Origin: Escherichia coli
GTDB lineage: Bacteria > Pseudomonadota > Gammaproteobacteria > Enterobacterales > Enterobacteriaceae
Reading direction: 5' to 3' (one strand)
DNA: 64,000 bases
Assembly (NCBI RefSeq): GCF_002854065.1
Contig: NZ_CP024147.1
Shown: positions 1 through 64,000 of the stretch, one piece after another
How the letters are laid out: the number at the start of each line of letters is the position of its first letter
Numbering within the stretch: position 1 is the stretch's first letter
Notes under the pieces: generated by a model
Seen by the model: only the letters and a program-made list of their open reading frames with translations
What the model was told of the DNA's origin: nothing
The model's database searches: none
Made by a program: the position numbers and the translations under genes

Positions 1-746
1 GGGAAGCGCATTGGCTGGGCATCCACCACTCGCTGGATCTCCACGGTTTCCAGCACTTCGAGCAGTGTCGGACCGCTGTACCACGGCATACTTTCACTTT
101 GCGAAGCCACGTTGTCACCTTCCAGTGCGGAGAGCGGCACAAAGCGGATATCCAGATTACCCGGCAGCTGCCCGGCAAAGGTCAGATAATCTTCACGAAT
201 ACGGGTGAACGTCTCTTCACTGTAATCCACCAGATCCATTTTGTTGATCGCCACGACCAGATGTTTGATCCCCAACAGTGTGGAGATAAAACTGTGACGA
301 CGGGTTTGATCGAGCACGCCTTTACGGGCATCGATCAGTAAGATCGCCAGTTCACATGTCGATGCGCCAGTCGCCATATTGCGGGTGTACTGCTCGTGCC
401 CTGGGGTGTCGGCGATAATAAATTTACGCTTCTCGGTAGAGAAATAACGGTAAGCCACGTCAATGGTGATGCCCTGTTCGCGCTCAGCTTGCAGGCCGTC
501 CACTAGCAGTGCCAGATCCAGCTTTTCGCCCTGGGTGCCGTGACGCTTACTGTCGTTATGCAGCGATGAGAGCTGATCTTCGTAGATTTGGCGGGTATCG
601 TGCAGCAGGCGACCAATCAGGGTACTTTTGCCGTCATCGACGCTACCACAGGTCAGAAAACGCAGCAGGCTTTTATGTTGTTGCGCAATCATCCAGGCTT
701 CGACGCCGCCTTCATTGGCGATTTGTTGTGCAAGTGCGGTGTTCAT
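1..746 (-). CDS. cysN: Sulfate adenylyltransferase subunit 1 (CysN), N-terminal part; gene runs off the window start
   Basis: Reverse translation from ATG at 744-746 gives [12 protein letters not shown]...; GTPase motifs; 1 nt after cysD stop. Confidence 0.93.
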
Positions 747-747
747 C

Positions 748-1656
748 TTAAAAATACCCCTGACGTTTTTTCAGCTCCATAGACCCCGCCTGGTCGCGAT
801 CAATCACGCGGCCCTGACGTTCACTGGTGGTGGAAACCAGCATCTCTTCGATGATCTCCGGCAGTGTTTGTGCATTTGACTCCACCGCACCGGTCAGCGG
901 CCAGCAGCCCAGCGTACGGAAACGCACCATCCGTTTTTTGATCACTTCGCCCGGTTGCAGGTCGATACGGTTGTCATCAATCATCATCAACATACCGTCG
1001 CGTTCCAGAACCGGACGTTCCGCAGCGAGATACAGCGGCACAATGTCGATATTTTCCAGCCAGATGTATTGCCAGATATCCTGCTCGGTCCAGTTAGAGA
1101 GCGGGAAGACGCGGATGCTTTCGCCTTTGTTAATTTGCCCGTTGTAGTTGTGCCACAGCTCCGGGCGCTGATTTTTCGGATCCCAGCGATGGAAGCGGTC
1201 ACGGAAAGAGTAGATTCGCTCTTTAGCGCGGGATTTCTCTTCGTCACGGCGCGCACCACCGAAGGCGGCATCAAAACCGTATTTATTCAGCGCCTGTTTC
1301 AGGCCTTCAGTTTTCATAATATCGGTATGTTTCGCGCTGCCGTGCACGAATGGATTAATCCCCATCGCCACGCCTTCCGGGTTTTTATGCACCAGCAGCT
1401 CGCAGCCGTAGGCTTTCGCCGTACGATCGCGGAACTCATACATCTCGCGGAATTTCCAGCCGGTATCGACATGCAGCAACGGGAAAGGCAGCGTACCTGG
1501 ATAAAACGCCTTGCGCGCCAGATGCAGCATGACGCTGGAATCTTTACCGATAGAGTAGAGCATCACCGGATTTGAGAATTCTGCCGCCACCTCGCGAATA
1601 ATGTGGATACTTTCCGCCTCCAGTTGCCGCAGGTGAGTAAGTCGTTTTTGATCCAT
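748..1656 (-). CDS. cysD: Sulfate adenylyltransferase subunit 2 (CysD), 302 aa
   Basis: ORF translation recognised as CysD (PAPS-reductase-like fold); stop TAA 748-750 abuts cysN start. Confidence 0.95.
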
Positions 1657-1907
1657 AACCGTTCCTTTGCAATACCGCTATTTTCTTGCCATCAGATGTT
1701 TCGACTATAGGGAGCGTAAGAGAACGAATGAAATTACCAATTAGAATGAGTAGTTCCTTAACGGAATAACGATTTGGCAAAGCTAATATCAAAAAGTGCT
1801 TAAGGCACCGGATTTCGGGCGTTTAGGAAGATTTGAAATTGTTTTAGCGCAGCGGCAGTTTCATACTATGGCGGTAAAAAAATTTGCATGGTATTTAAGG
1901 ACTCACT

Positions 1908-2945
1908 ATGTTTTCCGCATTGCGCCACCGTACCGCTGCCCTGGCGCTCGGCGTATGCTTTATTCTCCCCGTACACGCCTCGTCACCTAAACCTGGCGAT
2001 TTTGCTAATACCCAGGCACGACATATTGCTACTTTCTTTCCGGGACGCATGACCGGAACTCCTGCAGAAATGTTATCTGCCGATTATATTCGCCAACAGT
2101 TTCAGCAAATGGGTTATCGCAGTGATATTCGGACATTTAATAGTCGGTATATTTATACCGCCCGCGATAATCGCAAGAGCTGGCATAACGTGACGGGAAG
2201 TACGGTGATTGCCGCTCATGAAGGCAAAGCGCCGCAGCAGATCATCATTATGGCGCATCTGGATACTTACGCCCCGCTGAGCGATGCTGACGCCGATGCC
2301 AATCTCGGCGGGCTGACGTTACAAGGAATGGATGATAACGCCGCAGGTTTAGGTGTCATGCTGGAATTGGCAGAACGCCTGAAAAATACGCCTACCGAGT
2401 ATGGTATTCGATTTGTGGCGACCAGCGGCGAAGAGGAAGGGAAATTAGGCGCTGAGAATTTACTCAAGCGGATGAGTGACACCGAAAAGAAAAATACGCT
2501 GCTGGTGATTAATCTCGATAACTTAATTGTTGGCGATAAATTGTATTTCAACAGCGGTGTAAAAACCCCTGAAGCAGTAAGGAAATTAACGCGCGACAGG
2601 GCGCTGGCAATTGCGCGTAGTCATGGAATTGCCGCAACGACCAATCCGGGTTTGAATAAAAATTATCCGAAAGGCACTGGGTGTTGTAATGACGCAGAAA
2701 TATTCGACAAAGCGGGCATTGCTGTACTTTCGGTGGAAGCGACTAACTGGAATCTTGGGAATAAGGATGGTTATCAGCAACGCGCAAAAACAGCCGCATT
2801 CCCTGCGGGAAATAGCTGGCATGACGTAAGACTGGATAATCAACAGCATATTGATAAGGCACTTCCAGGAAGAATAGAACGTCGCTGCCGTGACGTTATG
2901 CGGATAATGCTACCACTGGTGAAGGAGCTGGCGAAGGCGTCTTGA
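1908..2945 (+). CDS. iap: Alkaline phosphatase isozyme conversion aminopeptidase (Iap), 345 aa
   Basis: ORF translation MFSALRHRTAALALGVCFILPVHASS...; signal peptide; M28-type peptidase. Confidence 0.92.
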   Translation: MFSALRHRTAALALGVCFILPVHASSPKPGDFANTQARHIATFFPGRMTGTPAEMLSADYIRQQFQQMGYRSDIRTFNSRYIYTARDNRKSWHNVTGSTVIAAHEGKAPQQIIIMAHLDTYAPLSDADADANLGGLTLQGMDDNAAGLGVMLELAERLKNTPTEYGIRFVATSGEEEGKLGAENLLKRMSDTEKKNTLLVINLDNLIVGDKLYFNSGVKTPEAVRKLTRDRALAIARSHGIAATTNPGLNKNYPKGTGCCNDAEIFDKAGIAVLSVEATNWNLGNKDGYQQRAKTAAFPAGNSWHDVRLDNQQHIDKALPGRIERRCRDVMRIMLPLVKELAKAS

Positions 2946-3070
2946 TGGGTTTGAAATGATGACTCCCGTGCCTGCAGGAAATCAATGCCACCTGAAACAG
3001 AGAATAAAAAAGGGTGCAGGAGGCCAAACCATCACAATTCAATACGCGGGGTTTTACCCCCGCGTGGTGG

Positions 3071-3223
3071 CTACTTCTTCGATTCGTAAGCGAGAACTGC
3101 CTTAAACTCCATACCACGCTCTCTGATACTCAACTCACATAACGAGTCGCCTACCATGAGCGTGAATCCCAGTACTGTACAACACAGTACTATGATTGCC
3201 ACAAGGGCATATTTTGTTAGCAT
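3071..3223 (-). CDS. hokX: Hok/Gef-family membrane toxin (type I toxin-antitoxin), 50 aa
   Basis: [50 protein letters not shown]; hydrophobic helix plus SLCE...AYES motif typical of Hok; GGAGG Shine-Dalgarno (rc of 3229-3233) 6 nt upstream of ATG 3221-3223. Confidence 0.75.
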
Positions 3224-3330
3224 GTCTTGCCTCCCTGCAAAGAAGAGACTAACATCCGAATTGCTACGTTCGAACGCGAGCCTCAGGTTGATAGAAATAT
3301 CGCCTGGGGCTTTTGTCCATCTGGAACCTC
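3224..3330 (+). ncRNA. sokX: Putative Sok-type antisense RNA opposite the hok mRNA leader (coordinates approximate)
   Basis: Expected from hok/sok locus architecture; exact ends not determinable from sequence alone. Confidence 0.2.
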
Positions 3331-3430
3331 GCGAATGCTTAACGCCAGACAGCCTCAAGCACCCGACGCCATTCTATACCTGATAATTCTTCCAGCGGCG
3401 TTCACGTTTAAAATCAGGAATGCTGCTCGC

Positions 3431-3469
3431 AAAATAAAAACGCCCCCATCATTTCTGACAGAGGCGTTT
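3431..3469 (-). terminator. Intrinsic terminator downstream of cysH (end of cysJIH operon)
   Basis: On minus strand: stem AAACGCC...GGCGUUU followed by U-rich run (A-run 3431-3439 on plus strand). Confidence 0.6.
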
Positions 3470-3486
3470 AATTTATCCGGCAATAT

Positions 3487-4221
3487 TTACCCTTCGTGTA
3501 ACCCACATTCCCTTTTTAAGCCAAAGAAACGCGTTTCTTCTTCCGCCATGCCGGGTTCCCATTTACGGGTTGTATGGGTATCGCCCACCGATAAATATCC
3601 TTCGTCCCATAATGGGTGATATTTCAGGCCATGTTTTTGCAGGTACTGATAAATAGTTCGGTTATCCCAGTCGATAATCGGCAGCACTTTAAATACGCCA
3701 CGCTGAATTGCCAGCACCGGTAAATTGGCGCGGCTGCCGGATTGTTCACGGCGCAGGCCAGCAAACCAGGTTTGCGCATTCAGTTCTTTTAGCGCCCGGT
3801 TCATCGGTTCGACTTTGTTGATGTCATTGTACTTTTCAATGCCTTCAACGCCCTGTTCCCACAGTTTTCCGTAGCGTGCTTCCTGCCAGGCTGCGCTTTC
3901 GGTAGCACGGTACACTTTCAGGTTGAGCTTGAGTTTGTCCGTTAACTCGTCAATAAAGCGGTAGGTTTCCGGGAACAAGTAACCGGTATCGGTGAGGATC
4001 ACTGGAATATCCGGGCGAATCTGATTCACCAGATGCAGGCTCACCGCCGCCTGAATGCCGAAGCTGGAAGAAAGCACATATTCACCGGGCAGATTATCCA
4101 GCGCCCAGGCTACGCGGCCTTCAGCGTCCAGTTTTTCCAGTTGGGCGTTAGTTTCCGCCAGCGCCAGAATGCGATCTACCTTCGGCAGTTCGTTCAGGGC
4201 GTTTAGATCGAGTTTGGACAT
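3487..4221 (-). CDS. cysH: Phosphoadenosine phosphosulfate (PAPS) reductase CysH, 244 aa
   Basis: Translation from [14 protein letters not shown]...; C-terminal ECGLH motif; ORF-track upstream extension judged non-coding. Confidence 0.93.
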
Positions 4222-4239
4222 AGATTCCTCACTGTTTGC

Positions 4240-4282
4240 CTTGCCTGATGCGACGCTCACGCGTCTTATCAGGCCTACAAGA
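4240..4282. repeat. REP (repetitive extragenic palindromic) element between cysI and cysH
   Basis: GCCTGATGCGACGCT...GCGTCTTATCAGGCCTACA palindromic unit. Confidence 0.7.
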
Positions 4283-4294
4283 CCGGGCTGATGG

Positions 4295-6007
4295 TTAATC
4301 CCACAAATCGCGCGCCGGATCGAGCACCGGGCGAATGATGCCCGCACGCACCGTAAAGTCGCCGAAGCCTTCACCCGCTTCGCGCTCTTTCGCCCAGCGC
4401 CCTATCAGTTCATCAAGCGACGCCAGGATTTCCGGCTCGGTGATGTTTTCTTTATACATCCGTGGGATACGTGTCCCAATGCGGTTGCCGCCAAGATGCA
4501 GGTTGTAGCGACCCGGCGCTTTACCCACCAGGCCCACTTCCGCCAGCATCGCGCGACCACAACCGTTCGGGCAGCCTGTTACACGCATCACGATATGCTC
4601 ATCGCTGACACCATGTTTCGCCATTAAATTATCGATGTTGTCGATAAAAGACGGCAGGAAACGCTCCGCTTCCGCCATCGCCAGCGGGCAAGTCGGGAAT
4701 GACACGCAGGCCATTGAGTTTTCACGCTGCGGCGTGACGGCATTCATTAACCCGCTCTCTTTGGCGATCCTCTCGATCTTCGCTTTCTCACTTTCCGGCA
4801 CACCGGCGATGATCAGATTCTGGTTCGCCGTAATGCGGAAATCACCTTTGTGGATCTTTGCGATCTCCAGCAGGCCGGTTTTCAGCGGACGCCCCGGATA
4901 ATCAAGGATGCGACCATTTTCGATAAACAGCGTCAGGTGCCAGTTATCATCAATGCCCTTAACCCAGCCAATACGATCTCCGCGTCCGGTAAACTCATAC
5001 GGGCGAATCGGCTCGAATTTGATCCCCGCGCGACGTTCCACTTCCGCTTTAAATGTCTCAACACCCACGCGCTCCAGCGTGTATTTGGTTTTGGCATTTT
5101 TACGATCGGTACGGTTACCCCAATCGCGCTGAGTCGTCACGACGGCTTCCGCCACCGCCAGGGTATGCTCCAGCGGCAGATAACCAAACTCGCTCGCCGT
5201 GCGGGCGTAGGTTTTCTTATTACCGTGTTCGATGGAAAGCCCGCCGCCCACCAGCAGGTTAAAGCCTACCAGCTTGCCGTTTTCGGCGATTGCCACGAAG
5301 TTCATGTCGTTGGCGTGCAGATCGATATCGTTCTGTGGCGGGATCACTACCGTGGTTTTGAATTTACGCGGCAGGTAGGTCTGGCCGAGGATCGGTTCTT
5401 CATCAGTGGTGGCGACTTTTTCCTGATCGAGCCAGATCTCCGCATACGCGCGGGTACGCGGCAGCAGATGTTCCGAGATTTTCTTCGCCCACTCGTACGC
5501 TTCTGCGTGCAGCTGCGACTCGTAAGGGTTCGAGGTGCAGAGTACGTTACGGTTCATGTCGTTAGCGGTCGCCAGCGCATCAAGACCGACCGAGTGCAGC
5601 ATCTGGTGCACCGGTTTGACGTTCTTTTTCAGAATGCCGTGGAACTGGAATGTCTGGCGGTTGGTCAGGCGAATGCTGCCATAGATGGTGTTTTCACCGG
5701 CAAATTTATCGATCGCCTGCCACTGTTTGGTGGTGATAACTCCACCCGGCAGACGGCAGCGCAACAGCATCGCATGGCGCGGCTCCAGCTTCTGTTCAGC
5801 ACGTTCGGCGCGGATGTCGCGGTCATCCTGCTGATACATGCCGTGGAAGCGGATCAGCAGGAAGTTGTCGCCCTTAAAGCCGCCGGTCAGACCGTCGTTT
5901 AAATCTTCCGCAATGGTGCCGCGCAGGTAGTTGCTTTCAAGCTTCATGCGCTCGGCGTCTGTCAGTTTTCCTTCGACCACTAAAGGCCCTGGATGTTTTT
6001 CGCTCAT
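4295..6007 (-). CDS. cysI: Sulfite reductase hemoprotein beta subunit CysI, 570 aa
   Basis: ORF translation; siroheme/4Fe-4S Cys cluster CPNGC near C-terminus. Confidence 0.95.
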
Positions 6008-7806
6008 TAGTAGACATCTCGCTGATAACGGCGCTCTACGCGCAGCTCACTTAAAAATTCATCCGCCGCTTCGGTGTCCATACCACCAAATTCGGCAATC
6101 ACTTCCAGAAGTGCCTGCTCAACGTCTTTCGCCATGCGATTAGCGTCGCCGCAGACATAAATGTGGGCACCGTCATTGATCCAGCGCCACAGCTCCGCGC
6201 CCTGTTCGCGTAGTTTGTCTTGTACGTAAACTTTTTCTTTTTGATCGCGCGACCAGGCGAGATCGATACGTGTCAGCACACCCTCTTTGACGTAGCGCTG
6301 CCACTCCACCTGGTAGAGGAAATCTTCCGTAAAATGCGGGTTGCCAAAGAACAGCCAGTTTTTACCCGGTGCTTCATCGGCAGCACGTTGCTGCATAAAG
6401 GCGCGGAACGGCGCGATACCGGTGCCTGGGCCAATCATAATCACCGGGGTTTCTGGATTGGCTGGTAGGCGGAAGTTATCGTTATGTTCGATAAATACGC
6501 GGAGTTCGCCCTCTTCTTCCACGCGGTCCGCAAGGAAGCTGGAGGCCCCCCCGGCACGGGCGCGGCCTTCCACGTCGTAACGCACCACACCAACGGTGAC
6601 GTGTACTTCGTTCTCGACTTCCGCCTGCGAGGAGGCAATGGAATAGAGACGCGGCGTCAGCGGGCGCAGCAGATTAATTAGCGCTTCGGCATCAAGCTGT
6701 GCCGGGGAGAAACGCACCATGTCAACAATCGGCGTCGTCGCGGCGTAATGCTGTAACTTCGCTTTATCGCCCACCAGCGGCAGCAGTGTTTCACTGCGGG
6801 TAAGCGTGGCATAATTCTCAACAATGTTGGCGGTGTTGACGGTCAGTTCGAAGTGCCACTGTAGCGCTTCGTTCAGAGGCAACGTTTTGCCCTCGACGGT
6901 GACAGGTTCATCGCCTTTCAGCCACAGCAGTTCGACAAGTTCTTTCACCAGTGCCGGATCGTTCTGATACCAGACACCCAGCGCGTCACCCGGCTGGTAA
7001 CGCAGGCCCGAGTCACCTAAGTCAATTTCGATATGGCGAACGTCTTTTTCAGAGTTACGCCCGGTAATTTTCTGGTTAACCGAAAGGCTCGCTACCAGCG
7101 GCGCGTCTTTGCTGTACGGGCTGGTGTGGATTTCATTTACCACGCCAGTAGCGACGGATTGCGAAGGTGCCGCGACAGGCGCACGCGATTTAAGCGCATC
7201 AACCACGCGGGCGCGCCACTCGCTGGCAGCAGCCTGGTATTCAACGTCGGCGTCGACACGGTCGAGCAGGCGTTCACCGCCCAGTTCCGCCAGCTTGCTG
7301 TCGAAATCTTTCCCGGACTGGCAGAAAAATTCATAAGAACTATCGCCGAGGCTAAACACGGCAAAAGCGGTATTTTCCAGCTTCGGCGCTTTTTTGGAGA
7401 ACAGGAACTTATGCAGCGCGACGGCTTCTTCCGGCGGTTCCCCTTCTCCTTGCGTTGACGTCACCACGATAAGCAGTTTTTCGCTGGCGATTTGTTTGAA
7501 TTTATAGTCGCCCGCGTTCACCAGCTTAACGTTCAGTTTTGCCGTCAATAAATCATCGCGTAATGCTTCAGCAACCCGGCGCGCATTGCCGGTTTGCGAA
7601 GCAGAGATAATAGTTATACCCGGCATTTCTGCGGCTGGCGCTGGCGTCGCTGCAAGCGCAGCAGGCTGCTGATTGAGCACGCCCCAGAAATAGCCAGAAA
7701 CCCAGGCAAGCTGGGGGGGAGTTAAATCGGTCGTGGCCGCCTGAAGGCGTGCCAGTTGCTCCGGGTTCAACGGAAGCAACGCGGAAGGTGGGACCTGTGT
7801 CGTCAT
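6007..7806 (-). CDS. cysJ: Sulfite reductase flavoprotein alpha subunit CysJ, 599 aa
   Basis: ORF translation; flavodoxin-like and FAD/NADPH reductase domains; 1-nt overlap with cysI start. Confidence 0.95.
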
Positions 7807-8120
7807 GCGTCGTTATGTTCCAGTAAGCAAAGCTGTTTCTGCGCCCTGTCAGCGCCCATAAAACAGAAGAGAAGGTAAGGTTAACGGGGTGAACGGTGTG
7901 GATTAAAGACGGGATAGCGATAACTAATAACCAAATCGACTAACCTGTTTTAGCAATAGTCTTTAACAACAAAATAGATTAACCAACCTATTGAAAAAAA
8001 ATGAATTTAGCCAATCATTAAGATAAATCAGCGATTTTGCGCAACAAAGTCGTTTTAGATAATGCGAAAAAAGAGCCTTTCCGGTACTCTACGGCGGTTT
8101 TATCGTCCTGTAGAGAAATT

Positions 8121-8486
8121 ATGATGTCCACCACGTTATTTAAAGATTTCACCTTCGAAGCCGCTCACCGCTTACCACACGTCCCGGAAGGGCATAAATG
8201 TGGTCGCCTGCACGGGCATTCCTTTATGGTGCGACTGGAAATTACCGGGGAAGTCGATCCGCATACGGGCTGGATTATCGATTTCGCTGAACTAAAAGCG
8301 GCGTTTAAGCCAACTTATGAGCGCCTCGATCACCATTATCTCAATGATATTCCAGGTCTGGAAAACCCAACTAGCGAAGTTTTAGCAAAATGGATTTGGG
8401 ATCAGGTTAAACCCGTTGTGCCGCTGTTAAGTGCGGTGATGGTAAAAGAAACCTGCACCGCTGGTTGTATCTATCGCGGCGAATGA
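8121..8486 (+). CDS. queD: 6-carboxy-5,6,7,8-tetrahydropterin synthase QueD, 121 aa
   Basis: Translation from [33 protein letters not shown]...; start chosen at 8121 rather than ORF-track 8037. Confidence 0.9.
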
Positions 8487-8563
8487 TAAGAGTGTGGCGG
8501 CGGTCAATTTCCCTTAAGTAACGCTATGTTAGGGTGTTGTGTTCAGGATATCTGGGGCATGAC

Positions 8564-9835
8564 ATGGAAGACGACTGCGACATTATTATTATTGGTGCCG
8601 GTATTGCAGGCACCGCTTGCGCGTTACGCTGCGCGCGAGCGGGTTTATCCGTTTTGTTACTGGAACGCGCTGAAATCCCCGGCAGCAAAAATCTTTCCGG
8701 CGGGCGGTTATATACCCATGCACTCGCGGAACTCCTCCCTCAATTTCATCTGACCGCGCCTCTTGAACGACGCATCACTCACGAAAGCCTTTCCCTGTTA
8801 ACGCCGGATGGCGCAACGACGTTTTCCAGCTTACAGCCCGGCGGTGAATCCTGGAGTGTATTACGTGCACGGTTCGATCCGTGGCTGGTTGCCGAAGCCG
8901 AAAAAGAAGGTGTCGAATGCATCCCTGGTGCGACGGTGGATGCACTGTATGAAGAAAACGGCAGGGTGTGTGGTGTCATTTGTGGTGACGATATTCTCCG
9001 CGCCCGTTATGTGGTGCTGGCAGAAGGTGCCAACAGCGTCCTGGCTGAACGTCACGGGTTAGTGACTCGTCCTGCTGGCGAAGCGATGGCGTTGGGGATC
9101 AAAGAAGTGCTGTCGCTGGAAACATCCGCTATTGAAGAACGTTTTCATCTGGAGAATAACGAAGGCGCAGCGTTGCTGTTCAGCGGCGGAATCTGTGATG
9201 ACTTACCCGGCGGCGCATTTCTTTATACTAATCAACAAACGCTCTCGTTAGGGATTGTTTGCCCACTCTCTTCCCTTACGCAAAGTCGTGTTCCGGCAAG
9301 CGAGCTGCTTGCTCGCTTTAAAACGCATCCGGCAGTGCGCCCGCTTATCAAAAACACGGAATCACTGGAGTATGGTGCGCATCTGGTGCCAGAAGGTGGC
9401 TTGCACAGTATGCCGGTACAATACGCCGGTAACGGCTGGCTGCTGGTGGGCGATGCGTTGCGCAGTTGCGTCAATACCGGAATTTCTGTGCGCGGCATGG
9501 ATACGGCGCTAACTGGCGCGCAGGCGGCGGCACAAACACTGATAAGCGCCTGCCAGCACCGCGAGCCGCAAAATCTGTTTCCGCTTTATCATCACAACGT
9601 AGAGCGCAGCCTACTGTGGGATGTTCTACAGCGTTATCAGCATGTTCCGGCGCTTTTGCAACGCCCGGGATGGTACCGTACGTGGCCTGCGTTAATGCAG
9701 GATATTTCCCGCGATTTATGGGATCAGGGTGATAAACCTGTTCCACCGCTGCGCCAGTTACTCTGGCGTCATTTACGTCGTCATGGCTTGTGGAATCTGG
9801 CGGGCGATGTTATCAGGAGTGTTCGATGTCTGTAG
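8564..9835 (+). CDS. ygcN: FixC-like FAD-dependent oxidoreductase (ETF-quinone oxidoreductase family)
   Basis: DIIIIGAGIAG Rossmann motif at N-terminus; start chosen at MEDDCD. Confidence 0.88.
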   Translation: MEDDCDIIIIGAGIAGTACALRCARAGLSVLLLERAEIPGSKNLSGGRLYTHALAELLPQFHLTAPLERRITHESLSLLTPDGATTFSSLQPGGESWSVLRARFDPWLVAEAEKEGVECIPGATVDALYEENGRVCGVICGDDILRARYVVLAEGANSVLAERHGLVTRPAGEAMALGIKEVLSLETSAIEERFHLENNEGAALLFSGGICDDLPGGAFLYTNQQTLSLGIVCPLSSLTQSRVPASELLARFKTHPAVRPLIKNTESLEYGAHLVPEGGLHSMPVQYAGNGWLLVGDALRSCVNTGISVRGMDTALTGAQAAAQTLISACQHREPQNLFPLYHHNVERSLLWDVLQRYQHVPALLQRPGWYRTWPALMQDISRDLWDQGDKPVPPLRQLLWRHLRRHGLWNLAGDVIRSVRCL

Positions 9836-10086
9836 CCCGTAATCTCTGGCGCGCTGCTGATGCGCCGCATATTGTTCCGGCTGACTCCGTTGAGCGCCAG
9901 ACGGCAGAACGATTAATTAACGCCTGCCCGGCAGGTCTTTTTGCGCTCACGCCGGAAGGCGACTTGCGTGTTGATTATCGCGGTTGCCTTGAGTGTGGCA
10001 CCTGCCGTTTGCTGTGCGACGAATCAACACTACAACAGTGGCGCTATCCACCTTCCGGATTCGGCATCACCTACCGCTTTGGATAA
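9826..10086 (+). CDS. ygcO: FixX-like ferredoxin, 86 aa
   Basis: CLECGTCRLLC cysteine motif; 10-nt overlap with ygcN. Confidence 0.85.
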   Translation: MSVARNLWRAADAPHIVPADSVERQTAERLINACPAGLFALTPEGDLRVDYRGCLECGTCRLLCDESTLQQWRYPPSGFGITYRFG

Positions 10087-10102
10087 ATAATAAGGATAAT
10101 TT

Positions 10103-10678
10103 ATGCCCCTCTTACACCTGCTCCGCCAGAATCCGGTGATTGCTGCCGTTAAAGATAATGCCAGCCTGCAACTGGCAATCCATTCTGAATGCCAATTTAT
10201 TTCCGTGTTGTACGGCAATATCTGCACCATCAGTAATATCGTTAAAAAGATTAAGAACGCCGGGAAATATGCTTTTATTCATGTTGATTTGCTGGAAGGC
10301 GCGTCAAATAAAGAAGTCGTGATTCAGTTTTTGAAACTGGTGACCGAGGCGGACGGCATTATCAGTACCAAAGCCTCAATGTTGAAAGCGGCAAGAGCGG
10401 AAGGTTTTTTCTGTATTCATCGCCTGTTTATTGTTGATTCAATTTCGTTTCACAACATTGATAAGCAAGTTGCGCAATCGAATCCGGATTGTATTGAGAT
10501 CCTGCCAGGCTGTATGCCCAAAGTGCTGGGCTGGGTGACGGAAAAAATCCGCCAACCGCTGATTGCTGGCGGGCTGGTATGCGATGAAGAAGATGCGCGT
10601 AATGCGATTAACGCGGGTGTCGTGGCGCTTTCCACCACGAATACCGGAGTCTGGACGTTAGCGAAAAAATTGCTTTGA
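10103..10678 (+). CDS. ygcP: GlpP-family putative antiterminator regulatory protein, 191 aa
   Basis: ORF translation with HVDLLEG...ILPG...IAGGL motifs resembling the B. subtilis GlpP family. Confidence 0.85.
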   Translation: MPLLHLLRQNPVIAAVKDNASLQLAIHSECQFISVLYGNICTISNIVKKIKNAGKYAFIHVDLLEGASNKEVVIQFLKLVTEADGIISTKASMLKAARAEGFFCIHRLFIVDSISFHNIDKQVAQSNPDCIEILPGCMPKVLGWVTEKIRQPLIAGGLVCDEEDARNAINAGVVALSTTNTGVWTLAKKLL

Positions 10679-10722
10679 CGGGATAATCGTAACCAATTGA
10701 ATTTGGTTTGATTTGTAGGCCG

Positions 10723-10783
10723 CACGCCACATCCGACATTCAGCGCCTGATGCGACGCTTAACACGTCTTATCAGGCCTACAG
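10723..10783. repeat. REP element pair downstream of ygcP
   Basis: TGTAGGCCGCACGCC... and ...GCCTGATGCGACGCTTAACACGTCTTATCAGGCCTACA. Confidence 0.7.
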
Positions 10784-10825
10784 GTCCCCAGTCCAGAACC
10801 GTAGGCAGGATCATCCGGCAACACG

Positions 10826-11686
10826 TTATTGGCAATCTGCGTGAATGTTTGTCACCAGTGCCTCCAGCACCACTTTCCAGTCATCAACCACGCCAACATC
10901 TGCCTGTGAAAATACCGCTGCGCTGGCGTCATGATTAATCGCCACCACAAACTTGCTATTGCGTACGCCCGCCATTAACGCTGCTGCGCCAGAAGCGCCA
11001 ACAACAATACACACCTCAGGTGCCAGCAGATGTCCGGAAATACCAATCACTTTTTCAGCATCAACGCCACCGTTCATCACTCGCGCCCGACTGTAGCCCA
11101 CTTCGGCTCCCAGCTTTTCTGCCAGCATAGCGATTTCCTGGTTATCTGCCTCTCCGCCCTGCCCCACCACCAACACCCGTCTGGCCTCAGCTAATGGGTC
11201 GCGGGTAACATTTTTCAGGTTCTCTATACTAACCAGCCAGTCCGGAAGCGCACCTGGGACTATGTTCAGTTGCTGCATACCAGAGGGCAAAGTGGCATTT
11301 TTATCTGCTCCCGCCTGGCGCGCCAGGGAAAGACATAGCGGGCGTTTTTCTGTTTGCAGCGTCGCCGTTAGCGCATTTCCCCAGTGGGATTTGCGCACGC
11401 TTACGATTGGAATCTCTAACGAAGTCACCTGGCAGATGCTTGCACCATGTAAACGCCAGGCCAGCCGAGTCGACAGTTCATCGCCAAACGTTCCCGGCGG
11501 AAAGAGAACAACGTTCGCAGGCGTTCGCTGCCACTGTTCCACCAGCGCATCCAGCACCTGTTCCACCACTACGGGCTGTGGTTCTATTTGCCAGTGCGCC
11601 AGGGTACAACCGCTGAAATCCTGCGCCGCCAGCCAGCCCGCTAATGCGGCATTCTCCTGATTTATTGTCACAATTGCGATATTCAT
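10826..11686 (-). CDS. ygcQ: Electron transfer flavoprotein alpha-subunit homologue
   Basis: ORF translation with ETF-alpha FAD-binding C-terminal region; start chosen at MNIAIV. Confidence 0.88.
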   Translation of the reverse strand: MNIAIVTINQENAALAGWLAAQDFSGCTLAHWQIEPQPVVVEQVLDALVEQWQRTPANVVLFPPGTFGDELSTRLAWRLHGASICQVTSLEIPIVSVRKSHWGNALTATLQTEKRPLCLSLARQAGADKNATLPSGMQQLNIVPGALPDWLVSIENLKNVTRDPLAEARRVLVVGQGGEADNQEIAMLAEKLGAEVGYSRARVMNGGVDAEKVIGISGHLLAPEVCIVVGASGAAALMAGVRNSKFVVAINHDASAAVFSQADVGVVDDWKVVLEALVTNIHADCQ

Positions 11687-12462
11687 GGCTGCATCCTTTG
11701 GCGTAAATAGTCCTGCCATAGCTTTTGCGCTTTTTCTGCTACCGTTTGCCCATCAATCAGCGTCGCTCCGCGTCGTTGCTCTGCTCTTGCCAGTTGCAGA
11801 CACTGCATCGCTGGCAATTCGGCAGCAACAGTTTTACGGATAATTTCCGCTTTCCCCGCAGCCATTCGCTGGCGCATTCCCGGTACTGGCAAGGCCACTT
11901 CACCGCACTGACGCACGGCAATCACCGCAGGCAAGCGAATCCGACAACAGCGCAGCCCATGTTCAGTACGCTGTTCGAGGGTGATAAACGGCGCGTCGAG
12001 AGTGAAACGCTCCACCTGGGTGAAGCATGGCCAGCCCAGCATTTCCGCCAGCAAAAATGGCGTTTGCCCATTCTGCCCTTCGCTGCTTTGGCAGCCGGTA
12101 ATTATCAGATCCAGCGGATTCTGACGCTGCCATTCGGCAATATGGCGAGCGACAAATTCCGACGCAAAGCGCAGATCTGCCGCCGTCTCCAGCAATACAG
12201 CTTCCTCAAACCCAAGAGCCATGAGATAGAGCAGCCAGTGTAACGCCCGTTCATCCCCCATGCTCAACGCGGTTAAAGACATCGGCGTACCGTTTTTTCT
12301 CTGCGCCAACAGCAGCGCGGCGGCAGCCTGTTCATCAGCACCGAGTAAACTTCGCAGTAGCGAAACATCCGGTCCGCTATTACCCTGAGCCGCCGCCTGC
12401 CACTCTTTTTCCGCCAGCATTCCGGCATCCGGTTCGGCTTTAAACGCTAACAGAATGTTCAT
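11683..12462 (-). CDS. ygcR: Electron transfer flavoprotein beta-subunit homologue
   Basis: ORF translation; 4-nt overlap with ygcQ start. Confidence 0.88.
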   Translation of the reverse strand: MNILLAFKAEPDAGMLAEKEWQAAAQGNSGPDVSLLRSLLGADEQAAAALLLAQRKNGTPMSLTALSMGDERALHWLLYLMALGFEEAVLLETAADLRFASEFVARHIAEWQRQNPLDLIITGCQSSEGQNGQTPFLLAEMLGWPCFTQVERFTLDAPFITLEQRTEHGLRCCRIRLPAVIAVRQCGEVALPVPGMRQRMAAGKAEIIRKTVAAELPAMQCLQLARAEQRRGATLIDGQTVAEKAQKLWQDYLRQRMQP

Positions 12463-13777
12463 TCGCACCTCCTACATTTCCCGCCGCCACCAGCGGGAGG
12501 GCTTTGGTTTCTGGTGCCCATAGCCAGGTCACAACAAAACCAACCAACAACACTGCCGCCAGGAGCAATAAGGTGACTTGCATTCCCCACTGCGCCAGCA
12601 CCCACGGCAGCAGGCCAGTACTTACCGCCGCCCCCAACCGACTCATGGCGGTGGCAAAACCGACACCCAGCGAGCGAATGTCAGTAGGAAAACTTTCCGC
12701 AGGCAAAATGCCCACCAGATTACTGACTGCCGAAATGGTGGTGCTGAAGAGAACAAAAAGCAGTAGCGTTAATGAACTGCCGGAAGGCAAACAGGCCATC
12801 ACTACCAGCGTTGCCGCCAGCAGCAAAAAACTTCCCAGCAAAAACTTGCGATGTGCCAGCAGGTGCGTCAGAACTAATCCCAGCAGCGCGCCCACAATTA
12901 ACAACGCATTAAGCATCAGGCTGGCAGTCAGCGCATCTTCCAGTCCAATAGTCTGGGCGATAGTTGGCAGCCAGGTATAAATCACAAACCATGGGATTAC
13001 GAGGCAGACAAAGAAGACGCTGTTAAACGCCGTGCGCCGCCAGTAGCGCAAAGAGAACAAGGTTTTGATGTGTTTATGGGTCGCCGTTGCCACTTCATCG
13101 CCCAGTAAAACATGGGGACCAAAATAGCGATGCACGATAGCGTGAGCTTCTGCAAAACGCCCCTGGCGCAGTAGCCAGCGTGGCGATTCTGGCGTTCCCC
13201 AGCGTAATAACGTAATCAACAACGCGGGCAGAGCTGCCGATGCCAGCAGCCAGCGCCAGGCCTCCGGGTTTTCGGAAATAAAGTGATGTCCGGCAATACT
13301 TGCCAACACATAGCCTACGGTCCACACCACGCTGAATGCGCCCAGCAAAATACCGCGATGGCGGCGCGGGGAAAATTCAGCCAGCAAGGTGTGACCTACT
13401 GAGTAATCGCCTCCCAGACCAATGCCGATCAAAATGCGCAGCCCAATAAGATGCTCTGGCGTGGTGGCAAAAAATTGCAAGAACGAAGCGAGCGTAATCA
13501 GCAAAAAGCTGAAGGTGAAGATTTTTTGCCGACCAATATGGTCGGAGATCCACCCAAGAACCAGGCTGCCAAGAAACAAACCAAGGAGCGCCGAGCCGCC
13601 GATCATTCCCGCCATAAACGGCGTCAGTTGCATGGCGGGCGTAAGTTGAATAATGGCGTAACCAATGACGCCGAGAACATAACCGTCGGTCAGGTGTGCG
13701 CCGAAAGTGAGCGCAGCAATTCGACAGTGAAAACGGTTAAGCGGTAAATCATCCATTCGCACCGGTGAAGTGTTCAT
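12440..13777 (-). CDS. ygcS: MFS-family transporter (sugar-porter-like)
   Basis: Multi-TM ORF; start chosen at MNTSPVRMDD; overlaps ygcR start. Confidence 0.85.
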   Translation of the reverse strand: MNTSPVRMDDLPLNRFHCRIAALTFGAHLTDGYVLGVIGYAIIQLTPAMQLTPFMAGMIGGSALLGLFLGSLVLGWISDHIGRQKIFTFSFLLITLASFLQFFATTPEHLIGLRILIGIGLGGDYSVGHTLLAEFSPRRHRGILLGAFSVVWTVGYVLASIAGHHFISENPEAWRWLLASAALPALLITLLRWGTPESPRWLLRQGRFAEAHAIVHRYFGPHVLLGDEVATATHKHIKTLFSLRYWRRTAFNSVFFVCLVIPWFVIYTWLPTIAQTIGLEDALTASLMLNALLIVGALLGLVLTHLLAHRKFLLGSFLLLAATLVVMACLPSGSSLTLLLFVLFSTTISAVSNLVGILPAESFPTDIRSLGVGFATAMSRLGAAVSTGLLPWVLAQWGMQVTLLLLAAVLLVGFVVTWLWAPETKALPLVAAGNVGGANEHSVSV

Positions 13778-13870
13778 CTTTACCCCTTCATTGTCCGGTA
13801 ATAAGAACGGCTTCTCGCCTGAGAAGCCGAAAAGGCAACGCCCCATCATCGCAGAACGCTGCCTGACACA

Positions 13871-15325
13871 TTATTTTTCAATCGGATAGATAGTACCCGT
13901 ATTCATAATGCCGTTAGGATCGAACTGCTTTTTCAGCCCTTCCAGCAACGCCCACGCGCTGCCGTGTTCCAGCTTGCTCCAGTGAACGCGATGTTTACCG
14001 ATACCGTGGTGGTGCACCATCGAACCACCGAGGCGAATGGTTTCTTCGCAAATGATTTTGTTGAGCGGATTGTGGTACTTGTCGATTTCCTCTTCCGGCT
14101 TACAGTTGACAACGTTGTAGTCGTAGACGAAGTACATGTTGGTGCCGTTCTGATAGCTATGAGAGGAGTGACCGCCCAGCATAGTGATGTCGTCGGCGTG
14201 CGGGAACTCGGTACGAATACGGTTAATAACGCTTTCGTAGATTTCGTGGATGCAGCTCCAGCAGCCGGACACTTCGGTAGTAAAGCCCATGTTGCCGGTT
14301 TTGAGGATCTGCACACGTTCGGCAGCCACTTTATCCGGTCCCCAGTTCAGGTTGTTAAACCAGGTTTCGATCAGCTTGCTGTCCACGCGTTGGCATTGCG
14401 GGTAGCGGGCAACGATTTCCGCAATCCCTTCGCCCGTCGCCTTCGCAATGCGAGGGTTACCTTCAGCCATAAAGATCAGCACGCATTTTCCGTCGGCAAA
14501 ATGGGTGAAGTGTTGGGTGCCATCTTCAGCGTCATACAAACGAGCGATCGACGGACGATACCCTTCCACCATGATTTCACGCAGGATGTTGAAGCCGGTT
14601 TTCATGTCTTCCAGGATATAGCCGTAGAAGAGGTTGTTTTCCGGGGTGAATTTAAAGATTTTCACTGTTACTTCAGTGATATAGCACAATGCACCTTCGT
14701 TGCCGATGATGATGTGACGAATGTCCGGGCCAGCCGCGCGGCGTGGCACGTTTTTAATGCGTGTGACGGTGCCATCAGCCAATACTGCTTCCAGACCAAC
14801 GACCATATCTTCGATTGCGCCGTAGAGTGTGGAGAACTGCCCGATACTGCGGGTTGCTACCAGGCCGCCCATCTGCGCCAGCGGCTTTGACTGCGGAGAA
14901 TGCCCCGTGGTGTAACCTTTTTCACGCAACGCGTTTTCCAGCACTTCCAGGGGAACGCCACATTGCGCCGTCGCCTGCATATTCTCAATATCAATATTAA
15001 TGATTTGATTCATGGCGGAGCCGTCGAGCACCACCGAGTTTTCTACAACAGTTTCCAGCCCACCTTCGGTGGCGGAAGCACCGGTACGCGGCACACCGTT
15101 AATTTTGTGCGCATTCATAAAATTCAGCACACGGGATATTTGCTCTGTGGAACCGAGTTTTACGACCGCTGCCGGAATCGGCAAAGTATAAATGCCATGA
15201 ATATCCGGAAATTTACGAAAACGGTCAATACTGTTCTTCTTTAATACTGTTTCATCGGTAATTACGCGATCTGCACCAACAATTTCCTTTAGCTGGTCGA
15301 CAATCGCTGCGCGAGATAAAGACAT
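13871..15325 (-). CDS. ygcU: FAD-linked oxidase (GlcD / alkyl-DHAP-synthase-like), 484 aa
   Basis: ORF translation with PCMH-type FAD-binding domain features. Confidence 0.9.
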   Translation of the reverse strand: MSLSRAAIVDQLKEIVGADRVITDETVLKKNSIDRFRKFPDIHGIYTLPIPAAVVKLGSTEQISRVLNFMNAHKINGVPRTGASATEGGLETVVENSVVLDGSAMNQIINIDIENMQATAQCGVPLEVLENALREKGYTTGHSPQSKPLAQMGGLVATRSIGQFSTLYGAIEDMVVGLEAVLADGTVTRIKNVPRRAAGPDIRHIIIGNEGALCYITEVTVKIFKFTPENNLFYGYILEDMKTGFNILREIMVEGYRPSIARLYDAEDGTQHFTHFADGKCVLIFMAEGNPRIAKATGEGIAEIVARYPQCQRVDSKLIETWFNNLNWGPDKVAAERVQILKTGNMGFTTEVSGCWSCIHEIYESVINRIRTEFPHADDITMLGGHSSHSYQNGTNMYFVYDYNVVNCKPEEEIDKYHNPLNKIICEETIRLGGSMVHHHGIGKHRVHWSKLEHGSAWALLEGLKKQFDPNGIMNTGTIYPIEK

Positions 15326-15394
15326 AGTAATTCCTTCCTGATAATAAAAATGGAATAATCATTAATAAGAGAAAACAGAAACCACCGTTATGGG

Positions 15395-16180
15395 TTAGCG
15401 CACTAAATAACCGCCATCAACTACTAATAAATGCCCGTTGACATAATTCGATGCCGGACTTGCGAGGAATACGGCTGCGCCCATTAAATCCTGAGTATCG
15501 CCCCAACGGTTTGCCGGAATATGATCAAGAACGCGCTGATTGGTTTCTGGATTACTACGTGTCGCCAGCGTAATATCTGTTGCATAATAGCCAGGGGCGA
15601 TACCATTTACCTGAATATTATATTGACCTAGTTCATCACAATAAGCTTTGGTGAACCCGGCAAGAGCATGTTTAGTGGCAGAATATGCAGGTGACCATTG
15701 TCCACCTAAGTAAGAGAATAATGAACAGATATTAATTATTTTACCGCTTTTCTGCGGGATCATAATTTTTGCCGCTTCATAGCTTAACTCGAATGCGGCG
15801 GTCAGGTTCACATCAATCATCGGGTCCCAGTCGGCACGACCGAAGTCCAGCACCTTATTCAGCTTACAAATACCGGCATTGTTAACCAGAATATCGACGG
15901 TACCGAAACGTTCGCAACAGGCGGCGATTATCTTCTGCGGCGCGCCTTCTGCGGTGATATCCACCTGCATGAAGTCCACCTCAACACCCTGTTTTTCAAT
16001 CATTTCCTTTGTTTCGCCGTTATCTTTGACGAAGCTAGGAATAAAGACATTTGCGCCTGCTTTGGCCAACGCCATGGCAAATGCCTGGCCTAAACCGCTA
16101 TTCCCGCCGGTAACAATTGCGGTTTTACCTTTCAGGGAGAAAAAATCCATTGAGAACGCATTGAGAGATTCGATTGACAT
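15395..16180 (-). CDS. ygcW: Short-chain dehydrogenase/reductase, 261 aa
   Basis: TGGNSGLGQAFA Rossmann motif; start at MSIESL with GGAG Shine-Dalgarno. Confidence 0.88.
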   Translation of the reverse strand: MSIESLNAFSMDFFSLKGKTAIVTGGNSGLGQAFAMALAKAGANVFIPSFVKDNGETKEMIEKQGVEVDFMQVDITAEGAPQKIIAACCERFGTVDILVNNAGICKLNKVLDFGRADWDPMIDVNLTAAFELSYEAAKIMIPQKSGKIINICSLFSYLGGQWSPAYSATKHALAGFTKAYCDELGQYNIQVNGIAPGYYATDITLATRSNPETNQRVLDHIPANRWGDTQDLMGAAVFLASPASNYVNGHLLVVDGGYLVR

Positions 16181-16204
16181 AGTTAGCTCCAATTTCCGTA
16201 AGGC

Positions 16205-16252
16205 AAAAAAAAAAGAAAGGTAACTTCCCCCGCGAGAGGGAAGTTACCTTTC
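16205..16252 (-). terminator. Intrinsic-terminator-like hairpin in the ygcW leader
   Basis: Perfect 15-bp stem GAAAGGTAACTTCCC / GGGAAGTTACCTTTC, 8-nt loop, then U10 on minus-strand RNA, ending 24 nt before the ygcW ATG. Confidence 0.55.
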
Positions 16253-16427
16253 TCATTATCTCTGGTAACTGGAGATAATTTTTAGCATAAGGGCATAACT
16301 GCTAATGTGATCGTAATCACAGTGTGATATTCGCATTATCAAATAGTTTTAAAAAGCAGAAGCGTGATTACTCTCACACAACACCTCTGCTTTCCATGTT
16401 ATTTCTTATTGCAATTACTAGAGACCT

Positions 16428-16476
16428 GAGAAAAGTAATCCACCTGAAAGGGCGGCTTACTTTTCTCTTTTTTTTG
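16428..16476 (+). terminator. Terminator-like hairpin in the yqcE leader
   Basis: 11-bp stem GAGAAAAGTAA / TTACTTTTCTC followed by T8-9, ending 24 nt before the yqcE ATG. Confidence 0.4.
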
Positions 16477-16499
16477 TCTATTACAAATGGGAATACGAT

Positions 16500-17777
16500 A
16501 TGCAACACAACTCATATCGCCGTTGGATAACCCTCGCGATAATTAGTTTTAGCGGCGGCGTTAGTTTCGACCTGGCTTATTTACGTTATATTTATCAAAT
16601 TCCCATGGCGAAATTTATGGGATTCAGCAATACCGAGATAGGCTTAATAATGAGTACCTTTGGTATTGCTGCTATTATTCTTTATGCCCCCAGCGGCGTT
16701 ATTGCCGATAAATTTTCACACCGCAAAATGATTACTTCCGCGATGATCATTACCGGATTACTGGGTCTGTTAATGGCAACGTATCCACCGCTGTGGGTAA
16801 TGCTCTGTATTCAGGTCGCCTTTGCGATAACAACGATTTTAATGCTGTGGTCGGTGTCGATTAAAGCCGCATCGTTGCTTGGCGATCATAGCGAGCAAGG
16901 GAAAATTATGGGCTGGATGGAAGGGCTGCGCGGCGTCGGTGTAATGTCGCTGGCGGTGTTTACCATGTGGGTCTTTTCTCGCTTTGCACCGGATGACAGC
17001 GCCAGCCTGAAAACGGTCATTATCATCTACAGTGTGGTTTACATCTTGTTGGGGCTTCTGTGCTGGTTTTTTGTTAGCGATAACAACAACCTGCGCAGTG
17101 CCAATAACGAAGAAAAACAGTCATTCCAGCTTAGCGATATCCTGGCCGTTTTGCGTATCAGTACCACCTGGTATTGCAGCATGGTGATTTTTGGTGTCTT
17201 CACCATCTACGCCATTCTGAGTTACTCCACCAACTATCTGACCGAAATGTACGGCATGTCGCTGGTGGCGGCGAGCTACATGGGGATTGTGATCAACAAA
17301 ATCTTCCGCGCGCTGTGCGGCCCACTTGGCGGCATAATCACCACCTACAGCAAAGTGAAATCCCCTACCCGCGTGATCCAAATCCTTTCCGTACTCGGCC
17401 TGCTGGCGTTAACTGCCCTGCTCGTCACGAACTCTAACCCGCAATCGGTCGCGATGGGGATTGGCCTGATTTTACTGCTGGGATTCACCTGTTACGCCTC
17501 ACGCGGGCTGTACTGGGCCTGCCCTGGCGAAGCGAGAACACCGTCTTACATTATGGGCACCACGGTAGGTATTTGCTCGGTGATTGGATTCCTGCCGGAT
17601 GTCTTCGTTTACCCAATTATCGGCCACTGGCAAGACACCCTGCCCGCAGCAGAAGCCTACCGCAATATGTGGCTGATGGGCATGGCGGCGCTTGCCATGG
17701 TGATTGTCTTTACCTTTTTGCTGTTCCAAAAAATTCGTACTGCTGATAGCGCCCCCGCAATGGCTAGCAGCAAGTAA
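16500..17777 (+). CDS. yqcE: MFS-family transporter, 425 aa
   Basis: ORF translation, multi-TM. Confidence 0.9.
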   Translation: MQHNSYRRWITLAIISFSGGVSFDLAYLRYIYQIPMAKFMGFSNTEIGLIMSTFGIAAIILYAPSGVIADKFSHRKMITSAMIITGLLGLLMATYPPLWVMLCIQVAFAITTILMLWSVSIKAASLLGDHSEQGKIMGWMEGLRGVGVMSLAVFTMWVFSRFAPDDSASLKTVIIIYSVVYILLGLLCWFFVSDNNNLRSANNEEKQSFQLSDILAVLRISTTWYCSMVIFGVFTIYAILSYSTNYLTEMYGMSLVAASYMGIVINKIFRALCGPLGGIITTYSKVKSPTRVIQILSVLGLLALTALLVTNSNPQSVAMGIGLILLLGFTCYASRGLYWACPGEARTPSYIMGTTVGICSVIGFLPDVFVYPIIGHWQDTLPAAEAYRNMWLMGMAALAMVIVFTFLLFQKIRTADSAPAMASSK

Positions 17778-17803
17778 GCCAGGAAAATTACAGGAGAAAA
17801 ATC

Positions 17804-19282
17804 ATGTCGAAGAAATACATCATAGGGATTGATGGCGGAAGTCAGAGCACAAAAGTGGTGATGTACGATCTGGAAGGTAACGTGGTTTGCGAAGGCAAAG
17901 GTTTATTGCAGCCGATGCACACGCCAGATGCCGATACCGCAGAACATCCTGACGACGATTTATGGGCATCATTATGTTTTGCCGGTCACGATTTGATGAG
18001 TCAGTTTGCCGGGAATAAAGAAGATATTGTCGGTATTGGTCTGGGATCCATCCGTTGCTGCCGTGCGTTATTGAAAGCCGATGGCACGCCTGCTGCGCCG
18101 TTGATTAGCTGGCAGGATGCACGCGTAACGCGTCCCTACGAACACACTAATCCTGACGTGGCCTATGTCACCTCTTTTTCGGGTTATCTGACGCATCGCT
18201 TAACCGGCGAGTTTAAAGACAATATCGCCAACTATTTTGGTCAGTGGCCGGTGGATTATAAGACCTGGGCATGGAGTGAAGATGCTGCGGTAATGGATAA
18301 GTTTAATATCCCCCGTCATATGCTGTTTGATGTGCAAATGCCTGGCACCGTCCTCGGACATATCACACCACAAGCCGCACTGGCGACACATTTCCCGGCA
18401 GGACTGCCGGTTGTTTGTACCACCAGTGATAAACCGGTAGAAGCTCTGGGGGCCGGATTACTGGATGATGAAACGGCGGTAATTTCTCTTGGCACCTACA
18501 TCGCGCTGATGATGAACGGCAAAGCACTGCCGAAAGATCCGGTGGCGTACTGGCCGATTATGTCTTCTATTCCGCAAACATTGCTGTATGAAGGTTACGG
18601 TATCCGTAAAGGCATGTGGACGGTGAGCTGGCTGCGCGACATGCTAGGCGAGTCGTTAATTCAGGATGCCAGGGCGCAGGATCTTTCACCGGAAGATTTA
18701 CTCAACAAAAAAGCTTCTTGTGTGCCGCCAGACTGTAATGGTCTGATGACGGTGCTGGACTGGCTGACCAATCCGTGGGAACCGTACAAACGCGGGATTA
18801 TGATCGGCTTTGATTCCAGCATGGATTACGCATGGATATATCGTTCGATACTGGAAAGCGTGGCGCTGACGCTGAAGAACAATTACGACAATATGTGTAA
18901 TGAAATGAATCACTTTGCGAAGCATGTGATCATTACTGGCGGCGGTTCGAACAGCGATCTGTTTATGCAGATTTTTGCCGACGTGTTCAACCTTCCGGCA
19001 CGACGTAACGCCATTAACGGTTGTGCAAGTCTGGGGGCAGCGATTAATACCGCGGTAGGTCTGGGGCTATACCCGGATTACGCAACGGCTGTCGATAAAA
19101 TGGTTCGCGTGAAAGATATCTTTATACCGATTGAGAGCAATGCCAAACGCTACGACGCGATGAATAAAGGCATTTTCAAAGACCTAACCAAACATACTGA
19201 TGTGATTCTGAAAAAATCGTATGAAGTGATGCATGGGGAATTGGGAAATGCGGATTCGATCCAGAGCTGGTCGAATGCGTAA
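17804..19282 (+). CDS. ygcE: FGGY-family carbohydrate kinase, 492 aa
   Basis: ORF translation; N-terminal IGIDGGSQSTK sugar-kinase motif. Confidence 0.9.
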   Translation: MSKKYIIGIDGGSQSTKVVMYDLEGNVVCEGKGLLQPMHTPDADTAEHPDDDLWASLCFAGHDLMSQFAGNKEDIVGIGLGSIRCCRALLKADGTPAAPLISWQDARVTRPYEHTNPDVAYVTSFSGYLTHRLTGEFKDNIANYFGQWPVDYKTWAWSEDAAVMDKFNIPRHMLFDVQMPGTVLGHITPQAALATHFPAGLPVVCTTSDKPVEALGAGLLDDETAVISLGTYIALMMNGKALPKDPVAYWPIMSSIPQTLLYEGYGIRKGMWTVSWLRDMLGESLIQDARAQDLSPEDLLNKKASCVPPDCNGLMTVLDWLTNPWEPYKRGIMIGFDSSMDYAWIYRSILESVALTLKNNYDNMCNEMNHFAKHVIITGGGSNSDLFMQIFADVFNLPARRNAINGCASLGAAINTAVGLGLYPDYATAVDKMVRVKDIFIPIESNAKRYDAMNKGIFKDLTKHTDVILKKSYEVMHGELGNADSIQSWSNA

Positions 19283-19328
19283 GTGAGGAAGGCCGGGCGG
19301 GAAACAGCACGGCCTGAACATACCTGAA

Positions 19329-19357
19329 TGGTTATCCCCGCTGACGCGGGGAACTCT
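19329..19357 (-). CRISPR. Solitary degenerate type I-E CRISPR repeat; AT-rich leader-like sequence follows at about 19358-19500
   Basis: rc of TGGTTATCCCCGCTGACGCGGGGAACTC is GAGTTCCCCGCGTCAGCGGGGATAACCA, versus I-E consensus GAGTTCCCCGCGCCAGCGGGGATAAACCG: 2 mismatches and 1 deletion; no second repeat found. Confidence 0.6.
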
Positions 19358-19694
19358 CTAAACATAACCTATTATTAATTAATGATTTTTTAAGCCAGTC
19401 ACAATCTACCAACTTTACAGTATCACACAAACAACACATCCATCATGTTAAAGAGCACTTAACCCATTGATTAAAAAGGTAAATATTTAAAATAACTCTA
19501 TACAAACTAAAATCTACCAAACTTTACCGCAATAATTTTCACTCCAGCGAAAAATTAACGCCACAGAATTTGTAGAGAATGATAATGATTAGTTCAGGAT
19601 GGGCAAAATGGAGGTTTTTCAGAGACGACAAAGAATATAAATGAGTAGAAGTCTTTACAGGTTCCACCCATTTATAACGCTTATAAATGTTTAA

Positions 19695-20366
19695 TCAGGC
19701 AATATTTAAATATTTATGGGTTTGCATCGACAAACGCCAATTACGCGCAATGCAGGTTTCAATGCACAAACGTGTGGCATCATCCTTTTGGCTAATCGGC
19801 TGCAGTGCAATGACTCGCGGTTTATCATCGGTCAGCGTCGCCAAAAGTTCATCCAGTGCTTCAATATCACGTACGCGTCCCACTGGATGCTTGATTTCGT
19901 TGGCTCGCTCCAGTGCCTGTGACAACACTTCATAGCCGCCGCGCATGTTCAGCTTTGGCGATACGGTAACCCAGGTATTCGGTGTACAGCGTACTTCATG
20001 AGTACCACTGGTTTCGATCTGGCAGCTAAAACCGTTCTTTTCGAGCAGGTCAGTCAGTGGTAGCAAATCATGAATGCAAGGCTCACCACCCGTAATCACC
20101 ACATGCCGCGCGGTGTATCCCTGGCGACCAATGACAGCCAGCAAGTCTTCACTGCTCGCCGCCCCCCACTTATCACTCTCTTTGGTCTTCGCCAGAATGC
20201 TGAAAAGGGAGACTTCCCGATCCTCAAGCTTTTCCCAGGTGTGTTTGGTGTCGCACCAGGCACAGCCAACCGGGCATCCCTGTAAACGAATAAAAATGGC
20301 GGGGACGCCGGTAAAGTAACCCTCACCTTGCAGGGTCTGGAACATCTCGTTAATCGGGTACTGCAT
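19695..20366 (-). CDS. queE: 7-carboxy-7-deazaguanine synthase QueE (radical SAM), 223 aa
   Basis: ORF translation; CPVGCAWCDT radical-SAM-like cysteine motif. Confidence 0.93.
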   Translation of the reverse strand: MQYPINEMFQTLQGEGYFTGVPAIFIRLQGCPVGCAWCDTKHTWEKLEDREVSLFSILAKTKESDKWGAASSEDLLAVIGRQGYTARHVVITGGEPCIHDLLPLTDLLEKNGFSCQIETSGTHEVRCTPNTWVTVSPKLNMRGGYEVLSQALERANEIKHPVGRVRDIEALDELLATLTDDKPRVIALQPISQKDDATRLCIETCIARNWRLSMQTHKYLNIA

Positions 20367-20520
20367 AGCATTCTCTGTGAAGTGGATAATTGTTAATTAT
20401 TGCAGATCCTGCCGCAACAATCATGTCTTATTAACATTCTGTTACAGGCAGGTTTAAGGCAAAAAGTGCATTAGATCATAAAGAATAAAATGAAGCGGCG
20501 TATTATGTTTTAAGGAATTA

Positions 20521-20692
20521 ATGAAAAAGGATTTAAACATGCTCAGGATATTCATCGTAATTATATTTATTTTCAATTTATCAGGCTGTGGATATAACGA
20601 TATTCAAACCTATGATGAGCAGGTTAACGCCTCCTGGTCTGAGGTATTAAATCAATATCAACGTCGCGCCGATCTTATTCCTAATCTTGTCG
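20521..20692 (+). pseudogene. lemA: LemA-family lipoprotein gene truncated after about 57 codons by IS1
   Basis: MKKDLNMLRIFIVIIFIFNLSGCGYNDIQTYDEQVNASWSEVLNQYQRRADLIPNLV then IS1 end; lipobox LSGC. Confidence 0.7.
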
Positions 20693-20747
20693 GGTGATGC
20701 TGCCAACTTACTGATTTAGTGTATGATGGTGTTTTTGAGGTGCTCCA

Positions 20748-21023
20748 GTGGCTTCTGTTTCTATCAGCTGTCCCTCCTGTTCAGCTACTGACGGGGTGGT
20801 GCGTAACGGCAAAAGCACTGCCGGACATCAGCGCTATCTCTGCTCTCACTGCCGTAAAACATGGCAACTGCAGTTCACTTACACCGCTTCTCAACCCGGT
20901 ACGCACCAGAAAATCATTGATATGGCCATGAATGGCGTTGGATGCCGGGCAACCGCCCGCATTATGGGCGTTGGCCTCAACACGATTTTCCGCCATTTAA
21001 AAAACTCAGGCCGCAGTCGGTAA
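20748..21023 (+). CDS. insA: IS1 InsA, 91 aa
   Basis: [43 protein letters not shown]... Confidence 0.95.
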
Positions 21024-21445
21024 CCTCGCGCATACAGCCGGGCAGTGACGTCATCGTCTGCGCGGAAATGGACGAACAGTGGGGATACGTCGGGGCTAAA
21101 TCGCGCCAGCGCTGGCTGTTTTACGCGTATGACAGGCTCCGGAAGACGGTTGTTGCGCACGTATTCGGTGAACGCACTATGGCGACGCTGGGGCGTCTTA
21201 TGAGCCTGCTGTCACCCTTTGACGTGGTGATATGGATGACGGATGGCTGGCCGCTGTATGAATCCCGCCTGAAGGGAAAGCTGCACGTAATCAGCAAGCG
21301 ATATACGCAGCGAATTGAGCGGCATAACCTGAATCTGAGGCAGCACCTGGCACGGCTGGGACGGAAGTCGCTGTCGTTCTCAAAATCGGTGGAGCTGCAT
21401 GACAAAGTCATCGGGCATTATCTGAACATAAAACACTATCAATAA
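20942..21445 (+). CDS. insB: IS1 InsB frame (expressed as InsAB' by -1 frameshift at the TTTAAAAAAC motif)
   Basis: 167-aa InsB translation; slippery A-run near 21000. Confidence 0.9.
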
Positions 21446-21462
21446 GTTGGAGTCATTACCTG

Positions 21463-21846
21463 ATGCTGGCCCCAAAAAATAAAAACGCTAAAGTGAAAAA
21501 ACAAAAGAAGACTCCGCAGGTTCGTGAATCAGGACGAAATTCATTGTTTGTCGTGATGCTGATAATTATTGTGGGATGGTGCCTGGTGTTCGCCAGTATT
21601 AAAGATATTGCATTCATCTCAACAATTATTGGGTTAATTGATCATTTTATCGGTCCAATAACCATTGCTGGCATCGTTCTGCTGATCATTGTGGCCAAAT
21701 TTACTGGCAATCTTAAGCTGGGATCAGGAGAAAAAAGCAACAGGAAAACGGGGAATCGTAATGCTCACTCTCGCTCTTCGTCGAGAAATTCTTTCCGCGG
21801 TGGTGGCGGTTCTTCAGGAGGCGGCGGTTCATCCGGCCGTTGGTGA
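21463..21846 (+). pseudogene. 3' remnant of a TPM-domain (YgcG-like) membrane protein gene; TPM domain missing
   Basis: Two TM segments and a Gly/Ser-rich tail GGGGSSGGGGSSGRW paralleling the ygcG C-terminus; begins directly at the IS1 end. Confidence 0.5.
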
Positions 21847-22745
21847 TCGTAATGCGCTTAATCTTTATTCTATTCACTTTGTGGTGTCTTCCTGGGCTTG
21901 CCCAGCAAATTGCTGTGCCAGAACTGCGCCAACAGGTGACCGATATTACTGGTACGTTAAGCACTTCTGAACAACAATCACTGACACAGCAACTGCAGGA
22001 TATTACACATAAAACACGGGCGCAGGTCGCTGTATTAGTAGTGCCGTCTACCGGAGACGATTCCATTGAACAATATGCTACAAGGGTTTTTGATAGCTGG
22101 AAACTGGGAGATAAGCAGAGAAACGATGGTATTTTACTTCTGGTTGCCTGGGAGGATCATGCTGTTCGTATTGAGGTTGGCTACGGGCTGGAAGGGGTGG
22201 TTACCAACCTGCAAGCGGCGAAGATTATCAGGGATATATTGATCCCTGCCTTCAAAAGTGATGACCTGATGGGTGGATTAACACTGGCAAGCGAAAATAT
22301 CGGCGCACTTCTGTTGAATGGTGAATTACCGGAAGACAGGGGGGATTATTACAGTATCAATCCCCCTATTCCATTATCGCTTGCTGTAATTATATTGCTG
22401 GCGGTACTTTCATATTTTATTGTTTTTACCGATCCGTCGAATTTACCCTGGATCACTCTCACTGGCGCCATTTACGGGATGGTATTCCTCTATGTTGCCG
22501 AGCCAGGACCATGGACCAATTTAATCGTTGCCTGCGGTATGTTAACGCCTTTTGCGATCGTACCACTGGTTATTTTTTGGCTTATCGTCAATAAAAAGCT
22601 ACGCGCCAAATACAAAAAACTCAGTAAAGAAAGAGCTACAAGAAAAGGTTCTTCTTCATCCTCTTCCGGTGGAGGCTCAAGTGGCGGCGGATTTAGCGGC
22701 GGGGGCGGTTCTTCTGGAGGTGGCGGCGCATCCGGCCGCTGGTAA
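21840..22745 (+). CDS. ygcG: TPM-domain membrane protein YgcG (start uncertain, 21840 or 21852)
   Basis: ORF translation; signal peptide, TPM domain, TM helices, Gly/Ser-rich tail ending SGRW. Confidence 0.85.
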   Translation: MVIVMRLIFILFTLWCLPGLAQQIAVPELRQQVTDITGTLSTSEQQSLTQQLQDITHKTRAQVAVLVVPSTGDDSIEQYATRVFDSWKLGDKQRNDGILLLVAWEDHAVRIEVGYGLEGVVTNLQAAKIIRDILIPAFKSDDLMGGLTLASENIGALLLNGELPEDRGDYYSINPPIPLSLAVIILLAVLSYFIVFTDPSNLPWITLTGAIYGMVFLYVAEPGPWTNLIVACGMLTPFAIVPLVIFWLIVNKKLRAKYKKLSKERATRKGSSSSSSGGGSSGGGFSGGGGSSGGGGASGRW

Positions 22746-22804
22746 CTCAACCATAAAAAATGCCAGCCCGGAGGCTGGCATTTTTAAATCAGATAAAGTC
22801 AGTC

Positions 22805-24118
<1,314 letters not shown>

Positions 24119-24190
24119 TCACTAGTTAAACTGAAACTCCAGACAAACAACGCGTACCCAGGGTACGCGTTGCCGTTCTAACTTTTTTAC

Positions 24191-25843
<1,653 letters not shown>

Positions 25844-26055
25844 TTAGGTTGAAAAGACGATGGAATAACCAGGACGGGAAAGCAGTATACCCGAACATGA
25901 CCTGTGCCACAAACTTTCATTATCCCTCCTCTTCGCCAGCGCACTATTGAAATCAGGAGTGAGAAAATAGCCCCTTTGGGGTAAATGTTTTTGACGCAAA
26001 TCAAGCGCTTGTCATTTAAAAAATGACACAAATGGCGCTTGACCGCGTAATTCCC

Positions 26056-26847
26056 TTAGAGATCAATTTCCTGCCGTTTTACCTGTTGCCAGACTTCTTC
26101 CATTGTTTCGAGGTCAACACCTGTCATTTCCAGTCCACGCGCGGCAACAATACGCTCCACTTCGCGAAAACGACGCTCGAATTTTTCGTTCGCTTTTTGC
26201 AATGCGATTTCCGCTTTTGTCCCTAAATGACGAGCCAGATTGACCGTGGCAAACAGCAGGTCCCCCATTTCCTCCTCCAGTTTAGCCTGGTCGACAACAG
26301 CCTGCCGCGCTTCGTACATCACCTCGTCGATCTCTTCGTAGACTTTATCGACTACCGGACCAAGCGTCGTCCAATCGAAGCCAACGTTGGCGCAACGTTT
26401 CTGGATTTTTTGCGCACGCATTAAAGCCGGTAAACTACGAGGAATATCGTCCAGCGCCGAATGCTGCGCTTTCTGCGCGCGCTCTCCGGTTTTGATTTGC
26501 TCCCAACGGGCAAGCACTTCACTACTGTTTTCGGCAGAACTGTCAGCAAAAACATGCGGATGGCGACGCTCTAATTTATCGCTAATCGCAGCGCAAATAT
26601 CATTAAAGTCAAAGCGCCCTTCTTCCTGAGCCATTTGTGCGTAAAACACCACCTGGAACAGCAGATCGCCGAGTTCACCGCGCAGATCGTCAAAATCTTC
26701 ACGGGCGATGGCGTCCAGCACTTCGTAGGTTTCTTCAAGGGTGTAAGGCGCAATGGTGGCAAATGTCTGCTCTTTATCCCACGGGCAGCCGTTTTCCGGG
26801 TCGCGCAGGCGCTGCATAATAGTGAGCAAACGGTCGATTTGATTCAT
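26056..26847 (-). CDS. mazG: Nucleoside triphosphate pyrophosphohydrolase MazG, 263 aa
   Basis: ORF translation; tandem MazG-type NTP-PPase domains. Confidence 0.93.
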   Translation of the reverse strand: MNQIDRLLTIMQRLRDPENGCPWDKEQTFATIAPYTLEETYEVLDAIAREDFDDLRGELGDLLFQVVFYAQMAQEEGRFDFNDICAAISDKLERRHPHVFADSSAENSSEVLARWEQIKTGERAQKAQHSALDDIPRSLPALMRAQKIQKRCANVGFDWTTLGPVVDKVYEEIDEVMYEARQAVVDQAKLEEEMGDLLFATVNLARHLGTKAEIALQKANEKFERRFREVERIVAARGLEMTGVDLETMEEVWQQVKRQEIDL

Positions 26848-26917
26848 TAGAATGTCCTGAAAATTGCAGGTCCGTCAGGTGGAAACCTGTGACCAGAATA
26901 GAAGTGAGTTAGTAACA

Positions 26918-27253
26918 CTACCCAATCAGTACGTTAATTTTGGCTTTAATGAGTTGTAATTCCTCTGGGGCAACTGTTCCTTTCTTCGTTGCTCCTCTTG
27001 CCCGCCAGGCGATACTTTTTACCTGATCAGCTAACGCTACGCCATCACGTTCCTGACCGGATAAAACAACTTCGAACGGATATCCTTTTGATTGCGTTGT
27101 ACAAGGAACACACAGACACATACCTGTTTTGTTGTTGTACATGAACGGACTCAGGACAACAGCCGGACGATGTCCGGCTTGCTCGCTACCTTTTGTCGGG
27201 TCAAAATCAACCCAAATCAGATCGCCCATATCGGGTACGTATCGGCTTACCAT
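26918..27253 (-). CDS. mazF: MazF endoribonuclease toxin, 111 aa
   Basis: [36 protein letters not shown]... Confidence 0.95.
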   Translation of the reverse strand: MVSRYVPDMGDLIWVDFDPTKGSEQAGHRPAVVLSPFMYNNKTGMCLCVPCTTQSKGYPFEVVLSGQERDGVALADQVKSIAWRARGATKKGTVAPEELQLIKAKINVLIG

Positions 27254-27501
27254 TACCAGACTTCCTTATCTTTCGGCTCTCCCCAGTCGATATTCTCGTG
27301 GAGGTTTTCCGGCGTGATGTCGTTGACCAGTTCAGCAAGCGTAAATACGGGCTCTTTACGCACTGGCTCAATAATTAATTTGCCATCCACCAGGTCAATC
27401 TTCACTTCATCATCAATATTCAGATTGAGCGCCTGCATTAACGTAGCCGGGATCCGCACCGCCGGTGAATTTCCCCAACGCTTTACGCTACTGTGGATCA
27501 T
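27253..27501 (-). CDS. mazE: MazE antitoxin, 82 aa
   Basis: [33 protein letters not shown]...; stop overlaps mazF start. Confidence 0.95.
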
Positions 27502-27519
27502 AACCCTTTCCTCAAACCG

Positions 27520-27570
27520 CTATCATATGTAGATACAGTATATATCAATCTACATTGTAGATACGAGCAA
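27520..27570 (-). promoter_or_regulatory. mazEF promoter/operator region with repeated TGTAGATAC-type palindromic motifs
   Basis: ...ATGTAGATACAGTATATATCAATCTACATTGTAGATAC... directly upstream of mazE. Confidence 0.5.
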
Positions 27571-27578
27571 ATTTCTGC

Positions 27579-29813
27579 CTAACTCCCGTGCAACCGACGC
27601 GCGTCGATAACATCCGGCACCTGGTTGAGTTTACCCAGCACGCGACCCAGCACCTGCAGGTTGTAAATCTCAATGGTCATGTCGATGGTCGCCAGTTGCT
27701 GTTTGGTGTCGCTACGGCTGGCAACGCCAAGTACGTTCACCTTCTCGTTGGCGAGAATGGTCGTGATATCACGTAACAACCCACTACGATCATTAGCCAC
27801 CACGCGGACCACCAGCGAATATCCGGCGGAGTAGCTCTCGCCCCATACCGCGTCAACAATGCGTTCTGGCGCATGGGAGCGCAGTTCCGCCAGTTGTTCG
27901 CAATCGGCGCGGTGTACTGAAATACCGCGTCCCTGGGTAATGAAGCCGACAATCTCATCTCCAGGAATCGGCTGGCAGCAGCGCGCGATGTGGTGCATCA
28001 GGTTACCAACACCTTCAACCACCACACGACCGTTATCTTTACTGCGGTTTTGCGGCGTGTAGCTTTTTTGCTGAAGCTGTTTCAGCGCGGCGGCGTCCTG
28101 CTCTTCGGCACTCGGCTTATTAAATTGCGATTGCAGGAAGTTCACCATCTGATTGAGACGGATATCCCCGCCACCAATCGCCGCCAGCAACTCGTCGACA
28201 TCATTGAAGTTGTAACGCGGCAGCAGATGTTTTTCTGCTTCTTTCAGGCTGATCCCCAGATGTTCCAGCTCGTCGTCAAGGATTTGCCGCCCAGCCAGAA
28301 TGTTTTTGTCACGGTCCTGTTTACGGAACCAGGCGTGAATTTTCGAACGCCCACGGCTGGTTGTGACGTAACCGAGGTTTGGGTTTAACCAGTCACGGCT
28401 GGGGTTCGGCTGTTTCTGGGTGATAATTTCAATCTGGTCGCCCATCTGCAGCTGGTAGGTGAACGGCACAATGCGCCCGCCAATTTTTGCCCCGATGCAG
28501 CGGTGTCCGACATCACTGTGGATGTGGTAAGCGAAGTCCAGCGGCGTTGATCCCGCAGGCAAATCAACGACATCACCTTTCGGCGTAAAGACATACACCC
28601 GGTCGTCAAACACCTGACTACGTACTTCGTCGAGCATTTCGCCGGAATCAGCCATCTCTTCCTGCCACGCAATCAGTTTACGCAGCCAGGCAATCCGGTC
28701 TTCATGTCCCGAACGTGCGCCGCCAGCTGCCGCGCCCTCTTTATATTTCCAGTGCGCAGCAACACCCAACTCTGCATCTTCATGCATCTGTTTGGTGCGG
28801 ATTTGGATCTCAACGGTTTTTCCACCCGGCCCCAGAACCACGGTATGAATAGACTGATAACCGTTTGGTTTCGGGTTAGCGACGTAATCGTCAAACTCAT
28901 CCGGCAGGTGGCGATAGTGAGTGTGCACTATCCCCAGTGCGGCATAACAATCCTGTAAACGCTCGGCGACAATACGTACCGCACGCACATCAAACAGCTC
29001 ATCGAAGGCGAGGTTCTTTTTCTGCATTTTGCGCCAGATGCTGTAGATGTGTTTCGGACGACCATACACTTCAGCTTTAACGCCTTCAGCTTTCATCTCA
29101 GCGCGCAGATGGCCGACAAACTCTTCGATATAGTGTTCGCGGTCGAGACGGCGTTCATGCAACAGTTTTGCGATGCGTTTGTATTCGGTCGGGTGGAGAT
29201 AACGGAAGCAGTAATCTTCCAGCTCCCATTTCAGTTGCCCAATCCCAAGACGGTTTGCCAACGGCGCGTAGATATTGGTGCACTCTTTTGCCGCCAGTAC
29301 GCGTTCATCTTCCGGCGCATCTTTTACTTCACGCAGATGAGCAATACGCTCCGCCAGTTTGATGACCACGCAGCGAAAATCATCGACCATCGCCAATAAC
29401 ATCCGGCGAACGTTATCGACCTGTTCGGAGGAAACAGAATCAGTGTGCGTCGCTTTCAGCTGGCGGATCGCCGCCATATCACGCACGCCGTGAATAAGGT
29501 TAACGACCGACTTACCGACGCTCTCACGCAGCACATCTTCGCTGACTACGTTGGCATCCGCCAGAGGGAAAAGCAGCGCCGCCCGCAGCGTGTCAATGTC
29601 CATACTTAATGTCGAGAGGATCTCCACCATCTCAACACCACGCCACAATAACAGACTGGCATCCGGATGCCCCTGCGTCTGTTGCAGACAATACGCCCAG
29701 GTTTCGGCTAAGCACTCACACGACTTCTGGCTGGTAATACCCAGACTTGCGATCCATTTTTCCGGATCAAATTCACCAGCCTTATTGATATGTGCACTTC
29801 TTACCGCAACCAT
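27579..29813 (-). CDS. relA: GTP pyrophosphokinase ((p)ppGpp synthetase I) RelA, 744 aa
   Basis: ORF translation; RelA/SpoT synthetase, TGS and ACT regions. Confidence 0.96.
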   Translation of the reverse strand: MVAVRSAHINKAGEFDPEKWIASLGITSQKSCECLAETWAYCLQQTQGHPDASLLLWRGVEMVEILSTLSMDIDTLRAALLFPLADANVVSEDVLRESVGKSVVNLIHGVRDMAAIRQLKATHTDSVSSEQVDNVRRMLLAMVDDFRCVVIKLAERIAHLREVKDAPEDERVLAAKECTNIYAPLANRLGIGQLKWELEDYCFRYLHPTEYKRIAKLLHERRLDREHYIEEFVGHLRAEMKAEGVKAEVYGRPKHIYSIWRKMQKKNLAFDELFDVRAVRIVAERLQDCYAALGIVHTHYRHLPDEFDDYVANPKPNGYQSIHTVVLGPGGKTVEIQIRTKQMHEDAELGVAAHWKYKEGAAAGGARSGHEDRIAWLRKLIAWQEEMADSGEMLDEVRSQVFDDRVYVFTPKGDVVDLPAGSTPLDFAYHIHSDVGHRCIGAKIGGRIVPFTYQLQMGDQIEIITQKQPNPSRDWLNPNLGYVTTSRGRSKIHAWFRKQDRDKNILAGRQILDDELEHLGISLKEAEKHLLPRYNFNDVDELLAAIGGGDIRLNQMVNFLQSQFNKPSAEEQDAAALKQLQQKSYTPQNRSKDNGRVVVEGVGNLMHHIARCCQPIPGDEIVGFITQGRGISVHRADCEQLAELRSHAPERIVDAVWGESYSAGYSLVVRVVANDRSGLLRDITTILANEKVNVLGVASRSDTKQQLATIDMTIEIYNLQVLGRVLGKLNQVPDVIDARRLHGS

Positions 29814-29860
29814 CGTCCTCTCCTTTAGGGACCAGACCTACCGAAATCGGCAAATCGCAA

Positions 29861-31162
29861 CTATTTAACGCGCGAGAAAAGTACCATCGATTCCAGATGT
29901 CCCGTGTGTGGGAACATATCCAGCATCGCCAGTCGCGCAATGGTATATCCTGCTTTTAATAACGCTTCGCTATCCCGAGCCAGCGTTGCAGGGTTACAGG
30001 ATACATAAACTATACGAATAGGTTCCAGTTTTATAATTTGCTGCATAACACCTGCGGCACCTGCTCGCGCCGGGTCCAGCAACACTTTATCGAAGCCGTT
30101 TTTCGCCCACGGCTGCTTTGTGACATCTTCTTCAAGATTTTCGTGATAAAACGTCACATTCTGTAAGCCATTAAGACGCGCATTCTGCTGGCCTTTTTCC
30201 ACCAGCGCCGGAACACCTTCTACACCGACCACACTGGCAGCTTGTGTCACCAATGGCAGTGTAAAGTTGCCCATACCGCAGAACAGATCCAGTACGCGAT
30301 CTTCAGGTTGCACATCCAGCCATTCCAACGCACGCGCTACCATTTTTTGGTTCACACCCGCATTGACCTGAATAAAATCGCGCGGGCTAAAAGTTAAGCG
30401 CAACCCGTTTGAGTCATACCAGGGCATCTCACCAGAGACGGTTTCGAGTATCTCACTATCGGGGGCGAGATACAGATCCAGGCCTTCAGAATGCGAAAAG
30501 CGTTCCAGTTTTTCGCGATCTGCCGAACTTAGCGGTGCGGTATGGCGCAAAATCATCAGCGTGCCGCTGGTTGCCTGTACCAGTTCAACATGACCAAGAT
30601 GGCGCATAGCTTGTAAGCTGCCCAGGCATGCCCTGACTTTGGGCAGCAATGCTTCAAGTTGGGGCACTAAAATGGGGCATTGTTTAACGTCGACAATGTC
30701 ACTGGAGCCCGCTTTGCGAAACCCCATCTGAAGTTGCTGTGTTTTCGGTAAGTAATTCAGACTTAAACGCGCGCGACGGCGATAGCCCCAGGGAACATCG
30801 GCGATCACTTCAGAGACTTCGTGTTTCATTAATCGGGCGAGTGCCGCACTTTTGCTTCGCTGCTGTAAATCCACGCTGGCGTGTTGTTGCTGACAGCCGC
30901 CGCATACGCCAAAATGAGGACAGCGTGGCGTTTCGCGTTCCGGGCTATCGCTTAACCGGCGTACGACTTTAGCGCGGGCATACTGTTTTTTATCTTCAGT
31001 AACAGTAACTTCCGCGTTTTCCTGCGGCAATAATCCGGGGATAAATAGCGTTTTGCCGTTATGTCGCGCCACGCCCTGACCAAAAGAGTCGAGGTCGTTG
31101 ACTGAAACGGTTATGATCTGACGCGTCGTCGTGCGTCGTTTTGCAGAGTAGAATTGCGCCAT
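29861..31162 (-). CDS. rlmD: 23S rRNA (uracil1939-C5)-methyltransferase RlmD (RumA), 433 aa
   Basis: ORF translation; TRAM domain, Cys cluster, SAM-methyltransferase fold. Confidence 0.93.
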
Positions 31163-31218
31163 TGGCGAGACTTTCTCAATTTAACAGTGTGACCTTAATT
31201 GTCCCATAACGGAACTCC

Positions 31219-33975
31219 ATGACCAACTACAGCCTGCGCGCACGCATGATGATTCTGATCCTGGCACCGACCGTCCTTATTGGTTTATTGCTGAGTATCT
31301 TTTTCGTCGTGCATCGCTATAACGACTTGCAGCGTCAACTGGAAGATGCCGGTGCCAGCATTATTGAGCCGCTTGCAGTTTCTACTGAATATGGCATGAG
31401 CCTGCAAAATCGCGAATCTATCGGTCAGTTAATAAGCGTACTGCATCGTCGCCATTCCGATATTGTTCGCGCGATTTCGGTTTATGATGAAAATAACCGA
31501 CTCTTTGTCACCTCCAATTTTCATCTTGATCCCTCATCAATGCAGCTCGGCAGCAACGTGCCGTTTCCTCGCCAGCTCACTGTCACTCGTGACGGCGATA
31601 TTATGATCCTCCGCACGCCGATTATTTCTGAGAGTTACTCCCCTGACGAATCGCCCAGTAGCGATGCCAAAAATAGTCAAAATATGTTGGGATATATTGC
31701 GCTTGAGCTGGATCTTAAATCGGTTCGCTTGCAGCAATATAAAGAGATCTTTATTTCCAGCGTGATGATGCTGTTTTGTATCGGTATTGCGCTTATTTTT
31801 GGCTGGCGCTTAATGCGCGATGTAACCGGTCCGATTCGCAACATGGTGAATACCGTAGACCGCATCCGTCGCGGGCAACTCGACAGCCGGGTGGAAGGAT
31901 TTATGCTTGGTGAGCTGGATATGCTCAAAAACGGTATCAACTCGATGGCAATGTCGCTGGCTGCTTATCACGAAGAGATGCAGCACAATATCGACCAGGC
32001 GACGTCCGATCTGCGTGAAACGCTGGAGCAGATGGAAATTCAGAACGTTGAGTTGGATCTGGCGAAAAAGCGCGCCCAGGAAGCGGCGCGTATTAAATCC
32101 GAGTTTCTGGCAAATATGTCACACGAGCTGCGTACACCACTGAATGGTGTTATTGGCTTTACCCGCCTGACGCTGAAAACAGAATTAACACCAACGCAGC
32201 GCGATCACCTGAATACGATTGAACGTTCGGCAAATAATTTGCTGGCAATAATTAATGATGTTCTCGACTTCTCAAAACTGGAAGCAGGTAAGCTGATTCT
32301 GGAAAGTATTCCATTCCCACTACGCAGCACGCTGGATGAAGTCGTTACCCTGCTGGCTCATTCTTCTCACGATAAAGGGCTGGAACTGACGCTCAATATT
32401 AAGAGCGACGTGCCTGATAACGTGATCGGCGACCCACTGCGATTACAGCAAATCATCACTAATCTGGTGGGGAATGCAATTAAATTCACCGAGAATGGCA
32501 ACATTGATATTCTGGTAGAAAAACGTGCGCTGAGTAATACCAAAGTGCAGATTGAAGTGCAGATTAGGGATACCGGCATTGGTATTCCTGAACGCGATCA
32601 ATCGCGCTTATTCCAGGCCTTCCGACAGGCTGATGCCAGTATTTCCCGCCGTCATGGTGGCACCGGGCTGGGGCTGGTGATTACACAAAAACTGGTTAAT
32701 GAAATGGGCGGCGATATTTCGTTCCATAGCCAGCCGAATCGCGGTTCAACTTTCTGGTTCCACATTAATCTCGATCTGAACCCGAACATTATTATCGAAG
32801 GGCCATCCACCCAGTGCCTCGCCGGTAAGCGCCTGGCCTATGTCGAACCAAACTCCGCAGCAGCGCAATGCACGCTGGATATTTTAAGTGAAACGCCGCT
32901 GGAAGTGGTTTATAGCCCAACGTTCTCCGCGCTGCCTCCCGCGCATTACGACATGATGTTGTTAGGCATCGCGGTGACCTTCCGCGAGCCGCTAACAATG
33001 CAACATGAGCGATTAGCGAAAGCGGTATCGATGACCGATTTCCTGATGCTGGCACTTCCTTGCCATGCACAAGTCAATGCTGAAAAACTCAAGCAAGATG
33101 GTATCGGCGCGTGTCTGCTGAAACCATTAACACCTACGCGCCTGTTGCCTGCCCTGACGGAATTTTGTCATCACAAACAAAACACGCTTTTGCCTGTAAC
33201 CGATGAAAGTAAGCTGGCAATGACAGTCATGGCGGTTGATGACAACCCCGCTAACCTGAAACTTATCGGCGCATTGCTGGAAGATATGGTGCAACATGTG
33301 GAACTTTGCGATAGCGGGCATCAGGCGGTTGAACGGGCGAAACAGATGCCGTTCGATTTGATCTTAATGGATATTCAAATGCCGGACATGGACGGCATTC
33401 GGGCCTGCGAACTCATCCACCAGCTCCCCCATCAGCAACAAACGCCGGTTATCGCGGTAACGGCGCATGCAATGGCCGGGCAAAAAGAGAAGCTGCTTGG
33501 CGCAGGGATGAGTGATTATCTGGCGAAACCGATTGAAGAAGAGCGATTGCATAATTTGCTGTTGCGCTACAAGCCTGGCAGCGGTATTTCCTCTCGCGTC
33601 GTGACGCCCGAAGTCAACGAAATTGTGGTGAACCCGAATGCGACCCTCGACTGGCAACTGGCACTACGCCAGGCAGCAGGAAAAACCGATCTGGCGCGCG
33701 ATATGCTGCAAATGTTACTCGATTTCCTGCCTGAAGTTCGCAACAAAGTTGAGGAACAGCTGGTTGGAGAAAACCCGGAAGGCCTGGTTGATTTGATTCA
33801 TAAACTGCATGGCAGTTGCGGCTATAGCGGTGTGCCGCGTATGAAGAATCTCTGCCAACTGATCGAACAACAGCTACGTAGCGGTACTAAAGAAGAAGAT
33901 TTGGAGCCGGAGCTGCTGGAACTGTTGGACGAGATGGATAATGTCGCGCGCGAAGCCAGCAAAATTCTCGGGTAA
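31219..33975 (+). CDS. barA: Hybrid sensor histidine kinase BarA, 918 aa
   Basis: ORF translation; HAMP, HisKA (HELRTPLN), ATPase, receiver and HPt domains. Confidence 0.96.
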
Positions 33976-34049
33976 CGGACGTCTTGTCGAGTAGCAATCG
34001 GCTTTTTATGACGCTGGTTTCAGATTGGTGACAAAGTGCCTGTGTTTAT

Positions 34050-34085
34050 GCCGGATGCGGCGTTAACGCCTTATCCGGCCTACAA
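34050..34085. repeat. REP element downstream of barA
   Basis: GCCGGATGCGGCGTTAACGCCTTATCCGGCCTACA. Confidence 0.7.
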
Positions 34086-34206
34086 AACCAATTAAATTCA
34101 ATGAATTAAAAAATGATGTAGACCTGATACATAGCACAACAGGCTATTTTGCGTTTAGCATCAGTCTCAAACCGGCTCCAGATAGAGCCGGTTTTGGTTT
34201 TCTGTC

Positions 34207-35547
34207 TTAACGCACCATGCACGGGCGCTTGTTATCGAACGTCCAGCCAGGAATCAGATACTGCATTCCCATCGCATCGTCACGCGCGCCAAGCCCGTGT
34301 TTCTGATACAGCTCATGGGCTTTCATCACTTGATCCATATCGATTTCTACACCCAGCCCCGGTTTTTCTGGCACCTGTACCAGCCCGCCTTTGATCTCAA
34401 ACGGTTCTTTGGTCAGGCGCTGATTACCTTCCTGCCAGATCCAGTGCGTATCAATAGCAGTAATTTTACCCGGTGCAGCGGCGGCAACATGGGTAAACAT
34501 CGCCAGGGAAATATCGAAGTGGTTGTTAGAGTGTGAACCCCAGGTCAGGCCAAATTCATGGCACATTTGCGCCACACGTACCGAACCTTGCATTGTCCAG
34601 AAATGCGGATCCGCCAGCGGGATATCAACGGATTGTAACGAGAGCGTATGGCCCATCTGCCGCCAGTCGGTGGCGATCATATTGGTTGCGGTTGGTAGAC
34701 CGGTCGCGCGACGGAACTCTGCCATCACTTCACGCCCGGAGAAACCTTGCTCCGCACCACACGGATCTTCTGCATAAGCCAGCGAACCTTTCAGGTATTT
34801 GCCGATTTTAATCGCTTCGTTCAGCGACCAGGCACCGTTAGGATCGAGCGTAATACGCGCCTGCGGGAAGCGTTGCGCCAGTGCCACAATAGACTCGGCC
34901 TCTTCTTCCCCGGCCAGTACACCGCCTTTCAGTTTGAAATCGTTGAAGCCATATTTTTCATACGCCGCTTCCGCCAGGCGCACCACCGCATCCGGCGTCA
35001 TCGCTTCTTCATGACGCAGGCGATACCAGTCGCATGAGTCATCCGGCTGGCTTTGATACGGCAGAGGTGTGGCTTTGCGATTACCGACGAAGAACAGATA
35101 ACCGAGCATTTCGACTTCGCTACGCTGTTGACCATCGCCCAGCAGGGATGCCACGTTAACCCCCAGATGCTGCCCCAGCAGATCCAGCATTGCCGCTTCT
35201 ATCCCGGTAACTACATGAATAGTGGTACGCAAATCAAATGTCTGCAAACCGCGCCCGCCGGCATCACGATCGGCAAAAGTATTACGCACCAGCGTCAGAA
35301 CGTTTTTGTATTCACCCAGCGTTTTACCCACTACCAGCGGAATTGCATCTTCCAGCGTTTTACGGATTTTCTCGCCGCCGGGAATTTCCCCTACGCCAGT
35401 GTGACCAGAATTATCTTTGATAATCACAATATTACGCGTGAAGAACGGTGCGTGTGCACCACTCAGATTCATCAGCATACTGTCATGGCCCGCCACCGGG
35501 ATGACCTGCATTTCAGTAACAACAGGCGTCGTAAATTGAGAACTCAT
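34207..35547 (-). CDS. gudD: Glucarate dehydratase, 446 aa
   Basis: Translation from [23 protein letters not shown]...; enolase-superfamily. Confidence 0.93.
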
Positions 35548-35567
35548 ATTTATGTCCTTTTTCAGAA

Positions 35568-36908
35568 TCAATGACGGCCGAAAACGGGACGTTTACGGTC
35601 AAAGGTCCAGCCGGGAATCAGGTACTGCATCGGGCCTGCGTCGTTACGCGCACCGCCAGGCAGACGTTTATAGGCCTCATGTGCCTTTTGTACCTGTTCC
35701 CAGTCCAGTTCCACGCCCAGACCGGGCGCATCAGGAACGGCAATTTTTCCGTTTTTAATCTCCAGCGGATTTTGGGTCAGGCGACAATCGCCCTCCTGCC
35801 AAATCCAGTGGGTATCGATAGCGGTAGGATTACCCGGTGCCGCCGCGCCCACATGGGTAAACATCGCCAGAGAGATATCGAAATGGTTGTTGGAATGGCA
35901 GCCCCAGGTCAGCCCCCAGTCGTCGCAAAGCTGCGCCACTCGGACTGCACCGGAAAGCGTCCAGAAGTGCGGATCGGCAAGTGGAATATCTACCGCATTG
36001 AGCATCACCGCATGACCCATTTCGCGCCAGTTGGTGGCGATCATATTAGTCGCGACGGGCAAGCCGGTCGCCCGCCGAAACTCCGCCATCACTTCACGTC
36101 CGGAGAAGCCCTGTTCTGCGCCGCATGGATCTTCGGCATAGGTAAGAACATCATTCAGTCCTTTGCACAGAGAAATGGCTTCATCAAGCAGCCATGCACC
36201 GTTGGGATCAACGGTAATCCGCGCATCCGGGAAGCGTTTCTTCAATGCACGAACAGTGTCGATTTCTTGCTCGCCAGGTAACACGCCGCCCTTAAGTTTG
36301 AAATCTTTAAAGCCGTAGCGATCCTGTGAGGCTTCCGCCAGACGCACAACGGCTTCGCTGTTCATCGCTTTCTGATGGCGCAACTGATACCACTCATGGT
36401 TGCCCGGCGTATTTTCCAGATAAGGAAGATCGGTTTTGGTCCGATCACCGATATAAAACAGATAACCGAGGACGGTAATAGCATCGCGTTGCTTGCCTGG
36501 CCCTAACAGTTCGCAGACCGGAACATTCAGCGCCTTACCTAGCAGGTCAAGCAAGGCGGCTTCCAGCGCCGCCACGGCGTTAACGCGCAATTCAAAGGTC
36601 CAGGCCCCTTTACCGAAGGTATCAAAATCGGCGGCCTGATTACCTTTATGCACCTGCTGAACCACTTTATTCAGGCGCGCAACTTCCTGGCCCAGCACCA
36701 TCGGAATAGCTTCGACCAGTGTTTGATAAATCACCTCTCCGCCCGGCGCTTCACCAATGCCGGTATGCCCGGCGTTATCGGTGAGTACCACGATATTGCG
36801 GGTGAAGTATGCGTTATGCGCACCACCAATATTGAGCAACATGCTGTCATGTCCGGCGACCGGAATGACTTTCATATCAGTAATAACAGGACTGGATTGT
36901 GTCGTCAT
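35568..36908 (-). CDS. gudX: Glucarate dehydratase-related protein (paralogue of GudD), 446 aa
   Basis: [31 protein letters not shown]...; clearly paralogous to adjacent gudD. Confidence 0.93.
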
Positions 36909-36909
36909 C

Positions 36910-38262
36910 TTATTGCCCCGCGACAGGTTTCAGCTCGATACGCTTGATATCGCCCACCAGCACCAGGTAGCTCAGTACCGCGATTAAGGCATGAACACCA
37001 ACATAAATCAGCGCCCCATTAAAGGAGCCAGTCGTGCCAACGATATAACCAATTGCGATTGGCGTGACGATGCCAGAAATGTTACCGAACATGTTGAACA
37101 GGCCACCGGAAAGACCGCTGATCTCTTTTGGCGCGGTATCTGCCATTACTGCCCAACCCAGCGCCCCAATGCCCTTACCGAAGAAGGCCAGCGCCATAAA
37201 GCCGATAATCATCCACTCAACGTTGACGTAGTTGCAGAACACCATCACCATCGACAGCAACATGCCCATTACGATCGGTGTTTTACGCGCAATGTTCAGC
37301 GATCCCGTGCGGCGCATCAGCCAGTCGGAAATAATCCCACCCAGCACACCACCGATAAAACCACAAACCGCCGGAACGGAAGCCACAAAGCCCGCTTTCA
37401 GAATCGACATCCCACGCGCCTGCACCAGATAAACCGGAAACCAGGTAATGAAAAAGTAAGTCAGGGCGTTGATACAGTACTGACCGATATAAACGCCGAT
37501 CATCATCCGTGACCCGAGCAGTTGTTTGATCTGCCCCCACTTCACGCTGAACGGCACTTTAACTTTGGTGTTTTGCTGATCCATATTGATCAGCGCGCCA
37601 CCCGCGGCGATGTACTCCAGCTCTTTCTGATTTACCCCCGGATGTTGATTTGGCTCGTGGATGACTTTCAACCAGATAAAGCTGATGACAATCCCCAGAC
37701 CGCCCATAAAGAAGAAGACGTGTGACCAGCCCACTTCATGCGTCAGCCAGCCCATAATCGGCGCGAAGATCACCGTTGCGAAGTATTGAGCGGAGTTAAA
37801 AATCGACACCGCCGTTCCCCTTTCCTGCGCCGGAAACCAGGCCGCAACAATGCGACTGTTGCCGGGGAAAGATGGCGCTTCAGCAAGCCCGACCAGGAAG
37901 CGCAGAGTAAACAGGGCAACGATAATGCCGAATCCACTAAAGATATCGACGAAGCCTTGCAGCAAGGTAAACATCGACCAGATAAAGATCGACCAGAAGT
38001 AGACGCGTTTTGAACCAAAACGATCCAGCAACCAACCACCAGGGATCTGCCCGATAACATAAGCCCATGAGAAGGCAGAGAACACATAGCCCATTCCCAC
38101 GGGATCAAGGCCGATATCTTTGGCCATTTCCGAACCGGCAATAGAAAGCGTAGCGCGGTCGCCGTAGTTGAAGGATGTGACGATAAACAACATCACCACT
38201 ATCCAGTAACGAGCATTCGTGCGTTTTTCCACACTGCTCGCAGCCTGACTTAAAGAACTCAT
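36910..38262 (-). CDS. gudP: MFS glucarate/galactarate transporter, 450 aa
   Basis: ORF translation, multi-TM. Confidence 0.92.
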
Positions 38263-38696
38263 TGTTGCACTCCTGAAAATTCGCGTTAACCACGCTCACT
38301 CTGGACTGCGACATCGCCAGGAAATCAGAGGTGACGTAGGGTGTTTTTTGCCGTTTTTATAGGTCGTTCGCCGAATACGGCGCGTGTTTATATCTGGCAA
38401 TAGCAGTATAAAAAGCGCGCCATAGCGGCTCACCGTGCAACAACACAACATTAATGCGTTCAATGAGGCCCGATTTTGGCATTAGCCCTGGACGGTGGAA
38501 TCCACTTCACGGAAATGAAAACAAGAACAAGAAAGGAAGGGTTAAAACGAAGAAATAAAGAAGAGTATGAAATGGATCGCTTGACTCCAGGCAAACGCCA
38601 GTAAAAATCCGCGCTATGAAGCAGTTTTTACTGGCATTTGCCTGAAAAGATTCGATTCAGCACCGCTAAAACGACATTTACCGCTCGCTGAACATA

Positions 38697-39146
38697 TCAG
38701 GACAACAGCGTGCCCCACTGTTCGACCCACGGATTTGATTCCGTTTCCGGTTCCGGGTTCTCACTGGCGTCAATCAACAGCATTTCGCCAACCCGCTGAG
38801 CGCTCTGTTCCTGCAACAAGGCATCGAACTGTTTGCCGCCATTGCAGAAATTCACATAACTACTGTCGCCGAGCGCAATCACGCCATAACGCAGATTCGG
38901 CTGGAAGCCCAGACTATCTTTGATTCCCTGAAAGAGCGGCACAATGCTATCAGGAAGGTCGCCCTGCCCGGTCGTGGACGTAACCACCAGAACATACTTA
39001 TCCTGATAGGGCAGCCAGTCGCTTAATTCAGGATCTTCAAATACCGTTGCTTTGTGGCCCTGTGTGGTCAGAATTGCTTCTGCTTCTTCCGCCACTAACA
39101 GCGAATTTCCGTACATGGTGCCGACAAAAATACCAATTTCCGCCAT
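38697..39146 (-). CDS. yqcA: Flavodoxin-like protein, 149 aa
   Basis: [26 protein letters not shown]... Confidence 0.9.
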
Positions 39147-39163
39147 ACCGTTTTCTCCCTGGA

Positions 39164-39946
39164 TTAGGAACTTATCTCTCCATCCTGACCCGATGGCGCA
39201 CTGAACTCAACCCTTTCATTTTCAGGAAGCAGACCGCGCCAGCCAAATTGTGATAACGCCTGCATCCAGGTGTCGTCCAGGCCCGCGTGAATAGTCAGCG
39301 GCTCGCCAGTAAAAGGATGCGTCAATGACAACTGACTGGCATGCAGCATTAACCGCTGAAGACCAAAATGCTCAGCACCGCTGCGATTCTGGCGTAAATC
39401 GCCATGTTTGCTATCGCCAATAATCGGATGACGCAAATGGGCAAGATGGCGACGGAGCTGGTGCTTGCGTCCGGTTTTCGGCTCCAGTTCCACCAGGCCG
39501 TAGCGCGTGGTCGGGTAACGTCCGGTCGCTACAGGCATTTCTACGGTCGCCAGACCGCGATAATGCGTCACTGCTGGCTGCGGGCCTTTATCTTCGCGGG
39601 CAAATTTATCAGCGATTTTGTCCAGTTCTTCCACCAGTGGATAATCCAGCACCGCTTCTTCCATCAACCAGCCGCGCACAATCGCATGGTAACGTTTCTG
39701 GATTTGGTGCTGTTCAAACTGTTGTGCCAGCAGCCGTCCGGCCTCGCTGGATAATCCCATCAACAACACACCAGAAGTGGGTCGGTCCAGACGATGAGCA
39801 GTAAAAACATGCTGGCCTATCTGGTCACGCACGGTTTGCATGACCACTACTTTCTCGTCGCGATCCAGCCAGCTGCGGTGAACCAGCCAGCCGGAGGGTT
39901 TATTTACCGCAACCAGCCATTCATCCTGATAGAGTATTTCCAGCAT
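39164..39946 (-). CDS. truC: tRNA pseudouridine(65) synthase TruC, 260 aa
   Basis: ORF translation; RluA-family motifs (HRLDRPTSG). Confidence 0.92.
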
Positions 39947-40275
39947 TAGCTCGCATCATCCGCAAAAAGAGCATCCAGTTTTTCCAACTCAGCCAGAATA
40001 AGCGCGCGTTGCGGATGGTCCGTCGCCAGCGCCATTTCATAATAGGGTGCAACAGCAAAAGCGCCCGGTAACGGCTGGTTGTTATCTAACAAATCGTGCA
40101 TTCGTGGGATCAGCACCCATTGCAACCACTCCAGTGGTTCCATGGTGTCCATAAAGAACGGTTGGGTACTGTTAAATTGATGCGGCTGGGGTTCATCGTT
40201 TCGCCAGTGCTGATGTTCACGCAGTAACGCTTCAAGCGCCTGCAACTGGAGACGAACGCGGTCATGAGTGGTCAT
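39946..40275 (-). CDS. yqcC: DUF446-family protein YqcC, 109 aa
   Basis: ORF translation; stop/start overlap with truC. Confidence 0.88.
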   Translation of the reverse strand: MTTHDRVRLQLQALEALLREHQHWRNDEPQPHQFNSTQPFFMDTMEPLEWLQWVLIPRMHDLLDNNQPLPGAFAVAPYYEMALATDHPQRALILAELEKLDALFADDAS

Positions 40276-40317
40276 AAAGCAACCTCAATAAGAAAAACTG
40301 CCGCGAAGGATAGCAGG

Positions 40318-40686
40318 AATAAAAAAAGGGAGCACTGTATTCACAGTGCTCCCGGTTCGTTTCGCAGCATTCCAGCTACATTTGTTGCTCCCTGCTCATC
40401 CTTGACAACTTTTCCTCTGGCCTTGCGGCCAATCGTTCATCCTGAACTATTGCTTCCTGCTCACACCACCCCGATGTGATACTTCATCCTGAAGTGTCCC
40501 TGGCCTTCCTGACCCACCGAATCATCCTGACCGGTTCTCATTCTCCATCCTGGAGGTGTCCTTTAACGCGTCCTGCGTCATCCTCTTCGCTTCATCCAGA
40601 AGCCTTTCCCTGAAACACCATCCTGGTGTGTCCTTCAGAAGTGTCATCATCCTGATGTTCACTTCGTTGTCTGACTCCCTGTCGAC
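40318..40686 (-). ncRNA. csrB: CsrB small RNA (CsrA-sequestering), about 369 nt
   Basis: Minus strand starts GUCGACAGGGAGUCAGACAACG..., carries well over a dozen CAGGA(U/A)G-type GGA motifs (seen as CATCCTG on plus strand), ends in hairpin plus U-run at 40321-40358. Confidence 0.92.
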
Positions 40687-40896
40687 GAAGATAGAATCGT
40701 CTTTTTCGCGAAGTCTTACAAGGCGCTTACAGACAATGCCTTAAGGAAAATTTCATATGAAAGTTAGGAATTAACAAGCAACATGTTGTTTTTAAATGAA
40801 AATAACGATTATTATCTTTTTAAGTATTCGCTTATTTCCTGGCGATCTCCTACAGAGTCTGTAAGAGATCTCTCACAACCAGATGGGGTATTTGGA

Positions 40897-41442
40897 TTAC
40901 AGAAGAGGCTTAAGTTGATTAAGGAATTCCGCAAGATTTGAGGCTAAATGCGTCCGTTTACGTGTTCCCAGCGTCTCTTTACACACTTCACCGGAGAGAT
41001 TACACACCGAGATGACCTCTAACTCTTCTTCCAGCGTCGCGATAAATAGCGTGGGTGGCAGTTTTAGCCTTTTCTGAGTCACCAGATGACCAATCAGATT
41101 TTCCTGCACCCGACGGAAGTCGTCTTCACTCCAGGTTTGCAGCAATGTCAGTTTGATATCGCCAAACTGCGCGTGCATATCCCCGGCAAACTGAGTCGTA
41201 TAAAAGGTATGAATTGTGGGTTGTATCACAATATCAAAAGCGCGTTCAACCGCGTTTACATTTTGTTCCCCGGTAAACGGCTGGGGTTGCCAGTATACGG
41301 CATCTTCAGTAGTTGAAATAATGCACGGTGAAGGAACGCCGTACAGTTCCTCACTTAACGGCCAGCTTTTATGCTCTTCATGCCACGCATCGCAGTAGCG
41401 TGCAGTAAAATCTTTCAGGGCTTGTGCGGTCAAATCGTCCAC
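40897..41442 (-). CDS. syd: SecY-interacting protein Syd, 181 aa
   Basis: [35 protein letters not shown]... Confidence 0.93.
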
Positions 41443-41509
41443 TAATTTCTCTCTTCACTTAAACCAGATACACTTGTCGTTTAGTTTATCTGGTTTATGA
41501 CGGTGAAAC

Positions 41510-42358
41510 ATGTCTTCTTATGCAAACCATCAGGCACTTGCGGGCCTGACTCTTGGAAAATCAACCGATTACCGGGATACCTATGACGCCAGCCTACTGC
41601 AAGGCGTTACACGCAGCCTGAATCGCGATCCGCTGGGTCTGAAAGCGGATAACCTGCCTTTTCACGGTGCGGACATCTGGACGCTGTATGAACTTTCCTG
41701 GCTGAATGCGAAAGGTTTGCCGCAGGTCGCTGTCGGTCATGTTGAACTTGATTACACCAGCGTAAATCTGATTGAGTCGAAGAGTTTTAAGCTTTATCTC
41801 AACAGTTTTAACCAGACGCGTTTTAATAACTGGGATGAGGTGCGCCAGACGCTGGAGCGCGACTTAAGCACTTGCGCTCAGGGTAAGGTTAGCGTGGCGT
41901 TATATCGTCTTGATGAACTGGAAGGCCAGCCGATAGGTCATTTCAATGGCACTTGCATTGATGACCAGGATATCACTATCGATAACTATGAATTCACTAC
42001 TGACTATCTGGAGAATGCCACCAGTGGTGAAAAAGTAGTGGAAGAGACGCTTGTCAGCCACCTGCTGAAATCAAACTGCCTGATCACCCATCAACCAGAT
42101 TGGGGTTCGATCCAAATTCAGTATCGTGGACGCCAAATTGACAGAGAAAAACTGCTGCGTTACCTGGTCTCTTTCCGCCATCACAACGAGTTCCACGAAC
42201 AGTGCGTGGAACGCATCTTTAATGACCTGTTACGCTTCTGCCAGCCAGAGAAATTGAGCGTTTACGCACGTTATACCCGTCGTGGCGGTCTGGACATTAA
42301 CCCGTGGCGCAGTAATAGCGATTTTGTCCCATCGACCACAAGACTGGTTCGGCAATAA
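41510..42358 (+). CDS. queF: NADPH-dependent 7-cyano-7-deazaguanine reductase QueF, 282 aa
   Basis: ORF translation; two-domain QueF. Confidence 0.93.
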
Positions 42359-42469
42359 ATTTTTTCTCAATTTTGCGTGCTGGATTCACGCAGAAGGTTG
42401 TGAAAGGTCATCAGGCAGGGCTATTGTAATCAAAGGGAATGACGATATTCGTCCCATAAGGAGTTTTTC

Positions 42470-43834
42470 TTGATTACACATATTAGCCCGCTTGGCTCCA
42501 TGGATATGTTGTCGCAGCTGGAAGTGGATATGCTTAAACGCACCGCCAGCAGCGACCTCTATCAATTGTTTCGCAACTGTTCACTTGCCGTACTGAACTC
42601 CGGTAGTTTGACCGATAACAGCAAAGAATTGCTGTCTCGTTTTGAAAATTTCGATATTAACGTCCTGCGCCGTGAACGCGGCGTAAAGCTGGAACTGATT
42701 AATCCCCCGGAAGAGGCTTTTGTCGATGGGCGAATTATTCGCGCTTTGCAGGCCAACTTGTTCGCGGTTCTGCGAGACATTCTCTTCGTTTACGGGCAAA
42801 TCCATAACACCGTTCGTTTTCCCAACCTGAATCTCGACAACTCCGTCCACATCACTAACCTGGTCTTTTCCATCTTGCGTAACGCTCGCGCGCTGCATGT
42901 GGGTGAAGCGCCAAATATGGTGGTCTGCTGGGGCGGTCACTCAATTAACGAAAATGAGTATTTGTATGCCCGTCGCGTCGGAAACCAGCTGGGCCTGCGT
43001 GAGCTGAATATCTGCACCGGCTGTGGTCCGGGAGCGATGGAAGCGCCGATGAAAGGTGCTGCGGTCGGACACGCGCAGCAGCGTTACAAAGACAGTCGTT
43101 TTATTGGTATGACAGAGCCGTCGATTATCGCCGCTGAACCGCCTAACCCGCTGGTCAACGAATTGATCATCATGCCAGATATCGAAAAACGTCTGGAAGC
43201 GTTTGTCCGTATCGCTCACGGTATCATTATCTTCCCTGGCGGTGTGGGTACGGCAGAAGAGTTGCTGTATTTGCTGGGAATTTTAATGAACCCGGCCAAC
43301 AAAGATCAGGTTTTACCATTGATCCTCACCGGCCCGAAAGAGAGCGCCGACTACTTCCGCGTACTGGACGAGTTTGTCGTGCATACGCTGGGTGAAAACG
43401 CGCGCCGCCATTACCGCATCATCATTGATGACGCCGCTGAAGTCGCTCGTCAGATGAAAAAATCGATGCCGCTGGTGAAAGAAAATCGCCGCGACACTGG
43501 TGACGCTTACAGCTTTAACTGGTCAATGCGCATTGCACCAGATTTGCAAATGCCGTTTGAGCCGTCTCACGAGAATATGGCTAATCTGAAGCTTTACCCG
43601 GATCAACCTGTTGAAGTGCTGGCTGCCGACCTGCGCCGTGCGTTCTCCGGTATTGTGGCGGGTAACGTAAAAGAAGTCGGTATTCGCGCCATTGAAGAGT
43701 TTGGTCCTTACAAAATCAACGGCGATAAAGAGATTATGCGTCGTATGGACGACCTGCTACAGGGTTTTGTTGCCCAGCATCGTATGAAGTTGCCAGGCTC
43801 AGCCTACATCCCTTGCTACGAAATCTGCACGTAA
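42470..43834 (+). CDS. ppnN: Nucleotide 5'-monophosphate nucleosidase PpnN (YgdH), 454 aa
   Basis: ORF translation; LOG-family core. Confidence 0.9.
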
Positions 43835-43844
43835 TCTCCCCTCC

Positions 43845-43879
43845 CCCGGTGACGTTTGTTGCCGGGTTTTCTCGTTTTT
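43845..43879 (+). terminator. Intrinsic terminator after ppnN
   Basis: CCCGGTGACGTTTGTTGCCGGG hairpin followed by TTTTCTCGTTTTT. Confidence 0.55.
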
Positions 43880-44390
43880 GGTCACTTACTCATCAACTCA
43901 TTTCATTTGTTATATGAATGTTTCTTACCACCCTCACGCGACAAATATCATCACAGTTAATATGTCATACAATTTATATTGCAACGCAAACGTTTCCCTA
44001 TTTTCATAAACCGTATTTTATCGCTATGAAAAAGAAATTATCGCCATGATTAACTAAAAGTATTGATTTTTTCAGTTCAACCTACATATATTGCGCGCCC
44101 CGGAAGAAGTCAGATGTCGTTTAATGGGCAAATATTGCCCTTAAATTCTATTTTACTTTTGATTTACAGAGTAAAGCGTTGGGATAATCTATCTTCCAAG
44201 TAGATTATTGTATTTGGGATCAAGATCACTGATAGATACATAACTTGTGTGTATCTTTCCGCCCTCAAATTATTACGGCGGTAAATGATTAAGCCATCGC
44301 CGATAGACAGATTTCATTTTTACGGTCAGGCACCTTCCCGGGCTGAACTGGCTAAAAGCTGAATTATTTGCATTCCTCCAGGAGAAATAG

Positions 44391-45680
44391 ATGGAAACGA
44401 CTCAAACCAGCACGATTGCGTCGAAAGACTCTCGTAGTGCCTGGCGCAAGACAGACACCATGTGGATGCTGGGCCTTTACGGCACGGCAATCGGCGCGGG
44501 CGTGCTGTTCCTGCCAATCAACGCCGGTGTTGGCGGTATGATCCCGCTGATCATCATGGCTATCCTTGCGTTCCCGATGACGTTTTTTGCTCACCGCGGC
44601 CTGACTCGCTTCGTACTGTCTGGTAAAAACCCGGGCGAAGACATCACCGAGGTTGTAGAAGAACACTTTGGTATTGGCGCAGGTAAACTGATTACCCTGC
44701 TCTACTTCTTCGCTATCTACCCGATCCTGCTGGTTTATAGCGTGGCAATCACCAATACAGTTGAAAGCTTCATGTCTCACCAGCTGGGTATGACACCACC
44801 GCCGCGTGCGATTCTGTCGCTGATCCTGATCGTGGGTATGATGACCATCGTTCGCTTTGGTGAACAGATGATCGTTAAAGCGATGAGTATTCTGGTATTC
44901 CCGTTTGTTGGCGTACTGATGCTGCTGGCTCTGTACCTGATCCCGCAGTGGAACGGCGCAGCACTGGAAACGCTGTCTCTGGACACTGCATCTGCAACCG
45001 GAAACGGTCTGTGGATGACCCTGTGGCTGGCAATTCCGGTAATGGTGTTCTCGTTCAACCACTCTCCGATTATCTCTTCTTTCGCCGTTGCGAAGCGTGA
45101 AGAGTACGGCGATATGGCAGAACAGAAATGCTCGAAGATCCTGGCATTCGCACACATCATGATGGTGCTGACCGTAATGTTCTTCGTCTTCAGCTGTGTA
45201 CTGAGCCTGACTCCGGCAGACCTGGCTGCGGCTAAAGAGCAGAACATCTCGATTCTGTCTTACCTGGCTAACCACTTTAACGCACCGGTTATCGCGTGGA
45301 TGGCTCCGATTATCGCGATTATCGCTATCACCAAATCCTTCCTCGGCCACTACCTGGGCGCACGTGAAGGCTTCAACGGTATGGTGATTAAATCTCTGCG
45401 TGGTAAAGGTAAGTCTATCGAAATCAACAAGCTGAACCGTATCACTGCGCTGTTCATGCTGGTAACGACCTGGATTGTTGCCACCCTGAACCCGAGCATC
45501 CTGGGTATGATTGAAACCCTGGGCGGCCCAATCATCGCGATGATCCTGTTCCTGATGCCGATGTACGCAATTCAGAAAGTACCGGCAATGCGTAAGTACA
45601 GCGGTCACATCAGCAACGTATTCGTTGTCGTGATGGGTCTGATTGCAATCTCCGCAATCTTCTACTCTCTGTTCAGCTAA
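44391..45680 (+). CDS. sdaC: Serine:H+ symporter SdaC, 429 aa
   Basis: ORF translation; HAAAP-family multi-TM. Confidence 0.95.
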
Positions 45681-45737
45681 GTCCTTTCGCGCCGCTTTCG
45701 GGCGGCGCTTCCTCCGTTTTAACGCGATGTATTTCCT

Positions 45738-47105
45738 ATGATTAGCGTATTCGATATTTTCAAAATCGGCATTGGCCCTTCCAGTTCTCATACCGTTGGA
45801 CCAATGAAAGCGGGTAAACAATTTACCGACGATTTGATTGCCCGTAACCTGCTTAAAGACGTGACCCGCGTGGTGGTTGACGTGTACGGCTCGCTCTCTC
45901 TGACTGGTAAAGGCCACCACACTGATATCGCCATTATTATGGGCCTGGCGGGTAACCTGCCGGATACCGTGGATATCGATTCCATCCCTGGTTTTATTCA
46001 GGATGTGAATACTCATGGTCGCCTGATGCTGGCAAACGGTCAGCATGAAGTGGAGTTCCCGGTTGATCAGTGCATGAACTTCCATGCCGACAACCTTTCT
46101 CTGCATGAAAACGGTATGCGCATTACCGCGCTGGCGGGTGATAAAGTCGTTTACAGTCAGACTTACTACTCTATTGGCGGTGGCTTTATCGTTGATGAAG
46201 AGCATTTTGGCCAGCAGGATAGCGCACCGGTTGAAGTTCCTTATCCGTACAGTTCAGCAGCCGATCTGCAAAAACATTGTCAGGAAACCGGGCTGTCACT
46301 CTCTGGCCTGATGATGAAAAACGAGCTGGCGCTGCACAGCAAAGAAGAGCTGGAACAGCACCTAGCGAACGTCTGGGAAGTCATGCGCGGCGGTATTGAG
46401 CGCGGTATTTCCACCGAAGGCGTGTTGCCTGGCAAACTGCGCGTACCACGCCGTGCTGCGGCACTACGCCGGATGCTGGTCAGCCAGGATAAAACCACCA
46501 CTGACCCGATGGCGGTTGTTGACTGGATCAACATGTTTGCACTGGCAGTGAACGAAGAGAACGCCGCTGGCGGTCGCGTGGTGACTGCGCCGACTAACGG
46601 TGCGTGCGGGATTATCCCGGCTGTGCTGGCGTACTACGATAAGTTTATCCGCGAAGTGAACGCTAACTCACTGGCTCGTTACCTGCTGGTAGCCAGCGCC
46701 ATTGGTTCTCTTTATAAGATGAACGCGTCGATTTCTGGTGCTGAAGTGGGTTGCCAGGGTGAAGTTGGCGTGGCGTGCTCAATGGCGGCGGCTGGTCTGG
46801 CAGAACTATTAGGCGCAAGCCCGGCGCAGGTGTGCATCGCGGCGGAAATCGCCATGGAGCACAACCTCGGTCTGACGTGTGACCCGGTCGCCGGACAGGT
46901 ACAGGTGCCATGCATCGAGCGTAACGCCATTGCGGCAGTAAAAGCGGTGAACGCCGCACGTATGGCGCTGCGCCGTACCAGCGAGCCGCGCGTCTGCCTC
47001 GATAAAGTTATCGAAACCATGTACGAAACAGGTAAAGATATGAACGCCAAGTACCGCGAAACCTCTCGCGGCGGCCTGGCAATGAAGATCGTTGCCTGCG
47101 ATTAA
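45738..47105 (+). CDS. sdaB: L-serine dehydratase 2 (SdaB), 455 aa
   Basis: MISVFDIFKIGIGPSSSHTVGPMKAGKQF... Confidence 0.95.
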   Translation: MISVFDIFKIGIGPSSSHTVGPMKAGKQFTDDLIARNLLKDVTRVVVDVYGSLSLTGKGHHTDIAIIMGLAGNLPDTVDIDSIPGFIQDVNTHGRLMLANGQHEVEFPVDQCMNFHADNLSLHENGMRITALAGDKVVYSQTYYSIGGGFIVDEEHFGQQDSAPVEVPYPYSSAADLQKHCQETGLSLSGLMMKNELALHSKEELEQHLANVWEVMRGGIERGISTEGVLPGKLRVPRRAAALRRMLVSQDKTTTDPMAVVDWINMFALAVNEENAAGGRVVTAPTNGACGIIPAVLAYYDKFIREVNANSLARYLLVASAIGSLYKMNASISGAEVGCQGEVGVACSMAAAGLAELLGASPAQVCIAAEIAMEHNLGLTCDPVAGQVQVPCIERNAIAAVKAVNAARMALRRTSEPRVCLDKVIETMYETGKDMNAKYRETSRGGLAMKIVACD

Positions 47106-47972
<867 letters not shown>

Positions 47973-47975
47973 CGG

Positions 47976-48012
47976 CGAGCCGGATACGCCGCAAACGTCG
48001 TATCCGGCATTA
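47976..48012. repeat. REP-like palindromic element between xni and fucO
   Basis: GAGCCGGATACGCCGCAAACGTCGTATCCGGC. Confidence 0.55.
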
Positions 48013-48026
48013 TCACATCAGCGCAT

Positions 48027-49175
48027 TTACCAGGCGGTATGGTAAAGCTCTACAATATCCTCAAGCGTTGCTTCACGCGGGTTGCCACCGGTACAAACAT
48101 CATCCAGTGCCGCCTGAGCCAGTGCCGGAATGTCTTCCTTGCGTACACCAACATCACGCAAATGTGGCGGAATACCGACATCACGGTTGAGAGCAAACAC
48201 CGCTTCAACAGCGGCATTACGCGCCTCTTCCAGGCTCATACCTTCCACTTTCACGCCCATAACGCGCGCGATATCGCGGTACTTCTCACCGGTAAAGTCA
48301 GCGTTATAACGCATAACATGCGGTAGCAGGATGGCGTTCGCAACACCGTGTGGAGTGTTGTAAAACGCGCCCAGTGGATGTGCCATACCATGCACCAACC
48401 CTAACCCAACATTCGAGAAGCCCATACCCGCAACATACTGCCCGAGCGCCATTTCTTCTCCGGCATCCTTATCACCAGCAACCGATCCTCGCAGCGCCCC
48501 AGCAATGATTTCAATCGCTTTAATGTGCAGTGCATCGGTTAGCGCCCACGCGCCACGGGTAATATACCCCTCAATAGCATGAGTGAGCGCATCGACACCC
48601 GTCGCAGCTTTCAGCGCTGGAGGCATACCATCCATCATGTCAGCGTCAATAAACGCCACCTGCGGGATATCATGCGGATCAACGCAAACAAACTTGCGCC
48701 GTTTTTCTTCGTCAGTGATCACGTAGTTAATGGTCACTTCTGCCGCAGTGCCTGCTGTGGTGGGGATTGCCAGAATCGGTACACTGGGTTTATTGGTCGG
48801 GGAAAGTCCTTCCAGGCTACGCACATCGGCAAACTCCGGGTTGTTGCTGATAATGCCAATCGCTTTACAAGTATCCTGTGGAGAACCACCACCAATAGCG
48901 ATCAGGTAATCCGCGCCGCTATTCTGGAATACACCGAGCCCTTCTTTGACGACAGTAATTGTTGGGTTGGGCACTACGCCGTCGTAAATCGCCCATGCCA
49001 GCCCTGCAGCATCCATCTTATCGGTCACTTTCGCCACCACGCCGCATTGCACCAGCGTTTTATCGGTGACGATCAGCGCCTTCTGATAACCACGGCGTTT
49101 CACCTCATCGGTTAAAGCCCCTACAGCACCCCGACCAAACCATGCCGTTTCGTTCAGAATCATTCTGTTAGCCAT
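48027..49175 (-). CDS. fucO: L-1,2-propanediol oxidoreductase (lactaldehyde reductase) FucO, 382 aa
   Basis: ORF translation; iron-containing alcohol dehydrogenase family. Confidence 0.94.
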   Translation of the reverse strand: MANRMILNETAWFGRGAVGALTDEVKRRGYQKALIVTDKTLVQCGVVAKVTDKMDAAGLAWAIYDGVVPNPTITVVKEGLGVFQNSGADYLIAIGGGSPQDTCKAIGIISNNPEFADVRSLEGLSPTNKPSVPILAIPTTAGTAAEVTINYVITDEEKRRKFVCVDPHDIPQVAFIDADMMDGMPPALKAATGVDALTHAIEGYITRGAWALTDALHIKAIEIIAGALRGSVAGDKDAGEEMALGQYVAGMGFSNVGLGLVHGMAHPLGAFYNTPHGVANAILLPHVMRYNADFTGEKYRDIARVMGVKVEGMSLEEARNAAVEAVFALNRDVGIPPHLRDVGVRKEDIPALAQAALDDVCTGGNPREATLEDIVELYHTAW

Positions 49176-49202
49176 CATCCTTCTCCTTGTTGCTTTACGA
49201 AA

Positions 49203-49850
49203 TTACTCTTCAATCCGTAACCCATAGGTTTTGAATTTCTCCAGCACTACGGCAATCTCTTCATCGCTCAGCACTGGCACCGGGTCCGTAATCGCCAGGG
49301 TCGTCAGGTAAAGTTGCGCCAGCACTTCAACTTCATGCGCCAGCCATAACGCTTTTTCCAGATTCACCTCACAAGCGATAAGCCCATGATGTTGTAACAA
49401 AGTTGCCTTACGATTTTTGAGAGCCAGCGCAACATGTTCAGAAAGTTCGCGTGTTCCAAAGGTCGCATAAGGCGCGCAAGGAATAGAATTACCGCCAGCC
49501 GCCGCAATCATGTAGTGAATAGCGGGGATCGGTCGATTAAGAATGGAAACTGCTGTGCAATGAACGGCATGATTGTGAACAACCGCGTTGGCATCCGGTC
49601 TGCTTTGATAGGCCGCCATATGGAAACGCCATTCGCTTGAGGGGAGCTTTCCTTCCTCATGTTTACCGTTGCCATCAATAAAGACAATATGCGACTCCGT
49701 CAGTTTTTCATATGGAATGCCTGTAGGCGTAATCAGCATCCCATCCTGATAACGTACACTGACGTTCCCCGCTGTCCCCTGGTTCAGTCCCAGGCGGGTC
49801 ATTTCCAGGCAAGTGTCAATAATCTGACGAGCAAGTTTATTTCGTTCCAT
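49203..49850 (-). CDS. fucA: L-fuculose-phosphate aldolase FucA, 215 aa
   Basis: ORF translation; class II aldolase. Confidence 0.94.
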   Translation of the reverse strand: MERNKLARQIIDTCLEMTRLGLNQGTAGNVSVRYQDGMLITPTGIPYEKLTESHIVFIDGNGKHEEGKLPSSEWRFHMAAYQSRPDANAVVHNHAVHCTAVSILNRPIPAIHYMIAAAGGNSIPCAPYATFGTRELSEHVALALKNRKATLLQHHGLIACEVNLEKALWLAHEVEVLAQLYLTTLAITDPVPVLSDEEIAVVLEKFKTYGLRIEE

Positions 49851-50396
49851 TAGCTACCTCTCTCTGATTCAAAACAGGGCAATAATGTTGTTCCTTTCAC
49901 ACTATTGAATTAGCCGTTTAATTACCCACCATCTTCTTCCTGATTAACAAGAAAGAAATTCACAAGCTTATATTTTGTGACCTGGTTCAACTAATCACAG
50001 TAAATAACTGCAAGTTCTCTTTTTATAACCCCATTAAAAATGACCGCTCTTAAAAATATTTATCAAAACGGTCATTTTTCTATTCACCCAAGCCAGGAAT
50101 GCCCGTTTTCGGCATAAACAATTAATACGGTCATCTGGTTTGTGTTTTTTATGATTTATTTTCTGAAACGGGCATGAAATTTCGATTATTAAAGTGATGG
50201 TAGTCACATAAAGTCACCTTCCAGCTAATAAGTGTGACCGCCGTCATATTACAGAGCGTTTTTTATTTGAAAATGAATCCATGAGTTCATTTCAGACAGG
50301 CAAATATTCACTGATATGAAGCCCGAACTCGCTGGTTTTGCACTTTTGAAAACATAACCGATTACGTGCTTAAGCTTCTGAACCTAAGAGGATGCT

Positions 50397-51713
50397 ATGG
50401 GAAACACATCAATACAAACGCAGAGTTACCGTGCGGTAGATAAAGATGCAGGGCAAAGCAGAAGTTACATTATTCCATTCGCGCTGCTGTGCTCACTGTT
50501 TTTTCTTTGGGCGGTAGCCAATAACCTTAACGACATTTTATTACCTCAATTCCAGCAGGCTTTTACGCTGACAAATTTCCAGGCTGGCCTGATCCAATCG
50601 GCATTTTACTTTGGTTATTTCATTATCCCAATTCCTGCTGGGATATTGATGAAAAAACTCAGTTATAAAGCAGGAATTATTACCGGGTTATTTTTATATG
50701 CCTTGGGTGCTGCATTATTCTGGCCCGCGGCAGAAATAATGAACTACACCTTATTTTTAGTTGGCCTATTTATTATTGCAGCCGGATTAGGTTGTCTGGA
50801 AACTGCCGCAAACCCTTTTGTTACGGTATTAGGGCCGGAAAGCAGTGGTCACTTCCGCTTAAATCTTGCGCAAACATTTAACTCATTTGGCGCAATTATC
50901 GCGGTTGTCTTTGGGCAAAGTCTTATTTTGTCTAACGTGCCACATCAATCGCAAGACGTTCTCGATAAAATGTCTCCAGAGCAATTGAGTGCGTATAAAC
51001 ACAGCCTGGTATTATCGGTACAGACACCTTATATGATCATCGTGGCTATCGTGTTACTGGTCGCCCTGCTGATCATGCTGACGAAATTCCCGGCATTGCA
51101 GAGTGATAATCACAGTGACGCCAAACAAGGATCGTTCTCCGCATCGCTTTCTCGCCTGGCGCGTATTCGCCACTGGCGCTGGGCAGTATTAGCGCAATTC
51201 TGCTACGTTGGCGCACAAACGGCCTGCTGGAGCTATTTGATTCGCTACGCTGTAGAAGAAATTCCAGGTATGACTGCAGGCTTTGCCGCTAACTATTTAA
51301 CCGGAACCATGGTGTGCTTCTTTATTGGTCGTTTCACCGGTACCTGGCTCATCAGTCGCTTCGCACCACACAAAGTCCTGGCCGCCTACGCATTAATCGC
51401 TATGGCACTGTGCCTGATCTCAGCCTTCGCTGGCGGTCATGTGGGCTTAATAGCCCTGACTTTATGCAGCGCCTTTATGTCGATTCAGTACCCAACAATC
51501 TTCTCGCTGGGCATTAAGAATCTCGGCCAGGACACCAAATACGGTTCGTCCTTCATCGTTATGACCATCATTGGCGGCGGTATTGTCACTCCGGTCATGG
51601 GTTTTGTCAGTGACGCGGCGGGCAACATCCCCACTGCTGAACTGATCCCCGCACTCTGCTTCGCGGTCATCTTTATCTTTGCCCGTTTCCGTTCTCAAAC
51701 GGCAACTAACTGA
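50397..51713 (+). CDS. fucP: L-fucose:H+ symporter FucP, 438 aa
   Basis: ORF translation; MFS. Confidence 0.95.
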   Translation: MGNTSIQTQSYRAVDKDAGQSRSYIIPFALLCSLFFLWAVANNLNDILLPQFQQAFTLTNFQAGLIQSAFYFGYFIIPIPAGILMKKLSYKAGIITGLFLYALGAALFWPAAEIMNYTLFLVGLFIIAAGLGCLETAANPFVTVLGPESSGHFRLNLAQTFNSFGAIIAVVFGQSLILSNVPHQSQDVLDKMSPEQLSAYKHSLVLSVQTPYMIIVAIVLLVALLIMLTKFPALQSDNHSDAKQGSFSASLSRLARIRHWRWAVLAQFCYVGAQTACWSYLIRYAVEEIPGMTAGFAANYLTGTMVCFFIGRFTGTWLISRFAPHKVLAAYALIAMALCLISAFAGGHVGLIALTLCSAFMSIQYPTIFSLGIKNLGQDTKYGSSFIVMTIIGGGIVTPVMGFVSDAAGNIPTAELIPALCFAVIFIFARFRSQTATN

Positions 51714-51745
51714 ACATATTTTCCGAATAAAGTGAGGAATCTGTA

Positions 51746-53521
51746 ATGAAAAAAATCAGCTTACCGAAAATTGGTATCCGCCCGGTTATTGACGGTCGTC
51801 GCATGGGTGTTCGTGAGTCGCTTGAAGAACAAACAATGAATATGGCGAAAGCTACGGCCGCACTGCTGACCGAGAAACTGCGCCATGCCTGCGGAGCTGC
51901 CGTCGAGTGTGTCATTTCCGATACCTGTATCGCGGGTATGGCTGAAGCCGCTGCTTGCGAAGAAAAATTCAGCAGTCAGAATGTAGGCCTCACCATTACG
52001 GTAACGCCTTGCTGGTGCTATGGCAGTGAAACCATCGACATGGATCCAACCCGCCCGAAAGCCATTTGGGGCTTTAATGGCACTGAACGTCCCGGCGCTG
52101 TTTACCTGGCAGCGGCTCTGGCAGCTCACAGCCAGAAAGGCATCCCGGCATTCTCCATTTACGGTCATGACGTTCAGGATGCCGATGACACATCGATTCC
52201 TGCTGATGTTGAAGAAAAACTGCTGCGCTTTGCCCGCGCCGGTTTGGCCGTCGCCAGCATGAAAGGTAAAAGCTATCTGTCGCTGGGCGGCGTTTCGATG
52301 GGTATCGCCGGTTCTATTGTTGATCACAACTTCTTTGAATCCTGGCTGGGAATGAAAGTCCAGGCGGTGGATATGACCGAACTGCGTCGCCGTATCGATC
52401 AGAAGATTTACGACGAAGCCGAACTGGAAATGGCACTGGCCTGGGCTGATAAAAACTTCCGCTATGGCGAAGATGAAAATAACAAACAGTATCAACGCAA
52501 TGCCGAGCAAAGCCGCGCAGTTCTGCGCGAAAGTTTACTGATGGCGATGTGTATCCGCGACATGATGCAAGGCAACAGCAAACTGGCCGATATTGGTCGC
52601 GTGGAAGAATCACTTGGCTACAACGCCATCGCTGCGGGCTTCCAGGGACAACGCCACTGGACCGATCAATATCCCAATGGCGACACCGCCGAAGCGATCC
52701 TTAACAGTTCATTTGACTGGAATGGCGTGCGCGAACCCTTTGTCGTGGCGACCGAAAACGACAGTCTTAACGGCGTGGCAATGCTAATGGGTCACCAGCT
52801 CACCGGCACCGCTCAGGTATTTGCCGATGTGCGTACCTACTGGTCACCAGAAGCAATTGAGCGTGTAACGGGGCATAAACTCGATGGACTGGCAGAACAC
52901 GGCATCATCCATTTGATCAACTCAGGTTCTGCTGCGCTGGACGGTTCCTGTAAACAACGCGACAGCGAAGGTAACCCGACGATGAAGCCGCACTGGGAAA
53001 TCTCTCAGCAAGAGGCTGACGCTTGCCTCGCCGCTACCGAATGGTGCCCGGCGATCCACGAATACTTCCGTGGCGGCGGTTACTCTTCCCGCTTCCTTAC
53101 CGAAGGCGGCGTCCCGTTCACCATGACTCGTGTCAACATCATCAAAGGCCTGGGACCTGTACTGCAAATCGCGGAAGGCTGGAGCGTGGAATTGCCGAAG
53201 GATGTGCATGACATCCTCAACAAACGCACCAACTCAACCTGGCCAACCACCTGGTTTGCACCGCGCCTCACCGGTAAAGGGCCGTTTACGGATGTGTACT
53301 CGGTAATGGCGAACTGGGGCGCTAACCATGGGGTTCTGACCATCGGCCACGTTGGCGCAGACTTTATCACTCTCGCCTCCATGCTGCGTATCCCGGTATG
53401 TATGCACAACGTTGAAGAGACCAAAGTGTATCGTCCTTCTGCCTGGGCTGCGCACGGCATGGATATTGAAGGCCAGGATTACCGCGCTTGCCAGAACTAC
53501 GGGCCGTTGTACAAGCGTTAA
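51746..53521 (+). CDS. fucI: L-fucose isomerase FucI, 591 aa
   Basis: [29 protein letters not shown]... Confidence 0.96.
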
Positions 53522-53629
53522 TACATTACTCCCTGATGTTATGCCCGGTCGCTCCGGCTACCGGGCCTGAACAAGCAAGAGTGGTTAGCCGGATAAGCAA
53601 TGTTATCCGGCTATATTGCAGGAGCGATT

Positions 53630-55048
53630 ATGAAACAAGAAGTTATCCTGGTACTCGACTGTGGCGCGACCAATGTCAGGGCCATCGCGGTTAATCGGCA
53701 GGGAAAAATTGTTGCCCGCGCCTCAACGCCTAATGCCAGCGATATCGCGATGGAAAACAACACCTGGCACCAGTGGTCTTTAGACGCGATTTTGCAACGC
53801 TTTGCTGATTGCTGTCGGCAAATCAATAGTGAACTGACTGAATGCCACATCCGCGGTATCGCCGTCACCACCTTTGGTGTGGATGGCGCTCTGGTAGATA
53901 AGCAAGGCAATTTGCTCTATCCGATCATTAGCTGGAAATGTCCGCGAACAGCAGCGGTTATGGACAATATTGAACGGTTAATCTCCGCACAGCGGTTGCA
54001 GGCTATTTCTGGCGTCGGAGCCTTTAGTTTCAATACGTTATATAAGTTGGTGTGGTTGAAAGAAAATCATCCACAACTGCTGGAACGCGCGCACGCCTGG
54101 CTCTTTATTTCGTCGCTGATTAACCACCGTTTAACCGGCGAATTCACTACTGATATCACGATGGCCGGAACCAGCCAGATGCTGGATATCCAGCAACGCG
54201 ATTTCAGTCCGCAAATTTTACAAGCCACCGGTATTCCACGCCGACTCTTCCCTCGTCTGGTGGAAGCGGGTGAACAGATTGGTACGCTACAGAACAGCGC
54301 TGCAGCAATGCTCGGCTTACCCGTTGGCATACCGGTGATTTCCGCAGGTCACGATACCCAGTTCGCCCTTTTTGGCGCTGGTGCTGAACAAAATGAACCC
54401 GTGCTCTCTTCCGGTACATGGGAAATTTTAATGGTTCGCAGCGCCCAGGTTGATACTTCGCTGTTAAGTCAGTACGCCGGTTCCACCTGCGAACTGGATA
54501 GCCAGGCAGGGTTGTATAACCCAGGTATGCAATGGCTGGCATCCGGCGTGCTGGAATGGGTGAGAAAACTGTTCTGGACGGCTGAAACACCCTGGCAAAT
54601 GTTGATTGAAGAGGCTCGTCTGATCGCGCCTGGCGCGGATGGCGTAAAAATGCAGTGTGATTTATTGTCGTGTCAGAACGCTGGCTGGCAAGGAGTGACG
54701 CTTAATACCACGCGGGGGCATTTCTATCGCGCGGCGCTGGAAGGGTTAACCGCGCAATTACAGCGCAATCTACAGATGCTGGAAAAAATCGGCCACTTTA
54801 AAGCCTCTGAATTATTGTTAGTCGGTGGAGGAAGTCGCAACACATTGTGGAATCAGATTAAAGCCAATATGCTTGATATTCCGGTAAAAGTTCTCGACGA
54901 TGCCGAAACGACCGTCGCAGGAGCTGCGCTGTTCGGTTGGTATGGCGTAGGGGAATTTAACAGCCCGGAAGAAGCCCGTGCACAGATTCATTATCAGTAC
55001 CGTTATTTCTACCCGCAAACTGAACCTGAATTTATAGAGGAAGTGTGA
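53630..55048 (+). CDS. fucK: L-fuculokinase FucK, 472 aa
   Basis: Translation from [22 protein letters not shown]...; FGGY kinase. Confidence 0.93.
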
Positions 55049-55049
55049 A

Positions 55050-55472
55050 ATGCTGAAAACAATTTCGCCGTTAATTTCTCCCGAACTATTGAAAGTGCTG
55101 GCAGAGATGGGACATGGAGATGAAATTATTTTTTCCGATGCTCACTTTCCCGCCCATTCGATGGGACCGCAGGTAATCCGCGCTGATGGCCTGTTGGTGA
55201 GCGACTTGCTCCAGGCGATTATCCCGTTATTTGAACTGGACAGTTATGCACCACCGCTGGTGATGATGGCGGCGGTAGAAGGTGACACTCTCGATCCTGA
55301 AGTAGAACGACGTTACCGTAATGCGCTTTCACTACAAGCCCCGTGTCCTGACATCATCCGCATCAATCGTTTTGCGTTTTATGAACGGGCGCAAAAAGCC
55401 TTTGCGATCGTTATCACAGGCGAACGAGCGAAGTACGGGAATATTCTTTTAAAAAAAGGGGTAACACCGTAA
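55050..55472 (+). CDS. fucU: L-fucose mutarotase FucU, 140 aa
   Basis: ORF translation; RbsD/FucU family. Confidence 0.93.
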
Positions 55473-55529
55473 TCTCATACCGGTACGCCCGCATGACGCG
55501 GGCGGTTATCGAATGATGGGGTGAAAAAT

Positions 55530-56261
55530 ATGAAAGCGGCACGCCAGCAAGCGATAGTCGACCTGCTGCTGAACCATACCAGCCTGACCACGGAAGCTCT
55601 CTCTGAACAGCTAAAGGTCAGTAAAGAAACCATTCGTCGCGATCTCAATGAATTACAGACGCAGGGTAAAATTCTGCGCAATCATGGACGCGCTAAATAT
55701 ATCCACCGTCAAAATCAAGACAGTGGCGATCCCTTTCACATCAGGCTGAAAAGCCATTATGCGCATAAAGCAGATATCGCGCGCGAGGCGCTCGCGTGGA
55801 TTGAAGAAGGGATGGTGATAGCCTTAGACGCCAGTTCAACTTGCTGGTATCTGGCACGCCAGTTGCCTGACATCAACATTCAGGTCTTCACCAATAGCCA
55901 TCCGATTTGCCATGAACTCGGTAAACGCGAACGCATTCAACTGATCAGTTCCGGCGGCACACTTGAGCGCAAATATGGCTGTTACGTCAATCCCTCGCTG
56001 ATTTCCCAACTTAAATCGCTGGAAATCGATCTGTTTATTTTTTCTTGTGAAGGGATCGATAGCAGCGGCGCACTGTGGGACTCCAATGCCATCAACGCTG
56101 ATTACAAATCAATGCTATTAAAACGCGCCGCGCAATCGTTGTTATTGATTGATAAAAGTAAATTTAATCGTTCAGGGGAAGCCCGCATCGGGCATCTGGA
56201 TGAGGTAACGCACATTATTTCTGATGAGCGCCAGGTTGCAACTTCTTTGGTAACAGGCTGA
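55530..56261 (+). CDS. fucR: DeoR-family L-fucose operon activator FucR, 243 aa
   Basis: ORF translation; HTH plus sugar-phosphate-binding domain; start at MKAARQQ. Confidence 0.9.
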   Translation: MKAARQQAIVDLLLNHTSLTTEALSEQLKVSKETIRRDLNELQTQGKILRNHGRAKYIHRQNQDSGDPFHIRLKSHYAHKADIAREALAWIEEGMVIALDASSTCWYLARQLPDINIQVFTNSHPICHELGKRERIQLISSGGTLERKYGCYVNPSLISQLKSLEIDLFIFSCEGIDSSGALWDSNAINADYKSMLLKRAAQSLLLIDKSKFNRSGEARIGHLDEVTHIISDERQVATSLVTG

Positions 56262-56304
56262 CGGAAAGGGTAGCAGGCCGGAGACGACGCCCCGGCCTTG
56301 CCTG

Positions 56305-57405
56305 TTATCGCTCGTCGCGACGACCACCCACCGCAGCCCAGATACGGCGGACGTGCACCGTCACTTCTTCGCGATCGTGATACAACTGCCGCGCCTGAAT
56401 CTGAGCATTTATGCCATGTTCATCAAGCTGTGCCTGAATATACGCCAGATTGTGTGACACTTCTTCGTAGCGTTTTTTCATCGGCAGTTTGAGGTTGAAA
56501 ATGGTTTCACGACACCAGCCATTAACCAGCCACTGCGCCATCAATGCCGCAACTTTCGCCGGTTTTTCAACCATATCGCATACCATCCAGGAGATATTGC
56601 TGCGCGTCGGACGGAATTTGAAACCGTCTTCCCGCAGCCACGTCACCTGTCCGGTATCCATCAGACTTTGCGCCATCGGGCCGTTGTCGACGGAATAAAC
56701 CCACATGTTGCGCTTCACCAGTTGGTAGGTCCAGCCGCCAGGGCAAGCGCCTAAATCCACCGCCCACATCCCGTTCGCCAGGCGTTCATCCCACTCATCC
56801 GCAGGAATAAACACATGAAATGCCTCTTCCAGTTTGAGCGTGGAACGACTCGGCGCATCTGCCGGAAATTTCAGGCGCGGAATGCCCATATAGAACGGCG
56901 AATTATTGTTGCTGTATGAGTAACCGGTATAGCAGCAGCCTGGTGCAATAAAGAATACATGCACAACCGGACGCTTCGGCGTTTCATAGTTCGCCAGCAC
57001 CCCGGCATCGCGCAAGGCAGCGCGTAGCGGAACAGTGAATTTACGGCAGAATTTCAGCAACTCTTTGCTTTCGTTGGTATCGGCAACTTCAACACGCAGT
57101 TCACCGCCCTTCTCTACTACGCCCTGCAACATGCCGACAATGGGGGTAATACGATCTTCTGGCGGCAAATGCTGCAAGAGTTCCCCCACCACAAACCACT
57201 GGCGGGCAAAAATTAATGAACTGAACGGCAGCTCACGGATTAACTTATCGCCATCATCAGGTTGATAACATTCATAAATGACATAACCCGCATTCTCTTT
57301 CACGCGGGCAAAACCGAAAATCTCCCGCTGGCCGGCTTTATCGGTAATTTCTGCGGCGCACTCTTTTTCAAAGCCCGGACGGCACAGCAATACAACCTTA
57401 TTCAT
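56305..57405 (-). CDS. rlmM: 23S rRNA 2'-O-ribose C2498 methyltransferase RlmM, 366 aa
   Basis: ORF translation. Confidence 0.92.
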
Positions 57406-57793
57406 GACTTACGCCCTTGCGCTTTAAACGGATAGCACCAACTAACATTAACGCCCAGCCCGCAAGGAAGCTCACGCCGCCAACCGGAGTGACAAACGCC
57501 CACAAACGCAGATGGGACAGTGCCAGGCAATAAAGGCTGCCGCTGAACAGCACCGTGCCTAACGCGAGGAAAACGCTACTCCAGTAAAACCAGATACTGA
57601 TGCGACGCTGCATTGCCACCGCCAGACCTAAGATCGCCAGCGTATGAAACGCCTGGTATTCGAGGCCGGTCTGGATCCAGCCCATCTCAACGGCCCCCAT
57701 GGTTTTACTTAACACATGCGCGCCAAAAGCGCCCAGAGCCACAAAAATGAAGCCGCTAATGGCGGCGAAAATCAGCATAAAACGGCTGGTCAT
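57398..57793 (-). CDS. ygdD: DUF423-family inner membrane protein, 131 aa
   Basis: ORF translation, 4 TM; overlaps rlmM start. Confidence 0.88.
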
Positions 57794-57811
57794 GGTCGTA
57801 CCCTACGTAAA

Positions 57812-58729
57812 TTATTGTTCATAACGAAAGCGGAATTTTTCTTGTTCAGCAGCGGCTTTCGCCAGGATCCATTGGCGAAAGGCGGCTATTTTACCCAGTT
57901 CTGCCTGGCTGTCATGACAAACCAGATAAAAAGCGTTTTTACTGACCAGAACATCATTAAACGGGCAAACAAGACGTCCGGCTTCAATTTCAGATTGCGC
58001 CATCACGTTATTTGCCAGCGCCACTCCCTGCCCGTGGATAGCCGCTTGCAGCACCATGGCGCTATGGCTAAAAATTGGCCCTTGCTGAACGTTGATATGA
58101 TTTAACCCCAACTGTCGGGTATATGTCTGCCAGTCACGGCGTGACGCATCATGTAATAGCGTATGTTTAGCCAGATCTTCCGGGGTCTTCAAGGGTTTTT
58201 CGCCAGTCAGCAGTAGCGGCGAACACACCGGCAATAAATATTCGGCGTACAGTTTTTCCACCCGTAGCCCCGGCCAGTTGCCCCGACCATAAAATATCGC
58301 CACATCAACATCATCCGCCAGCTTATCTTCCTGACGATCAACCGCCTGGATTCGAACGTCAATTCCCGGATAAGCTGAATTAAAGCTGGAAAGTCGCGGA
58401 ACCAACCAATGAATGGCGAAACTGGGGAGTAAACTGACCGTCAACGCCCCCTTGGCGCTACGAGCCTGGAGTTTACGCGTCGCTTCGGTTAATTGCGAAA
58501 ATATCTCTTTGATATCGAGGAAATAGCTTTGCCCTTCCTCGGTCAGCAGGAGTGAACGATTACGGCGGCGGAACAGTTTTAGCCCCAAAAAATCCTCAAG
58601 AGACTTGATTTGATGACTTACTGCGGCCTGGGTCACAAAAAGCTCTTCTGCTGCGCGAGTGAAACTTAAATGGCGTGCTGCGGCATCAAAAACTCGTAAG
58701 GCATTTAGCGGTGGTAATCGTTTAGACAT
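57812..58729 (-). CDS. gcvA: LysR-family glycine cleavage system regulator GcvA, 305 aa
   Basis: MSKRLPPLNALRVFDAAARHLSFTRAAEELFVTQAAVSHQIK... Confidence 0.95.
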   Translation of the reverse strand: MSKRLPPLNALRVFDAAARHLSFTRAAEELFVTQAAVSHQIKSLEDFLGLKLFRRRNRSLLLTEEGQSYFLDIKEIFSQLTEATRKLQARSAKGALTVSLLPSFAIHWLVPRLSSFNSAYPGIDVRIQAVDRQEDKLADDVDVAIFYGRGNWPGLRVEKLYAEYLLPVCSPLLLTGEKPLKTPEDLAKHTLLHDASRRDWQTYTRQLGLNHINVQQGPIFSHSAMVLQAAIHGQGVALANNVMAQSEIEAGRLVCPFNDVLVSKNAFYLVCHDSQAELGKIAAFRQWILAKAAAEQEKFRFRYEQ

Positions 58730-58857
58730 GGCTTTTAAACTTTGATGTTAAATGAATTTAACAATTAGATCACAGTGTGTAACCTATTAGTTTTTTTAAT
58801 CTGAGCCATTATAAATTGTCCGTTGAGCTTCTACCAGCAAATACCTATAGTGGCGGC

Positions 58858-59063
58858 ACTTCCTGAGCCGGAACGAAAAGTTTTATCGGAATGCGTGTTC
58901 TGGTGAACTTTTGGCTTACGGTTGTGATGTTGTGTTGTTGTGTTTGCAATTGGTCTGCGATTCAGACCATGGTAGCAAAGCTACCTTTTTTCACTTCCTG
59001 TACATTTACCCTGTCTGTCCATAGTGATTAATGTAGCACCGCCTAATTGCGGTGCTTTTTTTT
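58858..59063 (+). ncRNA. gcvB: GcvB small RNA, about 206 nt
   Basis: ACTTCCTGAGCCGGAACGAAAAGTTTTATCGGAATGCGTGTTCTGGTGAACTTTTGG... with GU-rich TGTTGTGTTGTTGTGTTTG tract and terminator GCACCGCCTAATTGCGGTGC plus T8; divergent from gcvA. Confidence 0.92.
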
Positions 59064-59079
59064 ACCTTGCGATCGCGAA

Positions 59080-59307
59080 TTACTGATCCAGTTCGACCAT
59101 CTCTTTCACGTCAGTACGGTTGATCTGCTGTTTGTTGCCATTAGCGTCTTTATACGAAATCATACCGGTATCGTTATCAGTCTGTGGTTTGCCGTCAGAG
59201 ACGATGGTACGTCCGTCATTGGTGTGCATCACATAGTTCGAACCGGAACAGGCGCTCAGGGCAAAAGTCAGCATACAGGCAGAAATAATTGCGGCAGTCT
59301 TTTTCAT
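59080..59307 (-). CDS. ygdI: DUF903-family lipoprotein YgdI, 75 aa
   Basis: [24 protein letters not shown]...; lipobox LSAC. Confidence 0.88.
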
Positions 59308-59498
59308 CATCTTCTCCTTAAAGCGATTAATAAATCTTAATAGTATTGATTAACAGGCTAAAATTAACGCCTAACACTATTCAGCATATGTTACTGACGC
59401 GGCTTCGCCAGGATATCCAGATAATTCTGATGGTTAGCACTCTCCTTGTATCAAAGTGAATTTTGCGTCACGATCGGTGCATCAAGCCGAGGAGTACC

Positions 59499-60704
59499 AT
59501 GAACGTTTTTAATCCCGCGCAGTTTCGCGCCCAGTTTCCCGCTCTACAGGATGCGGGCGTCTATCTCGACAGCGCCGCGACCGCGCTTAAACCTGAAGCC
59601 GTGGTTGAAGCCACCCGACAGTTTTACAGTCTGAGCGCCGGAAACGTCCATCGCAGCCAGTTTGCCGAAGCCCAACGCCTGACCGCGCGTTATGAAGCTG
59701 CACGAGAGAAAGTGGCGCAATTACTGAATGCACCGGATGATAAAACTATCGTCTGGACGCGCGGCACCACTGAATCCATCAACATGGTGGCACAATGCTA
59801 TGCGCGTCCGCGTCTGCAACCGGGCGATGAGATTATTGTCAGCGTGGCAGAACACCACGCTAACCTCGTCCCCTGGCTGATGGTTGCCCAACAAACTGGA
59901 GCCAAAGTGGTGAAATTGCCGCTTAATGCGCAGCGACTGCCGGATGTCGATTTGTTGCCAGAACTGATTACTCCCCGTAGTCGGATTCTGGCGTTGGGTC
60001 AGATGTCGAACGTTACTGGCGGTTGCCCGGATCTGGCGCGAGCGATTACCTTTGCTCATTCAGCCGGGATGGTGGTGATGGTTGATGGTGCTCAGGGGGC
60101 GGTGCATTTCCCCGCGGATGTTCAGCAACTGGATATTGATTTCTATGCTTTTTCAGGTCACAAACTGTATGGCCCGACAGGTATCGGCGTGCTGTATGGC
60201 AAACCAGAACTGCTGGAAGCAATGTCACCCTGGCTGGGCGGCGGAAAAATGATTCACGAAGTGAGTTTTGACGGCTTCACGACTCAATCTGCGCCGTGGA
60301 AACTGGAAGCAGGAACGCCAAATGTGGCTGGTGTCATAGGATTAAGCGCGGCGCTGGAATGGCTGGCAGATTACGATATCAACCAGGCCGAAAGCTGGAG
60401 CCGTAGCCTGGCAACGCTTGCAGAAGAAGCGCTGGCGAAACGTCCAGGCTTTCGTTCATTCCGCTGCCAGGATTCCAGCCTGCTGGCCTTTGATTTTGCT
60501 GGCGTTCATCACAGCGATATGGTGACGCTGCTGGCGGAGTACGGTATTGCCCTGCGCGCCGGGCAGCATTGCGCTCAGCCGCTACTGGCAGAATTAGGCG
60601 TAACCGGCACACTGCGCGCCTCTTTTGCGCCATATAATACAAAGAGTGATGTGGATGCGCTGGTGAATGCCGTTGACCGCGCGCTGGAATTATTGGTGGA
60701 TTAA
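59499..60704 (+). CDS. csdA: Cysteine desulfurase / sulfinate desulfinase CsdA, 401 aa
   Basis: Translation from [20 protein letters not shown]...; PLP class-V aminotransferase fold. Confidence 0.93.
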
Positions 60705-61147
60705 TGACGAACCCGCAATTCGCCGGACACCCGTTCGGCACAACCGTAACCGCAGAAACGTTACGCAATACCTTCGCACCGTTGACGCAATGGGAAGATA
60801 AATATCGCCAGTTGATCATGCTGGGGAAACAGCTTCCGGCTTTGCCAGACGAGTTAAAAGCGCAGGCTAAAGAGATTGCCGGATGCGAAAACCGCGTCTG
60901 GCTGGGATATACCGTGGCTGAAAACGGTAAAATGCACTTCTTTGGCGACAGCGAAGGACGTATAGTGCGCGGCCTGCTGGCGGTGCTGTTGACTGCCGTT
61001 GAGGGGAAAACCGCCGCCGAATTGCAGGCACAGTCGCCGCTGGCATTGTTTGATGAACTGGGATTGCGTGCGCAACTTAGCGCCTCACGCAGCCAGGGGT
61101 TAAATGCGTTAAGCGAGGCGATTATCGCTGCGACGAAGCAGGTTTAA
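60704..61147 (+). CDS. csdE: Sulfur acceptor protein CsdE (SufE-like), 147 aa
   Basis: ORF translation; start overlaps csdA stop. Confidence 0.92.
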
Positions 61148-61197
61148 GCACAGAACCGGGTCGGATAAGACGTTTGCGTCGCATCCGACCTGATTGT

Positions 61198-62004
61198 TTA
61201 CCCCTGACGCGCCGCTTTCGCCATCATCTTCTTCAGCGCATGAGAAACCGCAACAAAACCAAAGGTGGCGGTCACCATCGTTGCCGCGCCAAATCCAGAT
61301 GCACAATCCATCCGCTTTGGTCCTTCCGCCGTGGCTTTCATCGCACACACCGTACCGTCTGACTGCGGATACACCAATGCTTCGGTAGAGAACACGCAAT
61401 CCACACCGAGCTTACCTTTACTGTTTTTCACTACGCCAAAATCGCTTTTCAGGCGCTCGCGCAACTTCGCCGCCAGCGGGTCCTGAATCGTTTTCGCCAG
61501 ATCGGTAACCTGAATCTGCGTCGGATCAATCTGCCCCCCCGCGCCACCGGTCGTGACCAGCGGGATTTTATTGCGCCGACAATAAGCAATCAGCGCCGCT
61601 TTGGGTCGTACACTATCAATGGCATCAATCACGTACGAATAACCGGCACTCATATATTGCGCTACGTTATCCGGCGTCACGAAATCATCCACCACCGTTA
61701 CACGGCACTCCGGGTTAATCTGGCGAATACGTTCCGCCATGACTTCCGCTTTTGCCAGCCCAACGTTATCGCGCAGGGCATGAATTTGTCGATTGGTATT
61801 GGTGACGCACACATCATCCATATCGATAAGCGTGATTGCGCCAATCCCCGTGCGCGCCAGCGCTTCCGCCGCCCAGGAACCGACACCGCCAATACCGACC
61901 ACACAAATATGCGCGTCAGCAAACAGTTGCAACGCTTTTTCACCATACAGACGCGCTGTGCCACCAAAACGCTGACGCCATGCATCACTAATTACCACAG
62001 ACAT
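61198..62004 (-). CDS. tcdA: tRNA threonylcarbamoyladenosine dehydratase TcdA (CsdL/YgdL), 268 aa
   Basis: ORF translation; E1-like ThiF/MoeB fold, GxGxxG. Confidence 0.92.
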   Translation of the reverse strand: MSVVISDAWRQRFGGTARLYGEKALQLFADAHICVVGIGGVGSWAAEALARTGIGAITLIDMDDVCVTNTNRQIHALRDNVGLAKAEVMAERIRQINPECRVTVVDDFVTPDNVAQYMSAGYSYVIDAIDSVRPKAALIAYCRRNKIPLVTTGGAGGQIDPTQIQVTDLAKTIQDPLAAKLRERLKSDFGVVKNSKGKLGVDCVFSTEALVYPQSDGTVCAMKATAEGPKRMDCASGFGAATMVTATFGFVAVSHALKKMMAKAARQG

Positions 62005-62056
62005 AGCACCTCAGAATTAAAAAGGGCGAGGTTACCCTTCACCCTAAACGCATAAA

Positions 62057-62156
62057 TGCCTGATGCGCTACGCTTATCAGGCCTACATAACTCCTGCAAT
62101 ATTTTGGATTTGCATGATTTGTAGGCCGGATAAGGCGTTCACGCCGCATCCGGCAT
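62057..62156. repeat. Pair of REP elements (BIME-like) between tcdA and mltA
   Basis: GCCTGATGCGCTACGCTTATCAGGCCTACA and TGTAGGCCGGATAAGGCGTTCACGCCGCATCCGGCA. Confidence 0.75.
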
Positions 62157-62242
62157 GAACAACACGCACTTAGTCAATAATCAGGATGTGAGGTTACCCC
62201 TCACCCTGTCATATCCGTAAAAACGGCATACAGAATATCACA

Positions 62243-63340
62243 TCAGCCGCTAAAGACGTTACCTGCGCCCGGGGCGGTTTTCAGCACCCAGACACGTCCA
62301 TAGTGGTTGTACCAACCTGCGCGGTGCCCGGCTTCCGGCCCGATCCCTTGATAGATATCGAAGTGTTGGCCTTTGATTGCGCCACCGACATCCAGCGCCA
62401 CCATCAGACGCAATTCGTACTGACCGTTAAATTTGCCGTTATTATCCAGCAGCGGCACTTCTGCCAGCAAGGTTGTACCTGGCGGGATAATTGAACGATC
62501 GGAGGCAACAGAAGCACGGCCAACCAGCGGCACCGCACTTGCCCCTTTCACCGGTGCAAAAGATTGCGGTTTAAAGAAAACGAAAGACGGGTTCTGTTCC
62601 AGAAGCTCGCGAACCTCGGCTTCACTGTGTGTTTCGCCCCAGTGACGAATCGCCTGCATCGACATATCTTCTTTTTTCACTTCGCCACGGTCGATCAGCA
62701 CCTTACCAATGCTGCGATAGGCATGACCGTTTTTCCCTGCATAGCTGAAAAAGTTAAGCGGACTGCCATCACCAAAGTCGATATACCCACTACCCTGCAC
62801 ATCCATAATGAAGTTATCCATCAGGGAGTTACTGTAAGCGAGAATATATTTATCACTCAATGCCCCCGCGTAGATCTCCGCACGAGACGGCAGACGACCA
62901 CGTTTTGGCGGCATACGGTAAATAGGATACTGGAACTCGCCCTGGCGGGTATGGCGCGCCTGAATTACCGGCGTGTAATAGCCTGTAAACTGCACGTTAC
63001 CATAGTTGTCGGCACCTTCCATCTGCCAGGCATCAATGCCGAACTGACGCATATTGCGGGTATCACCGCCTGCGCGCAGCCACTCTTGCACCGCGTTATA
63101 AACATTACTCTGGTTGCCATACAGACGCGGTGACGAATTACGGATATGGTTAATTTGCTCGGCAAAATCACCGGCGTTAATCGGCGCGCCAACGGCATCT
63201 GGCTGGTTCACCAGAGAGAAAGGCTGGGTAAATTTCCCGTCTTTATATTGCTGTCCGCGATCGGTTGGTTTGGAAGAGCAGGCGGCAAGCATTGCCACAA
63301 CCGTGCCCATAAGAAGGTACTTTACCCAACGTCCTTTCAT
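62243..63340 (-). CDS. mltA: Membrane-bound lytic murein transglycosylase A (MltA), 365 aa
   Basis: Translation from MKGRWVKYLLMGTVVAMLAACSS...; lipobox; ORF-track upstream extension not coding. Confidence 0.92.
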   Translation of the reverse strand: MKGRWVKYLLMGTVVAMLAACSSKPTDRGQQYKDGKFTQPFSLVNQPDAVGAPINAGDFAEQINHIRNSSPRLYGNQSNVYNAVQEWLRAGGDTRNMRQFGIDAWQMEGADNYGNVQFTGYYTPVIQARHTRQGEFQYPIYRMPPKRGRLPSRAEIYAGALSDKYILAYSNSLMDNFIMDVQGSGYIDFGDGSPLNFFSYAGKNGHAYRSIGKVLIDRGEVKKEDMSMQAIRHWGETHSEAEVRELLEQNPSFVFFKPQSFAPVKGASAVPLVGRASVASDRSIIPPGTTLLAEVPLLDNNGKFNGQYELRLMVALDVGGAIKGQHFDIYQGIGPEAGHRAGWYNHYGRVWVLKTAPGAGNVFSG

Positions 63341-63548
63341 TGTTCTCTTCTTCAGGTTAAAAAATAAGGCGCAACGAAGATAACAAACCACCGCGTTTAA
63401 TGAAATGAGCAGCCTCTCCCTGACGCAAATTTTGCACAAAAAATAGGCTTTAGTGATTTGTTTTTGTTCAAAATCATGCCAGATCCGTGATCGGGGTAAA
63501 AAAAAGGTTGCATGAAAACGCGAGCGGAGTATAGTGCGCATCCACGGA

Positions 63549-63625
<77 letters not shown>

Positions 63626-63658
63626 ATTAAAATTTGATGAAGTAAAGCAGTACGGTGA

Positions 63659-63735
<77 letters not shown>

Positions 63736-63769
63736 ATCAAAATTTGATGAAGTAAAAGCAGTACGGTGA

Positions 63770-63846
<77 letters not shown>

Positions 63847-63854
63847 ATTATTGA

Positions 63855-63877
63855 ACACCCTAACGGGTGTTTTTTTG
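63855..63877 (+). terminator. Intrinsic terminator of the tRNA-fMet operon
   Basis: ACACCCTAACGGGTGT hairpin followed by T7. Confidence 0.7.
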
Positions 63878-63910
63878 TTTCTGGTCTCCTATAAAAAAGC
63901 GCCATTCAGC

Positions 63911-64000
63911 GCCTTTTTATCATCCCCTTCTCGCCAGGGTCGCCCCATCGGCAAAATACGCTTTAATCCCTGCAAGAATAGACTCCGCAACTTCCTGCTG
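63911..64000 (-). CDS. amiC: N-acetylmuramoyl-L-alanine amidase AmiC, C-terminal end; gene continues past the window end
   Basis: Reverse translation ...QQEVAESILAGIKAYFADGATLARRG*; position after the tRNA-Met cluster. Confidence 0.6.

Follow-up and report, generated by a model that had tools for sequence, protein, structure and literature searches.

The interval between iap and cysH in this Escherichia coli DNA is free of CRISPR-Cas: no Cascade, Cas3 or Cas1-Cas2 is encoded at the site, and the two genes are separated by only 541 bp (positions 2946-3486 of the 64,000-nucleotide stretch analyzed here, referred to as the window). We are highly confident that this interval corresponds to the CRISPR-free layout known as “arrangement B”, carried as an old allele in an O157:H7-like background rather than in a B2 background. 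The layout has already been described in the literature and is common and ordinary, since about one-fifth of complete E. coli genomes have the same one.

From the start of the window, the gene order is cysN and cysD (minus strand), iap (plus strand), the 541-bp gap, cysH (minus strand), cysI, cysJ, queD and the ygc genes. We take the product of iap to be the alkaline phosphatase isozyme conversion aminopeptidase. The features that delimit the gap are as follows.

1908-2945, plus strand: iap, a 345-amino-acid ORF, so named in the annotation of the colinear genome CUWW06; forms the left flank of the CRISPR-I locus
2946-2956, no strand assigned: iap-side shared block, 11 bp common to every E. coli genome; end of the iap-side homology to cas-positive genomes
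2957-3004, no strand assigned: 48-bp segment found only in the cas-less allele; O157:H7 has 9,062 bp there (array, leader, cas-E1 and cas3 upstream region)
3438-3469, minus strand: cysJIH intrinsic terminator, with a stem of 14 pairs and then TTATTTTG; the repeat search picked up the same inverted repeat
3487-4221, minus strand: cysH, likewise annotated in CUWW06; forms the right flank of the CRISPR-I locus

Read across the gap, the order is iap, the 11 shared bp, the 48-bp allele-specific stretch, the toxin–antitoxin pair hokX/sokX, the cysJIH terminator, which starts 18 nt past the cysH stop codon, and cysH. The ORF list shows a longer ORF in the same frame as cysH.

Both K-12 and O157:H7 carry an array and eight cas genes between iap and cysH. 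A type I-E CRISPR-I locus consists of an array of 29-bp type 2 repeats beside iap, together with a leader and cas3, cse1, cse2, cas7, cas5, cas6e, cas1 and cas2; neither the array nor the leader and cas genes are present between iap and cysH in the window. Searches of the whole 64 kb with the I-E consensus repeat and with the I-F repeat, allowing up to three mismatches, returned no match to either, and no repeat families were found in 2800-3600. Sixteen Cas proteins, eight translated from the O157:H7 locus (variant E1) and eight from the K-12 locus (variant E2), gave only chance matches to the window in tblastn (E of at least 0.018, at most 26 bits). When the complete CRISPR-cas intervals of O157:H7 and K-12 were compared with the window by blastn, nothing was found at iap–cysH, the sole match being at 19324-19473. 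DNA similarity to the CRISPR2.1 leader was likewise not found at the iap–cysH site, and there is no insertion sequence in the 541-bp gap.

These data bear out a preliminary description of the same DNA, which had set K-12-like E. coli, with a CRISPR I array and cas genes between iap and cysH (as seen in K-12 and O157:H7), against a spacing of 541 bp here, a value that the ORF coordinates 2945 and 3487 confirm. The description had assigned to the gap a hok-family toxin gene and the cysJIH terminator, both of which were recovered (as a Pfam HOK_GEF match and the 14-pair stem), and had reported no 29-bp I-E repeat and no cas coding sequence, in agreement with the repeat searches, tblastn and blastn. 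Its conclusion that the I-E interference and adaptation machinery is missing at this site also holds, as no cas gene, repeat or remnant was found there.

The single blastn match in the window corresponds to a second, separate site.

19329-19473, plus strand: CRISPR-II remnant between ygcE and queE, a solitary I-E repeat GGTTATCCCCGCTGACGCGGGGAACTC (about 19330-19356) followed by AT-rich leader-like sequence

The I-E palindrome core occurs once in the window, at this position, and blastn against the O157 and K-12 CRISPR-cas intervals gave 96% identity to their repeats and 70% over 147 nt of repeat plus leader. The repeat carries a 1-nt deletion relative to the consensus and is accompanied by no spacer; because of the deletion it was missed by the consensus-repeat search, and it was recovered with the palindrome core and blastn. 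The preliminary description had referred to arrays in this DNA. One I-E repeat with a leader-like flank was indeed found, but the plural was an overstatement for a solitary repeat lacking one nucleotide. This lone repeat is a fossil, with no Cas6e encoded at iap–cysH to process it and no spacer to guide interference. Given this, and given that no cas gene lies at the iap–cysH site, the strain lacks both interference and adaptation of type I-E, unless cas genes sit elsewhere in the genome.

Another cas operon elsewhere, either type I-F at clpA-infA or plasmid-borne, could supply immunity, in which case the strain would not be CRISPR-defective overall. Some strains without I-E cas genes do carry type I-F, and a survey of urinary isolates found I-F in 7%, mostly B2 (PMC12736100). 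The nearest complete genome, CUWW06, was used as a proxy for the remaining genome of the strain, and its two canonical cas sites were inspected. The clpA-serW-infA site of CUWW06 has no cas gene, only a two-repeat orphan I-F array with one good and one degenerate repeat, so that the preliminary suggestion to look for a type I-F system elsewhere has an answer at that site of the proxy genome. Moreover, the window holds no I-F repeat, and the lone I-E repeat would in any case be of no use to I-F proteins. Immunity from a second cas operon is thus quite unlikely.

What the gap does hold, besides the terminator, is hokX/sokX, which is apparently a complete and intact type I toxin–antitoxin module. 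Its elements are listed below.

3005-3364, minus strand: hokX mRNA unit of about 360 nt, with a 5′ tac-like element, Sok target, mok-like ORF, hokX, GC hairpin, 3′ fbi-like element and U-run
3046-3066, no strand assigned: GC-rich hairpin CGCGGGGTTTTACCCCCGCG just past the hokX stop codon, a hairpin in the predicted fold and of a known IS186 target type
3071-3223, minus strand: hokX, a putative 50-amino-acid Hok/Gef membrane toxin; Pfam HOK_GEF (PF01848) match with E of 6.3e-10 over residues 5-46
3196-3316, plus strand: putative sokX antisense RNA gene, with a promoter-like TTGCCA-16-TAGCAT and extended TG (3196-3223) and a predicted transcript of about 3230-3316
3208-3364, minus strand: hit to the full length (1-157) of the Rfam model RF01794 “sok”, scoring 105.3 bits (gathering score 59; E of 7e-25)
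3217-3255, minus strand: mok-like leader ORF of 12 codons, beginning in the Sok-target region, with a UAA stop that overlaps the hokX start (ACAUGCUAA)

The hokX protein corresponds to RefSeq WP_000956458.1 (“Hok/Gef family protein”) and is identical in CUWW06, O157:H7 and EcN_Sk. Its scores against the NCBIfam models HokA (53 bits, cutoff 89) and Hok (39.5 bits, cutoff 73) both fall below the curated cutoffs, and it is for this reason best classed as a Hok-family member and not as a HokA equivalog. A 95-amino-acid ORF at 3071-3358, in frame with hok, was judged to be a chance frame; the Rfam alignment and the Shine-Dalgarno sequence GGGAGG favor the 50-amino-acid start.

The RF01794 match lies on the hok-sense strand and so marks the leader of the hok mRNA. 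The 5′ end of the predicted mRNA was set by the start of the Rfam model, both transcript ends being predictions, and the 3′ U-run coincides with the start of the O157 homology. When the minus strand from 3364 to 3005 was folded, 5′ GGGUGC..GAGGCU paired with 3′ GGCCUC..GCACCC, with a minimum free energy (MFE) of −140.5 kcal/mol (z = −5.2; none of 100 shuffled sequences folded as well), and this closure of the tac-like and fbi-like ends appears in both the MFE and the centroid predicted structures. Closure of the mRNA ends by tac and fbi is typical of hok mRNAs. Strain variants at the tac/fbi pairs are one-sided and keep the pairs (G-C to G-U, G-U to G-C), and no compensatory double changes in this pairing were observed among the compared strains. 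A sigma-70 consensus promoter for the hok mRNA was not found on the minus strand; by eye, TAGAAT about 7 nt upstream of the modeled 5′ end is the best candidate.

The case for sokX is at the level of consensus features, namely the promoter-like site, which is the sole sigma-70-like site in 2850-3550, and a terminator-like 3′ hairpin followed by UUUUGU in the predicted RNA, whose ends (3230-3316) are likewise predictions. This RNA folds with an MFE of −28.2 kcal/mol (z = −3.3), while the fold of the range 3229-3305 was uninformative (z = −0.07). The predicted RNA is complementary to the start region of the mok-like ORF, for which a function is suggested by analogy with mok of plasmid R1. B2-type alleles have UGA instead of UAA as the stop codon of the mok-like ORF; the substitution is silent in the hokX frame and leaves the overlap between the two frames intact. 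Because the gap would encode a sokX antisense RNA and a 12-codon mok-like ORF besides hokX, the hok unit appears to be a complete module. Judging from this anatomy and from what is known of the family, pairing between the 5′ and 3′ ends of the hokX mRNA would hold the message inactive, and the SokX antisense RNA would block translation of the mok-like ORF and, hence, of the Hok toxin.

The hok/sok system of plasmid R1 is a type I toxin–antitoxin system that acts in post-segregational killing, and its mok frame has about 70 codons. The window module has the attributes expected of the family, with a Hok/Gef toxin, a structured leader that fits the Rfam model and predicted 5′-3′ closure of the mRNA, and it further resembles the R1 system in having the promoter of the putative antisense gene inside the start of hok and an upstream frame that overlaps the hok start. 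It differs in being chromosomal and in its leader ORF, which has 12 codons and stops just inside hok. Chromosomal counterparts at the same site have been described: an intact hokX homologue was reported at the cysH-iap region of the B2 strain NRG857c (PMC7232551), and in the study of urinary isolates, from which the name “sokX” for the gene adjoining cysH is taken, hok and sokX were found beside cysH in 90% of isolates, with the rest having sokX alone, as in K-12 (PMC12736100). The window carries the same gene in the same position beside cysH, intact and without an insertion sequence. While EcN_Sk encodes an identical Hok protein, its hok unit is only about 95.5% identical to that of the window at the nucleotide level, as against 99.75% for O157:H7.

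The place of this interval among known variants of the locus can be judged from the work of Almendros et al. (2014, mBio, PMC3903273), who defined nine arrangements of the CRISPR-I locus. Among these, arrangement A carries cas-E1, C is B with an added insertion sequence, G has lost cas through recombination between insertion sequences, and H carries cas-E2 and is without hok. The authors propose that B arose from A by deletion of the IG6–IG3 interval, an order they judge most parsimonious; they identify the GC-rich boundary between IG2 and IG3 as a place where IS186 inserts, and they describe the exchange of whole leader-cas modules at the locus, for example E2 replacing E1. We infer the correspondence between window coordinates and these IG numbers; the published cysH-F primer matches exactly at 3422-3442. 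The window agrees with the published arrangement B in having iap and cysH as flanks, in lacking the entire CRISPR-Cas cassette and any insertion sequence, and in keeping hok sok beside cysH with short intergenic blocks on both sides, including the cysH-side blocks (3005-3070 is common to E1 genomes). It departs from the published model, which makes B a deletion of A, in that none of the A-type loci examined has a counterpart of its 48 bp. Its background also departs from the usual one, being O157:H7-like with an O157-like hok allele, whereas the allele is commonest in B2.

Comparison with genomes representing the other arrangements places the differences precisely. O157:H7 (cas-E1, arrangement A) has the same flanks and shares the whole hok unit, its 9,062 bp standing in place of 2957-3004. 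K-12 (cas-E2, arrangement H) has the same flanks and the same cysH-side conserved region; there, 9,681 bp replace 2957-3220 and the hok ORF is lost. JP538, which belongs with the IS-associated arrangements D-G, resembles the window in having no cas-E between iap and cysH and in keeping hok. It differs in having an IS421/IS186-family element between an array remnant and hok, so that homology starts at window position 3049, inside the GC hairpin, and in keeping a degenerate terminal repeat beside iap, whereas the window has neither an insertion sequence nor a repeat at the site. The hairpin at 3046-3066 is accordingly the breakpoint of other, IS-mediated arrangements. In a megablast search of 5,426 genomes, E1-type cas3 was found in 2,786 and E2-type in 1,177; about 27% of complete genomes have neither type, and about 20% have the exact layout of the window.

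The preliminary description had placed the junction within 2946-3070 and had proposed aligning the interval with cas-positive and cas-negative E. coli genomes. That alignment gives breakpoints at 2956 and 3005 and narrows the junction to 2957-3004, which is a 48-bp segment rather than a simple fusion point. On the iap side, matches to every sampled cas-positive genome extend no further than 2956 (position 197 of a query spanning 2760-3010), with the same end against K-12 and O157. On the hok side, homology to O157:H7 restarts at 3005, and that to K-12 restarts only at 3221 because the K-12 hok ORF has been lost; across the 5,426 complete E. coli genomes, the sampled cas-positive genomes resume matching at 3005, 3049 or 3221. 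The 48-bp segment is present in 1,130 of the 5,418 genomes that match the query, and the whole junction is found unbroken in 1,105 of the 5,426 complete genomes. In EcN_Sk, PapRG-06-5, AST215 and TB06052 the segment is colinear but substituted, with 4 to 6 positions differing between lineages. Outside E. coli, the same iap-48 bp-hok-cysH layout recurs in a cryptic species, Escherichia sp. E1V33, where the locus shows 92.8% identity to the window across 7.4 kb; this genome was the only find of an exact-pattern scan of one genome per bacterial species, a method to which diverged copies in E. albertii, E. fergusonii or Salmonella are invisible.

The 48 bp resemble nothing else examined at the locus. 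Local alignment to the I-E consensus repeat was no better than to shuffled sequence (best p = 0.08), there was no significant similarity to the degenerate terminal repeat of K-12, and six complete iap-to-hok intervals (four from E1 genomes, one from an E2 genome and one from an IS-type genome) aligned to the segment no better than shuffled sequence did. These alignments give no support for an origin as a decayed repeat, a spacer or cas3-upstream DNA. The idea that the segment is a copy of another E. coli locus was rejected, since a search of the 5,426 genomes hit essentially a single site in each genome (5,419 places in 5,418 records).

The strain background was assessed from sequence identity. 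Over 24 kb of core sequence (25000-49000), identity to the window falls from 99.2% in O157:H7 through 98.7% in K-12 to about 98.1% in strains such as APEC O18. A B2 background was rejected because identity is lowest to the APEC O18-like strains and highest to O157:H7. Around the junction, 396 nt of window 3000-3400 aligned to O157:H7 (3005-3400) with one mismatch (99.75%), whereas the iap side (1900-2956) is 98.5% identical to K-12 and 96.3% to O157:H7. Over 2700-3700, the window is 100% identical to CUWW06 and 99.6-99.9% identical to three other genomes, while genomes like those of EcN and UPEC are only about 96.3-96.6% identical. The same junction occurs in the complete genomes CUWW06, XJ34, XJ6-3, GDSC2227PM and 100416, and a comparison of CUWW06 with the window over about 46 kb shows 7 mismatches besides differences linked to IS1. 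These data suggest a background that is O157:H7-like and mosaic around the junction; it would be phylogroup E-like, an assignment that comes from the 24 kb of identity and not from a typing scheme.

On the reading favored here, the cas-less junction would be an old allele and not a fresh deletion: several E. coli lineages, as well as a separate Escherichia species, share its breakpoints and its 48 bp. The substitutions in the 48 bp across lineages and the copy in E1V33 suggest that the allele is old, or moves between lineages, rather than having been made in this strain. A recent, lineage-specific deletion of the array and cas-E1 from an O157:H7-like ancestor with arrangement A would be consistent with the near identity of the hok-cysH side to O157:H7 as far as 3005, with a core background closest to O157:H7, and with the finding that only a handful of complete genomes carry the exact allele at 99.6% identity or more. 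Nevertheless, the same two breakpoints and the 48 bp recur in more than 1,100 other genomes and in E1V33, the differences within the 48 bp point to long separate histories, and iap is only 96.3% identical to that of O157. Moreover, the 48 bp are absent from O157:H7 and three other E1 genomes, so deletion of O157-like DNA cannot produce the junction, and a recent deletion is very unlikely. An assembly artefact, with the array collapsed and the cas region dropped, has nothing specific in its favor beyond the tendency of CRISPR arrays to collapse in short-read assemblies. A collapse would keep at least one repeat and would not drop 8 kb of unique cas genes, and the identical junction is found in the five complete genomes named above, which are independently sourced. 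With the junction contiguous in so many genomes and perfectly matched in CUWW06, the misassembly that the preliminary description had allowed for can be dismissed as having a negligible probability.

Change between arrangements A and B may have run either way, as the 48 bp have no counterpart in the A-, H- or IS-type loci examined. The breakpoints at 2956 and 3005 fit the derivation of B by deletion, yet none of the six non-B loci examined contains the 48 bp, and a clean deletion of a present-day A allele, in which the segment has no counterpart, would not give this junction. The segment may be what is left of an older array end after decay, filler introduced by a deletion, or a sign that change ran in the reverse direction, with the cas-less layout and its 48 bp as the older, empty site into which an array, leader and cas-E1 were inserted, replacing the 48 bp. 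Insertion into an older site is consistent with the confinement of the 48 bp to cas-less genomes, with their lack of detectable relation to repeats, spacers or the cas-positive interval, with the presence of the allele in a second Escherichia species, and with the exchange of leader-cas modules, E2 for E1, described by Almendros et al. (PMC3903273). However, the cas-E trees in that paper include S. enterica, E. albertii and E. fergusonii as outgroup species, so these carry I-E cas genes, and several Klebsiella papers put I-E at iap-cysH; presence of the system therefore looks older than the genus. Almendros et al. judged deletion from A to B most parsimonious, and 48 bp of non-coding DNA left over from the older state could have diverged until they were unrecognizable (similarity to the repeat, p = 0.08). 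Insertion into an empty site is on balance rather doubtful. We also entertain, tentatively, a broader possibility in which the cas-less allele is independent and very old, either an ancestral empty site or the product of an ancient single replacement that left 48 bp of unrelated filler; it would have persisted alongside cas-positive alleles across phylogroups and in at least one other Escherichia species, and would have been spread by recombination with crossovers near the junction.

For the strain itself, type I-E interference or spacer acquisition from the iap–cysH locus is not possible. The window adds one non-B2 example, in an O157:H7-like background, to a well-documented polymorphism, and the wider interest of the locus is evolutionary only, its value otherwise being for annotation. 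In that evolutionary context, the 48-bp segment may serve as a marker for distinguishing a single ancient loss of CRISPR-Cas from insertion into an empty site.

Between ygcE and queE, the site of the CRISPR-II locus, the window retains a small remnant:

19329-19473: solitary I-E repeat (GGTTATCCCCGCTGACGCGGGGAACTC) with AT-rich leader-like sequence, ygcE-queE intergenic region

This interval has no spacer and is a fossil left by the CRISPR-II locus. The repeat was overlooked by the consensus search because it carries a 1-nt deletion. In strain M9 (L015 about 17485-19878), a large deletion between the two CRISPR loci has taken away most of the stretch from ygcN to ygcE. What comes after queD there is a truncated FGGY kinase gene, with the CRISPR-II array immediately behind it. 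A small CRISPR array of type I-F is found in CUWW06, the nearest complete E. coli genome:

L011 14014-14100: orphan I-F mini-array in clpA-serW, made up of a 33-bp spacer with two repeats, a near-perfect one of 28 bp and a degenerate one

There are no cas genes beside this mini-array.

The window and CUWW06 also differ in their IS1 content. The window carries one copy of the element inside a gene of the LemA family:

about 20690-21460: IS1 copy
20748-21023: InsA-like ORF of this copy
20942-21445: InsB-like ORF of this copy

Directly after this IS1 (junction 21460/21461), the window lacks 1.9 kb that are present in CUWW06 (L003 22238-24165, genes encoding TPM-domain proteins), in what looks like an IS1-adjacent deletion. 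An additional IS1 lies within ygcW of CUWW06, at window position 16035, and is not found in the window.

At the iap–cysH locus, TB06052 (an E. coli strain from fresh water in the Galapagos) and the cryptic Escherichia sp. E1V33 have nearly identical junction segments, a short sequence specific to the cas-less allele. The TB06052 segment is unlike both the window type and the type found in the cas-less E. coli EcN_Sk/AST215. This pattern hints either at interspecies exchange of the locus or at TB06052 being a misassigned strain. A further feature follows hokX:

3046-3066: GC hairpin after hokX, breakpoint of the IS421/IS186-associated arrangement in JP538 (L012 about 10718-12022)

In a spread sample of genomes, matching begins exactly at window position 3049 in about 12%.

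Elsewhere, the window holds tRNA genes and ordinary sRNA genes of E. coli, the latter with full-length Rfam matches:

40318-40677: CsrB (384 bits)
58858-59063: GcvB (199 bits)
62079-62121: ES036 sRNA (46.5 bits)
63549-63846: three tandem tRNA-Met (CAT) genes, period 110 bp, mutual identity 98%

Rfam also yields a match at hokX:

3208-3364, - strand: RF01794, a model named "sok antitoxin"; hok-sense strand, ending in the hok start region
+ strand: candidate promoter and terminator of sokX

Any annotation copied from the RF01794 match would assign the antitoxin RNA to the wrong strand.

Follow-up and report, generated by a model that had tools for sequence, protein, structure and literature searches.

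The window examined here, a stretch of 64,000 nucleotides of Escherichia coli DNA (NZ_CP024147.1), holds on its minus strand, from 3364 to about 3006, what is very probably a complete, uninterrupted chromosomal hokX/sokX type I toxin-antitoxin locus of Escherichia. The order is cysH (stop at 3487), the hok unit (3364-3006) and iap (stop at 2945), with a gap of 541 bp between iap and cysH. The following features were located.

3371..3376, minus strand: putative -10 box of the hok promoter, TAGAAT (in TATAGAAT), from sequence, 7 nt upstream of the mRNA 5' end
3006..3364, minus strand: full-length hok mRNA unit, about 359 nt, from GGGUGC to GCACCC followed by a U-run, delimited by the Rfam start, conservation limits and folding
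3353..3364, minus strand: tac element, 5' end GGGUGCUUGAGG, paired with fbi in the full-length fold
3333..3342, minus strand: local tac partner UUAAGCAUUC, in the 5' hairpin of the folded 3'-shortened RNA 3364..3046
3303..3310, minus strand: ucb, or anti-Shine-Dalgarno (anti-SD) box, GCCCCAGG, paired with CCUGAGGC (3287-3280) in the single-sequence minimum free energy (MFE) fold
3280..3287, minus strand: CCUGAGGC box holding a conserved GAGG (3284-3281), positional homologue of the R1 mok SD
3263..3320, plus strand: predicted Sok RNA, with a 5' single-stranded tail GCUACGUUCGAACG, a long hairpin and UUUUGU, homologue of K-12 sokX (b4701)
3227..3255, plus strand: Sok promoter, -35 TTGCCT (3227-3232), 17-nt spacer, -10 TAACAT (3250-3255), predicted start 3262/3263
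3217..3255, minus strand: 12-codon leader ORF, ATG 3255, TAA 3219-3217, ending 1 nt past the hok AUG
3230..3234, minus strand: hok SD, GGAGG, from sequence, with the ATG 6 nt further on
3071..3223, minus strand: hok (hokX) coding sequence, 50 aa plus stop, product identical to WP_000956458.1
3069..3101, minus strand: stem-loop presenting UACG in a 9-nt loop, CUUACGAAU, weak when folded alone (z = -1.6)
3085..3088, minus strand: UACG motif, a TadA A-to-I site, with the Tyr46 codon TAC (3088-3086) and edited adenosine 3087 (c.137A>G, Y46C)
3044..3065, minus strand: GC-rich post-stop hairpin ACGCGGGG-GUAAAA-CCCCGCGU, 8 bp, -17.7 kcal/mol, z = -4.0
3012..3025, minus strand: fbi (fold-back inhibition) element GGCCUCCUGCACCC, paired with tac, with the U-run next to it at 3011-3006

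An earlier, sequence-only reading of this DNA had reported an intact hok-family toxin gene, a 50-codon ORF preceded by GGAGG, and both the ORF (ATG at 3223, TAG stop at 3073-3071) and the SD are present, with the translation exactly as it was quoted. Its assignment of the product to the Hok/Gef family is borne out by Pfam PF01848 (HOK_GEF, E=6.3e-10), with residues 5-46 aligned on model positions 1-42 of 42. The NCBIfam HokA and Hok-family models scored 53 and 39.5 bits, under their equivalog and subfamily cut-offs of 89 and 73, and the HokA equivalog and the PRK09738 subfamily were rejected as specific identities on these scores. The peptide follows the Hok pattern in being about 50 aa long with an N-terminal hydrophobic helix, in having C14, C15 and C29, and in reading TAC followed by G at codon 46. 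It would be a single-pass inner-membrane peptide and is predicted to act as a membrane-depolarising toxin; in a published assay toxicity was seen for 42 of 45 diverse Hok homologues, and the window peptide was not identified among them. The SD segment GGAGGCAA is near-invariant in 47 relatives. A palindrome in the coding region, TACTGTGTTGTACAGTA (3189-3173), corresponds to a conserved mRNA hairpin (helix 13). It was rejected as a LexA box because its spacing, CTG-N7-CAG, is wrong; the LexA consensus is CTG-N10-CAG.

The locus has already been published as hokX/sokX, and an intact copy is an ordinary find. The antisense gene is sokX (b4701) in K-12, and the locus has been called "hok-5" in AIEC NRG857c and "hokG" or C_RS15775 in CFT073. 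RefSeq labels the window protein a 'Hok/Gef family protein' and has it at cysH in XJ34, O157:H7 and CFT073; the identical 50-aa protein also lies beside cysH in MS 198-1, and the Sok region is near-identical to K-12 sokX. The window locus is placed directly downstream of cysH, in the cysH-iap interval, and its sokX-homologous sequence aligns to K-12. Published work sites hokX in the cysH-iap interval (PMC7232551) and reports hok with sokX adjoining cysH in 90% of 237 UPEC strains (PMC12736100). A match beside cysH was found in 5425 of 5426 complete E. coli genomes, each of the 5425 having at least the sokX part, and the hok gene is present in about three quarters of complete E. coli genomes. 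Upstream of the unit, weak Rfam matches to ctRNA_p42d and Spot_42 at 3429-3529 fall on the intrinsic terminator of cysH, and both RNAs were rejected there.

The structure prediction proposed in the earlier reading was run and located the fold-back (tac/fbi), ucb and GAGG elements. Rfam RF01794 (sok/hok leader) matched the hok strand over its full length, 1-157, at 3364..3208 (105.3 bits against a gathering threshold of 59, E=1.7e-24). Cross-genus conservation begins at TATAGAAT and vanishes upstream of it; for the unit it sets in at 3364 and ends after CCTGCACCC and the T-run. The TAGAAT box is the putative -10 element, and a good -35 box was not found by inspection of the sequence. In the MFE structure of the full-length RNA (-140.5 kcal/mol, z = -5.5) the 5' end is closed on the 3' end, GGGUGC..GAGGCU pairing with GGCCUC..GCACCC, a helix (helix 1) for which pairing is 100% over 47 sequences. 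At the mRNA 5' end GGCCUCCUGCACCC has GGGUGCUUGAGGCU as its partner. GGGUGC and GCACC(C/U) are kept in 47 of 47 relatives, and tac varies between GCUUGAGG and GCCUGAGG together with its 3' partner, the GCCUGAGG form accompanying fbi CCUUAAGGC or CCUUCAGGC. Among the 45 relatives with a recognisable 5' end, the tac/fbi duplex has a predicted energy of -19 to -28 kcal/mol and lies mostly 30-45 nt after the stop.

Within the leader, the CCUGAGGC box is nearly invariant in 47 relatives and is sequestered by ucb, in a helix (helix 6) with 95% pairing over 47 sequences. The Rfam consensus structure has ucb paired with tac. The tac/ucb stem was absent from the fold of the 3'-shortened RNA 3364..3046, in which the local 5' hairpin formed instead, and the structure of the processed form thus rests on the Rfam consensus and homology only. 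The hairpin of tac with UUAAGCAUUC is a candidate metastable hairpin, its role taken from the R1 model (PMC9841398). The stem-loop that the earlier reading had placed at 3046-3065 does exist just past the stop, but it is not the fold-back element, which sits at 3025-3012, beyond the span then considered. Over 47 relatives this hairpin has 97.6% pairing, its base shows compensatory changes of the CG<->UA and AU<->UA kinds, and by homology with R1 (PMC9841398) it would be the 3'-terminal stem-loop of the processed mRNA.

An antisense RNA had been expected within about 3224-3330, and one is indeed predicted inside that span, but within narrower limits, 3263-3320, set by K-12 sokX mapping (annotation 2887353-2887411), promoter and terminator. 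Its fold (-23.7 kcal/mol, z = -4.05) ends in a terminator-like hairpin with a U-run. For this strain the sequence evidence points to a cis-antisense Sok, complementary to the leader upstream of hok, with its own promoter, a terminator and homology to K-12 sokX. The -35 box and 17-nt spacing recur in 42 of the 42 relatives in which both boxes were located by script (in 5 others they were not located), and a -10 box of the form TAnnAT (TAACAT, TACCAT or TACTAT) is found in 47 of 47. A matching layout precedes annotated K-12 sokE. The promoter stretch is retained in K-12, and SokX RNA has been detected in MG1655 libraries (PMC7580957). An alternative promoter within hok codons 1-9, TTGCCA-16-TGtTAGCAT, is unlikely: its -10 box needs CTA at codon 2, where most relatives have CTG, and it is deleted in K-12, where SokX is still made.

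Whether the locus is transcribed is answered by published data for the identical protein, in clinical isolates other than the source strain: RNA-seq coverage of the hok mRNA reaches 1270 reads in UPEC clinical isolates, and Y46C editing of 10.2-37.5% was recorded in 10 of 10 UPEC isolates for WP_000956458.1, with an identical 21-mer (PMC13017025 supplement). The hok leader is also transcribed in EHEC (PMC5331693). In the window the UACG motif, with A at the second position of TAC, lies in a hairpin loop, as in a TadA target. The loop has 9 nt, compared with 7 nt in tRNA-Arg2, which fits partial editing. For the stem-loop (helix 15) pairing reaches 89% over 47 sequences and 10 compensatory cells fall on its base pair, and TACG is kept in 52 of 54 relatives, the remaining 2 having TGCG, a hard-coded Cys, and none TAT. 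By analogy with HokB, Y46C may supply the second cysteine, the partner of Cys29, for full toxicity.

Comparison with relatives shows the locus to be a long-standing resident beside cysH, kept by purifying selection and not in decay. The order cysH-hok(-iap) is shared by Escherichia spp., Pseudocitrobacter, Kluyvera, Lelliottia and RIT691, and from the -10 box through the fbi U-run the window sequence runs unbroken and in the same order as in 47 relatives, a comparison that upholds the earlier description of the gene as intact. Against 40 relatives divergent enough to measure, dN/dS for hok is 0.04-0.25, and in syntenic orthologues from other genera the leader diverges by 0.14-0.18 compared with 0.43-0.63 at synonymous sites. 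When the window MFE structure was projected on 47 sequences, 87.8% of cells were paired, compared with 39-46% in slid controls, and 36 pairs were changed on both sides, compared with 11-20; none of 500 shuffles matched these values. RNAalifold reported 17 compensatory pairs. Inactivated copies occur elsewhere: K-12 has lost all sequence past the hok ATG and kept the promoter, leader and sokX, strain MS 198-1 has IS5 in the hok leader, and hokX of E. coli B carries an IS insertion (PMC7232551). Unlike these three, the window copy is uninterrupted and stands directly against iap, the latter because CRISPR-Cas is absent.

An R1-type mok was not found: no ATG, GTG or TTG stands at SD distance after the conserved GAGG. 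The 45-codon in-frame opening upstream of hok noted in the earlier reading is present (50 codons open, first start TTG 3358), but it is unconserved and is not mok. About half of the syntenic orthologues have 20 open codons upstream and no start codon there, owing to 1-nt indels in the leader, and the opening is therefore incidental; as a mok candidate it was rejected because its sole start, TTG 3358, is mRNA nt 7 and about half of the orthologues are frameshifted. An 18-codon ORF (ATG 3320..3264) with GAGG 6 nt upstream was rejected because it terminates 40 nt short of hok and because Kluyvera, Lelliottia and RIT691 have lost its ATG, through changes that are compensatory for the tac-proximal stem.

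The best candidate for the mok function is the 12-codon leader ORF. It occurs in all 11 syntenic orthologues analysed. Its stop is preserved through the synonymous CTA/CTG difference at hok codon 2, reading TAA or TGA, and in R1 translation of mok is required only as far as the hok start (PMC9841398). Where the spacing is 33 or 36 nt, as in relatives including K-12 hokE, the leader ATG is in frame with hok; the spacer of these sister lineages is 1 or 4 nt longer, and the same AUG would then give an N-terminally extended Hok. A recognisable SD before AUG 3255 was not found. Furthermore, this ATG is complementary to the Sok -10 box, and ATA stands in its place in six relatives, so that its conservation is no proof of translation.

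The mechanism suggested for the locus follows R1 hok/sok by homology, except for the tac/fbi pairing, which comes from folding and covariation, and the editing, which comes from published data. A weak constitutive promoter (-10 TAGAAT) would yield the mRNA of about 359 nt, which would be inert while the 3' fbi (3025-3012) pairs with the 5' tac (3364-3353) and ucb sequesters the GAGG box. Slow 3' trimming to the post-stop hairpin (3065-3044) would free tac, which would take ucb and open the leader. Sok (about 55-58 nt, 3263-3320, from TTGCCT-17-TAACAT), whose predicted 5' end lies 8 nt upstream of the leader AUG, may then bind, and the duplex would be degraded; alternatively, ribosomes may read the ORF from AUG 3255, stop 1 nt past the hok AUG and so reach the hok SD and AUG. 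The resulting 50-aa peptide would insert as a single-pass inner-membrane protein and depolarise the membrane, with recoding of Tyr46 (UACG in a hairpin loop) to Cys by TadA as an added safety layer. Toxicity of HokX, 3' processing, Sok binding and RNase III cleavage are extrapolated here from R1 and other Hok proteins.

A locus that is intact in sequence and translationally dead, having lost a functional mok and being kept for an RNA role or by hitch-hiking with cysH, is the strongest competing account, and it is unlikely. It would explain why no start follows GAGG at SD distance, why AUG 3255 has no SD and why the in-frame opening is unconserved, and for the AUG at -32, which is ATA in six relatives, the Sok -10 box would be explanation enough. 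The chromosomal hokA, hokB and hokC loci that are free of IS were reported to give no post-segregational killing (Pedersen and Gerdes 1999, as cited in later papers), and 'intact' thus need not mean killing under natural conditions. Against this account, Hok is under strong purifying selection across genera, and nearly all relatives have an editable TACG codon, with Cys hard-coded in the others, both features being unexpected for a peptide that is not made. The independent inactivations (IS5, the IS in E. coli B and the K-12 deletion) suggest that the intact form is costly or active, and the in-frame AUG of relatives with the longer spacer fits a translated leader.

The earlier reading had placed the gene at a vacated CRISPR-Cas site. 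The iap-cysH interval does hold CRISPR-Cas I-E in K-12, but the description is positional only, and hok did not move in. A functional tie, in which hok either came when the cas genes were lost or makes the deletion junction more stable, is very improbable, although the interval in the window is short, no type I-E repeat remnant was found in the 64-kb window at up to 3 mismatches, and genomes with and without CRISPR-Cas diverge right after fbi, at the very point where the hok unit stops on its 3' side. In O157:H7 and MS 198-1 the identical Hok protein is found between cysH and cas3, at least the sokX part is beside cysH in all but one of the E. coli genomes, and hok stands directly against iap in CRISPR-less strains and other genera, with cysH-hok-iap lacking cas genes in Kluyvera, Lelliottia and Pseudocitrobacter. 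Because hok is beside cysH with or without adjoining CRISPR-Cas, it made no move into a vacated site; hok genes are also not enriched near defence systems (12% compared with 9.4% expected; bioRxiv 10.1101/2025.08.07.668861). The apparent tie to CRISPR-Cas loss is coincidental. That the ORF is a chance reading frame or decayed pseudogene with a superficial likeness to Hok has next to no probability, since, common as short ORFs are and many as the inactivated K-12 hok loci may be, it is contradicted by Pfam, Rfam, synteny, covariation and dN/dS and by published transcription and editing of this exact gene.

The closest paralogue of hokX is K-12 hokE/sokE (b4415/b4835), with 39 of 50 residues identical. 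The two share leader architecture, Sok promoter geometry (TTGCCT-17-TACCAT, with the start 8 nt past the -10 box) and UACG at codon 46, which in K-12 hokE is edited to 40%. They differ in that hokE lies between ybdK and entD and in K-12 has IS186 18 nt after its stop, removing the fbi region, and in the position of the upstream AUG: that of hokE stands 36 nt before the hok AUG and reads in frame, for a Mok-like extension of 62 aa, whereas that of hokX is 32 nt away and out of frame, opening the 12-codon ORF with its stop at +4. K-12 hokB/sokB shares TadA Tyr-to-Cys recoding that completes the Cys29-Cys46 pair (PMC5630033, PMC12214031); in HokB, however, codon 29 is edited and Cys46 hard-coded, whereas HokX, like HokC, HokD and HokE, has Cys29 hard-coded and codon 46 edited. 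R1 hok/sok/mok (parB) has the same tac/fbi closure, ucb anti-SD, GAGG box, tailed Sok with terminator hairpin and post-stop hairpin (PMC9841398), and R1 Hok resembles HokX as a membrane toxin (HokX by family) with conserved Cys and an A-Y-E motif. In contrast, R1 has a 70-codon mok that starts about 10 nt after GAGG and overlaps hok out of frame, a start that hokX lacks, and R1 is plasmid-borne and mediates post-segregational killing, whereas hokX is a syntenic chromosomal resident. Protein identity between HokX and R1 Hok is presumably low.

Because the gene is annotated in RefSeq and named in several papers, its discovery value is small, and the use of this work lies in its corrections and in the exact coordinates now available for the fold-back element, the Sok RNA and the likely leader ORF. 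The three names for one locus (hokX, hok-5 and hokG) are worth reconciling. Since the 'AYES hallmark' of the earlier reading is a documented A-to-I editing site, toxicity tests should compare Y46 and C46. We tentatively suggest, as a possibility with rather less than even chances, that the hokX lineage uses the 12-codon leader ORF in place of an R1 mok, makes Hok by termination-reinitiation and in addition depends on obligatory TadA Y46C editing, a two-key activation of a toxin held at one syntenic site across genera. If true, such activation by translation and editing would imply a host function and not plasmid-style addiction.

The 50-codon minus-strand ORF (ATG 3223 to TAG 3073-3071) translates exactly as the sequence-only reading had quoted, with a GGAGG Shine-Dalgarno (SD) sequence confirmed at 3234-3230, 6 nt 5' of the ATG. 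Its identification as an intact hok-family toxin gene was supported by a Pfam HOK_GEF match (E=6.3e-10, peptide residues 5-46), by the 157 nt upstream (3364..3208, hok strand), which scored 105.3 bits over the full length of Rfam RF01794 (gathering score 59), and by an identical annotated protein, WP_000956458.1. The observation is thus confirmed and a chance origin ruled out. RF01794 is named 'sok', yet its model describes the hok-strand leader rather than the antisense RNA. The elements of the locus are as follows.

Elements of the hok/sok locus and its flanks (window positions)
3487: cysH stop; the hok ORF sits between cysH and iap
3378-3371, minus: predicted hok promoter -10 box, TATAGAAT; cross-genus conservation begins here
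3364, minus: mRNA 5' end (tac), GGGUGC, conserved among genera
3310-3303, minus: ucb (anti-SD box), GCCCCAGG, paired with the GAGG box in the minimum free energy (MFE) fold
3287-3280, minus: GAGG box, CCUGAGGC, paired with ucb in the MFE fold
3255, minus: AUG of a 12-codon leader ORF, 32 nt upstream of hok; stop UAA/UGA 1 nt past the hok AUG
3250-3255, plus: Sok promoter -10, TAACAT; predicted start 3262/3263
3227-3232, plus: Sok promoter -35, TTGCCT; 17-nt spacer to the -10
3065-3044, minus: GC-rich hairpin past the hok stop, ACGCGGGG/GUAAAA/CCCCGCGU; 8 bp, -17.7 kcal/mol, z = -4.0
3025-3012, minus: fold-back inhibition element (fbi), GGCCUC..GCACCC, paired with tac GGGUGC..GAGGCU in the full-length fold
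~3006, minus: 3' boundary, CCUGCACCC plus U-run, after which cross-genus conservation ends
2945: iap stop, the other flank

A megablast search with 2946-3486 gave a match in 5425/5426 complete E. coli genomes, always chromosomal, and 4144 of these genomes combined at least 80% query coverage with a 'Hok/Gef family protein' annotation. The identical protein is annotated at the cysH position in four strains, namely XJ34 (order iap|hok|cysH, DNA identity 100%), CFT073 (iap|hok|cysH), O157:H7 (cas3|hok|cysH) and MS 198-1. In K-12, the ncRNA sokX (b4701) is annotated at the homologous site and maps to window 3263-3320, plus strand. Collinearity between K-12 and the window extends from cysH as far as the hok ATG, where K-12 passes into sequence upstream of cas3; the toxin coding sequence and 3' elements have therefore been lost from K-12. 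The locus has already been described, and the window's hokX/sokX is therefore known rather than new: hokX was reported as an extra hok between cysH and iap that is intact in AIEC NRG857c and carries an inactivating IS in E. coli B (PMC7232551), and among 237 UPEC strains hok and sokX adjoined cysH in 90%, the remainder having sokX alone (PMC12736100). A further name, 'hokG', accompanies a Y46C editing site presented as novel (PMC13017025), so that across these papers one gene is called hokX, hok (alongside sokX) and 'hokG', three names in all. The window carries an intact member of this locus, with canonical hok/sok architecture except for the equivalent of mok, the upstream ORF that overlaps hok in the plasmid R1 reference system.

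The sequence-only reading had placed the gene at a vacated CRISPR-Cas site. As a statement of position this is correct, since no type I-E repeat was found in the window at up to 3 mismatches and iap lies directly beyond the hok unit, but the implied link to CRISPR does not hold. Because hok occurs both with cas3 (O157:H7, MS 198-1) and without it (XJ34, CFT073), and the cysH-hok-iap order occurs without cas genes in E. whittamii, other Escherichia clades, Pseudocitrobacter, Kluyvera and Lelliottia, hok is a resident neighbour of cysH, with the CRISPR island, where there is one, lying just past its 3' end. CRISPR-Cas-positive and -negative genomes part immediately past the hok 3' U-run (~3007 of the window). 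A survey found no enrichment of hok genes near defence systems (bioRxiv 10.1101/2025.08.07.668861). In three Pseudocitrobacter loci (L009-L011), CysH is 97-99.6% identical to the window protein while the adjacent Iap is only ~81% identical; divergence in the hok leader is as low as 1.4-3.5%. Escherichia and Pseudocitrobacter may have exchanged the cysH-hok segment.

Elsewhere in the window, an intrinsic terminator of cysH (3438-3469, minus; 14-bp stem and T-run) explains weak Rfam matches to ctRNA_p42d and Spot_42, which were discarded. The sole break in collinearity with XJ34 over window 1-48636 lies at 20693-21460, where 768 bp correspond to a 2133-bp stretch of TPM-domain/LemA genes in XJ34, among them an annotated pseudogene. 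A second toxin-antitoxin system, the type II pair mazE-mazF, was placed by XJ34 collinearity at ~26918-27501 (minus), downstream of relA. RNA genes were also located.

Other RNA genes of the window
40318-40677, minus: CsrB
58858-59063, plus: GcvB
62079-62121, minus: ES036 sRNA motif
63549-63846, plus: three tandem tRNA-Met (CAT)

The limits of conservation, from the -10 box and 5' end at 3364 to ~3006, define a unit of ~359 nt. Structure prediction for this mRNA revealed the fold-back, with tac paired to fbi at 3025-3012; the full-length fold (-140.5 kcal/mol, z = -5.5) closes the 5' end on the 3' end, and equal stability was reached in 0/100 shuffles. The hairpin that the sequence-only reading took for the fold-back structure does lie past the stop, at 3065-3044, but is distinct from fbi. 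All relatives retain it, with CG<->UA exchanges at the base of the stem, and by homology it would be the terminal stem-loop, which in R1 protects processed hok mRNA (PMC9841398). A duplex between tac and the 3' region (-19 to -28 kcal/mol) was present in the 45 relatives with a recognisable 5' end, and relatives with the 5' box GCCUGAGG in place of GCUUGAGG carry CCUUAAGGC or CCUUCAGGC as the 3' box. RNAalifold on 47 sequences retained the 5'-3' helix, 17 of its 62 pairs having compensatory changes. When the window MFE was projected on the 47-sequence alignment, 87.8% of cells were paired, against 39-46% with partners slid 1-3 columns, and 36 pairs showed changes on both sides, against 11-20; these slid controls somewhat favour the projected structure because it came from one alignment member, although the margin is large nonetheless. 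The observed values were reached in 0/500 shuffles. The partner of ucb differed by model, being the GAGG box (MFE), tac (Rfam consensus) or hok codons 6-9 (RNAalifold consensus). When the RNA was folded without the 3' end, its 5' end paired locally with 3342-3333 in a hairpin reminiscent of the metastable one in R1 hok/sok. A near-perfect 10-bp hairpin, UAGUACUGUG-UUG-UACAGUACUG, lies at 3170-3192 (minus) within the part of hok that encodes the TM helix; across 47 relatives it persists in 89% of cells, with mostly one-sided (wobble) changes.

The predicted Sok start coincides exactly with the mapped K-12 sokX annotation, and annotated sokE of hokE/sokE is preceded by identical promoter geometry. 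The -35 box and spacer are invariant in the 42 sequences in which they could be located, and the -10 box reads TAACAT, TACCAT or TACTAT. The predicted 58-nt Sok has an unpaired tail at its 5' end, followed by a 13-bp hairpin and UUUUGU (-23.7 kcal/mol, z = -4.05). The whole segment is retained in K-12, and SokX RNA is present in MG1655 libraries (PMC7580957). The region's best sigma-70-like match, TTGCCA-16-TGtTAGCAT, falls at 3196-3223 (plus) within hok codons 1-9 and would yield a longer antisense RNA over the hok SD and AUG. As a second Sok promoter it is probably a chance match, as it rests on a non-conserved synonymous base: its -10 box needs CTA at hok codon 2, which is CTG in most relatives. 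An 18-codon ORF at 3264-3320 (minus), exactly over the Sok-complementary stretch with GAGG 6 nt upstream, was rejected as mok, its ATG not being conserved in other genera.

The frame noted earlier as open upstream of hok is indeed open for 50 codons (first start TTG 3358), but it is not conserved: 1-nt indels interrupt it in about half of all syntenic orthologues. No ATG, GTG or TTG was found at SD distance after the conserved GAGG. The 12-codon leader ORF was present in 11/11 syntenic orthologues analysed, its stop lying just past the hok start in AUGCUAA or AUGCUGA. In K-12 hokE and other relatives with a 1- or 4-nt longer spacer the leader AUG is in frame with hok (61-62 aa). Because R1 mok need be translated only up to the hok start (PMC9841398), this ORF could, by the same logic, serve as mok. 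Its AUG lacks an SD and is complementary to the Sok -10 box, and six relatives have AUA in its place.

Relatives compared with the window gave dN/dS of 0.04-0.25, and the syntenic orthologues of other genera differed at 14-18% of leader positions against 43-63% of synonymous sites, so purifying selection acts on the Hok peptide and on the RNA elements alike. At codon 46, 52/54 relatives have TAC with a G after it and 2 have TGC, while TAT never occurs; this matches the signature reported for A-to-I editing of hok genes by TadA (PMC5630033), and the UACG lies in a 9-nt hairpin loop. The exact window protein and the 21-mer GUUCUCGCUUACGAAUCGAAG are listed at CFT073 position 3160969, with Y46C editing of 10.2-37.5% in 10/10 UPEC isolates and coverage up to 1270 reads (PMC13017025 supplement). 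By analogy with HokB, in which Cys29 and Cys46 pair (PMC12214031), a Cys46 produced by editing would partner Cys29 and make HokX more toxic. The hok leader was also seen at low level in EHEC RNA-seq and RIBO-seq (PMC5331693); together with the published editing reads, this demonstrates that hok mRNA is made in strains bearing this allele.

In MS 198-1 (locus L064, 2761-4183), an IS5 element in the hok leader, at ~window 3265 near the Sok 5' end, stands between the hok coding sequence and its promoter and tac, paralleling the IS inactivation of K-12 hokA, hokC and hokE. Because the K-12 deletion, the MS 198-1 leader IS5 and the E. coli B insertion are independent losses, they suggest that intact hokX is not neutral.

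Follow-up and report, generated by a model that had tools for sequence, protein, structure and literature searches.

The ygc cluster of Escherichia coli as a putative catabolic locus under CRP and YgcP-dependent RNA antitermination

We infer that the ygc locus of Escherichia coli is a functional catabolic system controlled by CRP and by RNA antitermination through the GlpP-family protein YgcP. The best explanation of its chemistry is that an onium compound with a glycerol-like diol would be oxidized, phosphorylated, and processed by flavin chemistry of the alkyl-DHAP synthase (ADPS) type. Our confidence in the model as a whole is evenly divided. The regulatory part of this model draws on two conserved leader RNAs and published CRP binding, while the chemical part draws on the catalytic residues of YgcU and the gene neighborhoods of its orthologs.

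Gene content and integrity of the cluster

The window analyzed is a stretch of 64,000 nucleotides, in which the cluster occupies positions 8564 to 19282. The cluster is real, and the window belongs to the E. coli chromosome: this interval was matched in 5418 of 5426 complete E. coli genomes, with at least 80% of it found in one place in 5060. Genes were called from the open reading frame (ORF) listing, start/stop checks, and the RefSeq annotation of a strain that is 99.9% identical. An earlier note on this DNA had counted eleven genes; we count ten, as does that note's own list, in three units: ygcNOP on the plus strand, ygcWUSRQ on the minus strand (transcribed in the order W-U-S-R-Q), and yqcE-ygcE on the plus strand. 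Every gene starts at an ATG and runs without an internal stop. The ORFs overlap by 10 nt at ygcN/ygcO, 4 nt at ygcQ/ygcR, and 23 nt at ygcR/ygcS, which suggests translational coupling. The gene content, unit structure, and tight junctions described earlier are as claimed, and profile searches bore out the family assignments (FixC-like, FixX-like, G3P_antiterm, ETF alpha and beta, two MFS transporters, FAD_binding_4 plus FAD-oxidase_C, a KduD-like SDR, and FGGY).

Purifying selection acts on each of the ten genes: dN/dS values range from 0.01 to 0.35, with the minimum values in ygcW, ygcU (0.01 to 0.09), and ygcP (0.01 to 0.08). By this measure, the ETF and Fix-type genes evolve 3 to 10 times faster than the core enzymes (ygcN, 0.06 to 0.22; ygcQ, 0.13 to 0.35).

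Leader RNAs, YgcP, and CRP

Both divergent operons open with the same ~75-nt terminator/antiterminator leader; these leaders, through which YgcP would be tied to two units out of three, were missed in the earlier note. The ygcW leader (16202..16275, minus strand) contains an antiterminator 5' strand (AGUUACC), a purine-rich loop (AGAGAUAAUGAGAAA), and an 18- to 19-bp intrinsic terminator with U9-10, and a terminator scan placed its end ~30 nt ahead of the ygcW ATG. It folds at -34.7 kcal/mol (z of -7.2) and scores 83.5 bits against covariance model R1. The copy ahead of yqcE (16408..16478, plus strand), in which AAUUACU pairs with AGUAAUU, scores 53.3 bits with the same model (E of 1e-7) and folds at -22.3 kcal/mol. 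This second copy precedes yqcE orthologs in the Enterobacterales loci not truncated by the end of a contig, and the terminator before ygcW is kept in 57 loci, including those of Photobacterium, Sporomusa, and Syntrophomonadaceae. In the leader alignment, pairing reaches 98.5% in the antiterminator helix, which has three compensatory pairs, and 97% in the terminator helix, which has 5 to 10, and one column covaries with both partners; covariation thus supports both helices.

YgcP (10103..10678, plus strand) belongs to the GlpP (PF04309) family of antiterminators, and we propose it as the trans-acting factor for both leaders. It matches Pfam G3P_antiterm over its full length (210 bits) and PDB 3kts with an E value of 2e-27. 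The leader motif is present in all 7 of the non-enterobacterial loci that carry ygcP and absent from those loci without ygcP that have an RpiR regulator or no regulator called nearby. This arrangement resembles the Bacillus subtilis GlpP system (glpD, glpFK, and glpTQ leaders), in which the regulator is likewise a PF04309 protein and an intrinsic terminator likewise lies straight after the promoter, with a weak upstream hairpin overlapping its 5' arm. The purine-rich loop, GAGAU..GAGA.A, agrees with the B. subtilis glpD 5' UTR at 11 of 15 bases, and both systems are joined with catabolite control, through CcpA in B. subtilis and CRP here. In contrast to its B. subtilis counterpart, the ygc system operates in Gram-negative Enterobacterales over non-glp genes; RNA binding by YgcP is putative, its effector is presumably other than glycerol-3-phosphate, and no Rfam family matched the ygc leader. 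Modeled on GlpP and glycerol-3-phosphate at glpD, transcription of ygcWUSRQ and yqcE-ygcE would halt at the leader terminator by default; as a phosphorylated intermediate builds up, YgcP would engage the purine-rich loop and stabilize the weak 6- to 7-bp antiterminator hairpin, allowing readthrough.

A CRP site, TGTGATTACGATCACA (16306..16321), is centered ~41.5 nt ahead of where the ygcW leader is inferred to start (a putative transcription start) and is also a PhyloScan prediction. A CRP ChIP peak in ETEC lies between ygcW and yqcE and has exactly this sequence (PMC4287617), which supports the catabolic character previously proposed for the locus. A second CRP-like site, CGTGATTACTCTCACA (16363..16378), is predicted from sequence with its center likewise ~41.5 nt ahead of the inferred start of the yqcE leader, and yqcE-ygcE appears in a list of CRP-activated genes (PMC8085971).

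Core enzymes, transporters, and the ETF module

Across 70-odd orthologous loci from several phyla, only ygcW, ygcU, and ygcE are constant, together with a regulator. This is usually ygcP; in loci without YgcP, it is often a phosphosugar-binding RpiR/SIS protein. Loci in Erwinia, Pantoea, some Serratia, and all Bacillaceae lack ygcQ, ygcR, ygcN, and ygcO; judged by this distribution, both the ETF genes and ygcNO count as accessory. An ETF to ETF-quinone oxidoreductase outlet, as in the ETF-coupled oxidation suggested earlier, remains plausible but does not form the conserved core.

YgcW (15395..16180, minus strand), the core enzyme encoded first in its operon, is an SDR resembling KduD and gluconate-5-dehydrogenase. 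It scores 349.9 bits against PRK06935 (cutoff, 369) and is 62 to 80% identical across phyla; in Enterococcus canis, a GldA-family glycerol dehydrogenase takes its place. The core FGGY kinase YgcE (17804..19282, plus strand) has XylB (141 bits) and LsrK (134 bits) as top models, all under their cutoffs, and its nearest PDB entry is LsrK, followed by glycerol kinases. The best scores of YgcW and YgcE are thus with sugar-acid and pentulose/AI-2 families, which an ordinary carbohydrate would fit equally well, and this counts against an onium substrate.

The third core enzyme, YgcU (13871..15325, minus strand), is an alkyl-DHAP-synthase-like flavoenzyme. Its top matches in sequence and fold are ADPS/AGPS structures (PDB 4bby and 2uuu; E of 2.6e-40), with ADPS R419, Y578, and H615-617 aligning to YgcU R262, Y398, and H438-H440. 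The Arg, Tyr, and His-His-His residues are invariant among 23 to 28 orthologs, and the top 31 Foldseek matches are all ADPS (TM, 0.72 to 0.84). The His loop and active-site loops are predicted to be flexible. YgcU differs from ADPS in lacking the ~200-residue N-terminal region, in sharing only ~25% identity, and in being encoded in a catabolic operon beside a kinase, a dehydrogenase, and an ETF; as a cytoplasmic bacterial enzyme, it likely acts on a small, polar substrate.

The two transporters are both MFS proteins rather than BCCT or Opu systems, which is a point against an onium substrate in E. coli. YgcS (12440..13849, minus strand) is related to aromatic-acid, sugar-porter, and organic-cation (NiaP-like) groups, with scores that are all under cutoffs (TIGR00895, 181 bits; TIGR00898, 138 bits), and its overexpression raised the yield of NMN from nicotinamide (PMC8601175). 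YqcE (16500..17777, plus strand) shows weak kinship to the anion:cation symporter (TIGR00893, 64 bits) and organophosphate transporter (TIGR00881, 39 bits) groups, and its gene conservedly adjoins the kinase gene in Enterobacterales and Photobacterium.

The accessory module comprises a FixC-like, FAD-dependent ETF-quinone oxidoreductase paralog by RefSeq annotation (YgcN; 8564..9835, plus strand), a FixX-like ferredoxin (YgcO; 9826..10086, plus strand), and divergent ETF alpha/FixB-like (YgcQ; 10826..11686, minus strand, last in the ygcW operon) and ETF beta/FixA-like (YgcR; 11683..12462, minus strand) subunits. YgcN scores 383.9 bits against NCBIfam PRK10015 (cutoff, 466) and 367.6 bits against FixC (cutoff, 610), YgcO scores 84.2 bits against FixX (cutoff, 166), and the NCBIfam scores of YgcQ are well under cutoffs. 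In the PDB, YgcQ matches LctC and human ETF alpha best (E of ~1e-22). The four protein types are those of the FixABCX and YdiQRST modules of E. coli, but all four ygc proteins score under the curated Fix cutoffs, and their genes are divided between two convergent units and dispensable in many lineages.

Candidate substrates and rival readings

No substrate assignment for the cluster was found in the searched literature, in keeping with the earlier statement that substrate and pathway are not established. At loci of YgcU orthologs with 54 to 75% identity, BCCT or Opu betaine-type transporters lie in or beside the operon, and the same leader stands directly ahead of BCCT, Opu, and MttB-family methyltransferase genes in other phyla; MttB, Fae, GFA, and BADH-like genes also neighbor YgcU orthologs. 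These neighbors and the shared leader point to an onium substrate, which for E. coli would carry over from those orthologs, although the motif ahead of MttB operons could mark a paralogous GlpP-type regulon that responds to another effector. The GldA swap in E. canis, a regulator homologous to a glycerol-3-phosphate sensor, and the RpiR/SIS regulators suggest that one end of the substrate is glycerol-like.

The neighbors are at odds with the polyol or sugar acid named in the earlier note, which we regard as unlikely but worth serious consideration. A neutral compound would enter by MFS uptake, be phosphorylated by YgcE, and be oxidized by YgcW and a GlpD/EryB-like YgcU, with electrons passing through YgcQR and YgcNO to quinone. 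The FGGY kinase, KduD-like SDR, and sugar-porter-like MFS fit this scheme, as do the ETF genes straight after ygcU in E. coli and many anaerobes, the CRP control usual for carbohydrate operons, and the kinship of YgcP to a glycerol-3-phosphate sensor; the many loci without ETF and YgcNO and the ADPS-specific residues kept in YgcU do not. Kinase and flavoprotein dehydrogenase routes serve polyols in GlpK/GlpD (glycerol) and EryA/EryB (erythritol, Brucella), where the FGGY kinase product is likewise handled by a flavoenzyme and the inducer is a phosphate ester. The ygc flavoenzyme has the VAO/ADPS rather than the GlpD/DAO fold, the SDR step would be obligatory, and the transporters at orthologous loci suggest an onium substrate. 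The earlier label for YgcU, a GlcD/alkyl-DHAP-synthase-like FAD oxidase, holds for its second half: the catalytic residues are those of ADPS, not of GlcD/LctD-type hydroxyacid dehydrogenases. Very improbable is an ETF-dependent D-2-hydroxyacid (D-lactate/glycolate type) dehydrogenase formed by YgcU and YgcQR, for which the other genes would merely supply the acid. It would resemble LctBCD of Acetobacterium woodii (PDB 7qh2), where a VAO-family FAD enzyme likewise adjoins etfB and etfA; YgcQ differs in having no N-terminal ferredoxin domain. YgcU does match the GlcD model (141.6 bits) and the LctD and D-LDH structures (TM, ~0.77 to 0.79). Yet ADPS outranks every hydroxyacid dehydrogenase in sequence and fold, and YgcU has HHH in place of the metal-binding (S/G)EH motif. 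In anaerobe loci, a second, LctD-like FAD oxidase beside YgcU carries that motif, which shows that the two enzymes are distinct.

Electrons might instead flow the other way, with YgcQR and YgcNO acting as a FixABCX-type, possibly bifurcating module that supplies YgcU with low-potential electrons for reductive C-X cleavage; this we consider improbable. The model here is carnitine metabolism, in which FixABCX supports the reduction of crotonobetainyl-CoA; the other Fix-type ETF of E. coli is linked to a reductive quaternary-amine pathway. Its tie to quaternary-amine (carnitine) metabolism (PMC12482172), the four-component make-up of the ygc set, the kinship of YgcQ to LctC from a bifurcating/confurcating complex, and the occurrence of the module in anaerobes and facultative anaerobes, with its absence from aerobic Bacillaceae loci, all favor such a role. 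Against it, all four proteins fall far under the Fix cutoffs, the GISGAxQ(H/F) flavin motif of YgcQ is missing its conserved Gln, and the direction of electron flow is not readable from sequence. That the locus is a decaying, non-functional remnant of unrelated genes that are not co-regulated is hardly credible. There is no published phenotype, ygcQ and ygcR are unusually polymorphic within E. coli (94 to 97% nucleotide identity), and ~360 E. coli genomes lack a full-length copy, but the ten frames are intact, dN/dS is well under 1 in every gene, and gene order and both leaders are kept across Enterobacterales and beyond.

We infer every chemical step of the onium pathway that we prefer. A small, trimethylammonium-type compound with an X-CH2-CHOH-CH2OH end would be imported by YgcS and/or YqcE in E. 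coli and by BCCT or Opu systems in other phyla. Candidates are glycerophosphocholine-type diesters, deacylated betaine-lipid head groups, and (2,3-dihydroxypropyl)trimethylammonium. Simple hydrolytic routes for glycerophosphocholine are already present in E. coli, and we know of no natural source of the dihydroxypropyl compound. YgcW would oxidize the secondary alcohol and YgcE phosphorylate the primary one. The resulting 1-substituted dihydroxyacetone phosphate would belong to the class of substrates on which alkyl-DHAP synthase acts. ADPS works without an external electron partner; a dedicated ETF beside ygcU in many genomes argues for net redox chemistry by YgcU that the model leaves unexplained. 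By ADPS-type chemistry (Tyr base, flavin N5 adduct, His-His-His loop, and Arg), YgcU would break the C1-X bond to yield a DHAP-type triose phosphate and an amine-bearing fragment. YgcQR (ETF) and YgcNO (ETF-quinone oxidoreductase and ferredoxin) would provide an accessory electron path linking the YgcU flavin to the quinone pool. Anaerobes and facultative anaerobes would use this path, but the core chemistry would not depend on it.

Gene content and conservation of the ygc cluster

To define the gene set of the interval 8564-19282, we combined the RefSeq annotation of a 99.9% identical strain with an ORF listing and a check of start and stop codons, and all ten genes found were intact. The earlier note had spoken of eleven genes; its own list names ten. 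On the plus strand lie ygcN (8564-9835, FixC-like), ygcO (9826-10086, FixX-like), and ygcP (10103-10678, G3P_antiterm). The minus strand carries ygcW (15395-16180, a KduD-like short-chain dehydrogenase [SDR]), ygcU (13871-15325, FAD_binding_4 plus FAD-oxidase_C), ygcS (12440-13849, an MFS transporter), ygcR (11683-12462, ETF beta), and ygcQ (10826-11686, ETF alpha), and a second plus-strand unit consists of yqcE (16500-17777, an MFS transporter) and ygcE (17804-19282, an FGGY kinase). The gene overlaps are those reported previously (10 nt for ygcN/ygcO, 4 nt for ygcQ/ygcR, and 23 nt for ygcR/ygcS), and the remaining gaps between genes on the same strand measure 16 to 69 nt. The cluster is flanked by cysJIH and queD on one side and by queE on the other. 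Profile matches in Pfam and NCBIfam bear out the protein families that had been assigned. Each of the ten proteins scores under its curated NCBIfam cutoff; therefore, a specific function cannot be transferred to any of them.

The interval was matched in 5418 of 5426 complete E. coli genomes and, over at least 80% of its length in one piece, in 5060. We determined pairwise dN/dS against orthologues from Escherichia, Citrobacter, Klebsiella, Pluralibacter, Cedecea, Limnobaculum, and Rahnella. Ratios were 0.01 to 0.09 for ygcW, ygcU, and ygcP and reached 0.35 for ygcQ and ygcR. Since all values are low, all ten genes are constrained, the ETF module least; the possibility that these are decaying remnants, which the earlier note had allowed for, is rejected by these ratios. 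Within E. coli, ygcQR (10700-12500) is unusually polymorphic, with 94 to 97% nucleotide identity compared to ~99% for the eno-relA flank. Most E. coli genomes are 95 to 99% identical to the window across the ygcQ/ygcR region and 409 genomes are 90 to 95% identical; when the full cluster is compared, only 5 reach 99% identity or more.

Searches of the literature with the ten gene names, and with combinations of the enzymes and transporters, gave the ygc genes neither a function nor a substrate. YgcE appears in stress proteomics and ygcP in an ethanol array, D-serine induced ygcU 1.69-fold with no phenotype, and overexpression of YgcS helped nicotinamide mononucleotide (NMN) production (PMC8601175). 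Proteomics of quaternary amine use in Citrobacter deals with Fix/Cai, not with ygc (PMC12482172).

Several other features of the window were observed in passing. In the ygcE-queE gap, positions 19330-19356 (plus strand, GGTTATCCCCGCTGACGCGGGGAACTC) resemble a lone, degenerate CRISPR repeat of type I-E, which a repeat consensus search allowing only mismatches did not find because the remnant has one indel. Neither a CRISPR array nor cas genes were seen beside it here; in other E. coli strains, a CRISPR array occupies this intergenic region. An Rfam match to the sok antitoxin RNA (3208-3364, minus strand) scored 105 bits, and in the region upstream of cysH the 99.9% identical strain has a Hok/Gef gene and an IS421 transposase annotated next to cysH, a place taken in other strains by iap, a CRISPR array, and cas genes. 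The convergent ygcP-ygcQ gap (10715-10781) contains a REP/BIME-like palindromic pair (GTAGGCC...GCCTGATGCGACGCT...CTTATCAGGCCTAC) rather than a classical bidirectional terminator. Additional Rfam matches at gathering level (40318-40677, minus; 58858-59063, plus; 62079-62121, minus; 63549-63843, plus) are CsrB, GcvB, the ES036 sRNA, and three tRNA genes in tandem that score identically.

Paired leader RNAs and the GlpP-like candidate regulator YgcP

A terminator scan, a covariance model, and folding placed a leader RNA at 16202-16275 on the minus strand, before ygcW. Its intrinsic terminator is very strong: ~30 nt ahead of the ygcW ATG, a stem of 18 to 19 bp is followed by U9-10 (fold of -34.7 kcal/mol, z of -7.2). 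The same terminator, still recognizable in its primary sequence, precedes ygcW orthologues in 57 loci, including those of Photobacterium, Sporomusa, and one Syntrophomonadaceae metagenome-assembled genome (MAG). The covariance model R1, built for this motif, identified a second copy before yqcE (16408-16478, plus strand; 53 bits, E of 1e-7). Both copies are present in those Enterobacterales loci that do not end at a contig edge. With R1 we found no further copy in the rest of the 64-kb window and none upstream of ygcN, and across E. coli genomes no additional copies were detected at BLAST sensitivity (median of 2 places per genome). The leader matched no Rfam family at the gathering threshold, giving only weak, chance-level matches, and RefSeq annotates no feature at either position. 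Rfam therefore lacks this cis-regulatory RNA, which is shared across phyla.

The alignments describe two helices that share a strand. The lower stem of the terminator is 97% paired with compensatory change in 5 pairs in the 29-sequence alignment (A1), and 10 pairs show compensatory change in the 45-sequence model alignment. The terminator 5' arm (GGUAACU) also pairs with a heptamer that lies upstream and reads AGUUACC in E. coli, and this antiterminator helix is 92.7 to 98.5% paired with 3 to 4 compensatory pairs (98.5% and three in A1). Of the 45 sequences in the model alignment, 32 have G-C and 12 have A-U at pair 7-39 of this helix, and in the yqcE leader the pairing is changed to AAUUACU/AGUAAUU. 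When partners were slid as a control, pairing fell to 19 to 66%. One column covaries with both of its partners, as C-G-C (E. coli type) and U-A-U (Serratia type), which is the signature of mutually exclusive helices. The antiterminator hairpin alone folds weakly (-6.7 and -1.4 kcal/mol); thus, termination would be the default and read-through would require a stabilizing factor.

The candidate for that factor is YgcP, which matches G3P_antiterm (PF04309) over the full model with 210 bits and PDB entry 3kts with an E value of 2e-27. The same family contains GlpP, which, with glycerol-3-phosphate, has been shown experimentally to target the B. subtilis glpD 5' UTR (sequence from PMC9604022, Table S4). 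Like the GlpP system, in which operons under control have an intrinsic terminator in their 5' leaders, the window combines a PF04309 regulator with two such leaders. In the glpD 5' UTR, a short upstream strand, GGUC, pairs with the terminator 5' arm GACC, the layout also found in the ygc leaders. By manual comparison, the glpD loop UGAGAUGAGGAGAGA and the E. coli loop AGAGAUAAUGAGAAA are identical at 11 of 15 positions, and the glpD terminator starts with GAGAGA. All seven non-enterobacterial loci that carry ygcP have the leader; the motif is absent from those loci without ygcP in which an RpiR/SIS regulator is used or no regulator was called nearby. Most likely, YgcP acts as the antiterminator of both leaders. 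Paired leaders of apparent GlpP type in E. coli, and their predicted cross-phylum regulon, are new. Serratia microhaemolytica has both leader copies, yet ygcP was not found within its 21-kb locus; its regulator may be encoded elsewhere.

Upstream of the ygcW terminator, a CRP site at 16306-16321 forms a perfect palindrome, TGTGA-N6-TCACA (TGTGATTACGATCACA), near -41.5 as counted from inferred transcription starts. This exact TGTGATTACGATCACA site is a CRP chromatin immunoprecipitation peak between ygcW and yqcE in enterotoxigenic E. coli (PMC4287617). A second CRP-like site, CGTGATTACTCTCACA, was read from the sequence upstream of the yqcE leader. Other literature matches for ygc were lists of CRP sites and a CRP regulon table (PMC8085971).

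A three-gene core, its transporters, and the class of substrate

YgcU is 70 to 75% identical to proteins of Firmicutes, Desulfobacterota, and Vibrionaceae, and we compared the loci that encode these orthologues. The only constant genes across 67 genome loci and further contigs are ygcW, ygcU, and ygcE. This trio is usually accompanied by ygcP or, in Bacillaceae, by an RpiR/SIS phosphosugar-type regulator. Erwinia, Pantoea, Izhakiella, some Serratia, and all Bacillaceae loci lack ygcQ, ygcR, ygcN, and ygcO, and loci of anaerobes have etfBA after ygcU, without ygcNO and usually with a second FAD oxidase. The ETF genes are therefore dispensable in many loci, and this separation of core genes from an accessory ETF module is new. 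In Enterococcus canis (locus L070, 6576-11464), where the order is GldA-ygcP-ygcE-ygcU and leader matches are weak only (27 to 30 bits), a GldA-family glycerol dehydrogenase (444 bits against a cutoff of 336) takes the place of the SDR.

The kinase falls into two classes among these loci (L035-L057 and L009-L034). Kinases from L035 onward (e.g., Serratia, Pantoea, Rahnella, and Limnobaculum) are 43 to 50% identical to E. coli YgcE and stand, in these Enterobacterales, beside a YqcE that is 69 to 80% identical; in Photobacterium the values are 43% for the kinase and 58% for YqcE, and Firmicutes kinases are 54 to 57% identical. This distribution suggests either replacement of the kinase or two paralogous lineages. 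Two loci with ygcU 99% and 88% identical to that of E. coli, labeled "Planctomycetota MAG" (L006) and "Chryseobacterium sp." (L029), are probably contaminating Enterobacterales contigs in those assemblies.

Transporters in these neighborhoods point to a class of substrate. A BCCT transporter lies in or beside the operon in Sporomusa, Alkalihalobacillus, Photobacterium, L068, L074, and L077, and an Opu ABC transporter of glycine-betaine/choline type does so in L056, L063, L071, L075, L076, L081, L085, and L087. Trimethylammonium, dimethylsulfonium, and related compatible solutes are the substrates of BCCT and Opu systems. The leader motif stands directly before the BCCT gene in L002 and L068, directly before Opu genes in L063, L071, L081, L085, and L087, and before a yqcE-like MFS gene in Photobacterium (L004); therefore, the transporters belong to the regulon. 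In E. coli, YgcS is similar to NiaP and to MFS proteins of the organic-cation group.

On two metagenome contigs, the motif directly precedes a gene of the MttB methyltransferase family (L082, 6235-6290; L088, 392-447), which scores 404 bits against TIGR02369, under the cutoff of 525, and is followed by a PanB-like gene and then an Opu ABC transporter. These operons may constitute a second regulon of the same RNA/protein switch. Two MAG contigs have ygcW, ygcU, ETF genes, the second FAD oxidase, and ygcE flanked by MttB-family genes, and one proteobacterial locus reads AKR-ALDH-Fae-BCCT-ygcW-ygcU-ygcE, with GFA nearby. Non-pyrrolysine MttB-family proteins are reported to demethylate quaternary amines. 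L082 also has PrpD-like and octopine dehydrogenase-like genes upstream, as does L078, which in addition has a GbsB-like Fe-ADH gene upstream. At one locus, a weak match to zinc phospholipase C and a secreted phosphoesterase nearby offer a slight hint of what the substrate may be. Several separate lines of evidence suggest an onium substrate, which for E. coli would follow from YgcU orthologues that are 54 to 75% identical; this inference is new.

Active-site signatures and a candidate catabolic route

Among sequence relatives of YgcU in the PDB, alkyl-dihydroxyacetone-phosphate synthase (ADPS) ranks best (E of 2.6e-40), above glycolate oxidase, LctD, and D-lactate dehydrogenase. ADPS and YgcU share the FAD_binding_4 plus FAD-oxidase_C architecture, although an N-terminal region of ~200 residues is missing from YgcU (484 amino acids compared to 658), with the alignment starting at ADPS residue 215. 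ADPS Arg419, Tyr578, and His615-617 align by HMMER with YgcU R262, Y398, and H438-440, which are invariant in 23 to 28 YgcU orthologues from several phyla. The AlphaFold model of YgcU (pLDDT of 80, pTM of 0.81) has the histidine loop among its low-confidence segments; its top 31 Foldseek matches in the PDB are all ADPS (TM of 0.72 to 0.84), and the predicted structure gave no pointer to the substrate. D-2-Hydroxyacid dehydrogenases of the GlcD/LctD type have an (S/G)-E-H-G metal motif in the cap domain, whereas YgcU has V/C-HHH-G-I/V-G; on this active-site motif, a LctBCD/LctD-like hydroxyacid dehydrogenase role was rejected. The second FAD oxidase in most anaerobe loci carries SEHG or GEHG. 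An ADPS-type catalytic signature in what appears to be a catabolic context is new. YgcW is nearest to KduD and gluconate 5-dehydrogenase, which oxidize the penultimate carbinol beside a terminal CH2OH. YgcE is nearest to LsrK and then to glycerol kinases, and it exceeds no FGGY equivalog cutoff (XylB, 141.3 compared to 380; LsrK, 134.4 compared to 528).

The invariant trio, its GldA replacement, a regulator of the glycerol-3-phosphate sensor type, and the ADPS active site fit one scheme. From a substrate X-CH2-CHOH-CH2OH, YgcW would oxidize C2 and YgcE would phosphorylate the primary hydroxyl, in either order, to give X-CH2-CO-CH2-OPO3, a 1-substituted dihydroxyacetone phosphate (DHAP). YgcU would then replace or remove X via a flavin N5 adduct. 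The effector of YgcP would be the phosphorylated intermediate, and the ETF/YgcNO module would provide an accessory electron path. Which way electrons run along this path is where the model is weakest, since ADPS works without a redox partner. Candidates for X, each of low probability individually, are glycerophosphocholine-type diesters, betaine-lipid head groups, and dihydroxypropyl-trimethylammonium.

The earlier note had suggested ETF-coupled oxidation of a polyol or sugar acid, a model that conflicts with the transporter and MttB evidence as well as with the dispensability of ETF and that we now consider improbable. A Fix-like reductive role for the ETF module has in its favor that all four FixABCX component types are present (YgcR, YgcQ, YgcN, and YgcO), but every one falls under its FixABCX cutoff (FixC, 367.6 compared to 610; FixX, 84.2 compared to 166; FixB type, 62.6 compared to 549; FixA, 31.7 compared to 219), and we regard this role as quite unlikely. 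By motif inspection, YgcQ lacks the conserved glutamine of the ETF flavin motif, which does not decide its function. The reading that we put forward, as a tentative possibility, is that YgcW, YgcE, and YgcU form a catabolic route, not described before, in which the chemistry of ether-lipid biosynthesis runs backwards on a glycerol-linked onium compound. ADPS-type cleavage of the C1-X bond by a covalent flavin adduct would then yield DHAP and a trimethylamine- or choline-type fragment, with a head-group remnant of phosphatidylcholine or of a betaine lipid, or dihydroxypropyl-trimethylammonium, as candidate substrates. The system as a whole is a variant of two things already known, GlpP-type antitermination and catabolism by a kinase, a dehydrogenase, and a flavoenzyme.

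The ygc genes are a long-standing block of unknown function in the best-studied bacterium, carried by >90% of E. coli genomes. Our analysis yields a leader pair usable as an induction reporter, a candidate RNA-binding regulator, and a three-enzyme core with a predicted class of intermediate, and it narrows the substrate search to onium compounds that carry a glycerol-like end. Should the route of reverse ether-lipid chemistry be true, core gut Enterobacteriaceae would possess a quaternary-amine pathway not described before. Its switch would be a protein-RNA antiterminator of the GlpP type, which in anaerobes would act on MttB and Opu operons as well. If the substrate is a quaternary amine, the pathway would give ADPS-type flavin chemistry its first catabolic role and would bear on how microbes handle choline-type compounds and trimethylamine in the gut as well as in marine and soda-lake sediments.

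Follow-up and report, generated by a model that had tools for sequence, protein, structure and literature searches.

BglG is the classical antiterminator of E. coli and stabilises a weak hairpin over the 5' arm of a terminator. To our knowledge, very few protein-dependent antitermination switches act at leader terminators in E. coli K-12, with BglG as the textbook case, and a GlpP-type switch has not been reported for it. The glp regulon of E. coli itself is controlled by the repressor GlpR.

In B. subtilis, GlpP with bound glycerol-3-phosphate overcomes the terminators of the glp leaders. Five leaders of known or presumed GlpP targets were compared in this study: that of B. subtilis glpD, which has been studied experimentally and whose 5' UTR sequence is printed in PMC9604022, and the glpF and glpD leaders of P. 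megaterium and Lysinibacillus (four). The Listeria glpP locus L067, with no adjacent glp genes, was left out of the comparison. In all five, a short box (GGUC, UGGU or GUGG) is complementary to the bases that open the terminator 5' arm. Between the two lies a loop of 9-14 nt that contains two purine-rich pentamers (UGAGA...GAGGAGA, GGAGA...GGAGA and AGGAA...AGGAA are examples), and the terminator follows. For each of the five, folding of the nascent RNA predicts the box-arm hairpin as its MFE structure. The two leaders of the E. coli ygc locus have the same layout, with a box, a two-pentamer loop and an intrinsic terminator close to the promoter. Both are best explained by ligand-dependent antitermination exerted by the YgcP protein, a reading to which we give a probability of roughly 0.7.

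Organization of the ygc locus

The ygc genes lie in a 64-kb stretch of E. coli DNA, here called the window, in the order queD-ygcN-ygcO-ygcP (plus strand), ygcQ-R-S-U-W (minus strand) and yqcE-ygcE (plus strand). The products of ygcW-U-S-R-Q are, in this order, an SDR, a FAD-linked oxidase, an MFS transporter, ETF beta and ETF alpha. The divergent genes ygcW, which begins at 16180 (minus strand), and yqcE, with its ATG at 16500 (plus strand), are separated by a spacer of 319 bp (positions 16181-16499), and the features discussed below are collected in Table 1. The queD-ygcN spacer contains no terminator-like leader, and ygcP in E. coli has no leader element upstream. A REP-like sequence is present in the ygcP-ygcQ spacer; in appearance it is unlike the ygc leader hairpins.

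Table 1. Features of the ygc locus, in positions of the window.
Feature	Position	Strand	Remarks
ygcP	10103..10678	+	candidate trans-acting antiterminator protein, by analogy with GlpP
operon ygcW-ygcU-ygcS-ygcR-ygcQ	10826..16180	-	proposed controlled operon
ygcW leader RNA (= published ecr2774)	16205..16272	-	start site ~16270-16272, element, intrinsic terminator, U10
ygcW-leader intrinsic terminator hairpin	16213..16254	-	19 bp, loop UCGC
ygcW antiterminator loop AGAGAUAAUGAGAAA	16249..16263	-	two purine pentamers, proposed YgcP contact
ygcW 5' box AGUUACC	16264..16270	-	pairs with GGUAACU at 16248-16242
CRP site TGTGATCGTAATCACA	16306..16321		centre 16313.5; perfect; ~41.5-43.5 nt before ygcW leader start
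CRP-like site CGTGATTACTCTCACA	16363..16378		centre 16370.5; 9/10; ~41.5-42.5 nt before yqcE leader start
yqcE leader RNA (= published ecr2775)	16410..16475	+	start site ~16410-16412, element, terminator, U8
yqcE 5' box AUUACU	16414..16419	+	pairs with AGUAAU at 16434-16439
yqcE antiterminator loop AGAGACCUGAGAAA	16420..16433	+	from sequence and leader alignment
yqcE-leader intrinsic terminator hairpin	16428..16467	+	from folding, shuffles and shared stem base
operon yqcE-ygcE	16500..19282	+	proposed controlled operon; MFS transporter and FGGY-family kinase

Two hairpins of one kind in the ygcW-yqcE spacer

An earlier note on this DNA had described two terminator-like hairpins in the spacer, each facing one of the divergent genes and ending about 24 nt before its start codon, and both the sequence and its folding agree with this description. 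On the ygcW side, the stem is built from the arms 16254..16236 and 16231..16213 and includes the perfect 15 bp (16215-16229 / 16238-16252) that the note had seen, together with the U10 run (16214-16205). The label "GC-rich" had to be dropped, as G-C accounts for 8 of the 19 pairs. On the yqcE side, a perfect 11-bp stem (16428-16438 / 16457-16467) is likewise present and is extended by an imperfect upper stem; the U-run, given before as 8-9 nt, is 8 nt long here (16468-16475). The distance from U-run to start codon is 24 nt for ygcW and yqcE alike. The MFE of the ygcW-side hairpin is -34.7 kcal/mol (z = -7.2) and that of the yqcE-side hairpin -22.3 kcal/mol (z = -4.0), and in both cases 0 of 200 shuffled sequences were as stable. 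As the T-run is found solely on the strand of the faced gene, each hairpin is unidirectional.

A terminator scan of positions 15000-18000 returned 8 sites versus 2.9 +/- 2.0 in shuffled sequences, and the two stems of the spacer were the longest. Their common base, GAGAAARGTAA...TTACYTTTCT, occurs at only two places in the 64 kb, one of which also matches on the opposite strand, and it gave 0 matches in 100 shuffles. Written as RNA, this base reads GAGAAA[G/A]GUAA...UUAC[C/U]UUUCU, and the sole position that differs between the two copies is compensated. The two hairpins of the spacer are copies of one leader element of 63-66 nt.

Start sites, CRP sites and released RNAs

The earlier note had argued that transcripts must cross the hairpins to enter the operons. 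This is borne out by published dRNA-seq data, in which class I start sites (RVS 2898384-2898388 and FWD 2898527-2898528; Romero et al. 2014, PMC4681348) lie upstream of both hairpins, with none downstream; that start-site map contains no other start site for either operon. The offset between U00096.2 and U00096.3 (1975 or 1976) places the published sites within 1 nt, and via the K-12 record they fall 0-3 nt before the boxes. The same work reported two short RNAs: ecr2774 (73 nt), upstream of ygcW on the same strand, and ecr2775 (63 nt), upstream of yqcE and positive in northern blots. They were published as "potential novel sRNAs", unexplained and "perhaps REP-like" (PMC4681348). Mapped through the K-12 record, both reach the U-runs or extend a few nt past them.

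In Term-seq data (Adams et al. 2021, PMC7815308), a 3' end supported by 40640 reads lies on the minus strand at 2900311, 38 nt upstream of ygcW, and another, with 1557 reads, on the plus strand at 2900556, 36 nt upstream of yqcE. As intrinsic terminators they score 15.8 (ygcW side) and 11.4 (yqcE side), at a threshold of 3; both ends lie outside Rho-dependent regions, and a regulatory element was noted at neither (PMC7815308). These ends fall a few nt inside the 3' arms, not in the U-runs, probably as a result of exonucleolytic trimming. The leader terminators work in vivo, and a short RNA is released by default.

The centres of the two CRP sites lie 43.5 nt (ygcW) and 42.5 nt (yqcE) before the first base of the leaders as extracted; relative to the mapped start sites they come near -41.5, which corresponds to class II CRP promoters, and a CRP site is found 41.5-44.5 nt upstream in 114 of 114 enterobacterial leaders. 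The site at 16306-16321 had been predicted by PhyloScan, was bound by CRP with a Kd of 1.7 nM in Footprint-seq and coincides with a CRP peak in ETEC ChIP-seq; the yqcE-ygcE operon is listed as CRP-activated. None of the sources found on ecr2774/ecr2775, the start sites and the 3' ends interprets these observations or links them with attenuation, YgcP or CRP.

Conservation of the leader element

A scan for YqcE, with one genome per species, gave 59 loci ranging from Escherichia to Pantoea, Serratia, Budvicia and Limnobaculum; ten ygc proteins were mapped onto them, and 57 complete ygcW-yqcE spacers were extracted. Every complete enterobacterial spacer (n = 57) holds two leader copies, apart from a collapsed spacer of 130 nt (L034). 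Their alignment (A1) gives the consensus 5'-[A/G]UUAC[C/U]-AGAGA-N3-4-GAGAAA[A/G]GUAA[C/U]-variable upper stem/loop-UUAC[C/U]UUUCUC-U8-10. In the loop, AGAG is at least 90% conserved and GAGAAA invariant over 96 leaders, and the AGAGA/GAGAAA loop is kept in Vibrio and in four Firmicute genera.

A covariance model built on the element alignment (R1) scores the ygcW leader at 83.7 bits and the yqcE leader at 75.2 bits. Run over the 1.2 Mb of the 59 loci, it gives each locus exactly two matches stronger than 55 bits, both of them between ygcW and yqcE; the weaker matches are all the reverse strand of the same spacer hairpins. No third copy was detected with R1 upstream of ygcN or ygcP, upstream of ygcS in loci of the Serratia and Pantoea type, or elsewhere in the 64-kb window or the 1.2 Mb of loci. 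When the leader was compared by BLAST with 5426 E. coli genomes, the median genome had two matching places; every place was chromosomal, and none carried an annotation. At BLAST sensitivity, nearly all of 5063 E. coli genomes had at most two matching places, at the median both in the ygcW-yqcE spacer.

The matches in a metagenome pattern scan were mostly E. coli. Among the listed metagenome loci, 14 of 16 without a ygcW or ygcP match were set aside as chance pattern matches with no model hit; two loci (L110 and L121) each have two divergent element copies beside a ygcU-like gene. In Rfam 15, no family reached its gathering score in the leader region at E values up to 10; the best match (E = 0.11, 27.6 bits versus a gathering score of 90) was to an unrelated Listeria sRNA. 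At gathering thresholds there was also no Rfam match in the Vibrio, Clostridium or classical glp loci. The element is an RNA class absent from Rfam, found in Enterobacterales, Vibrio and several Firmicute lineages.

In the terminator, 91.7% of the cells of alignment A3 are paired and double-sided changes occur at 7 of 17 pairs; the covariation score was reached by 0 of 500 shuffles, and slid controls pair in 54-74%. The earlier note had asked whether the hairpins are conserved in orthologous loci, and they are, with covariation, in the 57 complete spacers and in five distant phyla or families. The variation sits in the upper stem; the base GAGAAAAG/CUUUUCUC stays nearly constant across Proteobacteria and Firmicutes alike, which argues for sequence-specific recognition and not for structure alone.

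Given these data, it is hardly credible that the palindromes arose by chance or are REP-like, without any part in regulation, as the tentative class given to the RNAs in the published table would have it. With at most two places per genome in nearly all of the E. coli genomes, the sequence is no dispersed repeat; its position and orientation are conserved across phyla, the z values of the two hairpins are far from those expected by chance (-7.2 and -4.0), and the true REP-like sequence between ygcP and ygcQ looks different.

The 5' box and a proposed alternative hairpin

Besides the terminator, the leader sequences support a second, mutually exclusive fold, in which the 5' box and the terminator 5' arm can form a weak antiterminator hairpin, and the compensatory changes agree with it. 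In the box-arm helix, 91.6% of cells are paired, against 15-54% in slid controls, and none of 500 shuffles matched its score. The exchanges are G-C to A-U and the reverse (62/28) and U-A to C-G and the reverse (64/23), and both box-arm pairs that differ between the ygcW and yqcE copies are compensated. By inspection, the box, 5' arm and 3' arm have changed together in locus L023 (GUUGCC / GGCGAC / GUCGCC), including an A-U to G-C pair, and both Fodinisporobacter copies show further compensatory changes in this helix. The sequences are related, so this covariation rests on few independent events and supports the helix but does not prove it. In 58 of 96 sequences the terminator leaves the C of GUAAC unpaired, but the antiterminator pairs it in 90 of 95, which suggests that selection at this position is stricter on the box-arm helix than on the terminator.

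In stepwise folding, the nascent RNA first favours the box-arm hairpin, which is the predicted MFE structure at lengths of about 29-49 nt for ygcW (-6.7 kcal/mol) and 32-48 nt for yqcE, there with only -1.4 kcal/mol. Once the 3' arm has emerged, the terminator wins with -31 kcal/mol (ygcW) and -20.5 kcal/mol (yqcE), a margin of 15-19 kcal/mol. The default state would therefore be off, and the weak hairpin would need a protein clamp for read-through.

The leaders could also be seen as constitutive terminators of trans-acting sRNA genes (ecr2774 and ecr2775) or as plain dampeners, with the operons living on basal read-through. Both short RNAs, of 63 and 73 nt, are stable, abundant in LB and listed as candidate sRNAs, and the Term-seq counts are high, with 40640 on the ygcW side, as would be expected in such a case. 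It is nevertheless quite unlikely: neither operon has another mapped start site, the element precedes the same enzyme genes across phyla, and the distance from U-run to start codon is exactly 24 nt in 43 of 114 leaders and 19-36 nt in nearly all. Moreover, the arm-complementary box, superfluous for a plain terminator, is conserved and covaries.

YgcP and its co-occurrence with the element

YgcP had been assigned to the GlpP family, and Pfam PF04309 (G3P_antiterm) indeed covers its full length (E = 1.9e-62, model positions 1-173 of 173) as the sole Pfam domain. Among PDB entries it matches the GlpP-like structures 3kts (E = 2e-27) and 1vkf (E = 1e-14). It is 31% identical to the classical GlpP of the P. 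megaterium glpP-glpF-glpK-glpD locus, a level that suggests that the YgcP type is a separate subfamily with its own RNA partner.

In Enterobacterales, YgcP stays with ygcU-ygcW and with yqcE and the kinase gene, at 67-99% identity, and YgcP and the element are kept together also in loci whose ygcN, O, Q and R are missing or have diverged to 30-45% identity. Its closest relatives outside Enterobacterales are 54-62% identical. Five distant loci were sampled, from Vibrio hannami, Clostridium sediminicola, Thalassobacillus, Fodinisporobacter and Sporomusa. All five have the YgcP homologue adjoining SDR, FGGY-kinase and FAD-oxidase genes and a transporter gene, sometimes with ETF genes, and all five have R1 matches in the leaders of those operons (1-2 copies per locus, 24-65 bits). 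The divergent two-copy arrangement of E. coli recurs in Fodinisporobacter. The element and a YgcP-type gene are co-inherited across phyla. The tie between ygcP and the hairpins, which the earlier note had drawn from their proximity in one genome, thus extends to every locus whose flanks allow it to be seen, even where the ETF/fix genes are lost. That note had also supposed the mechanism to be undescribed, and our literature searches found no account of it; searches on ygcP, the other ygc genes, ecr2774/ecr2775 and PF04309 returned no report of function.

The co-occurrence bears on the question of which molecule senses the inducer. The attenuators may be regulated by a sensor other than YgcP, either a tiny riboswitch or another RNA-binding protein, with YgcP as an enzyme or accessory factor, but we consider this improbable. 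The conserved loop and helix could in principle make a small aptamer, and PF04309 matches only structures of its own family, so that phospho-ligand binding or catalysis would be compatible with the YgcP sequence. Such an aptamer would, however, be a lone hairpin of 6-7 bp with a loop of 14-15 nt, below known aptamers in both size and complexity, and no Rfam family matches it; the element has a YgcP homologue next to it in all five distant loci, and its layout is common to the classical GlpP targets. It is for us equally unlikely that the ~30-nt element senses the inducer itself, or that the terminated 63-73-nt RNAs also act in trans and YgcP is not the (sole) effector.

Attenuation by a leader peptide was rejected. 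The distance of about 18 nt from the start site to the stem leaves no room for one, there is no conserved short ORF, and most leaders lack the AUG that the ygcW copy has in its loop.

Proposed mechanism

With antitermination by YgcP as the preferred reading, the following course of events can be proposed. Transcription from a class II CRP-dependent promoter starts 0-3 nt before the box and yields a leader of 63-73 nt with a strong terminator at its end. This terminator forms by default and the short RNA is released, as the published start sites, short RNAs and 3' ends show. The first ~30 nt could instead fold by pairing of the box [A/G]UUAC[C/U] with [G/A]GUAA[C/U] of the terminator 5' arm, and the loop of this weak hairpin would present two conserved purine pentamers, AGAGA and GAGAA. 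Once loaded with a pathway metabolite, YgcP may bind and stabilise the weak hairpin; the 5' arm would then be kept from the 3' arm, and RNA polymerase could transcribe on into ygcW-U-S-R-Q and yqcE-ygcE. As glycerol-3-phosphate is the ligand of GlpP, the analogous inducer here would most plausibly be the phosphorylated product of the FGGY kinase YgcE; the presence of this kinase gene in a controlled operon makes a phospho-intermediate a plausible ligand. Expression would need cAMP-CRP and the inducer together.

The sequence cannot give the direction of the effect, and YgcP might bind the leaders with another outcome, either stabilising the mRNA or, when liganded, promoting termination as a repressor in the manner of TRAP or PyrR. 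GlpP is reported to have a dual role at the glpD leader, acting both by antitermination and on the stability of the mRNA, which offers a precedent. Still, an outcome of this kind seems very unlikely, given that the terminator wins unaided by the margin given above and the terminated RNAs dominate in uninduced cells; with the terminator already dominant, a factor favouring termination would add little.

Significance

Beyond the earlier note, the present analysis identifies the hairpins as copies of one element, adds the 5' box and the purine-repeat loop, and brings out the layout that resembles the glp leaders. E. coli and its relatives probably possess a GlpP-family antitermination system, of a kind known as such, with a newly defined RNA target. 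If antitermination by YgcP is correct, the y-gene ygcP would gain a function, two short RNAs (ecr2774 and ecr2775) and two Term-seq 3' ends would be accounted for, and a regulon of two operons, ygcWUSRQ and yqcE-ygcE, would be delimited for a pathway of unassigned substrate. A leader-reporter fusion would then be a direct screening tool for the substrate of the ygc pathway. Together, the terminator, the RNA tag and the protein are also a candidate for a portable induction module, a use already demonstrated with B. subtilis GlpP and the glpD leader. Should the element instead be riboswitch-like or its RNAs trans-acting, it would still be a cross-phylum RNA class that marks an uncharacterised catabolic pathway, and in the riboswitch-like case it would rank among the smallest such switches known.

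Comparison with known systems

The published RNAs ecr2774 and ecr2775 are the same molecules as the ygc leaders, from box to U-run. HutP and TRAP recognise short repeated motifs next to or inside a terminator arm and bind RNA in a ligand-dependent manner, as proposed here for YgcP; the HutP sites are described as XAG-rich. The folds of both proteins are unrelated to YgcP, HutP destabilises the terminator via two sites and TRAP promotes termination, whereas the ygc leaders have two repeats only, displayed in a hairpin loop.

The proposed logic is the same as that of BglG, SacY and LicT at their RAT sequences, in which a weak hairpin held by protein blocks the terminator and termination is the default. 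Unlike these proteins, YgcP has no CAT or PRD domains but only PF04309, the RNA sequences are unrelated, and control by a small ligand is proposed in place of PTS phosphorylation. Control of the BglG/SacY type at this locus was set aside because YgcP lacks CAT and PRD and no such gene is annotated in the locus.

The likeness to B. subtilis GlpP (glpD, glpFK, glpTQ) goes furthest. The proteins belong to the same family, PF04309, and one regulator serves several leaders, as proposed for YgcP. Among the genes under GlpP control, as among those of the ygc operons, are genes for a transporter, for an FGGY kinase and for a FAD dehydrogenase, and catabolite control is laid on top, by CcpA for B. subtilis glp and by CRP for ygc. 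However, R1 scores the classical glp leaders at only 9-19.5 bits, so that the likeness is architectural and not a detectable homology. The ygc RNA differs from the glp leaders in its 6-7-bp helix and its AGAGA/GAGAA repeats and forms a distinct sequence class, and the ygc pathway differs in its SDR, GlcD-like oxidase and ETF. In contrast to B. subtilis glp, the ygc system is found in a Gram-negative host and has two divergent copies of its element within one 319-bp spacer.

Conservation and Variation of the Leader Element

The leader element was found in 5063 of 5426 E. coli genomes, and none of the E. coli genomes listed carries an annotation for it. In 5052 E. coli genomes, the best match to the region comprising both leaders (Table) showed 95–99% identity; identity of at least 99% was confined to 21 genomes. 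In the best-matching strain, CUWW06, an IS1 lies inside ygcW.

The upper stems differ between the two leader copies in Escherichia, Citrobacter, and Klebsiella. In three other enterobacterial loci (L031, L032, and L058), the upper stems are identical between both leaders of the same genome, which suggests that the inverted copies have undergone gene conversion. Two loci (L007 and L009) carry an ERIC-like insertion of ~127 nt, located between the terminator of the yqcE leader and the start codon, so that these are 150 nt apart instead of the usual 24 nt; the leader element itself is undisrupted. In Limnobaculum eriocheiris (L034) the ygcW-yqcE spacer has just 130 nt and lacks both promoters and both 5' boxes; the only hairpin in it is bordered by A9 and T9. 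Either a genuine deletion has occurred between the inverted leaders of this spacer or the inverted repeat was collapsed in assembly.

Table. Coordinates of the analysed features.
Feature	Location	Position	Remarks
Region of both leaders	window	15900-16800	
Term-seq 3' ends	K-12	2900311 and 2900556	window 3' arms 16213-16231 and 16457-16467
REP-like palindromic sequences	window	10700-10800	ygcP-ygcQ spacer, genes convergent
Leaders with identical upper stems	L031, L032, L058	about 9570-9650 and 9896-9967	
ERIC-like insertion	L007, L009	between about 9851 and 10000	
Shortened ygcW-yqcE spacer	L034	9871-10000	
Serratia/Pantoea/Erwinia-type loci	L033, L037, L044-L054	about 12700-15900	
Two divergent element copies	L110	3884-4158	short metagenome contig, 33-44 bits (model R1)
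Two divergent element copies	L121	3201-3488	short metagenome contig, 33-44 bits (model R1)
Classical glp leader	L068 (P. megaterium)	8565-8740	
Classical glp leader	L068 (P. megaterium)	11128-11296	
Classical glp leader	L069 (Lysinibacillus)	6079-6288	
Classical glp leader	B. subtilis glpD 5' UTR		

3' Ends of the Terminated RNAs

For each leader, the published Term-seq 3' end falls within the 3' arm of the terminator, ~4–11 nt short of the U-run (PMC7815308), and in RNA-seq the ends of the same two leader RNAs extend to the U-run (PMC4681348). The ends within the stems probably result from trimming through the A-U-rich stem base. The REP-like palindromes near ygcP have no sequence relation to the leader hairpins.

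Organization of Related Loci

In the Serratia-, Pantoea-, and Erwinia-type loci, which lack the ETF and fix genes, the kinase gene is followed downstream by ygcP, encoded on the opposite strand. Adjoining ygcP, ygcS forms a gene of its own on the plus strand. No element copy is present upstream of ygcS in these loci, so ygcS must be under different control in these genera. On both metagenome contigs, a ygcU-like gene (63–64% identical) and a distant MFS gene adjoin the element copies. The YgcP-type clusters of Vibrio and Firmicutes (L062, L063, L064, L065, and L066) encode BCCT-family or OpuA-type ABC transporters in place of the MFS transporters of E. coli, a difference that may be a clue to the chemical class of the pathway substrate.

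Comparison with Classical glp Leaders

The ygc leaders start with AGUUAC. Among five classical glp leaders examined, four start with 5'-AAGUUAAUA and the remaining one with AAGUUCAUA. The 5'-AGUU common to the ygc and classical glp leaders may represent part of what the GlpP protein family recognises or, alternatively, a promoter-proximal constraint.

Follow-up and report, generated by a model that had tools for sequence, protein, structure and literature searches.

The region between ygcE and queE in the analysed Escherichia coli DNA (one stretch of 64,000 nucleotides, called the window below) is very probably the CRISPR-II locus of this species, that is CRISPR2.2/2.3 together with leader 2.3, in the state that is left after its repeats have collapsed. 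Both the locus and this kind of remnant have already been described, and the present example is an ordinary case.

Identity of the locus

The interval 19283-19694 extends exactly from the stop codon of ygcE (19280-19282, plus strand) to the stop of queE (19695, minus strand). The following features were recognized in and around it.

17804..19282, plus strand: ygcE, FGGY-family carbohydrate kinase, left boundary gene (open reading frame; annotated in the 99.96% identical strain 100416)
19291..19314, plus strand: GC-rich hairpin just 3' of ygcE (GGCCGGGC..GCACGGCC), outside the CRISPR remnant (sequence, K-12 comparison, alignment, fold)
19329..19356, minus strand: the sole type I-E repeat, chimeric; minus strand GAGTTCCCCGCGTCAGCGGGGATAACCA, plus strand tGGTTATCCCCGCTGACGCGGGGAACTC (compared with K-12, ATCC 25922 and strain 100181, and in a multiple alignment)
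19357..19694, minus strand: the whole leader 2.3 / queE-downstream spacer, 338 bp, 30.5% GC vs 50.9% for the window
19357..19416, minus strand: leader core, -1 to -60, 60/60 identical to K-12 and to BL21 NC_012947.1
19417..19422, minus strand: counterpart of the -10 hexamer, -61 to -66, TACTGT (TACTAT in K-12/BL21; A>G at -62)
19695..20366, minus strand: queE (formerly ygcF), right boundary gene (open reading frame; annotation via the 99.96% identical genome), codirectional with the CRISPR remnant

The remnant occupies the ygcE-queE (ygcF) intergenic position of CRISPR-II, it carries a type-2 (I-E) repeat in which both of the inverted repeats CCCCGCG/GCGGGG are intact, and leader 2.3 directly abuts this first repeat. 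A CRISPR array in the strict sense has at least two direct repeats and a spacer of ~32 bp; with its single repeat the locus is an array remnant. Since CRISPR finders need at least two repeats, they would list it as empty in spite of the recognisable CRISPR-II remnant. The importance of the locus beyond correct annotation is small.

A 512-bp query spanning the locus found matches in 5,418 of the 5,426 complete E. coli genomes, and in most of the matched genomes window positions 19332-19744 were ~96% identical to the stretch between an annotated CRISPR array and queE. The assignment to CRISPR-II follows from the ygcE and queE flanks and from this match beside annotated arrays in thousands of genomes. 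The first-pass annotation of this DNA had read the region as a ygcE-queE CRISPR locus cut down to a leader and one repeat, a reading with which the flanks and the array-bearing relatives agree.

Compared with CRISPR-II as described (CRISPR2.2, CRISPR2.3 or a fused CRISPR2.2-3 with leader 2.3; Almendros et al. 2014, PMC3903273; Garcia-Gutierrez et al. 2015, PMC4489801), the flanks, the terminal degenerate repeat and the leader are the same, and the leader is 96% identical overall and 100% identical over its first 61 bp. The window differs by having one repeat and zero spacers, and by the loss of the CRISPR2.2 remnant and of the AT-rich segment of ~0.47-0.5 kb which are present in K-12 and strain 100181. 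The same two papers describe that strains without cas-E retain leader 2.3, with reduced repeat numbers (PMC3903273, PMC4489801). A literature search on CRISPR2 in phylogroup B2 found nothing.

The single repeat

The minus strand, on which the repeat is read, is the transcribed orientation of CRISPR-II in E. coli. Relative to the I-E consensus GAGTTCCCCGCGCCAGCGGGGATAAACCG the repeat carries C13>T, the deletion of one A in the ATAAACC run and a terminal G>A, which are the same two mismatches and one deletion that had been noticed in the first pass; the repeat does lie where it had been placed behind the ygcE stop, at a measured distance of 46 bp instead of 45. Its 20-nt core TTCCCCGCGNCAGCGGGGAT has one match in the window against 0.02 expected, and gapped local alignment to the consensus scored 23 at the repeat and at best 13 elsewhere in the 64 kb. 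A chance match was excluded on the basis of this core count and of the gap between the alignment scores.

Searching the 64-kb window with the ungapped 29-nt consensus and up to three mismatches gave no match and missed even the repeat itself, because the 1-nt deletion shifts the register. No second repeat was detected in the 64 kb by the ungapped consensus, core pattern or gapped local alignment scans, so that the earlier statement that there is no second repeat or spacer also withstood a careful gapped search. In the Rfam comparison of 19200-19800 (E<=10) neither CRISPR-DR nor another family was recovered; the sole match, STnc420 with E=5.6, is attributable to chance.

Origin of the chimeric repeat

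In K-12 (RP437) the ygcE stop is followed by the same 46-bp flank, by GGTTATCCCCGCTGACGCGGGGAAC and by two more degenerate repeats (CRISPR2.2), and then by an AT-rich stretch of ~0.47 kb, a CRISPR2.3 array of seven repeats, TCTAAACATAACC... and queE. In the window the first terminal repeat joins TCTAAACATAACC directly, whereas in K-12 the arrays lie between the two. GGTTATCCCCGCTGACGCGGGGAAC is the degenerate terminal repeat directly behind the same ygcE flank in K-12, ATCC 25922, EC-1639 and strain 100181, and in each of these four strains a canonical repeat stands directly before TCTAAACATAACC.

The C13>T change, the 1-nt deletion and the G>A change are fixed features of this ygcE-proximal terminal repeat, not only in the four compared strains but also in most of the 4,185 genomes that were matched by a 75-bp junction probe, mostly through the ygcE flank and the terminal repeat alone, with 98-100% identity. 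Local erosion of the copy in the window could be ruled out, because the terminal repeats of array-bearing strains share all three changes. The repeat had been called degenerate in the first-pass annotation; the differences are real, but they are inherited features of the terminal repeat, as seen in K-12, ATCC 25922, EC-1639 and strain 100181, and not a decay of its own.

Among the array-bearing relatives found, strain 100181 came closest, with flanks that are 98.9% identical. Its terminal repeat ...GGGGAACAT (ending in AACAT) is followed by a remnant of CRISPR2.2, by the AT-rich segment and, beside the leader, by four repeats of CRISPR2.3 that end in ...GGGGAACTC (AACTC). The repeat in the window begins as the terminal type, ...GCTGAC, continues with GCGGGGAAC and ends in TC, and it was recognized as a chimera because the terminal-type GAC is combined in it with the leader-proximal ending TC. 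The first 19 bp of the repeat equal the ygcE-proximal terminal repeat of most E. coli. Positions 19329-19345 derive from this terminal repeat of CRISPR2.2 and the TC at 19355-19356 from the leader-proximal repeat of CRISPR2.3, which places the crossover within the shared GCGGGGAAC (19346-19354). Relative to strain 100181 ~714 bp are missing.

The proposed course of events would start from an ancestor like strain 100181, in which an AT-rich stretch of ~0.47 kb separated the terminal degenerate repeat and a CRISPR2.2 remnant from a short CRISPR2.3 array and its leader. Through homologous recombination, or else through replication slippage, the terminal repeat would then have been joined to the leader-proximal one at a crossover in the shared GCGGGGAAC, with the loss of ~714 bp, so that one chimeric repeat was left fused to an unchanged leader. 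From the sequence comparison we infer that this deletion took place in the lineage of the window itself. The array-bearing ancestor is deduced from a relative, and the collapsed locus may instead have been acquired by recombination from another strain.

One-repeat loci in other genomes

Repeat collapse was found to be recurrent: one-repeat CRISPR-II loci are present in about 68 of the 5,426 complete E. coli genomes (~1.2%), counted as genomes in which at least 80% of the 75-bp junction probe is covered, and the coverage is by a single aligned piece for 59 of the 60 matches listed (68 in all). Their chimeric junctions are of at least three independent kinds; GAC, GGC and GGT could be distinguished in the multiple alignment.

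...GCTGAC...: the window, CUWW06, XJ34
...GCTGGC...: GF3-3
...GCTGGT...: STEC299, UPEC132, A13

The GGT form is exactly what results when the two repeats of ATCC 25922, a strain with a two-repeat orphan CRISPR-II, are fused. This locus and its one-repeat derivatives in UPEC132, STEC299 and A13 have the same terminal repeat as the window, and the architecture of the three derivatives is identical to that of the window; STEC299, where this was checked, also has the same cas-less iap-hok-cysH arrangement. The crossover point is different, giving a GGT chimera in the ATCC 25922 derivatives and a GAC chimera in the window, and the ATCC 25922-type leader core has substitutions at -28 and -39 whereas the core in the window is unchanged.

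The natural isolate GF3-3 (NZ_CP053259.1) has a CRISPR-II with one repeat and zero spacers, although it carries the complete set of eight I-E cas genes and a CRISPR2.1 array of 640 bp. The assumption that one-repeat loci are confined to cas-less strains was rejected on account of this isolate, and since it keeps the full cas-E operon, the collapse is not limited to orphan loci. A natural repeat-repeat deletion which leaves a single, re-expandable repeat was predicted by Yosef et al. 2012 (PMC3384332), and the present survey is a small natural confirmation of that route.

The leader

The AT-rich leader that the first-pass annotation had seen on the queE side is present, although with 338 bp it is slightly longer than the 150-300 bp given there. 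Aligned with K-12, 326 of 339 positions are identical (96.2%), and the identity to ATCC 25922 is 96.7%; alignment to the ygcE-queE regions of other E. coli, which had been suggested as a check, thus identifies it as leader 2.3. From -1 to -61 no position differs from the leaders of K-12 and BL21, on which the experimental dissection was done. Within this conserved core lie the region of the IHF site, which falls within -35, and, at -50 to -53 (window 19406-19409), the site that anchors the integrase. Conservation of the IHF site had been another proposed check, and this region is unchanged.

The divergence of the leader from K-12 and ATCC 25922 is 3.3-3.8%. Over the comparisons made, it diverges by 3.3-5.3% and the flanking ygcE and queE DNA by 1.2-5.5%, which are similar values, and no signal of unusual conservation or decay of the leader was obtained when its divergence was compared with that of these flanks. 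The A>G exchange at -62 was considered as a lineage-specific promoter decay in an orphan locus and this was rejected, as the G allele is a common polymorphism that occurs in 1,366 of the 5,426 complete genomes, the cas-positive O157:H7 among them. Rfam gave no family match for 19357-19694, and scans of the leader for promoter and terminator consensus sequences did not rise above the shuffled expectation; the -10 position reported for BL21 was not picked out by them either.

In the ATCC 25922-type leader (extracted segment 1186-1245) the substitution at -28, one of the two in the core besides that at -39, replaces the C in the stretch that best matches the IHF consensus. Judging from this sequence change, IHF-dependent integration could have decayed in the orphan loci of the ATCC 25922 type.

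The cas genes and the iap-cysH interval

A complete type I-E system comprises cas3, cse1, cse2, cas7, cas5, cas6e, cas1 and cas2 together with CRISPR2.1 at iap-cysH, and such a system is not contained in the window. The corresponding interval has the following content.

2946..3486, no strand: iap-cysH interval without cas-E genes, CRISPR2.1 array and leader 2.1; only hok/sok is present (K-12 alignment, Rfam, annotation)
3071-3223, minus strand: hok, intact open reading frame, within the segment absent from K-12
3208-3364, minus strand: sok RNA (Rfam, 105 bits)

In the alignment with K-12, window positions 1-2956 run through iap and positions 3221-4999 from sokX into cysH, and the 9.7 kb of K-12 between them (CRISPR2.1, its leader, and cas2 to cas3) are replaced by 264 bp (2957-3220) carrying hok; K-12 retains only the sokX side of hok/sok. 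The cas genes had been noted as missing already in the first pass, and this replacement bears it out. The I-E cassette is absent from iap-cysH, its only known site in E. coli. I-E cas genes are presumably absent from the genome beyond the window as well, although cas genes elsewhere in it are conceivable. Having neither spacer nor Cas6e nor Cas1-Cas2, the locus is therefore presumably inert, a conclusion drawn from the absence of the cas cassette and CRISPR2.1, which is observed for the window and presumed for the rest of the genome.

Window positions 463-30186 are 99.96% identical to E. coli strain 100416. That strain has an IS421 element (IS4-like) inserted at window ~3049-3060 which is absent from the window, and the 12-bp overlap of the blast segments at this site is consistent with a target-site duplication.

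Predicted capacity for spacer acquisition

It had been regarded as an open question whether a one-repeat array with an intact leader could still accept spacers. This question has largely been answered, by Yosef et al. 2012 at the same locus and by Goren et al. 2016, and the Cas1-Cas2 expression experiment suggested in the first pass has essentially been carried out there. The 'array I' of BL21-AI was given as NC_012947.1 1002800-1003800 (Yosef et al. 2012, PMC3384332); these coordinates fall between queE and ygcE, and so designate the same locus as that of the window. In that study the array was shortened to a single repeat, which with plasmid-borne Cas1-Cas2 expanded by 61 bp as efficiently as the full array did, and spacer acquisition required 60 bp of leader; the -10 box was placed at -61 to -66 and its deletion did not lower acquisition (PMC3384332). 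The engineered '1-rep' array of BL21-AI (Yosef, Goren and Qimron 2012, PMC3384332) resembles the window in its locus, in 61 bp of identical leader, and in consisting of a single repeat without spacer in a host that lacks cas genes. The difference lies in the repeat, which is canonical in the '1-rep' array, whereas that of the window bears C13>T, lacks one nucleotide in its distal arm and ends in another base. The first two repeats of NC_012947.1 (BL21-Gold(DE3)pLysS AG; extracted segment 1409-1437) begin with GTG, whereas Yosef et al. give repeat 1 of BL21-AI as a GAG variant; the conclusion is unaffected by this.

The tolerance of the repeat was defined by Goren et al. 2016, who found that nothing but the inverted repeats CCCCGCG and GCGGGG is indispensable, that substitutions between or distal to them cost at most 3-fold, and that the loss of one nucleotide downstream of IR2 is mended by a ruler which recruits the next base, so that the length is restored (PMC5039180). 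The integrase anchoring site was located at -50 to -53 by Yoganand et al. 2017 (PMC5224486). A minimal I-E target thus consists of at least one correctly oriented repeat with intact IR1 and IR2, and of at least 60 bp of native leader with the IHF-site region and the integrase anchoring site, and the window contains both. All three changes in the repeat fall into the classes of Goren et al. that are tolerated or corrected by the ruler. Most likely the locus would accept spacers if I-E Cas1-Cas2 were supplied, as judged from the intact CCCCGCG/GCGGGG anchors, leader-repeat junction and 61 bp of dissected leader. The ruler mechanism would recruit the neighbouring base, and the new repeat would be 28 bp, corresponding to 19329-19356.

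The locus might instead be a dead fossil, in which the three changes in the repeat block Cas1-Cas2 or in which expansion yields non-functional crRNAs. We consider this unlikely. Three positions are indeed off the consensus, and the crRNAs of a re-grown array would bear, as predicted from the sequence, an 8-nt 5' handle of approximately AUAACCAG vs AUAAACCG after duplication of the repeat, which could impair Cascade loading or might weaken interference. Nevertheless, the inverted-repeat anchors and the leader-repeat junction are intact, the 60-bp core is that of the tested leader, and the effects reported by Goren et al. for substitutions outside the inverted repeats (at most 3-fold) and for 1-nt deletions past IR2 (length restored) also argue against a block at the integration step.

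We tentatively suggest, as a possible but doubtful reading, that the locus could serve as a standing 'landing pad' from which I-E immunity would restart from zero spacers upon horizontal re-acquisition of cas-E. This fits the perfect preservation of the 61-bp leader core and the pairing of cas-E/CRISPR2.1 with a one-repeat CRISPR-II in GF3-3. If it is true, the chimeric repeat would seed an array with an altered crRNA 5' handle. The locus could also be used for recording, as a natural site that starts without spacers; the principle has already been established.

Hairpin and assembly as alternative explanations

It is very improbable that the repeat is a non-CRISPR palindrome, a terminator or REP-like hairpin serving the convergent ygcE and queE transcripts. 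The repeat does fold into a 7-bp GC hairpin and lies between the convergent genes, but base for base it is homologous with the terminal CRISPR repeat in strains that possess arrays, a T-run is absent after it, the scan gave no terminator-like site there, and a separate hairpin (19291-19314) already sits directly after ygcE. For this separate hairpin, too, no T-run follows and the terminator scan was without a match. Two substitutions break the perfect 8-bp stem that it has in K-12 (GGCCGGGC/GCCCGGCC changed to GGCCGGGC/GCACGGCC), and strain XJ34 shows an intermediate state.

Short-read assemblies can collapse repeat arrays, and this general tendency is all that would speak for a real multi-repeat array lost by the assembler, an explanation which is hardly credible since nothing in the present data suggests it and the same 512 bp are found with 100% identity in two complete genomes that were assembled independently (Gambia, Thailand) and with 99.2% in two more, with ~60 further complete genomes having other one-repeat junctions.

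Other features of the window

On the far side of queE an IS1 element (window ~20539-21460, with the InsA/InsB open reading frames at 20748-21445) interrupts the LemA-family gene that adjoins queE. Beyond IS1 the window is without 1,928 bp that are kept in strain 100416 (extracted segment 8727-10654), and this gap looks like an IS1-adjacent deletion into TPM-domain genes. The RNA genes of the window at 40318-40677, 58858-59063, 62079-62121 and 63549-63846 are CsrB (minus strand), GcvB (plus strand), the ES036 sRNA (minus strand) and three tandem tRNA-Met (CAT), respectively.

Follow-up and report, generated by a model that had tools for sequence, protein, structure and literature searches.

The lemA-eno interval of the window

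The window analyzed here, a stretch of 64,000 nucleotides of Escherichia coli DNA, carries between queE and eno the arrangement lemA'-IS1-'TPM-2 (127 codons)-TPM-3, that is, the 5' end of a LemA-family lipoprotein gene, a complete insertion sequence, the 3' end of a TPM-domain gene and an intact ygcG-like gene (Table 1). IS1 and the genes were identified by exact identity to the known element and genes, which is independent of chance statistics.

Table 1. Features of the window and of the intact reference island (positions are those of the window unless a genome is named)
Feature	Position	Strand	Details
lemA 5' remnant (LemA-family lipoprotein)	20539-20692	+	51 codons plus 1 nt from the PGAP start; 57 codons from ATG 20521
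9-bp IS1 target, single copy left	20684-20692		ATCTTGTCG; flanks IS1 on both sides in PK-F-10132, same site
IS1 (IS1B type), complete, 768 bp	20693-21460	+	100% identity to the CUWW06 and 100416 copies, same site
IRL of IS1	20693-20715		GGTGATGCTGCCAACTTACTGAT
insA, 91 aa	20748-21023	+	NCBIfam NF033558 positions 1-81; IS1/IS1595 zinc-binding domain
insB' reading frame	20942-21445	+	NF033558 positions 76-199, 143.8 bits
IRR of IS1	21438-21460		Reverse-complemented, GGTAATGACTCCAACTTATTGAT
Deletion junction	21460-21461		Last IRR base joined to second nucleotide of TPM-2 codon 255
TPM-2 3' remnant, 127 codons	21463-21846	+	Residues 256-382; transmembrane segments, Gly/Ser tail ending GGGGSSGRW
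TPM-3, ygcG-like, intact	21843-22745	+	300 aa from GTG 21843; 297 aa from ATG 21852; PGAP-called in relatives
Bidirectional intrinsic terminator hairpin between TPM-3 and eno	22756-22785		13-pair A/T-flanked stem
CsrB	40318-40677	-	Rfam gathering-threshold match
GcvB	58858-59063	+	Rfam gathering-threshold match
ES036 sRNA	62079-62121	-	Rfam gathering-threshold match
Three tandem tRNA genes	63549-63843		Rfam gathering-threshold match; PGAP: tRNA-Met in CUWW06
lemA, intact	APEC E19019		202 aa; Pfam LemA PF04011 at residues 32-195, E = 9e-47
TPM-1	APEC E19019		297 codons; PGAP: TPM domain-containing; weak NCBIfam Psb32 match
TPM-2	APEC E19019		382 aa; TPM domain at residues 23-149
TPM-3	Intact island		300 aa; TPM domain at residues 29-152
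Junctions of the locus			lemA/IS1; IS1/GGCTCAAG; IS1/TGATGCTGG

The element is the only copy of IS1 in the 64-kb window and shows no difference from annotated IS1B copies; in two RefSeq genomes PGAP labels identical copies as IS1B transposase with programmed frameshift. Its length of ~768 bp, its imperfect inverted repeats of ~23 bp (GGTGATGCTGCC... and GGTAATGACTCC..., matching at 18 of 23 positions) and its insA and insB' frames, joined by a -1 frameshift at the A6C motif AAAAAAC (20999-21005), are those of the IS1 family. In these respects, and in its 9-bp target duplications, it is the same as the IS1B and IS1A isoforms of E. coli and Shigella. The insA product scored 90 bits against the IS1 transposase model (NF033558). 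The 8- to 9-bp target-site duplication typical of the family is absent from the window, where the left flank ends in ...ATCTTGTCG and the right flank begins with TGATGCTGG..., with no direct repeat, and is present in strains PK-F-10132 and FORC_042. An earlier note on this DNA, made from its letters alone, had reported a complete 768-bp IS1 with intact insA and insB and flanks that are not a target-site duplication, and both statements agree with the boundaries, repeats, model matches and flanks found here. The same note had named a duplication under other IS1 boundaries as an observation that would speak against it. Shifted boundaries that make a duplication of the octamer TGATGCTG, found at 20695 and 21461, are ruled out by PK-F-10132, in which a 768-bp element lies within a perfect 9-bp repeat and the canonical boundaries are confirmed.

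Upstream of IS1, the lemA remnant still has its signal peptide and LSGC lipobox but no more than roughly 20 initial residues of the LemA domain. Its reading frame enters IS1 for one codon (GGG, the first base of which is still lemA) and then meets a TGA stop. The LemA domain itself (Pfam PF04011, ~149 positions following an N-terminal membrane anchor) was not recovered from the fragment, which ends at residue 51. A weak partial match to the NCBIfam MamQ model NF040966 (E = 3e-4) is also obtained with intact LemA. Judged by its sequence, the fragment is a gene remnant and not a functional LemA member. Downstream of IS1, where the junction reads ...CATTACC/TGATGCTGG, the 127-codon open reading frame begins two bases past the end of the element. 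Its product matches residues 256-382 of the TPM-2 frame of strain CUWW06 exactly and differs at one residue from the intact TPM-2 of APEC E19019. A Pfam scan found no TPM domain (PF04536, ~125 positions) in this frame; in the parent protein, the domain lies in the part that is gone (Table 1). The interruption of lemA after about 57 codons and the reading of the downstream frame as a 3' remnant with transmembrane segments and a Gly/Ser-rich tail, both put forward earlier, are thus correct, the former when counted from the upstream ATG. With their defining domains gone, both remnants should be non-functional. The next gene, TPM-3, the start of which overlaps the TPM-2 stop codon (GTGA), has a full PF04536 match (residues 29-152, E = 2e-37).

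The intact island contains three tandem TPM genes

The region was compared by megablast with 5,426 complete E. coli genomes, with APEC E19019 (locus L002) serving as the annotated reference. Between queE and eno, the intact island consists of lemA followed by three tandem TPM genes, TPM-1, TPM-2 and TPM-3, and 1,103 of these genomes, O157:H7 and CFT073 among them, carry it at ≥80% coverage. The fragment beside IS1 had been attributed to the first of two tandem TPM genes; it is instead what is left of the second of three, the first being wholly gone. The comparison also bears on the reading that lemA is naturally short, that the 127-codon frame is a complete native gene and that nothing has been deleted. 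Given the 1,103 genomes with the full island, a lemA of 202 codons in the intact state, the match of the frame to residues 256-382 of a longer protein and the presence of the missing 1,928 bp in the closest relative, we regard this reading as refuted, with next to no probability left to it.

PGAP marks TPM-1 as incomplete, with a missing C terminus, yet its frame stays open for 297 codons (L002 3330-4223; L001 5024-5917) and has at its end the GGGGSSGGGGASGRW tail that is also found in its paralogues. The label is probably an annotation artefact rather than the sign of a pseudogene. This Gly/Ser tail, GGGGSSGGGG(A/S)SGRW, is a conserved C-terminal motif, nearly identical in all TPM paralogues of the island and in K-12 YgcG (window 21790-21846 and 22650-22745; L006 2465-3337), whereas the remaining sequence is divergent.

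The queE-eno interval (window 20367-22804) is polymorphic in E. coli, with at least three gene contents: yqcG and ygcG (the K-12 type), lemA with three TPM genes (the 1,103 genomes above), and lemA with TPM-1 and a 363-bp hypothetical gene. The yqcG-ygcG locus of K-12 occupies the same position, and the membrane protein with a TPM domain that it encodes shares the C-terminal GGGGSSGGGGASGRW tail, but the locus has a single TPM gene, a small yqcG in place of lemA, and nucleotide identity of ~70% along a short segment. As a divergent allele and not a deletion derivative, it is ruled out as either the ancestral or the derived form of the arrangement in the window. The literature on ygcG and on LemA/TPM function yielded nothing usable beyond the mention of a mobile-element insertion hotspot.

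The deletion starts at the last base of IS1 and removes 2,139 bp

In the coordinates of L002, the left flank of the window ends at 2861 and the right flank starts at 5001, so that the island lacks 2,139 bp; compared with a simple insertion, 2,148 bp are gone, namely, the 2,139 bp and the second 9-bp target copy. The missing DNA comprises lemA codons 52-202, all of TPM-1, and TPM-2 codons 1-254 with one base of codon 255. The earlier note had proposed an IS1-mediated deletion of roughly 1 kb and had suggested sizing it against genomes with the intact operon. That comparison supports an adjacent deletion that starts exactly at the right end of IS1 but about doubles its size.

Relative to CUWW06, 1,928 bp are absent. 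Window position 21461, immediately after IRR, aligns to CUWW06 L001 6695, and the downstream 42.5 kb of the window is collinear with that genome in the same orientation. The junction of the IS1 right end with TPM-2 was found in none of the 5,426 complete E. coli genomes, in no metagenome contig and in no GTDB representative genome. No other sequence in these collections has it, which makes it a strain-specific allele but not a new kind of thing, and it could act as a clone-specific marker.

A junction confined to one assembly, in a clade where IS1 is highly repeated, might also be produced if IS1 reads were collapsed and the left junction in lemA was linked to an IS1 right junction from elsewhere. 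A random mis-join of this kind would not give a collinear flank, whereas the right flank observed here comes from ~2 kb downstream at the same locus, with its orientation unchanged, and collinearity with CUWW06 extends over the remainder of the 64 kb. Since such an artefact would also require a real second IS1 at TPM-2, we consider it extremely unlikely.

Three states of IS1 at the same lemA site

A search with the left junction identified IS1 at this very nucleotide in three genomes, PK-F-10132, CUWW06 and 100416, and the left junction is identical in all three and in the window. PK-F-10132 displays the simple-insertion state: its 768-bp IS1 has the same site and orientation and is bordered on both sides by a perfect 9-bp duplication, ATCTTGTCG. 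This copy (L004 6199-6966) is of the IS1A type and differs from that of the window at 9 positions, and the left flank differs by 1.6%. By these differences, PK-F-10132 is not the direct ancestor of the window; its insertion is probably an independent one at the same site, which would make the site an IS1 hotspot. For the window's own lineage, we infer that the original 9-bp duplication was likewise formed.

CUWW06 and 100416 show an intermediate state. Their right flank starts at L002 3073, with 211 bp and the 9-bp copy deleted (~220 bp). Between the window and CUWW06 there are 8 SNPs over the 64 kb and two structural differences, an extra IS1 in ygcW of CUWW06 and the 1,928-bp gap beside the lemA IS1 of the window. 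In CUWW06 and 100416, the small deletion has one and the same endpoint, and TPM-2 carries an identical W-to-stop change; this shared endpoint and nonsense codon place both changes at the internal node of the three-genome tree, that is, in the common ancestor. Before the last step, lemA and TPM-2 (by its nonsense codon) were already dead, and the TPM-1 frame is still open in CUWW06. A two-step deletion in the window lineage, first of ~220 bp and then of 1,928 bp, is most likely, an order that follows from parsimony over the three genomes with possible recombination ignored.

The larger deletion wipes out any trace of the smaller one, so that the intermediate is invisible from the window sequence alone, and one could suppose that one event led directly from a simple lemA::IS1 insertion to the window, with no relation to the 220-bp deletion in CUWW06 and 100416. 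The distances among the three genomes make this very unlikely. The window and CUWW06 are the closest pair, at 8 SNPs, against 18 for the window and 100416 and 16 for CUWW06 and 100416, and the common endpoint of CUWW06 and 100416 means that the internal node should carry the small deletion; otherwise, the same endpoint must have arisen twice or have been moved by recombination.

Other insertions were seen at or near the locus. FORC_042 has a further IS1A between lemA and TPM-1, with the duplication GAAAAATTT, and M172-1 carries an IS4 within the island. The extra IS1 of CUWW06 lies in ygcW at the 9-bp target TGACGAAGC (window 16027-16035); ygcW of the window is intact and encodes 261 aa. Together, the ygcW insertion and the lemA event indicate that IS1 activity has been ongoing since the window and CUWW06 diverged (8 SNPs in 64 kb).

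Origin of the deletion

Both deletions start exactly at the last base of IRR, and neither shows microhomology at its breakpoints. An anchored start of this kind, the lack of microhomology, and an IS1 left untouched together with its left junction are the signature of IS-mediated adjacent deletion; in addition, the flank reached by the deletion is collinear with the original locus and keeps its orientation. Microhomology-driven slippage is ruled out, as no sequence is shared at the breakpoints. Recombination between the two copies of the octamer TGATGCTG is also ruled out, since IS1 itself would have been lost.

We therefore favor, with a probability of roughly three in four, an IS1 insertion into lemA followed by IS1-mediated adjacent deletion in two steps. 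IS1B would have transposed into codon 52 of lemA, the first gene of the four-gene island, and duplicated the 9-bp target ATCTTGTCG. Its transposase would then have driven intramolecular transposition, either abortive or replicative, from IRR into nearby DNA of the same molecule: the IS end would be nicked and joined to a target on that molecule, IS1 and the left junction would be kept, and the DNA between IRR and the new target would be discarded. A first event of this type may have removed the right-hand target copy and ~211 bp of lemA, leaving the state kept in CUWW06 and 100416. A second, in the window lineage, may have taken a further 1,928 bp, comprising the rest of lemA, all of TPM-1 and TPM-2 codons 1-255 (the last of these in part).

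Transposase-mediated deletion and recombination between two IS1 copies yield identical sequence products. A second IS1 in direct orientation could have entered TPM-2, duplicating TGATGCTGG, and RecA-dependent recombination between the two copies could then have removed one of them together with the interval, giving exactly the sequence observed. IS1 is very active in the clade, with at least 39 to 40 IS1 places in CUWW06 and 100416 and a fresh ygcW copy in CUWW06 that is absent from the window, and recombination between identical IS copies is a frequent cause of missing duplications (PMC11708052). Each nested deletion would, however, need its own insertion and its own recombination, with both new copies in the same orientation, and no IS1 right end was found at the TPM-2 site in the 5,426 genomes or in metagenome or GTDB-representative contigs. 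Nested deletions that share one IS end as their anchor are classically seen with adjacent deletion. We thus judge recombination between two copies to be unlikely and continue with adjacent deletion from IRR.

IS1 deletions of the gal region were reportedly described by Reif and Saedler in 1975, and replicative deletions by IS1 are said to have been reported by Turlan and Chandler in 1995. The IS1-adjacent deletions known from E. coli, in gal and in clinical nfsB isolates (PMC10569738), likewise keep IS1 and one junction, lack a duplication, start exactly at the IS1 terminus and run a variable distance into the flank. The clinical deletions span 11 to 66 kb and fit an abortive transposition model (PMC10569738). 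The one in the window differs from these nfsB cases in its size (2.1 kb), in having no obvious selected phenotype and in affecting DNA that was largely inactivated already. IS-adjacent deletions without target duplications are often small at first and then extended, and in the long-term evolution experiment IS150 has gone through insertion, small deletion and extension with no duplication (PMC11708052). The same three stages appear here with a member of a different family (IS150 belongs to the IS3 family) and in natural isolates, where they would be represented by separate strains rather than by a time series. The locus may thus offer a clean natural example of a course, from insertion through small adjacent deletion to extension, known until now chiefly from laboratory evolution.

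All components of this history are already known: IS1B and its 9-bp duplication, deletions adjacent to an IS, and an accessory island that varies between strains. Together they represent ordinary genome decay, in which a variable accessory island of lemA and three TPM genes is reduced in an E. coli clone rich in IS1. The loss says only that the LemA/TPM island is dispensable in the window lineage.

Target choice at lemA and at the TPM-2 endpoint

Two IS1 isoforms that differ by 9 nt sit at the identical nucleotide and in the same orientation in lemA of unrelated lineages. At the other end, the first 8 nt of the right flank (21461-21468), TGATGCTG, equal IRL positions 3-10 (20695-20702); an 8-mer of such kind occurs at 5 of 3,268 candidate endpoints, giving a post hoc P of ~0.0015. 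A better 9-mer match, GTGATGCTG, lies 92 bp downstream and was not used as an endpoint. The octamer could reflect either chance or a target preference for homology to the IS end and hints, if weakly, at a sequence-guided choice. That both the lemA site and the TPM-2 endpoint are sequence-directed IS1 targets rather than random hits strikes us as quite doubtful. If true, the locus would show, in nature, that targets of adjacent deletions can be chosen by homology to the IS end, and would help to account for the mobile-element insertion hotspot near ygcG that is listed in a published survey (bioRxiv 10.1101/527788).

Transcription of TPM-3 and eno

It had been suggested earlier that an active IS1 upstream of ygcG and eno could alter the transcription of both. 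For eno, this does not apply: the gene (22805-24103) lies on the minus strand, convergent with TPM-3, and the two are separated by a strong terminator hairpin, which lies in a segment of 71 nt with a folding energy of -23.6 kcal/mol (z = -4.5). Since eno is convergent and lies behind this bidirectional terminator, IS1 is not upstream of it. The insertion has no bearing on the expression of eno or pyrG.

IS1 creates fusion promoters in other contexts (PMC9330008). A consensus scan from 20728 to 22900 found no outward-facing sigma-70-like site on the + strand, the total number of sites being that expected from shuffled sequence, and manual inspection found no -10 hexamer at suitable spacing from the TTGGAG within IRR. 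Because IS1 now separates TPM-3 from the lemA promoter region, with no replacement promoter visible, TPM-3 is probably poorly expressed, as would be expected from the polarity of IS1 insertions together with the negative consensus scan.

Other features of the window

A hok/sok toxin-antitoxin locus lies between iap and cysH (3049-3364; Rfam sok at 3208-3364, minus strand), the interval which we take to hold the cas genes in K-12. The 64-kb window contains no CRISPR type I-E repeats, and its ygcE-queE spacer is without the CRISPR array seen in K-12. In strain 100416, an IS421 is inserted at the position corresponding to window 3049-3060. CsrB, GcvB, ES036 and the tRNA genes (Table 1) are ordinary E. 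coli core content.
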